DNA of 64,000 bases, from positions 52,080,001-52,144,000 of the forward strand of contig NC_091988.1 of NCBI RefSeq assembly GCF_044704955.1, written 5' to 3'. Of this stretch, positions 1 through 64,000 are shown piece by piece. The position numbers and the translations under genes are program-made. The notes below the pieces were generated by a model. The model was given only the letters and a program-made list of their open reading frames with translations. It was not told where the DNA came from and did not search any database. Numbering within the stretch: position 1 is the first letter of the stretch; each line of letters opens with the position of its first letter. The stretch is from Pristiophorus japonicus. Taxonomy: Eukaryota.

Positions 1-235
1 GCCATAGCTGACACTCCAGATAAACAATGCCAAAACTGCTATCTTTCAGGAAACAGTGGGATAGAAATTGATCCTTGTTGCTCCCAAATTTCCATGCAAA
101 AAACGAGCAGAAAATACAATTACAATCTGCATGGGGAATGTTGTAATCTGTACAAACACCCTACGCCCCTCCCCATCCGCCTCCTCCCCCACCCTCCCCC
201 ACTCCCCATCCCCCAGCCACCTCCCGAGCCCTTTC

Positions 236-690
236 CTACTCCTTCTGGACTTCATGGGGAAAGTGTTCTCTAGCATACAAAGCATCAGTCACCCGTTTAA
301 TATAAACATGGACTGCTGAATGACTGCTGTTGATGATATCACCGATGGCAGCCTTGAAGGAGCTGGAGGTGAAAATGTTGAGGGCTGCAGAGACCTTGTC
401 TGCCAACAGGCAATGCTGTGTTAGCTGCAGCAGTTGGTTGCAGGATTCGGCACAAGTCTCATTGCCTCTGTAGAGAATCAAAGTCTTCTTATGCACTGTG
501 CCACAGAGAATGGCAGTTGCATTGTTTTGGGCCTATAAAGTATAGCGGGAGGATAAGGGCTCTCAAGCATACCTTCTTCTATTGGCTTCCCTGCCAGCTG
601 CAGCTGTTTGCTTCTTTCTCCTCCTCCCAGAATGAAATTCCGAGAGCGACTTCCATCAACGAGGAACTGCAATGGCAGAAGCCCCATAAC
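236..690 (-). pseudogene. PIF/Harbinger transposase relic, N-terminal part (HARBI1-like), frameshifted
   Basis: Minus-strand ORFs read SPYPPAILYRP..FSVAQCIRRL and DKVSAALNIFTSSSFKAAIGDIINSSHSAVHVYIKRVTDALYAR, matching the Harbinger pattern KV..ALNFFA.GSFQ...GD...SQSA.H..I..VTDAL. TATA-like TATTTAAAGGG upstream on the minus strand (~805-815). Confidence 0.75.
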
Positions 691-1003
691 AGTTCAGAAC
701 CTACAGTAACAACTATAAGCACTTTCAACTCCTATAAGGTCATAAAACCCACACGCTACTGCAATAAAAGTGTCTCTAAAGCTCCAACTGAGAGCAGCTG
801 AGAGCCCTTTAAATAGCCCTTGAAATGGCCGCCTCAGGACTTGTGCTGTCCATGGTTAGTGGGCAGGAGCAGGAAGTGGCGGTAGTCAGGCGGTGGGGTC
901 AAGTGGCATCGGCGTGGCAATGATGTCACATGACCGGTATTTTAATTTATTCATGTACTTCCCCTTGTTTCAGACAGGAGTTCTGGAAAATCAGACCAGC
1001 TGT

Positions 1004-1910
1004 AAAGAACATAAGAACATAAGAATTAAAAGCAGGAGTCGGCCATTCAGCCCCTCAAGCCTCCATTCAATGACATCATGGCTGACCTTTCTCAATCCAC
1101 TTTCACCGCCCAATCCCCATATCCATTGATTCCCCTAGAGTCCAAAAATCTATCTATCTATTTCAGCCTTGAATATATATATATATATATATTTTTTTTT
1201 TTTAATTCGTTGCCAATCTTTCCAATTCTTTGTCAAATCACAAACGCCAGAGGTCACCTTGCACACATCAAGGATCACTCTGCGCCAATGCTCTTAGCCA
1301 AAAGGCCTAGAGCCACTGCACCGTTCCTGGAAGTACTGCAATACCAGGTTCATGCCATGGAGGTGGATGGGTCAGGCCCCCCACACACCTCCGTGGAGGT
1401 GGATGGGTCAAACCACCCCACCCACCTCCTATTTCCAAAAAGCATAGGAGAATCACCTTCCTGATCCAGGGAGAACCACGTTGGGGTCATGGTTACTCCC
1501 CTGTCAGGTCAGTTACGCATGATCTTAGCCAAAAGGCCGAGAAGCGAGCCTTGAATATACTCAATGATTCCACATCCACAGCCCTCTGGGGCAGAGAATT
1601 CCAAAGATTCACAACCCTCTGAGTGAAGCAATTCCTCCTCATTTCAGCCTTAAATGGCCGCCCACTTATCCTGAGACTATGACCCTTAGTTCTAGACTCG
1701 CCAGCCAGGGGAAACAATCTCTCAGCATCTACCTTGTCAATCCCCCTCAGAATCTTACATGTTTCTAGGAGATCACCTTTCAGTCTAAAGTCTAAAGCGT
1801 ATAGGCCAATCAACTCAACTTCTCCTCATAGGACAACCCTCTGATCCCAGGAATCAATCTAATGAACCTTTGTTTTACCACCTCTAACGCAGGTATATCC
1901 TATCTGAGAT
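1004..1910 (-). mobile_element. CR1 LINE 3' fragment, interrupted by the insertion at 1178-1546
   Basis: (AAGAACAT)n tail at 1004-1025. ORF 1493-1813 encodes the CR1 ORF2 C-terminus (SRTKGHSLRI..FTQRVVNLWNSLP). Confidence 0.92.
1178..1546 (-). mobile_element. Chimeric U2/U1 snRNA-derived retroposed element (candidate SINEU-like SINE)
   Basis: Minus strand, in order: TCGCTTCTCGGCCTTTTGGCTAAGATCA (U2 5' end); U1-like ACTGACCTGACAGGGGAGTAACCATGA..GTGGTTCTCCCTGG; Sm-like TTTTTGG; U2 3' end ACCTGGTATTGCAGTACTTCCAGGAACGGTGCA; second GGCCTTTTGGCTAAGA; unique tail; poly(A)+(TA)n. TSD AGCCTTGAATATA at 1165-1177 and 1547-1559. Confidence 0.88.
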
Positions 1911-2720
1911 AAGCGGTAAAAGCAGCGGTAAGTGGGCGGGAAGAACGAACATTTTATTTTTCCGTTCGACCGCGCCACGTTTCTGAGCACAAATGGGGCA
2001 GCACTGAGATGAAAATGATCCCTATTGGGTCGTCAGTAGCTCATTTACATTATACACAAACCAAGGGTTACAGTGCTTATGGGAGGCTTTACTAACCAAA
2101 GGTATAGTCCAGCCTTTGCAGTAACAGCGCACAACATGCTGGAGAGCCATTTCCTCCTATATCCCCATCCACAGTAGCACAAGACTCAAACAATAAAAGT
2201 ACTTTAAACTCAATCAACAGCATATCCAGTTTTATGCAACATTATGCCGGGGAATCATACCTCCCCAGCCTCACTAAAGTGTTTGCATATGTCACGCTGC
2301 AGGGCTGCTTCCCACCCTAGTTGAGGAATTGGACACCAGTGGATTGTTGTATGCCTAAATAACACAATGTTAGCTTTTTATTCTCTTCATTGGGAACTGG
2401 CACACAAGCTAGCTATCTCATTAGTGGCTTCCTCTGACAAACTATCTCAAGTCGAATAGCTTTTAAACCATATCAACTTTTCTTTGCCAGCAGAATTCCA
2501 TTCCCTGGAACCTTTCGCAAGCCAACATTTATATCAATTATGAAAATATATATATTATTCAACAAGCAAACTGGTTGTTTTTGCTCCTACGTGATTCAGA
2601 ATTGATATATTGAGCATGATGTCACACATGGAGTAGGAATAATTAAATTGGAGTTTGCATAATATGATGTTTTCTATAGCATTGAAAATTCTTTGTAAGT
2701 ACAGAGAGGGCCCTCATATA

Positions 2721-3604
2721 GGGCACAATTTTGGCCAATCCGTTTTTTTGGTGATTTTGTGCGCTGGAAAGGGTGCCAAAAAACGTTCTTAGTATCCTGG
2801 CCCCTTTGCCGAGTGTCCCGGGTCCTGGTGCGGCGTCCATGGTGGAGTGGGGGGGTGGTGGAGCTACAGCCCTGCACTGAAAACACTGCCGTCAGCTGTC
2901 GCATGTGCAGTGGAGTCTGCGCACATGCTCCTTGCCCTCCCAGCGTGTCCTGCAAGCTGTCAGCAGGACCCGATGTTTGCCACCCCTAGTCGTGGCCGAA
3001 TGGTCGCCCGCGTCTGAGTGCAGCCCAGGCTGCAAGAACCCTACCTGAGATGCCGCCTTTCCTCTCCCTCCCTCCCTTCACCCCCCACCCCCCCCCCCCC
3101 CCCCCAGCCTCCCGATGCATCTTTGCCAGCTGCCCCTATCCCACACCGAATGGTCTCCCGTACAGGTCGGCCCGCTGCCTTCCCTGGCCCAAGGTAGGAT
3201 TTACTTCAAATATTTAATTGTTAATCAATTGTTTACCTGAGTTTTTATTTAGTTATTTTAACTTTTATTTGGAATGTTTGCTGCTTGGGGCTTGGGTGCA
3301 GGTCCTTACTTACCTGCGCTGATTTCTTAACTGCCCGCAACGTTTTTCAGAGCTGGCCACATACGCTGACCTAAGTCGATTTGGTGTAAGTGTTAGCTGG
3401 CCAAAGTGGCATAAATGCCCAAAACTGGCGTAAGTGTCTGGGAACGCCCTCCTTTGAAAAAAAAACTGAACAAAAAAAAATCGTACCTAACTAAGTTACT
3501 CTGGAGCAAGTTTACTGAGGAAAATGTTTTTTTTTTAAACTTACATCAGAAAAACCAACTTACTCCAAAAAAAATTGATGCAAGTCATGGTCAAAATTGG
3601 GCCC
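2721..3604. mobile_element. Harbinger-type MITE
   Basis: TIRs GGGCACAATTTTGGCCA / TGGTCAAAATTGGGCCC (15/17 match), ATA on both flanks (3-bp TSD), no coding capacity. Confidence 0.85.
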
Positions 3605-3869
3605 ATAAGGTCTGTTCATTTCTTAAGCACAGAGGCCATTCTTGCAGGGACAGTTCTGTCTGTAACTGCAGATAGGGTCCTCATGCAAACACTGATTAGT
3701 CTATCAGCACAGAGAGGGTTTCCATACATCAATCCTCACCAGAGTGAGTAGGGTACAACCTTGTTCCACACTCAAGCTGGAAAATCAATTAGCCGAATTG
3801 ATTTCTCATTCTCCTATCACTGTCTTTCCCTTGCCACTAATTCCATCCCCCTCCCCGGCCACTGACTTA

Positions 3870-4570
3870 GGCTGAACTAGACTGTTCACAAACTTGCTGC
3901 CCTATTTCACCCTGAGCTGAGCTTCCAATCCAATATTTGTTCCATCACAAGGACCACCTACTTCCAACTCCATACCATTTCTTATCCTCGTCCATGCTTT
4001 TGTCACCTCCAGATTCGACTATTCCAATGTTCTCCTGACGGGCCTCCCATCCTCCACCCTCCATAACTTGAGCTCATTCAAAACTTTACTGACCCGTATC
4101 CTAACCTTCACTAAGTCACATTCATCCATCACCCCTGCACTTGCTGACAGACATTGTCTCCTGGTCCACCCCACCAACGCTTCAAATTTAACATTCTCAT
4201 CCTTGCGTTTGAACCACTTCATGGCCTCGCTCCTCATCTCTGTAAATTTCTAAAGTTCTACAAACCTTCGATAACTCTGCATTCCTCTGGCCTCTTACAC
4301 ATCCATCACTCCCTTCGTCCACCATTGATGGCTGTGCCTTCAGCCTTCTAGGCCCGAAGCTCTGAATTCTATCCCTGAACCTCTCTGCCTCACTAACTCG
4401 ACCCTACTCTCCTCCTTAAAACCTACCTCATTGGCCCAGCTTTTAGTCACCCCTCTTAGTATCACCTTCTTTGGCTCGGTGTCAATTTTTGTCTGATTAT
4501 GCTTCTGTGACGTGCCTTCGGATGTTTTCCTACGCTGAAGACACTCTATAAATGCAAACGTTGTTGTCGT
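3870..4570 (+). mobile_element. L2-clade LINE 3' fragment
   Basis: Degenerate HAFVTSRLDYSN..HITP.L-type coding, ending in ..CTATAAATGCAAACGTTGTTGT tail. Confidence 0.75.
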
Positions 4571-4859
4571 TAACACTGAAGATATCTGAAACATCCAGGA
4601 GAATGGGACAGACCAAGCAGATAGATCTCTCTCCTCTGAACAGGAGTAGCGAGGATCCCAGAAGACTGCGCACCCTCCTTCAATGGGGAATACGGGCTGT
4701 TTAAGACAGACTGTTCATCTAACAGGCGGGAGGGGGTGATGCTCAATGCAGGCTGCTCATCCACCTCCAAAGGGGAGGGAGAAATGATTCTGTAAGGGTG
4801 GCTTATTCTTCTCTAGTTGGGAGACTGGGATAGTACAGGCAAATCAAGCATCAACATTT

Positions 4860-4990
4860 TGGATAGGTCGTCGACCTGAAACGTTAACTCTGTTTCTCTC
4901 TCCACGAATGCTGCCTGACCTGCTGAGTATTTCCAGTTAATTTTCAGTTTTGATTTCAGAATTCCTGCACCCACAGCATTTTGCTTTTGT
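4860..4990 (+). mobile_element. Penelope-like terminal repeat fragment
   Basis: GACCTGAAACGTTAACTCTGTTTCTCTCTCCAC.GATGCTGCCTGACCTGCTGAGTATTTCCAG motif. Related pieces at ~5600, ~11375-11450 and 12383-12568. Confidence 0.55.
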
Positions 4991-5639
4991 TCACCACAGA
5001 GTCTGACAATCACTGAATTTACAAAGCAGCTTTGACTATTTATCAGAAATACACCGGCTGTCACTTTAACATTGCCGTGGTATAGAACAGTTAATGTCAC
5101 TCCAGCTTTAGCTAATGTGTTTCATTGATAAACAGGAAGCGTTGGTGAGACCCTGGATTGTTTACTCTGTTAGAATGGGTAGCTATGTTTCTCATGCAGT
5201 CTGAACCCGCTCCAGCATCAGTTGTCAATCCCATTCCACTATTACATTTAGATTAGCTCTTTTAAATAGAGTGATTAACAGTTCTTGGAGAGCGTTGTGA
5301 CATTGTTAAGAAGTGATTGGGGAGGTGCAGGTGCATTGAACAGAATGAATACAGTGTTGAAACTTGTTGCAGTGCGAGGGAAAATACCAGAATCATCTGA
5401 GCATGAATCTTCATATGTCCCAGATTCCAGCTTCCTTGGTAACATGGAAAACAGTGAATGTGATATATTGGAGTGTGCCTTTAGGACAAGGTTCTGAATC
5501 TCTAATACTAGAGCCTTCTTATAGTGGAACAATCGACCAACCAGAAGTGTCATTGGTGTTAATCTATTGCACAAAGATCGTATTGGCAGAAGAAAGAACT
5601 CAGAAAATGCTGGTAACACTCAACAAGTCATTAAATTAA

Positions 5640-5955
5640 AAATTATAAAAGGTTGATAGAATAGACAGTGTAGGTAAGAGCATCACTAGAGGCCATCAAA
5701 ATAAGATAGTCACCAAGAAATCCAATAGGGAATTCAGAAGAAATTTCTTTACCTAGAGAGTGATGGGAATGTGGAACTCGCTACCACAGGGAGTGGTTGA
5801 AGTGAATAGTATAGATGCATTGAAGGGGAGGCTCAATAAGCAAATGAGGAAGAAGGGAAGAGAGGGTTATGCTGATAGAGAGTTAGATGAGGAAGGGTGG
5901 GAGGGAGCTCGAGTGGAGCCAAATGGCCTGTTTCTGTGCTGTATATTCTATGTAA
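5640..5955 (+). mobile_element. CR1 LINE 3' fragment
   Basis: TRGH..KI..FRRNFFT.RV..MWNSLP coding followed by TTCTATG tail; same subfamily as 63260-63935. Confidence 0.85.
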
Positions 5956-6370
5956 TTCCACTTAAACATCACACAGAATCTGTAAAGATAGAAAAATATT
6001 AACGTTTTAGCTGTAGCCCTTCAAGACAATCTATTAACAGTTAGTTCCCTGTTAAGTCAGGAATGCATATCAATTACACCTTGTGGCTTTAAAGAATGCA
6101 CAAAGTTACATTCAGTTGCATTTTAGCAGCCTTACATGGTATAATGCTCCTGCCTTTATAAAATAGATTATCTTCTGCCCCACCTTGACCAGTGACACTG
6201 CAGCAGGTCCACTGGTATAAATGAATAACGTGCTATGTTGATGTTGAAAATCTAAAGGTTGCGTGCTGTTGAGCATTCAGTTGGAGCTGAGGTGCAAATT
6301 CAAATGCACCAGGTGCACAACTGGCCTAAGTCTTGGTTATCATTTTTGGCACGTCCAACAGTCTACATTG

Positions 6371-9300
6371 CATAGAAACATACAAACATAGAAAATAGGT
6401 GCAGGAGTAGGCCATTCGGCCCTTCGAGCCTGCACCGCCATTCAATGAGTTCATGGCTGAACATGCAACTTCAGTACCCCATTCCTGCTTTCTCGCCAGA
6501 CCCCTTGATCCCCCTAGTAGTAAGGACTACATCTAACTCCTTTTTGAATATATTTAGTGAATTGGCCTCAACAGCTTTCTGTGGTAGAGAATTCCACAGG
6601 TTCAACACTCTCTGGGAGAAGAAGTTTCTCCTCATCTCGGTCCTAAATGGCTTACCCCTTATCCTTAGACTGTGACCCCTGGTTCTGGACTTCCCCAACA
6701 TTGGGAACATTCTTCCTGCATCTAACCTGTCTAAACCCATCAGAATTTTAAACGTTTCTGTGAGATCCCTTCTCATTCTTCTGAACTCCAGTGAATGCAA
6801 GCCCAGTTGATCCAGTCTTTCTTGATATGTCAGTCCCGCCATCCCGGGAATCAGTCTGGTGAACCTTCGCTGCACTCCCTCAATAGCAAGAATGTCCTTC
6901 CTCATGTTAGGAGACCAAAACGGTACACAATAGTCCAGGTGTGGCCTCACCAAGGCCCTGTACAACTGTAGTAATACCTCCCTGCCCCTATACTCAAATC
7001 CCCTTGCAATGAAGGCCAACATGCCATTTGCTTTCTTAACCGCTTGCAGTACCTGCATGCTAACCTTCAATGACTGATGTACCGTGACACCCAGGTCTCA
7101 TTGCACCTCCCCTTTTCCTAATCTGTCACCATTCAGATAATAGTCTGCCTCTCTGTTTTTACCACCAAAGTGGATAACCTCACATTATACTTCATCTGCC
7201 ATGCATTTGCCCACTCACCTAACCTATCCAAGTCACTCTGCAGCCTCATAGCATCCTCCTCGCAGCTCACACTGCCACTCAACTTAGTGTCATCTGCAAA
7301 TTTGGAGCTACTACATTTAATCCCCTCGTCTAAATAATTAATGTACAATGTAAACAGCTGGAGCCCCAGCACAGAACCTTGCGGTACCCCACTAGTCACT
7401 GCCTGCCATTCTGAAAAGTACCCATTTACTCCTACTCTTTGCTTCCTGTCTGCCAACCAGTTCTCAATCCATGTCAGCACACTACCCCCAATCCCATATG
7501 CTTTAACTTTGCACATTAATCTCTTGTGTGGGACCTTGTCGAAAGCCTTCTGAAAGTCCAAATACACCACATCAACTGGTTCTCCCTTGTCCACTCTACT
7601 GGAAACATCCTCAAAAAATTCCAGAAGATTTGTCAAGCATGATTTCCCTTTCACAAATCCATGCTGACTTGGACCTATCATGTCACCTCTTTCCAAATGC
7701 GCTGCTATGACATCCTTAATAATTGATTCCATCATTTTACACACTACCAATGTCAGGCTGACCGGTCTATAATTCCCTGTTTTCTCTCTCCCTCTTTTTT
7801 TAAAAAGTGGGGTTACATTGGCTACCCTCCACTCCCTAGGAACTGATCCAGAGTCTATGGAATGTTGGAAAATGACTGTCAATGCATCCGCTATTTCCAA
7901 GGCCACCTCCTTAAGTACTCTGGGATGCAGACCATCAGGCCCTGGGGATTTATCGGCCTTCAATCCCATCAATTTCCCCAACACAATTTCCCGACTAATA
8001 AGGATTTCTCTCAGTTCCTCCTTCTTACTAGACCCTCTGACCCCTTTTATATCCGGAAGGTTGTTTGTGTCCTCCTTAGTGAATACCGAACCAAAGTACT
8101 TGTTCAATTGGTCTGCCATTTCTTTGTTCCCTGTTATGACTTCCCTTATTCTGACTGCAGGGGACCTACATTTGTCTTTACTACCCTTTTTCTCTTTACA
8201 TATCTATAGAAGCTTTTGCAGTCCATCTCAATGTTCCCTGCAAGCTTCCTCTCGTACTCTATTTTCCATGCACTAATCAAACTCTTTGTCCTCCTCTGCT
8301 GAGTTCTAAATGTCTCCCAGTCCCCGGGTTCACTGCTATTTCTGGCCAATTTGTTTGCCATTTCCTTGGCTTTAATACTATCCCTGATTTCCCTTGATAG
8401 CCACGGTTGAGCTACCTTCCCTTTTTTATTTTTACGCCAGACAGGGATGTACAATTGTTGTAGTTCATCCATGCAGTCTCTAAATGTCTGCCATTGCCCA
8501 TCTACTGTCAACTCCTTAAGCATCATTTGCCAATCTATCCTAGCCAATTCACGCCTCATACCTTCAAAGTTACCCTTCTTTAAGTTCTGGACCATGGTCT
8601 CTGAATTAACTGTTTCATTCTCCATTCTAATGTAGAATTCCACCATATTATGGTCACTCTTCCCCAACGAAATTGCTAATTAATCCTCTCACATTACACA
8701 ACACCCAGTCTAAGATGGCCTCCCCCCTAGTTGGTTCCTCGACATATTGGTCTAGAAAACCATCCCTTATGCACTCCAGGAAATCCTCCTCCACCATATT
8801 GCTTCCAGTTTGGTTAGCCCAATCTATATGCATATTAAAGTCACCCATGATAACTGCTGCATCTTTATTGCATGCACCCCTAATTTCCTGTTTGATGCCC
8901 TCCCCAACATCACTACTACTGTTTGGAGGTCTGTATACAACTCCCACTAACGTTTTTTGCCCTTGGAAGTTCTGCAGCTCCACCCATATAGATTCCACAT
9001 CATCCAAGCTAATGTCCTTCCTAACTATTGCATTAATCTCCTCTTTAACCAGCAATGCTACCCCACCTTCTTTTCCTTTTATTCTATCCTTCCTGAATGT
9101 TGAATACCCATGGATGTTGAGTTCCCAGCCCTGATCATCCTGGAGCCACGTCTCTATAATCCCAATCACATCATATCTGTTCACATCTATTTGCACAGTT
9201 AATTCATCCACCTTATTAAGGATACTCCTTGCATTAAGACACAAAGCCTTCAGGCTTGTTTTTTTAACACCCTTTGTCCTTTTAGAATTATGATGTAGTA

Positions 9301-9420
9301 TGGCCCTTTTTGTTTCTTGCCTTTTTTACTCGGCCTTCCACTATTGCTTTTTACTTTTCTACCATCTGTTTCTGACTCCATATTACTTCGTCCTGTCTCG
9401 CTGCAAAGGTTCCCTTGCCT
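6371..9420 (-). mobile_element. CR1 LINE, 5'-truncated, essentially complete but frameshifted ORF2 (APE endonuclease + RT)
   Basis: ORFs 8654-9244 (CLNARS..ETWL..MGDFN), 8146-8667 (SDHN), 7133-8119 (KSPGPDG, DFQKAFDKVPH, GVPQGSVLG, KFADD) and 6471-7070. (CATAGAAA)n tail at 6371. Confidence 0.96.
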
Positions 9421-9459
9421 TGCCTTTGATTGCATTCCCGCCCCCAGTCATTCACGCAG

Positions 9460-10140
9460 GCTGAACCAAATCATTTGCGATCTTGGCATCCTGTTTGACT
9501 ATGAGCTGAGCAATAAACCTCACATCCTATCCATCACCAGGATTGCTTACTCATATCTCTGCAACATCAGTTGCAGCCATCCCTACCTCAACTTCATCAC
9601 CGTTGAGACCCATATACATGCCCTTGTTACCTCTAGACTTGATTACTCCAATGCTTTCCTTGTTGACTGTCTTTCTTTCAGTCTCTATAAATTCCAATTT
9701 ATCTAGTACTCTGTCGCATGTATCCCTCCCCACACCAAATTCTACTCTGTCACCTTCATCTATCTTGGTTCCCCATCCCAAATATGATAAATACAAAATT
9801 ATTTTCCTTGCCTTTAAATACCTCCATGGCCTTGCCCCACTGCAATCTCCTCCAGGTCTATATCCCCTCCCAAAAGTCCACTTCTTCTGACACCGACCTA
9901 TTGTATATCTCCTGTACCTTGGCCTCATAATTGGTGGAATAGCCTTCAGCTGCCTTTGTCCGACTTTCTCCACTTTTTCCTCCACCTTTAAAAATCTCTG
10001 CAAAATTCATCTCTTCGACCAAGCTTTCAGGCACCCCTTCTCTTTCTAGACTCATTATCCATTTTCTCTATTTTGCTTATTTGTTAAGTGCTTTATCTGT
10101 ACATTAAAGGCACTACATAGAAGCAAGTTGCTGATGTTGA
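9460..10140 (+). mobile_element. L2-clade LINE 3' fragment (old)
   Basis: DLGILFD.ELS..PHI..I..IHALVTSRLDYSN motif in ORF 9317-9706, L2-type tail. Confidence 0.8.
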
Positions 10141-10218
10141 CTTATTTAAAGCACTTGGCTGTTGTCCCATCCAAATCATCATTAATACAATCATAGAATC
10201 AGAGAAATTTACGGCACA

Positions 10219-10700
10219 GAACATAAGAAATAGGAGCAGGAGTAAGCCATTTGGCCCCTCGAGCCTGCTCCACCATTCAATAAGATCATGGCTGATCTGA
10301 TCATGGACCCAGCTCCACTGCTCTGCCCATTCCCCATAACCCTTTATTCCCTTAATGCTCAAAAATCTGTCTATCTCCGCCTTAAATATATTCAATGACC
10401 CAGGCTCCACAGCTCTCTGAGGCAGAGAATTCCACAGACTTACAACCCTCTAAGAGAAGAAATTCCTCCTCATCTCAGTTTTAAATGGGCGTTCCCTTAT
10501 TCTAAAACTATGGCTCCTAGTTCTAGCCTCCCCGTGAGTGGAAACATCCTCTCTGCATCTACCCTTTCGAGCCCCCTCATCATCTTATATGTCTCACTAA
10601 GATCACCTCTCATTCTTCTGAACTCCAATGAGTATAGGCCCAACCTGCTCAACCTTCCTTCATAAGTCAACCCCCTCAGCTCCGGAATCAACCGAGTGAA
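10219..10700 (-). mobile_element. CR1 3' fragment nested in an older CR1 3' end (10190-10815)
   Basis: AACATAAGAAATAGGAGCAGG tail and LYSLEFRRMRGDL coding. Host sequence ACGGCACAG|AAGCAGGCC resumes after ~10702. Confidence 0.88.
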
Positions 10701-11154
10701 TCAAGCAGGCCCATTGTGTACTTGCTGGCTGAAAAGGAGCTATCGAGTCTGATCCCACTTTCCAGCTCTTGGTCCATAGCCTTGTAGGTTCAGCACTTCA
10801 CGTTTATATCCAAGTGCCTATCACAAAAGTTAGTGATTATTGTGCAACTAAATTGAGTTACAGCAACAAGGGGCACAACCTCGAAGGTATACACACTGTG
10901 AACTGTAGAACTGATTGCACCTCATCATCTACCTATTCTGCTTAAATAGGAAAAACATCTGAGGAATAGGAAAGGCCACTGCATAGTTGCTGTCTTCAAC
11001 CTTCAATTCAATGAACAATCAATTTACTGTGGATAAGTCACCTATCCAAGCAGAAAAAACCATTTTTGGGCATAAGCTCATGATCTTGTTCTTCCTGTAT
11101 AACATGAAGACACCTCACATTCACCCTTCTGGGTGGCCAACTCACATTTCTTTG

Positions 11155-11310
11155 CTTACATAGAATTACATAGAATGTACAGCACAGAAACAGGCCATTA
11201 GGCCCAACTAGTATGTGCTGGCATTTATACACCACACGATTCTCCTCCCATTCCATCTACCTCATCCCAGCCTTTTGGCATATCTTTCTATTCCCTTTTC
11301 TCTCATGTAC
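11155..11310 (-). mobile_element. CR1 3' UTR fragment
   Basis: CATAGAATTACATAGAA tail followed by ACAGCACAGAAACAGGCC. Confidence 0.75.
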
Positions 11311-11624
11311 TCATTTAGGTTATACAAGTAAATGAGCTAGTGACTTCAAAACTCCTAGTATAAAAAAAAAGCAACAAACTGCAAATGCTGGAAATATGAA
11401 ACAAGAAACAGAAAATTCTGGAAAACATGCGCCGATCAGTCAACACCTGTGGGATGAACAGACAAGTTCAGAACTGAGCTCCTGATGTTCCTTCGGCTGG
11501 TCTTCTTGCTCATCTCTGACTCAGTTTCCTATTTCCCTTACGGTGTGTGCTAGGCACATGAACAGCAAATCTTATTCTGACCATGAAGTGACTCAAAGTG
11601 CAGCTATTTAAGTGATTGATGAAG

Positions 11625-12070
11625 TTATAGAATCACAGAATGATAGAATGGTTACAGCACAGAAGGAGGCCATTTGGCCAGTCAAGCTTGTGCCGGCTCT
11701 TTGCAAGAGCACCTCAGCTAATCCCACTCCCCCGCCCTTTCCCCGAAGCCCTGCAATTTATTTTCTTTCAGGTACTTATCCAACTCCCTTTTGAAAGCCA
11801 AGTTTGAGTCTGCCTCCACCACCCTTTCAGGCAGTGCATTCCAGATCATAACCACTCGCTGCGTAAAAAAGTTTGTTCTTATGTCGCCTTTGGTTCTTTT
11901 GTCAATCACCTTAAATCTGTGTCCTCTGGTTTTCGATCCTTCCACCAACAGGAAACATTTCTCTCTTATCTACTCTCTCTAGGGCCCTCATGATTTTGAC
12001 ACCGCTATCAAATCTCCTCTCAATCTTCTCTGCTCTAAGAAGAACAACTCCAGGAGTTTTATCTAATCCA
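11625..12070 (-). mobile_element. CR1 3' fragment
   Basis: ORF 11718-11948 (TRGHRFKV..FFTQRVVMIWNALP); (ATAGAATC)n tail. Confidence 0.88.
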
Positions 12071-12382
12071 AATAACGTCAGTTTTGAGTTGGCCTGTGCA
12101 TGCCACCATTTTGTATCGCCACTTTGCTTAGTTCTCCCCATCACAGCAGAGCCTGTATTACTGATATGCAGTAGGAGTGACTCGGTGTTAATCAGTGATA
12201 GCCATCAGACATGCCCAGGCAGGTTTGTGTATCAGCGGGTTGGAGAACTGCCCTGAACTGTACTCGTTGTATTTGTGTCCAAACAATTTAATCTCGATGC
12301 CTTTCCAGAATCCCATACTGTCAGGGCTGCTTCATTCCAGGGAAACTGAAAACATCGCCCAGTACAAAAGCTGTACAAAATC

Positions 12383-25099: not shown

Positions 25100-25378
25100 A
25101 TTCTATGATTCTATAAGAACCAAAGACGACATGAGGAAAACTATTTTTCGCAGCGAACGGTTGGAATGCACTGCCTGAAAAGATGTTGGAGGCAGATTCA
25201 ATTGTGGCTTTCAAAAGGGAATTGGATAAGTGCCTGAAGGAAATAAATTTGCAGGACTTCGGGGAAAGGGCGGAGGAGTGGGACTAGCTGAAGTGCTCTT
25301 GTAGAGAGCCAGCATGGGCTTGACAACCCAAATGGCCTCCTTCTGTGCTCTATCCATTCTATGATTCTATGATTCCAT
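25100..25378 (+). mobile_element. CR1 3' fragment
   Basis: WNALPE..EADS..AFKRELDK coding; (TTCTATGA)n at both ends. Confidence 0.85.
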
Positions 25379-25567
25379 AATTTGGCTTTTACAAAGGGAC
25401 TGGGTCTTCCATTTCCAGATGAAGAGGTAGATGGGTGAACAAATTAATCCCATGGGATCAGGAAGAGGACGCCAAGCAAAAAGAGGACACATCACAGAGC
25501 GATCCATCTCCAGCAACACGGAGGATATCATCAGAAACGTTTGCAACTAGAAAAGGTGCACTCCATC

Positions 25568-25779
25568 TGTTGTGTATCTGTAAAGCATGCACTCCCATGT
25601 TCTGCCCACCAGGGAGCGCATCCCCTTAAGTCCCAAGGGTTCGCAGCATCCCTTGGGAGCACTGTATATAAGGTGGCCCCTAAGGCCTGTTCCTCACTCT
25701 GGAGTGTCTCAATAAAGACTGAGGTCACTGTTACCTTAACCTCCCTGTGTGCAGTCTCATCTGTGTTAGGAACACAATA
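25568..25779 (+). repeat. Gypsy 5' LTR
   Basis: TGTTGTGT..ACACAATA ends, TATA and AATAAA; direct repeat of 29980-30189. Confidence 0.96.
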
Positions 25780-25811
25780 ACTGGCGATGAGTACATCAAT
25801 CCAACGCAAAG

Positions 25812-28800
25812 ATGGAGCAAACTGTGGGCATCCTGGAGAAGTTCTCGGAGGGTGAGGACTGGGAAGCCTATGTCGAACGGCTAGACCAGTACTTTGTAGC
25901 CAACGAGCTGGACGGAGAAGGAAGCGCTGCAAAAAGGAGAGCGGTCCTCCTCACGGTCTGCGGGGCACCGACCTACAGCCTCATGAAGAATCTTCTGACT
26001 CCAGTGAAACCCACAGATAAGTCATATGAGGAGTTTGTACACTGGTTCGGGAGCATCTTAACCCAAGGGAGAACGTGCTGATGGCGAGGTATCGGTTCTA
26101 CACGTGCCAGCGATCTGAAGGTCAGGAAGTGGCGAGCTACGTCGCCGAGCTAATGCAACTTGTAGGACAATGTGCATTTGATGGCTACCTGGAGCAGATG
26201 CTCAGAGACTTTTTTGTACTGGGCAATGGCCACGAGATCATCCTATGAAAACTTTTGACTGCAGAGATACCGACCCTCAGTAAGGCCATTGCAATGGCAC
26301 AGGCATTTATGTCCACCAGTGATAACACCAAACAAATCTCTCAGCACACAAGTGCTAGAAATGTTCATAAATTAACTGGAACTGTGTTTGCGAGCAGAAA
26401 TGTACAAGGCAGAAACCTCGAGTTTGCAACTGCCACCAGGCCTCAGGTGACCCAAATGACACAGAGTCCACAACAAAGGATGAATGCAAGGCAATTCACA
26501 CCTTGTTGGCGTTGTGGAGGCTTCCATTCAGCCTATTCATGCCGATTCAAAGGGTATGTTTGCAAGAGCTGTGGAACAATGGGGCACCTCCAAACAAGCT
26601 TGCAGACGAGCTGCAAGCTCTGCAAAACCTGCTAACCACCACGTGGCAGAGGAAGATAGGTCCATGGTGGATCAAAGCAATTTCGAGCCTCAGAGAGAGG
26701 AGGCAGAAGCTGAAGTACACGAGGTGCACACATTTTTGACAAAATGTCCACCTATAATGCTAAATGTAAAATTGAATGGCTTACCCATAGCCATGGAACT
26801 GGACACTGGCGTTAGCCAATCCATCGTGAGTAAAAAGATGTTTGAGAGACTGTGGTGCAACAAGGCACTCAGACCAGCCCTGAGCCTCATCCACACGAAA
26901 CTGAGAACGTACACCAAAGAGCTCATCACTGTCCTGGGCAGCGCCATGGTCAAGGTCACCTACGAGGGCACAGTGCACGAACTGCCACTCTGGATTGACC
27001 CGGGCGATGGCCCCAAACTTATTGGAAGGAGCTGGCTGGGCAAAATCCACTGGAATTGGGATGACATCCGAGCGCTATCACATGTTGATGAGGCCTCATG
27101 TACCCAGGTTCTCAACAAATTTCCTTCCCTTTTTGAGCCAGGCATTGGAAATTTTTCCGGGGCGAAGGTGCGGATCCACTTGGTCCCAGAGGCATGACCC
27201 ATTCACCACAAGGCGCAAGTGGTACCTCACATGATGAGGGAGAGAGTGGAAATCGAGCTGGACAGGCTGCAACGCGAAGACATCATCTCCCAAGTGGAAT
27301 TCAATGAGTGGGCCAGCCCGATTGTTCCAATACTCAAAAGTGATGGCATGGTCAGGATTTGCGGCGATTATAAAGTAACTATTAATCGTTTCTCGCTACA
27401 GGACCAATACCCACTACCCAAGGCAGACGACCTATTTGCGACGCTGGCAGGAGGCAAGACGTTCACCAAGCTCAACCTGACTTCGGCCTACATGATGCAG
27501 GAGCTGGAGGAGTCTTCGAAGGGCCTCGCCTGCATCAACACGCACAAGGGACTGTTCATCTACAACAGATGCCCGTTTGGAAATCGGTCGGTTGCAGCGA
27601 TCTTCCAGAGAAACATGGAGAGCCTACTCAAGTCGGTGTCCTGACCCGTGACCAATATGTCATCCTGGTTTTTCAGGATGACATATTGGTCACGGGTCGG
27701 GACACCGTCTAGCATCTACAAACCCTGGAGGAGGTCCTCCAGCGACTGGATCATGTAGGGCTGCGGGTGAAGAGGTCGAAATGCGTCTTCATGGCAACAA
27801 AAGTGGAGTTTTTGGGGAGAAAGATCATGGTGCACGGCATTCGGCCCACAGACGTCAAGACAGAGGCTATCAGGAATGCGCCCAGGCCACAGAACGTCAC
27901 AGAGCTGCGGTCATTCCTGGGACTCCTCAACTATTTTGATAACTTCCTACTGGGGTTGAGCACCCTCTTAGAGCTAGTACATGTGTTATTGCGCAAAGGT
28001 GAGAACTGGGTATGGGGAAAAAACCAAGTAATTGCTTTTGAGAAAGCCAGAAACATTTTATGCTCCAACAAGCTGCTTGTGTTGTGTAACCCGTGTAAAA
28101 GACTTGTGCTAGCATGTGATGCGTCGTCGTACGGAGTCGGGTGTGTATTACAACAAGCTAACGTTGTGGGAAGTTGCAACCTGTCGCCTATGCCTCCAGG
28201 AGCTTGTCTAAGGCCGAGAAGGCCGACAGCATGAATGAGAAAGAAGCATTAGCGTGTGTGTTCGCGGTAAAGAAAATGCATCAGTATCTTTTTGGCCTCA
28301 AATTTTAGCTGGAAACCGATCACAAGCCCCTCATATCACTGTTCGCTGAAAACAAGCTGATAAATACTAATGCCACAGCCCGCATACAAAGGTGGGCACT
28401 CGCGCTATCAGCATATAACTATACCATCTGCCACAGGCCAGGCACTGAGAACTGTGCGGATGCTCTCAGTCGGCTACCATTGCCCACCACGGGGGTGGAA
28501 ATGACGCAGCCTGTAAACTTGTTGATGGTGGCGCAGCCCGCAGACTTGTTGATGGTCATGGAAGCGTTTGAAAATGATAAATCACCTGTTACGGCCCGCC
28601 AGATGAGGACTTGGACCAGCCAAGGTCCTCTGCTGTCCCTAGTAAGAAACTGTGTACTGCATGGGAGCTGGGCCAGCATCCCCGTTGAAATGCAAGAGCT
28701 AATCAAGCCGTTCCAGCGGCGAAAGGACGAGCTGTCCATTCAGGCAGACTGCCTGTTGTGGGGTAACCACGTAGTGCTACCCAAAAAGGGCAGGGAAGCA

Positions 28801-29947
28801 TTCATCTTTGATCTCCACAGCACACACCCGGGTATAGAAATGATGAAAGTGATAGCCAGATCCCATGTGTGATGGCCCGGTATCGACTCTGACTTAGAGT
28901 CCTATGTACGGCAATGCAGTGTGTGTGCTCAGTTGAGCAATGCGCCAGGAGAGGCACCACTAAGTTTGTCGTCCTGGCCCTCCAGACCATGGTCGAGGAT
29001 CCATGTCGACTGTGCGGGCCCGTTTCTCGATAAAATGTTCCTGGTGGTGCTGGATGCTTTTGCAAAATGGATTGAATGTGAAATAATGTCGGGAAGCAAT
29101 GCCACCGCCACCATTGAAAGCTTGAGGGCCATGTTTGCCACCCACGGCCTGCCTGACATACTGGTCAGTGACAACGGGCCATGTTTCACCAGTGCCGAAT
29201 TTAAAGAATTCATGTCCTGCAATGCGATCAAACATGTCACCTCGGCCCTGTTTAAACCAGCCTCCAATTGGCAGGCAGAGCGGGCAGTACAATCAAATAG
29301 AGCCTTAAACGAGTCACAGAAAGCTCACTCCAAACCCGCCTGTCCCGAGTACTGCTCAGCTACCGCACGAGACCCCACTAACTCACAGGGGTGCCCCCGG
29401 CTGATTTATTTATGAAAAGGACACTTAAAACCAGACTCTCGCTGGTTCACCCAAACCTGCATGATCAGGTAGAGAGCAGGCGGCAGCAACAAAATGTAAA
29501 CGATGGTCGTGCCACTGTGTCACGGGAAATTGATCTGAATGACCCTGTGTATGTGCTAAACTATGGACATGATCCCAAGTGGATTGCGGGCACAGTGATA
29601 GCTAAAGAAGGGAGTGGGGTGTTTGTAGTCAAACTAGACAATGGACAAATTTGCAGAAAGCACCTGGACCAACTAGGCTGCGGTTCACACACTGCCCTGA
29701 ACAACCCACAGCAGACACCACCTTTTTCGAGCCCACAACACACACCCAAAGGATCAACGACACCACCCCGGACCAGGAAATTGAACCCATCACGCCCAAC
29801 AGCCCAGCAAGGCCAGGCTCATCCAGCAGCCCTGCAGGGCCAACAACATGCCAGCCCAGCGAGGACACAGCCAACACACCAGAACAGACATTTACACTGA
29901 GGAAGTCCACCAGGGAAAGAAAGGCTCCCGACCACCTCACCTTGTAA
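25812..29947 (+). pseudogene. Gypsy gag-pol, multiply frameshifted
   Basis: gag (EDWEAYVERL; zinc knuckles CWRCGGFH and CKSCGTMGH), protease (LDTG), RT (WASPIV, RICGDYK, FQDD at ~27671), RNase H (LACDASSYGVG), integrase (LHSTHPGI, RIHVD, VSDNG). Confidence 0.95.
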
Positions 29948-29979
29948 ATAGTTTTCACTTTGACTTTAGTGGGGAGTGA

Positions 29980-30189
29980 TATTGTGTGTCTGTAAAGCAT
30001 GTACTCCCATGTTCCGCCACCAGGGAGCTCATCCCCTGAAGTTCCAAGGGATGCCAGCATCCCTTGGGAGCACTGTGTATAAGCCGGCCCTAAGGCCAGT
30101 TCCTCACTTTGGAGTGTCTTAATAAAGACTGAGGTCACTGTTACTTTAATCTCCCTGTGTATAGTCTCATCTGTGTTAGGAACACAATA
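29980..30189 (+). repeat. Gypsy 3' LTR
   Basis: About 20 substitutions and 2 indels versus the 5' LTR by hand count. Confidence 0.96.
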
Positions 30190-31215
30190 CCATCTGCATA
30201 AAAAATGCCATTCATTATTTCTTGCCTTGCTCTTTTTATCCAACTCTGTGATACTTCTTGTATCATCTGAGGGAGATGAGACTTGCAAACATGAATCACA
30301 ATATAAGTAAGATCACAGGAGGCCGCCATTGAAATAATACAAAGTTACCAGATATTTACATACTTATTTCCATGTTACCCTTCATTATGCCCGACTACTA
30401 CTTTTTAACTGTGCCTACCCTTTGTGCCTAAAACTCTTTTTACACATGACCTTAACCCCAGTGTCAGGAGGTTTGTAGCTGGAACAGCATCAATGGAGCC
30501 CTCGTGGGCTGAGGTTGTACTCGTCGCAGTGATGCTGATACCCTTACAGGACCTGTCTCTGATGTCATGTCACTTGTGCATCCAATGATCTCTGGGCCCA
30601 GGCCAAAAGCTCCCTCCTTTGCTGGCATTGTGGTTGCTTTGGTGCAGTGACATTGGTACTGTCATGAAAAACCCAACATCTACATCCACTCCTTGCAGCC
30701 CACTACTGCTGGGCATGGCTTCAGTTGGGCTAATGGCCTGCATGGGAGAAAGCAGAATCGTTCTTATTAAGTCCTTAAAGCCCTGCAGGACATGTATTGA
30801 AACAGCTATTGCCACTCAGCAAGCAACAAATCCCCGTAGGACCTCCTCTTTATGCTGCAGAAATCTCCTGGACTGTCATATTCTTCACATCAGGCCATAC
30901 CTCCTGCATGGTGTTGGAGATGTGGTTCGTGGACTTCTCCATATTATCCATCACCTGCAACATATAAGCGACTATTTCTAGTGCCTGCACGTCACATCTA
31001 ATTTCAAGACTGTAAACCTTTTAAAGACTGATCCCCTGAGATCTTCGTCCTTGGGCTCCTCAGCCAAGGGCAGTTGTTTCTGTGCCTTTGGGGAGATGGC
31101 TATTTCCTCATTATTCCTTCCCAGCCCCTCCTGATCACTGGTGCTCAGTGATAATTCACCCGGTGTTTCACTTTTTACTGCCCCTTGAATGGATGCACCT
31201 GGACTGGTGCTTGAA

Positions 31216-31620
31216 TAAGAACATAAGAAATAGGGGCAGGATTAGGCCATTTGGCCCCTCGAGCCTGCTCTGCCATTCAATAAGATCATGGCTGATCTGA
31301 ACATGGACCAGCTCCACTTCCCTGCCTGCTCCCCATAACCCTTATCACTCAAAAATCTGACTATCTCCGCCTTAAATATATTCAATGAGCCAGCCTCCAC
31401 AGATCTCTGGGGCAGAGAAAATTACTCAGTACTCTAGGTGTGGCCTCACCAATACCCTGTACAGTTGTAGCAGGATTTCTCTGCTTTTATACTCTAGCCC
31501 TCTTGCAATAAAGACCAACATTCTATTTGCCTTCCTGATTACTTGCTGTATCTGCACACTAACATTTTATGTTTCATTCACAAGGACCCCCAGGTCTCTC
31601 TGTACTGCAGCATTTTGCAA
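31216..31620 (-). mobile_element. CR1 3' fragment with an internal deletion near 31420
   Basis: Tail and UTR at 31216-31420 join directly to RPHLEY-coding sequence. Confidence 0.85.
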
Positions 31621-31737
31621 TGGCAGCAGAGGAATGTAGATAGCTGTGGGTGGTCGGATGGGGAGAGGGTTAGTTAGGTTCTGAGTCCTATCTCCAGCAT
31701 TATTTCAGTATCTTCATGGGCTCTTGCACCGTCATTA

Positions 31738-31990
31738 ACCTTGGCGAACCTAGTGAGGTCGTTACAGTGTTTATTGCACTGAACAGCTGGTTGTGGGGTG
31801 ATTGAGATGTCAATGACCCTCTAAATACCCTCCCTCCAAACTGCCAGAACCATTTTTTTTTTGGGGGGGGGGTTCCTTTCCCGAGTGCTGAAGAAAGTTT
31901 CCTTTTTATCTCCGCAGACATGACTTCCACCACAGTACAGAAAATCTTGGGAACCAGGCCATTGCAGACCCTCCTGATGTTGATCCTCCT
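31738..31990 (-). pseudogene. Harbinger Myb/SANT gene exon 1 relic
   Basis: Hand translation AVWREGI*RVIDISITPQPAVQCNKHCNDLTRFAK|GT matches the W...V...S...R...QC.K.FNDL pattern. TIR-like GAAAATCCCCC at ~32240-32250. Confidence 0.65.
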
Positions 31991-32559
31991 TCTGCCACTT
32001 GAATTGTACCTTGAGTTCTAACTCCATCTCTCTCCCTGCCCCTCCCTTCCCCTCCCCTTTTCTAATCGAACTGCTGTGTTTCTGGTCCTTTAAGTGACAG
32101 CAGCCTTTGAGATACTTCAGCTCGACCTGATTTCCTCCACCCGCCCCCACCAGTCAGGAGTGGGTGTCCTTCTTTCAAACTTCCCCGAAGACTAAATTAG
32201 CCCCATCCTCAGGTGCCGGCAGGATCACATGGTCGGGTGAAAATCCCCCCTGCCCCCCTCCTATCACTTCTCCAACAGGTTCAGGAAAATCCAGGTCTCT
32301 GTGTGGAAACGTCTTCCACTCCCCAGCACCAATATCCCACACCTTAATGACAAAAATAAATCACAAAAAAGGTAAAATAAATAACAAATGTTACATTATT
32401 GTCCCCAGACAAATGAACGTTGCAGCAAAGTTGGATTATTACATCAATTTCACTGATCACCGCCGATAGCGAGATGGGATATTTGATCAGTTGCAGTGAC
32501 CGACAGTGTGGTGGGATTTTTAGATCATTTTGTGACCACCTTTTTAGAGGAGATTAGAT

Positions 32560-32682
32560 GAATTGGTTGCCATGTTTTCTACATTACAACAGTGACTACA
32601 CTTTAAAAATACTTCATTGGCTGCACAGTGCTTTGGGACGTTCTGAGGTTGTGAAAGGCGCTATGTACATGCAAGTCTTTCT
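32560..32682 (+). mobile_element. SINE 3' fragment
   Basis: CTACATTACAACAGTGACTACAC..GTGAAAGGCGCTAT..GCAAGTC. Confidence 0.8.
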
Positions 32683-33664
32683 CTCATTTCTAGTGCATGG
32701 GAGTTTTACAGTATTTGAGATGTTTGCAGATAAGCAGGTAATATTACAAACAGTTATTCCTGGAAATACAGGCAGACAAGTTTAAACAAGCAATGCTTCA
32801 ACCACCAGCAGCACCTGCTCTGCATGTATTGTAGAAATATTTCATGATAAGAGACTTGTTTACTTGTGCTTTTCTACAGGTAGGTGGTATGGCAGCTCCC
32901 CCAATGGCTAACTGGGTCAGTGTGCTGCGTGTTGTGTCACTGAGCCATACAAACCAGGAAGATTTGGCATGTCCAGCACCATTAGGAAATATTACAATTG
33001 GGCAGGGAAAGATGGACAGATTTTCCTGCCTCTGATTGCTATGAAGTGACACTTGCTGGAAAGTGCGTATGTGAATATTGTGTGAGAACAAGATCAGATC
33101 TGGCTGTTTTGTCTCATATGGGTGAATAGCCTGTCACTGTTCACTGTCCAGGGCTCGCATGTGAAGAATTGCCATTTGAGTGTGGTACCAAAGTACTGAT
33201 GAAATTTCGAATGGTATGCAGCAAGATTTACTGCATTCTAAAGAGGAAATCAGGCAAAACTGGAAAAAGTGGCATAATTAAAACATGTAACTGGAGACAA
33301 TCATATTGAAGGAAAGACTACAGAAGTTACCCTGATAGGAACGTAGGAAGAGGAATAGGCCATTTACCCCTCGAGCCTGTTCAGCCATTCAATGAGATCA
33401 CGGCTGATCTGCGTCCTAACTCCATATACCCATCTTTGGCCTATATCCCTTAATACCTTCGGTTAACAAAAATCTATCAATCTATCTCTGTTTCCTAATT
33501 TTACTCCTGAAAGGTCTGGCTCTAATATTTAGGCTATGACCTTTAGTCCTACAATCCCCAACCAGCGGAAATAGTTTCTCTCTATCTGTTCCCCTTAATA
33601 TCCAGAAAACTTTGATCAAATCACCCCTAAACCTTCTAAATTCTATGGAATACAACCCTAATTG

Positions 33665-36600
33665 TTTACAAATTAAGTTAATCTAAGGGTTAAGTCATGG
33701 CAGGAGAGCCCAGACCCATGTCATACTCCTCCTCTGTTATGTGGGAAGTCAGGGACGCTACCAGTGTCCCTGACTACTATGTGTGCAGGAAGTGTGTCCA
33801 GCTGCAGCTCCTGACAGACTGCATTGCGGCACTGGAGCTGTGCATGGACTCACTCTGGAGCATCTGCGATGCTGAGGATGTCGTGAATAGCATGTTTAGT
33901 GAGGTGGTCACATCGCAGGAAAAGATTACTCAGACAGATAGGGAATGGGTGACCATCAGGCAGAGCAGTGGAAGGAAGGTGATGCAGGGGTCCCCTGCGG
34001 TCATCTCCCTCCAAAACAGACACACCGTTTTGGGTATCGTTGGGGGAGATGACTCATCAGGGGAAGGCAGCAGCAGCCAAGTTCATGGCACCATGGGTGG
34101 CTCTGCTGCACAGGAGGGCAAGAAAAAGAGGGGGAGAGCTATAGTGATAGGAGATTCTATTGTAAGGAGAACAAATAGGCGATTCTGCGGCCGCAAACGA
34201 GACTCCAGGATGGTATGTTGCCTCCCTGGTGCAAGGGTCAAGGTGGTCTCAGAGCGGCTGCAGTGCATTCTGAAGGGGGAGGGGGAACAGCCAGCTGTCG
34301 TGATGCATATAGGTACCGACGATATAGGTAAAAAATGGGATGAGGTCCTACAAGCTGAATTTAGGGAACTAGGAGTTAAATTAAAAAGTAGGACCTCAAA
34401 GGTAGTAATCTCAGGATTGCTACCAGTGCCACGTGCTGATCAGAGTAAGAATTGCAGGATAGTTCAGATGAATATGTGGCTTGTGGAATGGTGCGAGGAG
34501 GAGGGATTCAAATTCTTGGGGCACTGAAACCGGTTCTGGGGGAGGTGGGACCAGTACAAACCGGACGGCAGGACCGGACCTATGTCCGAGGTGGAGTGTT
34601 TGCTAGTGCTGTTGGGGAGGGTTTAAACTAATATGGCAGGGGGAGGGAACCTATGCAGGGAGGCAGAGGTAAGTAAAAAGGGGGCAGAAGCAAAAGGTAG
34701 GAAGGAGAAAAGCAAGAGTGGAGGGCAGAGAAATCAAGGGCAAAAATCAAAAAGGGCCACATTACAACATAATTCTAAAAGGACAAAGAGTGTTAAAAAA
34801 AAACAAGCCTGAAGACTCTGCGTCTCAATGCGAGGAGCATTCATAATAAGGTGGGCGAATTAACTGCGCAGATTGCTGTTAACGGGTATGATGTAATTGG
34901 GATTACGGAGACATGGCTCCAGGGTAACCAAGGCTGGAAACTCAACATCCAGGGGTATTCAATATTCAGGAAGGATAGACAGGAAGGAAAAGGAGGTGGG
35001 GTAGCGTTAATGGTTAAAGAGGAGGTTAACGCAATAGTAAGGAAGGACATTAGCTTAGATGATGTGGAATCTATATGGGTAGAGTTGCGAAATACCAAAG
35101 GGCAGAAAACATTAATGGGAGTTGTGTACAGGCCACCAAACAGTAGTGGGGAGGTTGGGGATGGCATCAAACAGGAAATTAGTGACGCGTACAATAAGAG
35201 TACAACAGTTATCATGGATGACTTTAACCTAAATATTGATTGGGCTAACCAAACTGGTAGCAAGACTGTGGAAGAGGATTTCCTGGAGTGTATAAGTAAT
35301 GGTTTTCTAGACCAATATCCTAGACTGGGTGTTGTGTAATGAGAGAGGATTAATTAGCAATCTGGTCGTGCGTGGCCCCTTGGAGAAAAGTGACCATAAT
35401 ATGGTAGAATTCTTCATTAAGATGGAGAGTGACACAGTTAATTCAGAGACTAGGGTCCCTTAAAGAAAGGAAACTTCGATGGTATGAGATGTGAATTGGC
35501 TAGGATAGACTGGCAAATGATACTTAAAGGGTTGACGGTGGATAGGCAATGGCAGACATTTAAAGATCACATGGATGAATTACTATTGTACATCCCTGTC
35601 TGGCGTAAAAATAAAACAGGAAAGGTGGTTCAACTGTGGCTAACAAGGGAAATTAGGGAAAGTGTTAAATCCAAGGAACAGGCATATAAATTGGTCAGAA
35701 AAAGCAGCAAACCTGAGGACTGGGAGAAATTTAGAATTCAGTAGAGCACGAGTAAGGGTTTAATTAGGAGGGGGAAAATAGAGTATGAGAGGAAGCTTGC
35801 AGGGAACATAAAAACTGACTGCAAAAGCTTCTATAGATATGTGAAGAGAAAAAGATTAGTGAAGACTTGCAGTCAGAATCAGGTGAATTCATAATGGGGA
35901 ACAGGGAAATGGCAGACCAATTGAACAAATACTTTGGTTCTGTCTTCACTAAGGAAGACACGAAGAATCTCCCGAAAATACTAGGGGACCGAGAGTCTAG
36001 CGAGAAAGAGGAACTGAGGGAAATCCTTATTAGTCAGGAAATGGTGTTAGGTAGACTGATGGGACTGAAGGCCGATAAATCCCCAAGGCCTGATGGTCTG
36101 CATCCCAGAGTACTTAAGGAAGTGGCTCTAGAAATAGTAGATGCATTGGTGGTCATTTTTCAAAATTCCATGGACTCTGGATCAGTACCTATGGATTGGA
36201 GGGTAGCTAATGTAATCCCACTTTTTAAAAAAGGGAGAGAGAAAACAGGGAATTATAGACCGGTTAGCCTGACATCAATGGTGGGGAAAATGCTGGAATC
36301 AATTATTAAAGAGGTAATAGCAGCGCATTTGTAAAGCAGTGACAGGATCGGTCCTAGTCAGCATGGATTTATGAAAGGAAAATCATGCTTGACAAATCTT
36401 CTAGCATTTTTTGAGGATGTAACCAGTAGAGTAGATAAGGGAGAACCAGTGGATGTGGTGTATTTGGTCTTTCAAAAGGCTTTTGACAAGGTCCAACACA
36501 AGAGATTAGTGTGCAAAATTAAGGCACATGGTATTGGGGGTAATGTATTGACATGGATAGAGAATTGGTTGGCAGACAGGAAGCAAAGAGTGGGAATAAA

Positions 36601-37640
36601 CGGGTCCTTTTCAGAGTGGCTGGCAGTGACTAGTGGGGTGCTGCAAGGTTCAGTGCTGGGCCCCCAGCTATTTACAATATACATTAATGAGTTGGACGAA
36701 GGAATTGAATGTAATATCTCCAAGTTTGCAGATGACACTAAGCTAGGTGGCAGTGTGAGCTGTGAGGAGGATGCTAAGAGGCTGCAGGGCGACTTGGGCA
36801 GGTTAGGTGAATGGGTAAATGCATGGCAGATGCAGTATAATTTGGATAAATGTGAGGTTATCCACTTTGGTGGCAAAAACAGAAAGGCAGATTATTATCT
36901 GAATGATGACAGATTAGTAAAAGGGGAGGTGCAATGAGACCTGGGTGTCATGGTACATCAGTCACTGAAGGTAGGCATGCAGGTACAGCAGGCAGTAAAG
37001 AAAGCAACTGGCATGCTGGCCGTCATAGCGAGAGGATTTGAGTATAGGAGCAGGGAGGTCTTACTGCAGTTGTACAGGGCCTTGGTGAGACCACACCTTG
37101 AGTATTGTGTGCAGTTTTGGTCTCCTAATCTGAGGAAGGACATTCTTGCTATTGAGGGAATGCAGAGAAGGTTCACCAGACTAATTCCTGGGATGGCAGT
37201 ACTGATATATGAAGAAAGACTGGATCGGCAAGGCTTATACTCACTGGAATTTAGAGGAATGAGAAGGGATCTCATAGAAACATATAAAATTATGACGGGA
37301 CTGGACAGGTTAGATGCAGGTAGAATGTTCCCGATGTTGGGGAAGTCCAGAACCAGGGGTAAGCCATATAGGACCGAGATGAGAAGAAATGTTTTCACCC
37401 AGAGAGTGGTGAACCTGTGGAATTGTCTACCACAGAAAGTTGTTGATGCCAGTTCGTTGGATATATTCAAGAGGGAGTTAGATGTGGCCCTTATGGCTAA
37501 GGGGATCAGGGGGGTATGGAGAGTAGGCGGGAGTGGGATACTGAAGTTGCATGATCAGTCATGATCATATTGAATGGCGGTGCAGGCTCGAAGGGCTGAA
37601 TGGCCTACTCCTGCACCTATTTTCTATGTTTATGTTTCTA
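33665..37640 (+). mobile_element. CR1 LINE, near full length (ORF1 + ORF2, decayed)
   Basis: ORF1 plus ORF2 pieces 34851-37564 (ETWL, KAFDK, QGSVLGP, KFADD, LWNCLP); (TTTCTATG)n tail. Confidence 0.96.
33697..34527 (+). pseudogene. CR1 ORF1p: zinc finger/leucine zipper + SGNH esterase-like domain, prematurely stopped
   Basis: YVCRKCVQLQLL..I..LE..M, VIGDSIVR, CLPGA, HIGTDD motifs. Confidence 0.88.
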
Positions 37641-38176
37641 ATTTGTGTAATTTCTCCTTGAAATTTAACCCTTGGCGTCCGGGTATCAGTCTGGTAAACC
37701 TACGCTGCACTCCCTCCAAGGCCAATATATCGTTCCAAGTTGTGGTGCCCAGAACTGTTCACAGTACTCCAGGTATGGCCTAACCAGGGTTTTGTATAGC
37801 TGCAGCATAATTTCTACCTCCTTATATTCTAGTTCTCTAGGTATAAAGGACAGCATTCCATTATATTTTTTGAATATTTTGTGCACCTGTTCATGATATT
37901 TTAATGATCTATATACCTGGACCCCAAGTCTCTTTGGACCACTACTGTTTTTAACTTTTAGAATGTTCTGTCCTTTTAAGGTCCAAAGTGGATGACCTCA
38001 CAATTGCTTACATTGAAATCCATTTCACACTGTATTGACCATTCACTTAATCTATCGATATACCTTTATAATTTTATGCTTTCATCTACACTGCCTAAAA
38101 TGCCACTTATCTTTGAGTAATTGGCAAATTTGGATAGGTGGCTTTCTATCCCATCATCTAAATCGTTAATAAATAT

Positions 38177-38687
38177 TGGGGGGAAATTTGTGGTTGGGGG
38201 TTTCCTTTGTACGAACGCCTCCAACCCGAAAAAAATCTACGAAAGTACCTGGTGGTCCTGGAGGAACGTAAGATCCCGGTCGGAGGACTAGATTTGCTGC
38301 GTAGCGCATGGGGGAGATGTCTTTCATGTACGTACGTATGTACAGGCTGGAGTCACGTGGGCCTGGACCACCAATCAATGTGTAGTATTCTCACTGATAA
38401 AAATGGGAACTCTGTTTGTACGAGTTCCCATTACTATCAATGAGAATAACTCCCTAATACACCGAAACACAGCATAATAAATAAATAAAACAACTCATAT
38501 ATTTAAAATTAATTGAAATTAAATATAATTAAATGTTTTAGAAAAATAAATATTTTTTGGAATGTTTTTTATTGGGCCTGAAATCCCGGCCTTCCCAGAT
38601 CCATACGGAGTGTGTACGGACATGGGGAGGCCTCGCAAAAGCCGGTTTTCGGTAACGGGAGGCGCAAGTGACCCGAATTTCACCCCC
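38177..38687. mobile_element. Composite Harbinger-type MITE related to 21701-22623
   Basis: Ends GGGGGGAAATTTG / CGAATTTCACCCCC. 38340-38560 resembles the reverse complement of 22290-22460; 38574 onward resembles 21701 onward. Confidence 0.65.
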
Positions 38688-39659
38688 TAAGACTTCAGAC
38701 TTCATTCCGACACTGACCCTGATACTGACATTAACACTGACACTACAGAAATGACCTTGACACAATGGCACTGACTGCCTTTCCTATAGATTACTTTGAA
38801 GCTTTTGTTTTATCGCCACATTAACTTTCATACACTTTATAATTGCCACAACCTTCATTATATTAAATCTTCAAATATATTGTTAAACATTAGTGTACTA
38901 ATGCACACTCTATTGGTCTTATAAAATCATGCCAATTAACCTTAAATTATTAGCTATCTTGAGCTGATTGTCATTGCTTTGAGCCTAAATCTAATTTGAC
39001 TCAGTCCCATCATTTCAATGGAAGAACCAACACTAAGCTGTGGGCCACTAACATGGCCATGGCCAGTACTGATCCAGCAGTCCTTTTGCAAGCACAGTTA
39101 GTGCTGAGACATACGCACATTAATTACTGCGATCCTTAGTCCTATTATATACATAGTGAAGAACCATTCATCCTGTTTTATGCACAAACAGTGCTGGCAC
39201 AGTCAGAGCTGTTATAAATTTAATGGCTGAAAATCCTCAGCCCATCCGGCACACACCAGTCTAACACAGAATTCCCACCTGATCTTAGAAGGGGAGGAGT
39301 ATCATCCCACCCCTTCACAAGGCCAATGACTTCTAGGTGGAGGGGCTAGGAGCAGGGACTCCTGACATTGGGACATCTCATGGCACTGCAGAAGGTTGGG
39401 GCATCTATGGAGGATAGTATGCCCAGCGAGGTATATCAGACTCCTCCCTGGGGCAAGTGGGGACTAACTTCAGGTTCCAAGTCAGGGAAACAGCCTGAAC
39501 TTCTGAAGATTACGGTAATTAAAAAAAAACATGCAGTCAACCTTACAAAGCTTATTGCTCCATGGGGTGTCCCTGTCACCCTGCCAAGAACTGGCACATA
39601 ATGCCACATTTCACTGCAGCCCATAGCAGGGTGGCACCCAAGATATACCCCTAGTGCGA

Positions 39660-39897
39660 AAAGAACTAGGGTGGAGATAAGTAGAATTTTTTTAATGTAA
39701 GTTCTTGCAATCTGGAATGCACTGCCTGAAGGGTTGGTGGAAGCAGATTCAATAGTAACCTTCAAAAAGGAATTGTATACTTGAAAAAGAAACATTTGCG
39801 GGGCTATGGAGAAAAAAATGGGCAAGTGGGATTAATTACACAGCTTTTTCAAAGAGACAGCATAGGCACAATGGGCCAAATGGCTATAAGATTCTAT
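39660..39897 (+). mobile_element. CR1 3' fragment (old)
   Basis: IWNALPEGLVEADS..FKKEL coding. Confidence 0.75.
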
Positions 39898-40530
39898 TGG
39901 GCCGATTTTGATGAACTTACCGCCCACTGCCATCAACACGCCTCTGCTTGAACCGCCCAGTGCCACTTTCAACGTGGCCTGGAGCGGGCGGGAGGGGAGA
40001 GCCGCCAGGAAGTGCCCACTGACGTCAGCGGACGGCCAATGCGCGTACGTACACTCCCACCCACTGAGATGCCAGATTGGTGCGGGTGGGAATCGGCTGG
40101 AGTCGGTGGCAGGACAGCGGTGGACCGCTGTGTGGAGGCTGGTCTGTCTTGAATGGTGTCAAGATCCTGTAAAAAAGGTAAGTGGAATGTTTTTAAATAA
40201 TTTCTTTACAGGTACTTATCTGGATGGGGTCCGCTGAAGGTCCTCAGATGTTTCTTTTTTTTCTGATGATTTTTATTTTTATCTCTTCGACCCTCCATGG
40301 GCCCGACTCCATCCTTGGCAGCACTTGGGCAACAAGTGCCTCTGCCGCCGAGAATGAGACTTCCAGCCCGCTGCCACCCAGATTGGCGGCGTACGTCGTT
40401 GATTTGCCGCCCGCCGACCTTCGAGGGACCTCGGCGACGAAAACCCCACCGAAAGTACTGTCCGGTACCTTGGCGGCCACTGGCGGCACTTTGGGCGTCA
40501 CCTGGGCAGGCCTTGACCAAATTCGGCCCC
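39898..40530. mobile_element. Harbinger-type MITE inserted in a CR1 tail
   Basis: TIRs TGGGCCGATTTTG / CAAATTCGGCCCC; TAT TSD. Confidence 0.85.
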
Positions 40531-41892
40531 TATGACTCTATTGGCTTGATCGCATACCACCTGAATCCAGATTACTTGACCTCCCACAGACCCTGCATAC
40601 TCAGCAACGGAGGTCACCGGTGAGAGCAAACAGATATAATTGCTGAGATTGCGCCCCAATGATTTTAGAGGCCACAGTCATTCCTGGGACAGTCAGTTCT
40701 GCTGGAAGCACAATCAATAATGGGGTGGTGGATACAATTAGTTCCCGTGCAGCTGCCATGTTATCAGTAGCTTTTCTACCCATCCTGATCTATTGCAGAA
40801 AGGCGAATCTCATTCTAAAGAGCAAGGAAGGTTTATTTGCCACTGACTTTTCCTAGTCTGGTAACAAATACCAACACAGAAATGGCATGAAAGGCCCACA
40901 CAGTGAGACCCTGTTTTCTTGCGTCTTAGTCTACAGCCAACACTATAACTGTTTTAAACGGTGCCTTTTATTCTGGAGAAGGTAAAGTTTGTAAACCTTT
41001 TCTTGAGCAGACTGGACATACTGCTTTTATGGAGTAAAGAAAGGGAGCGAGCAGCAGCTGGGAGTTAACTAAATCACTCTGTCAGCTCTGTCTAACCTTT
41101 GCTTTTGTTGCTGGTGACCTCGACTCTCTTGTTGTACACTTCTCACTGTATATCACAGATTTAATGGCATCTTGGTGACAGGATTCTGCACTTTACACAC
41201 AGCTCCCACACCAACACTTCTTAGCCTTCTGCTCATCAAGGGTTTCGATACGCCGGGCACCATGGAAAATTTCCAAATGCTTTCAACAAACTTTTATTCA
41301 AAACAAAACGATTTGACTTGAAGGATGCAATTTTTGTGTTTTTGCAAAGCACTTTCTTAATTGGTTTTCGTTATTATTTTTTACTCCCAACTAAAGAATG
41401 CATCTTCTCTTCCCCATAAGGTATACCGGCCTTGATTTTCCTCTGCTGTTCTCCTGAAGCTGGGTATGATTAAGGAGGAAAAGGCAAGGAGATTGGGCAG
41501 TGAGGCCTACTGTCATGCTCCCGTCCTGATGTTATTTTTGCCCAGCTAGCTCCCTCTTCCTTGCCATCAGCTGCTGATTCCTCAATTCTAGAGCTGGAAT
41601 TCCAGCAGTCCCTTGGGCAGCAGCAGACAGCCCACCAATGCCCCATTTGGAGGAAGAGGGCCCAATAGGAGACACCCCTCCCTTCCATTAGGCTTTGGTC
41701 TCTCACTGGTTTGAACCTCAATTCCGACTGAGACCTAAAAACTGCAGGTCCAGCCTTGATCTTCAGGGCTGTTCAGCCCCCTTTGAATTGTCCCACCTTG
41801 GTCCCACTGCAGCTCTGCCAGAATGTTCTTTGAGTGCAGTGAGGCCCAAGGGGGAAGGACTCCTTTTTGGTGACAGGTATCCTGCATGACTA

Positions 41893-42190
41893 ATGTCAGC
41901 CTTGGCTCAGTGGACGCACTCTTGCTGCTGTTAAAAGGTCGTGGATTCATGTCCCCTCCAGAGAATTGAGCACGTAATCTCGGCTAACAATTTAGTGCAG
42001 TGCTGAGGGAGTGCTGCACTGTTGGAGGTGCCGTCTTTCAGATCAGATGTTAAACTGTCTGACTACTCAGCTAGATTTAAAAGATCCCATGGCACTTTTT
42101 GAAGAACAACTGACAATAGTTTAAAAGTACTTCATTGGTTGTTTGAGGCATTATGAAGTCATGAAAGGAGCTATATGAATGCAATCTCCT
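41893..42190 (+). mobile_element. SacSINE1-like SINE with an internal deletion
   Basis: TGTCAGCCTTGGCTCAGTGG head; GAAAGGAGCTATATGAATGCAA tail. Confidence 0.75.
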
Positions 42191-42851
42191 TCTATCTTAA
42201 CTCGTCACGTTCCCGGAAAATGGATTGGGGTCAGGGCCCCGACGCTCCTCCAGCGTAAAATACAGGCCTTCATGTCACACACACTGTCTGAGAACATGGA
42301 CAAACAACCTGTTGCTCAGAGGTACACAAGGGTATCCCGCGATATAGCAACCTCTGATTTTCCCTTTACTCCCATGGGGAACCATCCAATCAGCACTTCT
42401 TTCTCAAGTACCCATGACGCAGCACTAGGAGAACCAGCCTGTTGTACCCACTATGCTGCCAGTTTATCCTAGATTTCTTTAGCAAAAATGCATTTTTCAT
42501 GTTTCATATAGTTCAAAAGTCCTTACAAATTGGTTCTTATTCACACACAATTCTTAATAAAATGAAGCAGTAACAGCACAGGAATTCCAGGACATGCAAG
42601 GTTACAACTGTTAAAAGTGTTAAATGTGAATGATTCACAAGAAAGCTTTCTCCATTAGTAATTGGGAGTGGGTAGCAGAGATTCCCAGTAATTAAGCAGA
42701 TAGTATCTCCTCTGTGGAGCTTATTCACCTGAATTTTAAAGTTATCCATGTTTTTGTCCAATGTTTTCTTTCAATTAAGACAACCCTGTAAAAGCAAGTA
42801 ACAACACAGAAGCAGTTGGAGTCACACACAGGCTGACATTTTAAAGGGTAT

Positions 42852-42938
42852 CATAAGAATATAAGAAATAGGAGCAGGAGTAGGCCATTTGGACCTTCGA
42901 GCCTGCTCCGCCATTTAATAAAATCATGGCTGATCTGA
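42852..42938 (-). mobile_element. CR1 3' UTR fragment
   Basis: CATAAGAATATAAGAAATAGGAGCAGGAGTAGGCC. Confidence 0.85.
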
Positions 42939-43127
42939 GTATCCACTCAGAACTTACATGCTTTACAAAACCCGCCATTTGTCATGGAATCAAAGGCACA
43001 GTAAATAAATACAATAGTGAAACGTTCGTTTCTGTTTCATTAAGGAAAACTTTATGGCTAATATAGAATCACTTTGTCAGTCATGTTGAGATGCATGTCA
43101 CTAAATACAGGCGATATCAAACAAATC

Positions 43128-43846
43128 TGTAAGATTTCTAAATCTCTGGCATTAAATTGACAGGAAAACCAATTCTTTTAAAACAATTTGGAATAAGTTT
43201 ATTAAACACGCACACATGCACGTAGCCTATCGAACAAAACAGCAATCTATTAGTATCCTGCGGACTCTATTTAATTACAAGAGGTAAGGTAATGAGTTAC
43301 AGATTTACACAGATAAATACATCCCTCTGAGTCAAGCAAAGCACGCGGCCTTTTTTTTTCTTCTTGGTCCTTGCTTCCTGATCTATAGAGAGGGAGGTTT
43401 CCTGCTTTGCCGTGTGGTCATCCAAAAAAAAGAGAATGAACAAGCCTTGGGCTTGCCTTTTTATATCTCTTAAGGTCCATTGTCTCTCAACATAAATTGG
43501 TAAAGCCCAGGATTGGGTCTTAGTTTCAGGGCAGTTCTTTATTGGCTTTCCTCACACGTTACTCTCTGCAGGAACTGGAGCCGTTCCTTGGATTAGGCTA
43601 ATCGTTTTCCCATTAACATCTTTTCTAGTTTGGTGAGCTTCGATGAGCTTGCCCACCCCGAAAGTCATATTTCTTTTGTTCCTTAAGCTCTGCCCAGAAG
43701 AGAAGACCTGAACTTGGATGTATCCATTTTGTCTCTTAAATTCAAACCGTAGCCTGTGTAATCTGCACTTTCGCCATTTATACATACACATTAAATTCAC
43801 CTTTATTACATCAATGTTATCATTAATATACACTTTTATTCTTACA
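43128..43846 (-). mobile_element. Solo LTR, 719 bp, 4-bp TSD (possibly retroviral)
   Basis: TGTAAGA..TCTTACA termini and AATC on both flanks. Minus strand has three CCAAT boxes (43496-43545), TATAAAAAGG (~43460) and AATAAA (~43200). Confidence 0.8.
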
Positions 43847-44479
43847 AATCTGACAAAACATGAAGCATAAAAGCTTTATTTTAGATTAAACATTTATAAT
43901 AAAATTAAATGTTTACATTAATTGATTGTTTAACATAAAAGCTGGGGGATAAGATGCGACAAGTAAAGATTAAAGAACGGATGCAGGTGTGAGTCTGTAG
44001 ACAAGTGATGGAGCAGCCAATACCCAACCCCGTTTGTTGAACAGTAGGTGGTGCTGAATGAGATACTCGTGAGGAGGGGTGTTCTCTGTGACATTCCATG
44101 GTGCTATTCTCATAGGTCAACATTGCAGCATGCCTGCAAGGAAGTGCAACTACATTCCACGCCATAATTGATCATTGCTGTGCCAGCCCTATGCTGCACA
44201 GGACCTTGCAGCAGATGGCACATCTCTGAGACCCAGACCCTGAGAACACAAATCCGAATTGTCATTCAGGGAGGTGCGCTGTGCAAAAATGGTTGATGGC
44301 ATCTTGGTCAATACAGCCAATCAGGCAATGTTGACTCTTAATTATCCTGGAATGCCTTTGTACATACAGTAGCATGACATTCTATGATTGGGATACTTCT
44401 GAAGAATCATCCAGCAACATGGGTGGTCAAGTATCCACATGTTATCATGGCTCTATCATGGCCTGCTGGCATTAATTCA

Positions 44480-45000
44480 ACAACAACTTGCATTTATAAA
44501 ACGCCTTTAACATAATGTCCCAAGGTGCTTCACAGGAGCGTTATCAAACAAGATTTGACATCGAGATATATAAGGAGCTATTAGGATAGGTAGCCAAAAG
44601 CTTGGTGAAAGCGGTAGGTTTTAAGGAATTTCTTCAAGGAAGAGAGATAGGGAGAGAGGTGAAGAGGCTTAGGTGGTGTGGGGGGGATGAATTCCAGAGC
44701 TTAGAGCCCAGTCAGCTGAATGCAGAGCCGCCAAACATGGAGCAATTAAAATAGGGAATGCCCAAGAGGTCAGAACTGGAGGAAGACAGAGGTCTCAGAG
44801 CGTTGTAGGGCTACAGGAGGTTACAGAGATAGGGAGGGGCGAGACGATGGAGGAATTTGAAAACAAGGATGGAGAATTGTTAAATCGAGGCGTGCTGGAC
44901 CGAGAGCCAGTGTAGGTCAGTGAGCACAGGGGTGATGGGACTTGATGCAAGTTAGAATATGGGGAGCAGCGTTTTGGACGAGTTCAAGTTGATGGAGGGT
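44480..45000 (-). mobile_element. L2-clade LINE 3' fragment
   Basis: CAACAACAACTTGCATTTATA tail; similar to the reverse complement of 3870-4570. Confidence 0.8.
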
Positions 45001-45009
45001 AGAAGGGAA

Positions 45010-45350
45010 CAGTTATGTTACTGGATGAGTAATCCATCAAATCCCACCACGAAGCTGTGGAATTAAAATTCAGTTAATTAAATAAATCTGGAATAAAAAG
45101 CTAGTATCAGTAATGGTGACCATGAAACTAACAAATTGTCATAAAAACCCATCTGGTTCACTTTAGGGAAGGAAATCTGCCGCCCTTACCTGGTCTGGCC
45201 GACGTGTGACTCCAGACACACAGCAATGTGGTTGACTCTGAACTGCCCTCTGAAATGCCTAGCAAGCCACCATCTTCTCAAGAGTAATTAGGGATGGGCA
45301 ATAAATGCCAGCTTTGCCAGCGATGCCCACATCTTGTGAATTAATTTATT
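45010..45350 (+). mobile_element. tRNA-headed SINE, second family (partial)
   Basis: Homologous to 48572-49020. Confidence 0.8.
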
Positions 45351-45654
45351 TTAAAGGTGGAGGCCTTTGAGGGCATAAGGTGAAAAGATGATGTGCTCAA
45401 TTGTGATACCCTTCACGGTCAAGTAGCCTGCCGACACTCGCCATCAATCCTCATGCATGAATAATGGCTACGTACGCATGGTTTTGGAAAGAGACTGCCA
45501 CCTGTATAGCTATATCCAGGTTTGGGAGTCAAACCCTTCAGTAGAGATGGAGAAGGAAGAAAACTGGAAGATAAAATATTTTAAAAAGAGATTCATTTCA
45601 AAAGATCCTCACAATGGTGATATTGTGATGGGGGGGGGGGGGGATGGGTGGGAA

Positions 45655-45859
45655 AGGCCAATTTTCTGAATGTGTGCTCCTGGTGTGAAGCCATATTGCT
45701 TGGAGCCCTTATCAAGAAATCATGGGAATACTCCCTACAATTTCCTATCCATTGAAGTTAATGGATAGAAAATTATGGCTAACGTGCTCACAATGTCCTG
45801 GTATATGCTACAGGTAGGTGAGGTTCCGTGCCTGGAACCCACATTCAGAAAATTGGCCC
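45655..45859. mobile_element. Small palindromic Harbinger-type MITE
   Basis: TIRs AGGCCAATTTTCTGAATGTG / CACATTCAGAAAATTGGCCC (19/20 match); central hairpin CTATCCATT-GAAGTT-AATGGATAG. Confidence 0.8.
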
Positions 45860-46623
45860 TGTAGTAAACAGCCAGGAACTGAGGTGTACCTTTATGTTGA
45901 ATAGATCATCACCAATAGTTTGTATTGTTATATCATATTTTGTGGATCACAAGTATTTATTTTGGTGCTTGGCCAAGGGTCTTGAGCTCCATTTTCTTTA
46001 GCCATCTCCTATATCAATGTAATACACTCCTGATTGCCTGGTATTTTCTATGTAAACACATTATTCAACATATTATCCTGTATGTAACACATTTCAAGGT
46101 ACATGTTATCCTGGACGTAATAGGTGACACAGGAAAAGAAAATATTTCTGCATTACTGTTGAAGATATTTCCTCTTCCCAGCCTCTGTCAAGCTCCACTG
46201 TGTTGCCTATGGTGCTGACTGACACTCACGTTATTTTCCATTCTTCCATTTCCTGCTACATTACTAAATTTCCTGCTTCTCCAAGCCCCCTTTCTCTCTG
46301 CTGGGTACTCTACATTACCCAGCCACAGCTCATGGGCAGGAAACAGTTGACAGCAGAGCACAGCTGGCTTTCGTTACTGTTCACCTTTGTGTGTGTCATT
46401 CTGAATTGAAATCTCAATTCTGGTAACCTGAGATGGTCTGAGCTCCTGAGACACAGATGTAACTTCCCAATGAGTCTGATGTCTGTCAGTCTCAATCTAC
46501 AGCACCAGAAATTAAGCCACTGTTCTGCATCTATAATGAGGTGGGATTGAGTGGTTTCATTTTTAATGAGCTCATCTCAACCTCGATGGGTGTAAGAGAA
46601 ATGTGACTTACCTCATCCGCTCT

Positions 46624-47066
46624 GTGTCAGCTGTGGCTCAGTCGATAGCACCCTCACTTCTGAGTCAGAAGGTTGTGGGTTCAAAGTCCCACTCCAGAGA
46701 CTTGAGCACATAAATCTAGGCTGACACTCCAGTGCAATATTGAGCGAGTGCTGCACTGTCGGTGGTGCCATCTTTTGGATGGGATGTTAAACCTGCCTGC
46801 TCTCTCCGGTGGACTAAAAAAGATCCCATGACACTATTTCGAAGAAGAGAGAGGGAGTTATCTGGGGTTCCCAGGTCAATATTTATCCCTCAATCAATAT
46901 CACTATAACAGATCATCTGGTCATTATAACATCGCTGTTTGTCGGAGCTTGCTGTGTGCAAATCGGCTGCCATGTCTCCTACATTACCACAATGACTACA
47001 CTTCAAAAGTACTTCATTGGTTGTAAAGCGCTTTGGGACGTCCGGTGGTTGTGAAAGGCGCTATAT
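46624..47066 (+). mobile_element. SacSINE1/DeuSINE-like SINE, full length
   Basis: A box TGGCTCAGTCG, B box GGTTCAAAGTCCC, L2-type tail. Confidence 0.87.
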
Positions 47067-47174
47067 TTTTTTTAAATGCTTCATGTTTGTTTTTAAATAT
47101 TTAAAAAATTAATTCAGAGTAAAAGTTGAGTTCAAAATGTATTAATGTTCATATATTTGTATAACAAAAAAAAC

Positions 47175-47352
47175 ATTATCTGGTCACTATCGCATTACTG
47201 TTTGTGGGAGCTTGCTGTGTGCAAATTGGCTGCCGCGTTTCCTACATTACAACAGTGACTACACTCCAAAAGTACTTCATTGGCTGTAAAGCGCTTTGAG
47301 ATGTCCGGTGGTCGTGAAAGACGCTATATAAATGCAAGTCTTTTTCTTTCTC
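47175..47352 (+). mobile_element. SINE 3' half (same family)
   Basis: Repeats 46915-47066 and carries the full tail. Confidence 0.85.
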
Positions 47353-47364
47353 CTCTCTAAATTG

Positions 47365-47700
47365 AGGACAGGTTGCACAGACTAGGCAAGATTAAGCTGT
47401 GACCTAATTGAGGTGTTTAAAGGAGTTGCTAGGATGGATAGATACAAACGATTTCCTCTGGTGGGGGAAATCCAGAACAAGGGGCATAACCTTAAAATTA
47501 GAGCCAGGCTGTTCAGGAGTGATGTCAGGAAGCACTTCGTCACACAAAGGGTGCTGGGAATCTGGAACTCTCTTTCTATGTTTCTATAGGAAGGGGGTAC
47601 TAAAGTTTCATGTTCAGCCATGAACTCATTGAATGGCGGTGCAGGCTAGAAGGGCTGAATGGCCTGCTCCTGCACCTATTTTCTATGTTTCTATGTTTCT
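47365..47700 (+). mobile_element. Two abutting CR1 3' fragments
   Basis: KSRTRG..RKHF.TQRVLGIWNS piece, then a second subfamily 3' UTR (47588-47700) with TTTCTATG repeats. Confidence 0.85.
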
Positions 47701-48571
47701 ATATAAATGCAAGTCTTTCTTTTCTTTCTCTGTGTACAAGAAAAACAGTTGACATAATGTCCTTTCTATATGAGAAACACACAAAGCTTACATATTGCAT
47801 TGTATGTGAGGAAGACACTCCACATCCCCTCCCATCCCTGTGGAGCCCCTTAATGCATTGTGCTTGAATAACAAATATAGCTCCTTGGCTATTTGTAATT
47901 ATTGTCTCTCTCCTCTTGAGGCTATTGGCTGCCTTGAGATTATAGGCTTTCTTTTCACCAACTCATCAATTCAGTATCAATAAGTATCCCTTGCACTCTG
48001 TAATCTGCTGACTCCAAGCTTTTATGGCCCATGGTGCATGTGGGTAGTGTAAAAGGTGAGTTCTGCCATAACAGGATAATCTCTCACTTATAGAAAATCA
48101 AGAACTACTTATGCACATATTTTCTTTAATTAATTAACTTTGAATAAGGCTTACCATGGTACAAAATAGAATTACAAAAGTAAAAATACATAAACATTAG
48201 AGCATGACCAATACTATTTTTGGCTGACTGGCCCTTTTTTCATCATCCTAATTTTAAACGTGGGGACTACCATCATGATGCATCTTGGAAATAAAACTTC
48301 AGGAATTGATATCTCGCCTCCCATAATGCCATGAGCCGACAATGTCATTCCTTCACTCTGAGATGGATACTTCCACTGCTTCCAGGCTGCTAGACTATTC
48401 CTCGTGCCACGTGCTGCTGGGCTTTGCATCACACACAACTCACATAGTGACGCTGCATCTGGTGCTGGCTGGCTTTCATTGTTTTGCAGGAATACTTGCC
48501 TAAAAAGCAGTAGGTTTACAGTGATATTGTCAATTGTAAGAAAGTTATACCCTAGTTTTAGTGATAAATAT

Positions 48572-49020
48572 GGTACGGTAGCATAGTGGTTATGCTACTG
48601 GACTAGTAATCCAGAGATTTGGATGGATGAACTGGAGGCCTGAGTTCAAATCCCACCACGGCAGCTGGAGAATTTAAATTCAGTTAATTAAATAAATAAA
48701 TCTGGGATAAACAGCTGGTGTCAGTAATGGTGACCATGTAAATAACAGATTGTCGTAAAAACCCATCTGGTTCACGAACATCCTTTAGGGAAGGAAATCT
48801 TCTGCCCTTACCTGGTCTGGCCTATATGTGACTCCAGACCAACTGCAATGTGGTTGACTCTTAACTGCCCTCTGAAGTGGCCAAGCGAGCCACTCAGTTA
48901 TACCAAACTGCTACTGCAGCGATTCAAGAAGGCTCACACCACCTTCTCAAGGGCAATTAGGGATGGGCAATAAATTGTGGCCTTGCCAGCGATGCCCACA
49001 TCCTGTGAATGAATAAAAGA
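48572..49020 (+). mobile_element. tRNA-headed SINE, second family (full length)
   Basis: GGTAGCATAGTGG (A box), GAGTTCAAATCCC (B box), 3' end GGGATGGGCAATAAA..GAATGAATAAAA. Confidence 0.82.
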
Positions 49021-49464
49021 AAGCAAGTAAGAAATGATATGTCATATTTCTACTCTCCAATATTTAATGAAGGTGTTGGTTGCAGTTCATATCGCAGTTT
49101 ATTCTGTAAACAATTAGCTATTACAGTCTGCCCAACTCCACTTCTGAACGGACTGTGATAGTATAGCATGGGGCTATAGGGTCGATTTTTAGATTAGCTG
49201 TGCCTGTTGCAGACAGGTGTAGGGGGAATTGAACAAATGGCTAGGCAGACTTTAGGCATGTTTTGCACCTTTTGCCTGAAATTTTTCTGCACAAGCTACA
49301 CTTTGTGTACAAGAGAACATTTTATGCCAAAATCTCATTAGGGCTCATTAACGGATGCAAAGATATTTAGCTGGTACAATTTCTCAGCTTTTGCACTGAG
49401 ATTGTGCTTTTTGTCTTCAAAGCCTATTTCAAATGAGCGCAAGAAAAACTTTCTCAGTGATGGA

Positions 49465-49712
49465 GCTTTTGTTGCCGAGGCCCTAAGCTCTGAAACTCCC
49501 TGCCTAAACCTCTCCGCCTCTCTACCTCTCTCTCCTCCTATCAGACGCTCCTTAATACCTACCTCTTTGACCAAGCTTTTGGCCACCTGCTCTAATATGT
49601 CCTTACGTGGCTCGGTGTCAAATTTTTTGTCTTATAACACTCCTGTGAAGCACCTTGGGACATTTTACTACGTTAAAGGCGCTGTATAAATACAAGTTGT
49701 TGTTGTCTGTTG
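49465..49712 (+). mobile_element. L2 3' fragment
   Basis: CTACCTCTTTGACCAAGCTTTTGG..TATAAATACAAGTTGTTGTTG. Confidence 0.82.
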
Positions 49713-49857
49713 TTGCAAAGTTTGCATTAGAGCGGTGTTTTTATTCACTATTTCAGAAATTTAATAAATAATTTTGAGCAACCTGCAGAGTCCTATGCTG
49801 AGCAACAAGTGAAGCCAATGTTTGGTTGGTTTGGTTGTGCTCCAACTAAAGTATTAT

Positions 49858-50476
49858 GGGCTAGACTTTCCCAAGAGCCCCTCAACGCCCGATTGCTTGC
49901 CCAGAAAAACTGCTAACGTTTGGTAAGTAATGCTGGCGAAAATTTCCGCTGTTAAGTTAAAACTAGTCGCCCGCCGAGAAAATGGATCTTGCACCATTAT
50001 TCTCGGTGGTTTTCTCGGCGGTTAAGGGGAAACTAAATAAAACAGTTTTAAAAAAAAATTTAGTCCAAGGCTGCAGTTGGGCCTAGGGAGGGGGGAAATT
50101 TAAAAAAAATGTTACTAAAAAAAAAGGTTAAAAAACATTCCCAAGCCACTTTTACACATAATCGGCATTTTACAATGAAAAAAAATTAAGAATCTTTAAC
50201 TTACCTCTCTTTACAGAGTACTCACCTACTGCCCTGTTTAAGCAGCTTTCACAGGGCAGTTCTTTCGGCGATCTGGACGGGCTTCCGTTGAGGCCAAACT
50301 TACGCCGTGGCAATTTTCTCGGCGGTGCACATCGGCGGTTTGGTCCCGGTGGGCGTTTTGAGATCTGGGTGATATCATTGAAAAACATAAGGGGAAACCT
50401 TCGCCGGGCAGAAAAACATGTGTACTGCCGGGAAAATCGCTAAAAACCCACCGAAAATGAAAGGAAAGTTTAGCTC
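49858..50476. mobile_element. Harbinger-type MITE (sister of 16803-17436)
   Basis: TIRs GGGCTAGACTTTCC / GGAAAGTTTAGCTC; TAT TSD; colinear with the other copy. Confidence 0.9.
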
Positions 50477-50613
50477 TATATGGTTAAAGCAGTACAAGAT
50501 GAAAAAAGGTATACCAAGGAGATCAGCAGGCACCTGAAAATACAAGAGATGGTCACCATGTGGCCATCTAGCCAGTAGATTCCTGTTCCTTCTGTGTCAC
50601 CACCACCATCGTT

Positions 50614-50674
50614 GGTTCAATGGTGTAATGGCGAGCACTTTGGACTTTGAATCTAGCGATCCGAGTTCAAATCT
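50614..50674 (+). pseudogene. tRNA-Gln(TTG) pseudogene, 3'-truncated in the T arm
   Basis: GGTTCAATGGTGTAATGGCGAGCACTTTGGACTTTGAATCTAGCGATCCGAGTTCAAATCT; 3' acceptor strand missing. Confidence 0.88.
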
Positions 50675-50675
50675 T

Positions 50676-50804
50676 ATCTATTTTCTATGTTTCTATAGCA
50701 GGAATGGGGTACTGAAGTTGCATATTCAGCCATGAACTCATTGAATGGCAGTGCAGGCTCGAAGGGCCGAATGGCTTACTCCTGCACCTATTTTCTATGT
50801 TTCT
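50676..50804 (+). mobile_element. CR1 3' UTR fragment
   Basis: Near-identical to the reverse complement of 6385-6487. Confidence 0.9.
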
Positions 50805-52507
50805 AAATTATCTCCTCACCTGTGCATTCTATTTCATTCAGTGCTACCTCCCCAAGCTCCCTAACTGCATGTGTGTAGCTGTACTGGTGCTTGCTTCAGT
50901 GAGGAGGAGGCAGCGTGCTGTGTGTTGCTGTTTTGTTCTGGGCCACTGGGAATGCTAGCATGTTGCTAGTCCTGGTCTACAATAACAGGAGGGAACAAAT
51001 GTTAGAACACTTCAAACTGATACTAGTATGGTTGTGTGTGCATGTGAGCAAGCCATAAGAACAGGATTTGTTGGGGCAGCCCCACTGCAAATATTTTCCC
51101 TATTCTCTCCATGCTCTTTATATGGCAGGATATCCTTCAGTTTGGGTTTCTTCCCTTGTATTATGTGCCCTCTTGTTGTGCAAGCAGAGTAGCCATGAGA
51201 TGTATGCAGAATGAGCAAATACACAGTGCCAGACATCCTGCAGGCCATCTTGAATGTCAATAAGTGACGATCAATCATGTAGCTATGTTGATTTGATGTA
51301 TAAAGCCCTTAGAGTGTGGCAAGACTTTCGGCTGTGAGCTGCATCTTGAACGTTTACCATGCTGAGGTATGCATATTCATGAGATGCAGTGAGAATCTTT
51401 CCTCCTCAGCACTACCGGTGCAGAGCTTCAAAGTTCAGGAGCACCTATTAGGATGTCAGGGGTGTACAATCTCCACCCGCTTTGATTGCAATTTTCCATC
51501 CACTAAGCATTAAAGTGAGAATTTACCCTGCAATGAAAGAGTGTGTTAACCCACTGAATCACACAATTTTGCAATGAAGAGGCACAGCTTCTGAATTGTC
51601 AGGAATGAGGTTTACTTACAAAGAGTGCTATGAAACAACAGGGAGTGAAAGGGTTTTATCATCTGCAATAATAGTACTTGGCTAGATGAGAAAGAAATAT
51701 AACTCGTCTGATCCTCGATGGGTGTATTTATTCACTACTATACTATTTAGTCTAGACGTGCCTTGTCCTGTTGTGGGAGCTCCACACAGAACAAGAGTGA
51801 ATGATCAGCTCCAAAATTACAGCTAACTATTATTATGTTGAAAGAAAAACTGCAATCACAGGTACCTTAGAAGATCTAAAATAACCCTCACGGGCATCAA
51901 ATTCCACTTAAAGAATCTTGGTGCCTGTATTTTTTGATGCTATTGTACCAAAGTGGAGAAGGGTTTGTTAGAAATGGGTACTGAGGGATATGGAGAAAAG
52001 ACGAGTAAATGGAGATGAGGGGCAGATCAGATGCTTTAATTGAATGGCGGACAGGCTCGAGGGGCTGAATGGCCTACTCTTGTTCCTATGTCCGTTGTTA
52101 TCTTTATTATGGCAGCTGAGGCCAGATTTGAACATCCACTGCAAAACACACAATAATGAAATTACCAATTTTTATTCAGAGATTTAAAAGGGCACTTTGT
52201 GTTATCTAATACTGTAGCATTCCGATAGCCATGTTGCCCACACTGAACCACAAAGCAAAATAGAAAGAAACTGCCCATAACCATATGCCCCCAGTCTTAC
52301 TTGGCTATGTATTTCCTTAAAGGGATTGCATTAGTGATATAGGTGAAATCTTACTAATTTATCATGTGAACAATCTGAAATAGCCACTTGAACTTTATTA
52401 AATTTAGTGACATGAGAAAATAGTGCTTCTAACATTAACTATGATTCTGGAACAGCAGTCTCACAATCTCATTCGTAACAGGACACGGGTAAAGAAAATA
52501 ACATGAC

Positions 52508-53246
52508 AGGGCCGAAATTCAGGCCTGCCAGAAAGCGGGCTTCCGATCGATTTTCTCCACTTTGACATTTTTTTCGGATCGGACCAAAAGTCGGTCATAA
52601 TGGGGGCGGAAGTGCAGCAGTAAATGCTGGGGAGGGGCGGAAGTTGGGACAAGACCGAGTCTCCGCCGCTAGTGCGCAAGTGTGTCACCACGTCCCTCCC
52701 CTCCGTTAAAGGGGAGAGAAGCAGCATTTCTTGAGGTTCAGCCACTGGGCCACCATGGAGGGTTTCGGCCGGGCCAGCAGCTGGCACCCAAGAGGGGGAT
52801 GCCAGGCTGCCTGTTGGCAGCCGAGCTGAACCCAGGCCATAACTGTCCAGCCGATTGGGAAGTCGGCCGGCAAACAAAAACATGCCGGCTGCGGCAGTGC
52901 ACCGTCCCCTTGAAGCGCCGCCGTGCTGCCATGGCTCAGACACAAGAAACCAGGTGCACCGACAGAAAAAGCTGTCAGGGGCACCACGTGGCGGCTCGTC
53001 AATTTTTTAAGGTACATTTTGCGCGGAGTGGGATATAGGTGCGGGAGAGCGGCGGTGCGTGCTTTGATGATACGCTTGGGGCGGTCGGCAGCAGCGGGGC
53101 GGGAGTGGGGACCACCAGAAAAATCCCCGAGGTGAATTTCGATCGTGGCGGTCAAAGGACTGCAACGTGGCGACCACTCGATTCCCCTGCATGGCTGCCG
53201 CAAAACGGCGGTAATGGGCCTTAACTGGACCCTGAATTTCTTCCCC
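52508..53246. mobile_element. Harbinger-type MITE, CpG-rich
   Basis: TIRs AGGGCCGAAATTCAGG / CCTGAATTTCTTCCCC; GAC TSD. Confidence 0.85.
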
Positions 53247-53419
53247 GACAATGCATGCTTACGACAGGATATACATCACAAGGACCATGATTATCAGTGG
53301 TTAGAGTAAAATTTGTTAGGGAGGGGTAATCACTGTGGCTCTGTCTGCTGCATCTGTACATTTGACTTTCCCAATAGTTGCCACCTTTGCGAACTGTTGA
53401 CACCACGCCCCCCGACACA

Positions 53420-54795
53420 CAGGCTGGAATTTTCTCTACCTCAGCGGGATGGTACGGGCGGTGGCCGTGGCGAATCACGACCCTGTTGCTGGCTCCATCC
53501 CGCTGCACAAAATGACTTTACGTCAATAGGCCCGCCTATTAAGCCCGCCCTGCACGTTACCCAGCCCAATTAAATGGTGCGAGTCTGCTGATGTCATCCA
53601 TGAAGCGTTCTCAGCCGGGATATTTAAAGGGGCCAGGGCCACATTAGGTTTGAAGGTTAATTTCAAATAGTGCAGTCAGTGCACTACAGCATTGGAGTGC
53701 TGCAAACACTTTGGAAATGACTGCACAGAGGCAGAGGGCTGCACCCAGGCTCTCCGATGATTCCCTCCATATGCTTGTGGAGCGAGTCAGAGCATGTGGG
53801 GAGGTCCTCTTCCCTTCCCATGAGCAAAAGAAACCTCCCCAGGAGACCGAAACAACCTGGTTAGAGATTACAGGGGAGGTCACTAGCAGGGATTGGCCAG
53901 GAAGCCCTGGGTGCAGTGCCAGGAAACATTTCAATGATTTCAGTAGATCAGGAAACATGAGTGCAAAGCTACACTCAACTTCATCCTGCTGTGCCTCTCA
54001 TCACATCCTTACCACTCTGCCTTCCCAACCCTACACCTGCACATTTTTACTCACACCAACATACCTTGCATGTCCAGCCATCCCTCTCTCTCTATCTACA
54101 TACTCACATCCCCACCTGACTAACCACCCCTCACATTCATCCTCATCATACCAACTAACAATACAAAAGGATGCCACTTGGCTTTGGCACCCCACTCCAT
54201 CATAGTTTCCCTCTAAAGATCTAACCTATCCATTCCTTACACTCATTCTGTCACTCACACTCAAACTTCTGTTCTTTCCCTCCTTACAGGAAAAGAGAGT
54301 GCACAATAAGAGGGAGAGGGGGAGAACCGGCGCTGCTCTCTATCATTTGCAAACCTCTCACCAGCAGAGGAGGCTGCTTTAGAAATATCTGGAGTCGCCG
54401 AGCAGCTGGAGGTGGGAGACGGAGGGGGACATCTCAGCAACCTGGTGACAGAATTACATATCATACAGTTACATGGCATACAGCAGTCACTCATTTGGGG
54501 ACTGATGTCAGCAACCATTGAATGGTCGTCATGTGCATAATGATATCTGTAGCCATTCTTCATATGACATATCTAACTCATCTCTTTACTCTCCCACAGG
54601 TCCATCAAGAGCACACCCCCACCCCCCCAACCACTCACTGTCCAGTTGGAGAAGGACGACGACTCCTCAGAGGAGCCTCCAGCCTCTGAGGGTGCAGTGT
54701 CACCAGATATAAGTGCACCCAGCACCAGCACAGAGACACAACATGTTGTCACCTGATGTCTCACAACTCCGGATTGAGGCGGTGACACTGCCTGG
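53420..54795 (+). mobile_element. Harbinger left arm carrying a spliced Myb/SANT gene relic
   Basis: TIR-like GGCTGGAATTTT and TATTTAAA box. Exon 1 53717-53956 (APRLSDDSL..W..I..EVTS..RKHFND); exon 2 54290-54444 (EKRVHNKRERGRTG..LSPAEEAALEI); exon 3 from 54600. Confidence 0.82.
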
Positions 54796-54799
54796 CCAC

Positions 54800-55316
54800 T
54801 AACTATGAAATTCAGTTGTTTTCCCCAAAGAGGAGAGCGGAGCGCTGTAAGAGAAGCGTTCCACACTCTTCCTTGGGCGCCAACAGAGCAGTAACACAGG
54901 AAGCCTGCTCAATTTTCTGCCGGCATCCTGGCGCCTGAAGATGAGAAAAAAATTTTGGGTAAAAATTTCAAAGACCAACACCCACACTTCCCCACTGCTG
55001 TCATAAATAAATAGAAGTTAAATAAATTAAATTTCACAACTTACCTTGCTCTCCAGACGATACCGCCCCAGGATCACCGGTGTACCGACTGCTTTCCCTG
55101 TCGGGAACAGCGTCTGTTGGTAAAGCAGACGATCCAATTCAATGTTTCCGCCATGGCACCAAGGGGGCTAGAGTGCGCAGCGCTACCGCTTAGCGCCGCA
55201 CGCATCGCTCCATTGAAGTTTTCGGGAGGCGAGGGCGGTGCGCCGCTGCGTCGGTAGGATGCTTAGCGGCCCTCTCCGGCACTAACGGGAGGCACAAACC
55301 ACCGAACTTTGGCCCC
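54800..55316. mobile_element. Harbinger-type MITE (left end degenerate)
   Basis: Right end AAACCACCGAACTTTGGCCCC; partial left match GAAATTCAGTTGTTT; CpG-rich interior. Confidence 0.55.
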
Positions 55317-55794
55317 TTTATATTTTATATACATTAGGTGATAGGTTTCCCCAGTGGATTAGTGCGAAATGCACTGGCTGGTGTAGTACGGAAAGACACA
55401 GATCAAATCCCTTGTTTTGGCCTCAGATGGACTAGCGATAGGGATCCTATAATTGGCCTCAGCTTCCTCTGGTCTAGGGAAGAGAAAATCATCCATGGTT
55501 CCTGTTCATGGTCACTTTCCAGTCACCACTGTTAAAAACATAAACAGGCAGATGTTTGGTGATGACAGAATAGAACTTGAGCTGCAATGCTTTCACCAGA
55601 CAAGCAGGTGTTACTCACTCTCTAAGTTCACAAATGAAGGCTGTTAGAGTGAAGTAACCGAAATGTACCCCAGCAAAAGTCCGTGCCTTCAGGGAAAGAG
55701 AAACTGGGAGAAATCTTGGCAAAAAGGAATTAGATGATAACTTTGGCTACATTAGATTCTTTACTAGCTGAGCAATATCTTCAGGTCAATAGCT

Positions 55795-56150
55795 CGATGT
55801 TTCCACTCATATTCACACTCATAGGGAAAACTAAAACTAGGGGACATCGTCTTAGAATAAGGGGCCACCCATTTAAAACTGAGATGAGGAGACATTTCTT
55901 CCCTCAGAGGGTTGTAAATCTATGGAATTCTCTGCCCCAGAGAGCTGTGGAGGCTGGGTCATTGAATATATTTAAGGCGGAGATAGACAGATTTCTGAGC
56001 GATAAGAGAGCAAATGGTTATGGGGAGCGGGCGGGGAAGTGGAGCTGAGTCCATGATCAGATCAGCTATTATCTTATTGAATGGCAGAGCAGGCTCGAGG
56101 GGCCAAATGGCCTACTTCTGCTCCTATTTCTTATGTTATTATGTTCTTAT
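55795..56150 (+). mobile_element. CR1 3' fragment
   Basis: KTRGHRLRI..RVVNLWNSLP coding; TTATGTTCTTAT tail. Confidence 0.9.
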
Positions 56151-57654
56151 GGTGCTCGCAAAGGAGACTATTATGCAGCACATTTGATTATCTAGAAGCA
56201 GATTTCAACCTTGACGCTAATTAATTTAAATGCATAACGAGTGTGAATCAAGGAGAACACTGTGTGCATTTCACTGGTGACTAGTTTGAAATTTACTCCC
56301 ATTAAAAAAAGACAATAGAAATGTCTTTGAAAAATAAACCATCCTGTCCAGCAATGTGTACTACCACACAGTTGCAGACTGTGGCTCAGGTAGTCAGCTG
56401 TGAAAGAATTGGCAGAGCGTACAGTACATGACAGTCAATTGAGGAGAATCCAGTTAAATAGTTAGCTGACTACATATAATAAATAATTGAGGAGTGGAAT
56501 TCATAAGGGGCTTTGGCAAAAAAAGGCATAATAGCAGGAAAGCAGCAAGGAGCTTGTATTCGGACTTTCAGGTATAAAGGCATTTCAATCAGTTAGAGGT
56601 CATTGACCATGCTGGGTTAATACCAACCTCTTAACGTTGAATATTCTGATCAACTGCTTATTAACTTATTTATGGCAATAGCTGAATCTATCCAGTGGGA
56701 AGTTAATTATACAATCATAGAATCATACAGCACAGAAGGAGGTCAATCGGCCTGTGCTGGCTCTTAGAAAGAGCTATCCAATTCGTCCCACTCCCCTACT
56801 CTTTCTCCATAGCTCTGCAACTTTGAAGTTATTATTTGAAGTTGAAATGATTTATTATTTTTATATTTGTTCTTTGAGACAGAACGCCGTGACATTTACC
56901 CTTTCAGTTCTGAATGAAAATAGAAGCTGGAAAACAGTATTTTTCTCACCTTTGACCACATCTCAAATCAGGCAGACTGCCAGGTTTTATTCCTTCCCCT
57001 ATTCACTTCTCGATCAGCCAGGGTGATAGGCCTGTCCGTCTCCTGAAGCATGTTTCAGTCAACCAGACTCTTTAGTGCATCCTTAGCCTGAAGTAGTTTT
57101 CATTATTGCACTGTGAGGGTTGTTATTGTGAGACACAGGTATGGTATATGGTAATGATGTAAACATTCATTGGATTATTACTGATGCACTATTTCTGTTT
57201 CAGAATTGAAAATTATAATGTAGGCCACACAATTCTTTAACTGCATTGAAGCTACATTGGATATGATATGGCTTCCTGTAAGTGATAGGCATCTCTTGAT
57301 TAAATACTGTAAGATTATCTGAAGACAATGTGCATTGGCCAATTCTGGAATCTTAATTAAAGCTGCAAATGTCCTTGAAATGAACATATATTGCCCAGCT
57401 TCTAGAACCTGAGCTAAACGCTTTAGCTGTTCTTGGAGTGGACATGCAATGGCCAATTTCTAACAGTTTAACCGATGTCAGATACTAGAAAATATATCTC
57501 CCTTAAAGGCACCAGGCACATGTTGGTGAGAAGGGTTTAGAAGTCAATTCAAAAATTAAGTCTCAAGTCCACCACTGAAAGTTGCTCTGTTGGATAAATA
57601 ATTCCTGGCCAGCTGCTGCATACAATACACGATAGTCGTATTAATTATTTCCCG

Positions 57655-57900
57655 ACATGAGAGAAAACTTTTTTATGCAACGAGTGGTTAGGATTTGCAA
57701 TGCACTGCCTGATCGGGTGGTGGATAGATTCAATAGTAGTCCTCAAAGGGGAATTGGATGAATACATGAAAGAGAAAACACTTCAGAGATATGGAGAAAG
57801 AGTGGAGGAATGGGACTAACTGGATTGCTCTTTGAAGGAGCCAGTGCAGACTTGATGGGTCAAATGACCTCCTTCTGGGCTGTACTATTCTATGATTTTA
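57655..57900 (+). mobile_element. CR1 3' fragment
   Basis: FFMQRVVRICNALP coding; TTCTATGA tail. Confidence 0.8.
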
Positions 57901-58865
57901 TGAATGAGGAATAGCACCTGTCAGTGTGAGGATTCAATAATAACCTTTCATTCACCTTAATAAGCGGTAGGAACAGATTGAACAGAAAGCGACTGGAAAC
58001 TAGTACTGCTTTGACAAGACATAAAGTTGAGAATAGTAAAAATATTGGCAGCTGATGCAGCTACAGTTTCTTTCCTCCAGCTTTTTGTCCATTTTAATGG
58101 CTGTCTTTGTTGGTGGTAGTGACAGGAAAATATTGGGCCAATGGTAAATTCCCAGTATTCGTCAAGTTCAATGGGGAAAGATTCTGAGTAGATACAAGGT
58201 GCTTTCCTGTAGAAAAGAAGAGGATTGTCCCACTCTATCATACCTGCAGCACAAAATTGCCAGAGGTCTGACAGCAGACCAACTACTTTGGTTAGGAAAT
58301 GGTGCAAAGGATGATAAGACAAGCCTAAGGAGGAGGGAATAATTAACTTGAAAAAGAGAGCATTTCTACATTCCATTCAGATGAACTACAACTGTCAGCA
58401 TGGCCCATAGAATGATCAATATACACAATAACCAATTCCACCTCAGATTAAAATGGCATTATAACCAACACTACAACAACCAATTTATAAATAAGTTAAA
58501 CAAGACTGATATCTGTACACAAGAACCGCTCCATAAATACAGTCATCTATTGCAGACATGTTCAAACCAATCCATTAGACAATAATTATCTCTCTCGCAT
58601 GCCAATATTTGCTTACTGATATGCATGTTATCTTTCTGTATCTCAATTTTCTACGTGTCACTGTACAAGAAACTTCTTAAAAATATGTTATTATTACTGA
58701 ATCTTTCCTTTGAAAAAGGAATTGGAAGTAATGCTGGATTAAAAACGTCTTCATTTTTGCATCTGCTAACCATGATGCAAGGCAGTTGGAAGCAGAAAGC
58801 TGACTGATTACTATTCATTACCCAAAATAGAACAGAGTGGCATACCAGACTGACAGACTGTTATT

Positions 58866-60400
58866 CCATCTTCATCATAGGCAGTCCCTTGAAATCGAGG
58901 AAGACTTGTTTCCACTCTTAGCATGAGTTCATAAATGGCTGTCCAGTCCAATACAAGAACCACAGTCTCTATCACAGGTGGGACAGACAGTGGTTGAAGG
59001 AAAGGGTGGGCGGGGAGCCTGGTTTGCCGCACGCTCCTTCTGCTGCCTGCACTTGATTTCTGCATGCTCTCAGCGATGATACTCGAGGAGCTCAGCGCCC
59101 TCCCGGATGCACTTCCTCCACTTAGGGCGGTCTTTGGCCAGGGACTTCCAGGTGTCAGTGGGGATGTCGCACTTTATCAGGGAGGCTTTGAGGGTATCCT
59201 TATAATGTTTCCTCTGCCCACCTTTGGCTCGTTTGCCATGGATGAGTTCCGAGTAGAGCGCTTGCTTAGGGAGTCTCGTGTCTGGCATGCGAACTATATG
59301 GCCTGCCCAGCGGAGCTGATCAAGTGTGGTCAGTGCTTCAATGCTGGGGATGTTGGCGTGGACGAGAACGCTAATGTTGGTGCGTCTGTCCTCCCAGAGG
59401 ATTTGTACGATCTTGCAGAGATATTGTTGGTGGTATTTCTCCAGCGACTTGAAGTGTTTACTGTAGATGGTCCATGTCTTTGAGTCATACAGGAGGGAGG
59501 GTATTACTATAACCCTGTAGACCATGAGCTTGGTGACAGTTTTGAGGGACTGGTCTTCAAACATTCTTTTCCTCAGGCAGCCAAAGGCTGCACTGGCGCA
59601 CTGGAGGCAGTGTTGGACCTCGTCGTCAATGCCTGATCTTGTTGATAGGAGGCTCCCGAGATAAAGGAAGTGGTCCACATTGTCCAGGGCCAGGATGTGG
59701 ATCTTGATGTCTAGGGGGCTGTGCTGTGCGGCGAGGACAGGCTGGTGGAGGACCTTTGTCTTACTGATGTTTAACGTAAGGTCCATGCTTTCATACGCCT
59801 CGGTAAATACGTCGACTATGTCCTGGAGTTCAGCCTCTGTGTGTGCACAGATGCAGGCGTCGTCCGCGTACTGTAGCTCGATGACAGATGTTGGAGTGGT
59901 CTTGGACCTGGCCTGGAGACGGCGAAGGTTGAACAGCTTCCCACTGGTTCTGTAGTTTAGTTCCACTCCAACGTGGAGCTTGTCAACTGTGAGGTGGAGC
60001 ATGGCAGTGAGGAAGATTGAGAAGAGGGTTGGGGCGATGACGCAGCCCTGCTTGACCCCGGTCCGGACGTGGATTGGGTCTGTGATGGATCCGCTGGTAT
60101 GGATCATGGCCTGCATGTCGTCGTGGAGCAGGCGGAGGATGGTGACGTACTTTTGGGAGCATCCGAATCGGAGGAGGACGCTCCAAAAGCCCTTCGGTTG
60201 ACAGTGTCAAAGGCCTTTGTAAGGTTGAAGAAGGCCATGTATAAGGGCTAGCGCTGTTCCCTGCATTTTTACTGCAGCTGTCGCGTAGTAAAAATCATGT
60301 CTGTTGTGCTCTGGAGGGGACGAAATCCGCACTGTGACTCCGGGAGGAGCTCCTTGGCCACGGGGAGAAGACGGTTGAGAAGGACTCTAGCGACGGCTTT
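58866..60400 (-). mobile_element. RTE-clade LINE, 5'-truncated
   Basis: ORF 59070-60116 (GVKQGCVIAPTLF, LQYADD, YLGS, QLRWAGH..RMPDTRLPK) and upstream LPESQCGFRP; short (GAT)n-type 3' tail. Confidence 0.95.
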
Positions 60401-60544
60401 GCTGTCAAACTCAAACCTAGAACATACATGAAATGACAGCATTTGCAATTTGCAAAGTGAGTTTGAAACGTCTAGAAACAACGTACAAGTTCTTAGGTTA
60501 TAGATTGGTGTAATATGGATCCCTTATTTGCATCAACATAATAA

Positions 60545-60820
60545 CATAACAACATAAGAAATAAGAGCAGGAGTAGGCCATTTGGCTCTTTGAGCCTGCT
60601 CCGCCATTCAACAAGATCATGGCTGATCTTCTACTTTAACTCCACCTTCCCACGCGATCCCCATAATCACTTAATTCCCTTCGTTCCCAAAAATTTATTG
60701 ACCTCTGTCTTGAATATATTCAATGATTGAGCATCCACAGCTCTCTGGGGTAGGGAATTCCAAAGATTCACAACCCTTTGCGTGAAGAAATTTCTCCTCA
60801 TCTCAGTCCTAAATGGCCAC
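60545..60820 (-). mobile_element. CR1 3' fragment
   Basis: AACATAAGAAATAAGAGCAGGAGTAGGCC tail and UTR. Confidence 0.88.
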
Positions 60821-61194
60821 TATATATGAAGCACTGGGTATCATGTGAGGTGATAACTATCAGGCAGCAGTCCTGTCCAACATCACTCCATTCTTTTCTG
60901 TTACAAATTCAAATCTACCATAGATATCTTCTTGGGTTCAGTGGTGTCAGTCATTCCCACAAGCGATCTGAACTTCTTACTTTTAAGAGAGTTAACTCTG
61001 GTTAATATGTTACTAGAGTACATCTAGTTACTTGTATAATAGCATAACTCGGGGATATAACAATTGTATCCCCTTGAGACCCGAACCTGATATTTATGCC
61101 TTTTGTACGTGTGTCTCTTCAATTTTTTTTAAGGTAACTGGGCAGACACTTGGTGAGATGGGGCCAGATATGAATTGTTAATCTGCTTTATTTC

Positions 61195-61575
61195 AACAAC
61201 AACAACATGTATTTATATGGCGCTTTTAATGAAGTGAAACGTCCCAAGACACATAAGGAGAAATTAGGGCAGGTGACCAAAAGCTTGGTCAAAGAGGTAG
61301 GTTTTAAGGAGCAGCTTGAAAGAGGACAGATAGGTAGAGAGGCAGAGAGGTTTAGGCAGGTAATTCCAGAGCTTGGGGCCTAGGCAACAGAAGGCATGGC
61401 CACCAATGGTTGAGCGATTATAATCAGGGATGGTCGAGTGGGCAGAATTAGAGGAGCGCAGACATCTCGGGGGGGTTGTGGGGCTGGTGAAGCTTACAGA
61501 GGTAGGGAGAGGTGAGGCCATGGAGGGATTTGAAAACAAGGATGAGAATTTTGTAATGAAGGCATTGCTCAACTG
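61195..61575 (-). mobile_element. L2 3' fragment
   Basis: ORF 61264-61572 (GGHAFCCLGPKLWNYLP..FK..LKTYLF); (CAA)n tail. Confidence 0.85.
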
Positions 61576-61759
61576 GGAGCTACTTCACAGTTAATTAAAC
61601 ATACAGTACAATTACCATGACTGGATTCACCTAATTCAGACTGTACAGCTTATCTTTTCACAATAATACAAAATAAAGAACACACCACACTAGCCCATAT
61701 AAATGATTTCTTATTTGACTTAAACACAATAGCTTCTAATTATCCTTCAGTACCCGTTC

Positions 61760-62038
61760 TGTTGTGTATGCATGCCTGTTTACTGTGTGATGTCTGTAAC
61801 ACTGTTATGCAACACTGAATGTACCCTTACACTGTACACACCTTGCCTGTACACCAGAGGGTGCTGCTGCTGGAGACCTAAGGGTTACTTGCACACTGCA
61901 GGTAACCCAATATAAAAAGGAACACACAGCTTGTTGTCCTCATTCAGGAGCTGCAAATAAAGGACTATAGGTCTACACAGTTTAAGTATCATACCCTGCC
62001 TCGTGGAGTCATTACTAAAGGTGCCTACATACGCTACA
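61760..62038 (+). mobile_element. Solo LTR of a second Gypsy-like family
   Basis: TGTTGTGTATG..CATACGCTACA termini; TSD CGTTC/CATTC; TATAAAA at 61911; AATAAA at ~61956. Confidence 0.85.
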
Positions 62039-63259
62039 CATTCCCAATTCAAATTCCTTTATCAAATCTGACTGCCCTCAGTGTATCTTGTTTCAAACAG
62101 CCTTCTGTTCTGTGCCCCTGCTTCTCTCTCTCTTACTTTATCTCCCTCAGTTCATAGCCAGATAAGGATTGAAGGATTTTTCAAGACAATGGATGTGAAT
62201 TGTTTTTGATTGCCTGGACAAGCCAATTAATTGCTTATTGTTTTGTCTCTGGGGAAAACAACTTCAACTTAACATAATGGGCATTGCATTGAAACTTACT
62301 GTAATTGCCAAAATGATATGGCGCTCTCTACAGGGCATTTTGGACCTCAGTGAACAGGCCAAGCAACTATGTGTCTACTTCACCAATCAGATTGAAGAAT
62401 TGTTAATAAGCAGCACAGAGTCGGAACCAGGAACTGTCAGTTAGAATATTTAATTCAATGTCAAATCAAGTACAGGAAGAGAGATAAAGAGAGAGAAAGA
62501 AAGATGAGATTAAGAGACAAAAAGAAAAAGTAAAATAAAATTACATCAATCTTTAAAAAAAAATTCAAACAATAATTAAAACCTGAAGAAGTGAGACTCC
62601 ACACTTGTAAAAGTTAATTTTCAACGCTAAACAGGTTGTTTGACAGTAATTAAGACTTATCACACTGTTAAAAAAGTACTTACACAGGAATGGACATGCC
62701 CTAGCTTTTTTAGACGAGTTTAGTTCATATCTCTGGGATAAGTACAGCAACTTCATGCTATTGAACAGTGTGTCTGATGGCGAAATACAATTATAGCGCA
62801 GCTTTTCGAGGAGCAGAGCATCTTGGGCAGCAACTTCCGGATTCCCCTGTTTAACTGCATGTGCAGTCATCAGAAGTTGCTGTCTGATTGCCACATAAAT
62901 ATCAGTGAGCGCTATTAGCTTCACCATTACTTCCATCACAAAGTCCAGCCCATTAATCATTTTTCAGCTCGGTGCATTTTTCTTAAATCAGTCAGAATAC
63001 ACTTTGCTTTACCAATCCAACAGTAATAACTATCTCTTTTGTGAATCTTCTCTGTGGAAAAATGGTCAAAAATTGTGAAACATGACACCGTCCTAGGATG
63101 ACAGCGAAGGAATAATTTGTTCTCAAAATACAGCAGTTTTCAATCTGACACATCACCAGTCTTCCTTATGTGTGGTGCCATTAACACCATAGACCCTACC
63201 CCAGCAGACAGCTACCCAACATCCCTAGTGCTACCTTGTTTACCTGTGTAAAAGTTATG

Positions 63260-63935
63260 GCACAGGTTAGCAAGGCCATAAAAAAAGCAAACCAAACACT
63301 AGGGTTTATTTCTAGAGGTATAGAATTGAAAAGTAGGGAAGTTATGCTAAAACCTGTATCAAACCTTGGTTAGACCACACTTAAGAGTACTGCGTACAGT
63401 TCTGGTCACCATATTATAAAAAGGATATAGAGGCACTGGAGAGGGTGCAGTGAAGATTTATAAGGATGATACCAGAAATGCGAGGGTATACCTATCAGGA
63501 AAGGATGAACAGACTGGGTCTCTTTTCTCTTGAAAAAAGGCTGAGTCGTGACCTAATAGAGGTCTTTAAAATGATGGACTGTTTTGATAGAGTGGATACA
63601 GAGTGACTGTTTCCACTTGTGGGAAGAGCATAACTCGAGGCCATCAATATAAGATAGTCACCAAGAAATCCAATCGGGAATTCAGAAGAAAATTGTGTAC
63701 CCAAAGAGTGGTGAGAATGTGGAACTCGCTACGACAACAAGTGGTTGAAGCAAATAGTATAGATATATTTAAGGGGAGGCTGGGAGCATATGAGGGAGAA
63801 GGGAATAGAAGGTTATGCAGATAGAGTTAGATAAGGAAAGATGGGAGGAGGCTCGAGTGGAGCATAAACACCAGCATGTACTAGTTGGGCCAAATGGCCT
63901 GTTTCTGTGCCATATTTCTGATTAATCCTATGTAA
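63260..63935 (+). mobile_element. CR1 3' fragment
   Basis: LVRPHL..VQFWSP and TRGHQYKI..RVVRMWNSL coding. Confidence 0.9.
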
Positions 63936-64000
63936 CACTTCTTTCAATCACAGTTAAGGACTAGCCCTCTATATGATTCAATAATATGCAATCAAACCAA

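Follow-up and report, generated by a model that had tools for sequence, protein, structure and literature searches.

A young U1/U2-headed SINE family in Pristiophorus japonicus, probably moved by a Keno-like Tx1 LINE and possibly transcribed from copies resident in U2 genes

Introduction

SINEs whose 5' heads derive from U1 or U2 snRNA (SINEU) are defined from crocodilians only in the passages of Kojima 2015 (PMC4494074) drawn on here, which leave their transcription open and propose flanking promoters. The same passages link SINEU to Tx1-Mar, which clusters with Keno, and describe tandem copies for SINEU-3 and an absence of LINE 3' similarity for SINEU-1. The excerpted accounts of a 2017 review (PMC5381603) and of PMC5786205 repeat the crocodilian description. 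The U2 gene is also a LINE target: according to the relevant section of PMC4640811, the U2 sequence downstream of Utopia begins at nt 39, and the 3' flank of Keno is identical. No report of SINEU from a chondrichthyan was found in the literature searched, to which subscription journals, Repbase Reports and Dfam did not belong.

Here we describe a U2/U1 chimeric element found in a 64,000-nt stretch of the P. japonicus genome (the window; NC_091988.1, 52,080,001–52,144,000), together with its family, its target sites and a candidate partner LINE. A sequence-only reading of the window had taken the element for a member of a propagating snRNA-headed SINE family.

Results

A U2/U1 chimera splits a CR1 LINE

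The window element spans 345 nt of the minus strand (1204–1548) and consists of a U2/U1/U2/U2 chimera with a tail and poly(A). Module boundaries were set by alignment to the host's own U2 and U1 genes, and every module named in the sequence-only reading is present at about the coordinates it gave. The head (1514–1547) aligns to U2 nt 2–35 with 32 of 34 positions identical, and the identity over nt 2–29 holds without mismatch against the host U2 gene. It is followed by U1 nt 3–57 (1460–1513; 45/55 identical, 82%, E 6e-10), where the stem of stem-loop I is kept and its loop changed, and by a repeat of U1 nt 28–47 (1447–1466; 18/20). U2 nt 97–147 come next (1392–1444; 38/53), with a degenerate Sm-site region (TTTTTGG at 1441–1435) and a remodelled stem III. 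The duplicated stem III and the conserved stem-loop IV lie in U2 nt 109–186 (1316–1395; 62/80), and a second U2 5' hairpin corresponds to nt 7–29 (1289–1311; 21/23). An 85-nt tail (1204–1288), a 12-nt poly(A) (1192–1203) and an (AT)n run (1178–1191) complete the minus-strand insertion.

When the element was compared with Rfam, a check proposed with the original reading, the U2 profile matched over 1311–1548 above its gathering threshold (61.6 bits against 46, E 1.5e-11); the U1 profile, which bears on the claim of a diverged U1 head that the host U1 alignment upholds, stayed under its own (22.6 bits against 69.5, E 0.002). The element is the sole gathering-level match and the sole family copy within the window. 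Matches to a prion-pseudoknot and to miRNA profiles fell below gathering, derive from the duplicated stem, and were rejected. The predicted RNA fold beats 100/100 shuffles (z −4.4), as is expected anyway because snRNA-derived hairpins are present.

The target-site duplication (TSD) is 12–13 bp long. A perfect 13-bp direct repeat at 1165–1177 (3' copy) and 1547–1559 (5' copy, whose end overlaps the start of the U2 head) agrees with the earlier description, and a nick at AGT|ATATT would leave a 12-bp core. The insertion does split a CR1 LINE on the minus strand: the C-terminal part of the RT lies 5' of it (1560–1920; tblastn aa 91–220), and the 3' part lies beyond (1010–1164), where the ORF resumes at 1157–1113 and the element ends near AAGAACAT-type repeats, so that the reading frame aligns on both sides (aa 128–220 and aa 217–231). 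The best named matches to a CR1 RT fragment of this genome are from skates, rays, bamboo shark and chimaera (~52–72%), with birds at 39–46%; they point to a cartilaginous-fish host, without singling out sharks. About 20 further CR1 RT fragments are scattered on both strands of the window (5670–63791), which also holds ORFs of at least 220 aa at 7133–8203, 33694–34527, 59070–60206 and elsewhere. No RNA run was listed among the sequencing runs holding the stretch; the share was 0.45–0.97 for organism A (three of these rows may be the source DNA) and small for B (0.13) and C (0.05).

The element is one copy of a multicopy SINE family

We searched the genome (5.92 Gb) by similarity and by exact short patterns, counts of the latter being lower bounds. 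Of 1,255 candidates from the similarity search 40 were scored, and the 39 best other matches are full length and 97–99% identical. Exact patterns gave at least 2,330 U2/U1 junctions and at least 4,827 tails genome-wide, with 0 for the reversed controls. That the element belongs to a propagating SINE family and is not a one-off pseudogene, as first proposed, is practically certain. Rough first-look counts of 224,200 (U2) and 128,409 (U1) candidates may hint at more snRNA-derived repeats.

For the structure of the family (hereafter family A) we went down the first 67 junction matches as listed and took 59 loci, three already known from the similarity search being skipped, and added 30 similarity loci. 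A TSD of at least 7 bp was found for 89/120 copies versus 38/600 shuffled pairs, some calls inside arrays including poly(A), and L087 being left out of the count for want of a 3' end; the median length is 13 bp (63 independent sites) and the range 7–22 bp. L087 itself is a tailless copy which stops in the G-rich stem and has an apparent TSD. Subfamilies are discrete, with a median nearest-neighbour identity of 99% and a median identity to the window copy of 94% (69 sampled copies). Of 81 sampled copies, about 70 have their 5' end within U2 nt 2–14 and share no common extension, and 5' truncation recurs at about nt 110–127, the base of a long G-rich stem. Single loci show other 5' structures: a 220-nt unique extension between TSD and head (L060:1301–1520), an inverted U2 head directly 5' of the element that resembles twin priming (L025:1476–1498), and a poly(A)-ended element 5' of a SINE array with the same TSD start (L013, ~1075–1112). 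At the 3' end, which had been read as poly(A)/(TA)n, the poly(A) holds family-wide while the (TA)n run is locus-specific: among 30 loci it occurs in the window and in L002 only, and also in L094, each time beside a TSD starting with ATAT, and it is likely slippage at that start of the target.

Two or more family-A copies stand in tandem, head to tail, at 14/58 sampled loci. In six of these loci (L024, L056, L078, L082, L111, L114) the TSD of the upstream copy contains the head of the downstream copy, hence the upstream copy was inserted later. The test is blind to 3'-ward growth, so the number of 5'-ward cases is one-sided; growth in the 5' direction would be expected if the recognition motif were 5' of the nick and kept only there.

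The family shares with SINEU a 5' head from U1/U2 snRNA, a multicopy common structure of less than 500 bp, poly(A) and TSDs. Judged by the A-box and B-box consensus, it has no internal Pol III promoter: there are three T-runs, no B box and two loose A-box-like strings. The T-runs and the absent B box argue against Pol III transcription.

A simpler relative, family B, and the tail

A second family (family B) is built of a whole U2, U2 nt 7–38, a 45-nt tail and poly(A); it has 500 exact tails and two subtypes. In its least diverged form it reaches 94% identity to the U2 gene, and the inner U2 piece ends at nt 38. The tail of the window element had been called unique; it is instead an internally duplicated version of the family B tail, to which it aligns and whose core it carries twice. 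Family B would have come first, with the U1 piece and the duplications replacing its middle. Copies of family B occur at L176–L205, L026, L060, L066, L090 and L113, and are themselves targeted at nt 38 by family A.

Several sources of the tail were considered. Nothing but U2 came over threshold in Rfam, and the 3' flanks of the U1 and U2 genes gave E values of 0.2–0.6. An antisense U2 origin was rejected, 315/500 shuffles scoring as high, and so was a LINE origin, as 30/30 family-B tails fetched (of 500) come after U2 sequence and none after LINE sequence. Comparison of the tail with the 3' UTR of the partner LINE described below, likewise suggested by the sequence-only reading, found no significant similarity (17/200 shuffles score as high). 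Some tails carry what is presumably a U6-like 12-mer.

Insertion sites resemble U2 around nt 38

The insertion sites of the family share a motif, with T at −6, G at −5, A at −3 and G at −2, then A. They match U2 nt 32–37 (positions −6 to −1, picked after inspection of the logo) at 2.38 of 6 positions versus 1.56 expected, with 0/20,000 simulations (n=56, after removal of three mis-anchored and four duplicate sites; two or three pairs of sites within one repeat, with nicks offset from each other, were retained). A nick before U2 nt 38 ranks first of the 58 A-run starts that U1 and U2 contain. Family B sites replicate the preference weakly (2.08/6, P 0.058; 13 anchored of 24 examined, six array or duplicate loci dropped). 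One position in a host repeat is a hot target, struck repeatedly by different subfamilies (L028, L080, L089, L096, L185, L239, L243, L246, L247, L253, L254).

U2 sequence itself is also entered. Poly(A) is joined directly to U2 39–60 at 90 junctions genome-wide, many of them in U2 clusters. The upstream element at 30 fetched junction loci is family A in 16 and the partner LINE or family B in the others; of the 16, 14 lie in family-B copies (three being likely one duplicated insertion) and 2 in U2 gene sequence. Here the element inserts at U2 nt 38 and at U2-like sites, with diverse flanks, and the crocodilian SINEU preference for Mariner-N4_AMi is not seen. The sequence-only reading had missed this targeting, along with the tandem arrays formed at one site, family B and the insertions within U2 genes.

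A sister subfamily resides in U2 genes

Eighteen SINE copies lie inside U2 genes, 17 in the C19 U2 array and related contigs and one in the C9 cluster. Each shows the U2 upstream flank, the SINE from U2 +1, poly(A), U2 38–191 and the normal 3' flank. The residents have no TSD and the SINE head alone stands for U2 1–37; the 5' junction would have been made by homology of the head. Identity of the upstream flank to that of intact genes is 98–100% in 11 of the 12 C19-type residents compared and also in the C9 resident. All 18 residents belong to a sister subfamily whose identity to the window copy is 87%, and the window's own subfamily accounts for 0/18.

The resident subfamily has 203 exact tails. 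In 25 dispersed copies of this subfamily the median identity to a resident is 99.4%, and 22 of them start at U2 nt 1–12. Their longest A-run has a median of 20, versus 10 in the general sample, and in 9/9 dispersed copies with tandem neighbours these neighbours lie downstream, i.e. the resident-subfamily copy is the most 5'. Near-identity, long A-runs and the most 5' position together indicate that the resident subfamily is the youngest.

Three alleles were gained stepwise among the C19 residents: the first is seen in L164 and L165, and two others were added later. The dispersed copy L255 has the intermediate state, and L257, which has its own TSD, has the full haplotype with 0 mismatches over 336 nt. 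These alleles are the best evidence on the point, and suggest that array residents give rise to new copies. C19-resident alleles are found in 2/22 full-length dispersed copies and an allele of the C9 resident in 0/22, so most of the subfamily must come from a source not found among the residents. The U2 38–191 piece is carried by 0/25 dispersed copies, so any model of transcription through residents requires priming in the internal A-tract; the U2 upstream flank is carried by 0/57 copies starting at U2 nt 4 or earlier. Among the loci fetched, eight copies form a subfamily whose head reaches U2 nt 38.

The U2 genes are of two types with unrelated flanks (L031–L044 and L115–L119), one a 765-bp tandem array in which the spacers are (GTT)n and a clear PSE is missing, the other a 14–21-kb repeat with a PSE-like box and LINE or family-B remnants downstream. 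Judged by the PSE and octamer consensus, neither motif is recognisable in the C19-type U2 flank, so that the C19 array might be a U2 satellite; the C9-type flank has a PSE-like box, and in U1 genes an octamer lies near −205. The U2 sequence of family B is of the C19 type up to its 3' end, which hints that C19-type U2 genes are transcribed.

A Keno-like Tx1 LINE shares the target

At L014 and L055 a 3.1-kb, 5'-truncated LINE lies downstream of two SINE copies, and in L055 both SINEs sit inside the 17-bp TSD of the LINE. The same LINE family (83–92%) is found at nt 38 in U2 clusters on C9 and C19. An intact C19 copy behind U2 1–38 encodes an ORF1 of 581 aa, with ZCCHC3-type RNA-binding domains and a zinc knuckle, and an ORF2 of 1,147 aa with APE, RT and zf-RVT domains. 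This copy is located at L132:270–6004 (minus strand) in the C19 U2 array, where more copies stand in tandem at ~6.4-kb spacing; its 5' UTR opens with an octamer-like motif. Over the RT region ORF2 shares 48% identity with a zebrafish protein that bears the name TX1 149 kDa; its overall identity to a Takifugu RT is 39%. The label Keno-like rests on domain type and target, because no protein match is labelled Keno: the LINE is a Tx1-type element with APE and RT, is inserted in U2, and has U2 nt 39 onward as its 3' flank.

The LINE has 501 exact 3' ends genome-wide, and its copies are up to 97–98% identical and poly(A)-tailed, with the same TSD range as the SINE. Its target bias is 2.89/6 versus 1.56 (P 0.0003; 30 ends fetched, 20 with the 5' end in view, nine anchored TSDs), and 3 of the 30 ends lie immediately next to a copy of family A or B. 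CR1 was rejected as the mobiliser given poly(A), a long TSD and no CR1 tail, set against the usual behaviour of CR1. The initial preference for L1/Tx1 machinery over CR1 is borne out by the poly(A), the median TSD of 13 bp, and a target and arrays common with U2-targeting Tx1. A Tx1-clade mobiliser is a SINEU trait; here the shared target is observed, and we consider it very likely that the Keno-like LINE moves the SINE, which it would presumably recognise via poly(A), as for L1/Alu.

Discussion

We favour, with moderate confidence, a model in which a young SINE family is moved by a Keno-like Tx1 LINE and transcribed from U2-gene residents via the upstream promoter. Residents occupy U2 genes from +1, the SINE head replaces U2 1–37, and U2 38–191 with the 3' flank follows the poly(A). 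Pol II snRNA-type transcription would start at U2 +1 and run through the SINE; the LINE ORF2p would then prime in the internal A-tract and leave the downstream U2 piece behind. New copies appear at relaxed U2-like sites (TGTAG-like, then A) with 7–22-bp TSDs; re-insertion at the same site produces arrays, and U2 sequence itself is entered at nt 38. Re-entry into U2 genes, with the 5' junction formed by head homology, may renew sources as array turnover deletes old ones, and template switches to U1/U2 RNA may have built the modules. Borrowing of an external U2 promoter, taken by itself, is probable. If true, residence in a U2 gene would give the SINE an external Pol II promoter and a precise +1 start, and would let it spread by concerted evolution.

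The alternative that survives best accepts the Keno-like LINE as mobiliser and treats the copies in U2 genes as sinks, transcription occurring by read-through at a few dispersed masters or from tandem arrays, which has been proposed for the crocodilian SINEU. The lack of a U2 resident of the window's subfamily, the many young dispersed copies that lack resident-specific alleles, the unclear PSE of the C19 array and the 220-nt extension inside the TSD of L060 would all be accommodated by it, as would the 5' extensions of SINEU-2 noted in the passages of Kojima 2015 (PMC4494074). It sits poorly with the clustering of 5' ends at U2 nt 2–14 without a common extension, with the recurrence of stepwise array alleles in dispersed copies, and with the head-to-nt-38 subfamily, which points to rebirth at the U2 site; we judge it unlikely, if a serious competitor.

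Another LINE using the same U2 site, of Tx1/L1 or Utopia type, might be the main mobiliser, the Keno-like LINE merely sharing the site. The SINE and the Keno-like LINE have no 3' end in common, and Utopia, as described in the portion of PMC4640811 concerned with reptiles, has the same site and 20-bp TSDs. The Keno-like LINE, however, is intact, young and poly(A)-tailed, agrees with the SINE in TSD range and in target bias, and is interleaved with it at common nicks, which makes the alternative improbable. Independent chimeric retropseudogenes or segmental duplication of host repeats, which the repeatedly struck host-repeat positions and the duplicate-like loci L145–L147 might recall, are refuted to near certainty by identical six-module junctions in 2,330 places with differing TSDs and flanks and by the discrete subfamilies.

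SINEU was until now a crocodilian oddity, and the present family is a young one in a distant vertebrate lineage; U2-promoter borrowing is a candidate answer to how SINEU are transcribed. With an intact candidate LINE and candidate sources in U2 genes to hand, the pairing of LINE and SINE, the rule of targeting and the promoter are each open to direct test. In addition, SINE and LINE disrupt U2 genes in host arrays, and young insertions offer markers for a slowly evolving group. More broadly, and here the case for and against seems to us evenly poised, snRNA-headed SINEs could be promoter parasites of snRNA arrays: a cDNA with a U2-mimic head would replace the U2 5' end at the Keno nick, the life of a subfamily would be tied to its residence in U2 arrays, SINEU would have originated a second time, independently, in cartilaginous fishes, and SINEs that lack an internal promoter could generally arise by this route.

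Among known systems, Keno (Tx1, APE) and Utopia (RLE) resemble the partner LINE, which has APE, RT and a zinc finger, in entering U2 at nt 38/39 (PMC4640811, PMC4494074, both as excerpted). As for reptile Utopia in the passages of PMC4640811, tandems in U2 arrays are combined with relaxed specificity elsewhere. Keno and Utopia are autonomous, and the passages on them in these two papers name no SINE partner and no chondrichthyan member. Drosophila R2 SIDEs, in the relevant part of PMC3414825, come closest as a precedent: they are non-autonomous, live in a multicopy RNA gene, and depend on a site-specific LINE and on host-gene transcription. They are described there as LINEs with internal deletions that carry a ribozyme and reside in 28S rDNA, whereas the present SINE is snRNA-built, occurs in thousands of dispersed copies and has no LINE sequence besides the common U2 head. 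Chimeric snRNA retropseudogenes (U6-L1 and similar; PMC4494074, in part) have the same template-switch junctions, poly(A) and TSD; they are single events there, while here one structure has been amplified thousands of times.

The closest likeness is to the crocodilian SINEU-1, -2 and -3, as they appear in the passages of PMC4494074. Shared are the U1/U2 modules, recurrent 5' additions, partial duplications, poly(A), a length below 500 bp, tandems that sandwich a TSD, the lack of LINE 3' similarity and of an internal promoter, and a proposed Tx1 partner. The crocodilian target is Mariner-N4_AMi and the present one U2; the module order here is U2-U1-U2-U2-tail, and those passages report no SINEU copies in U2 genes. 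The present family may have arisen independently of crocodilian SINEU. Altogether, the element works like a SINEU in its general features, with U2 in place of the crocodilian target.
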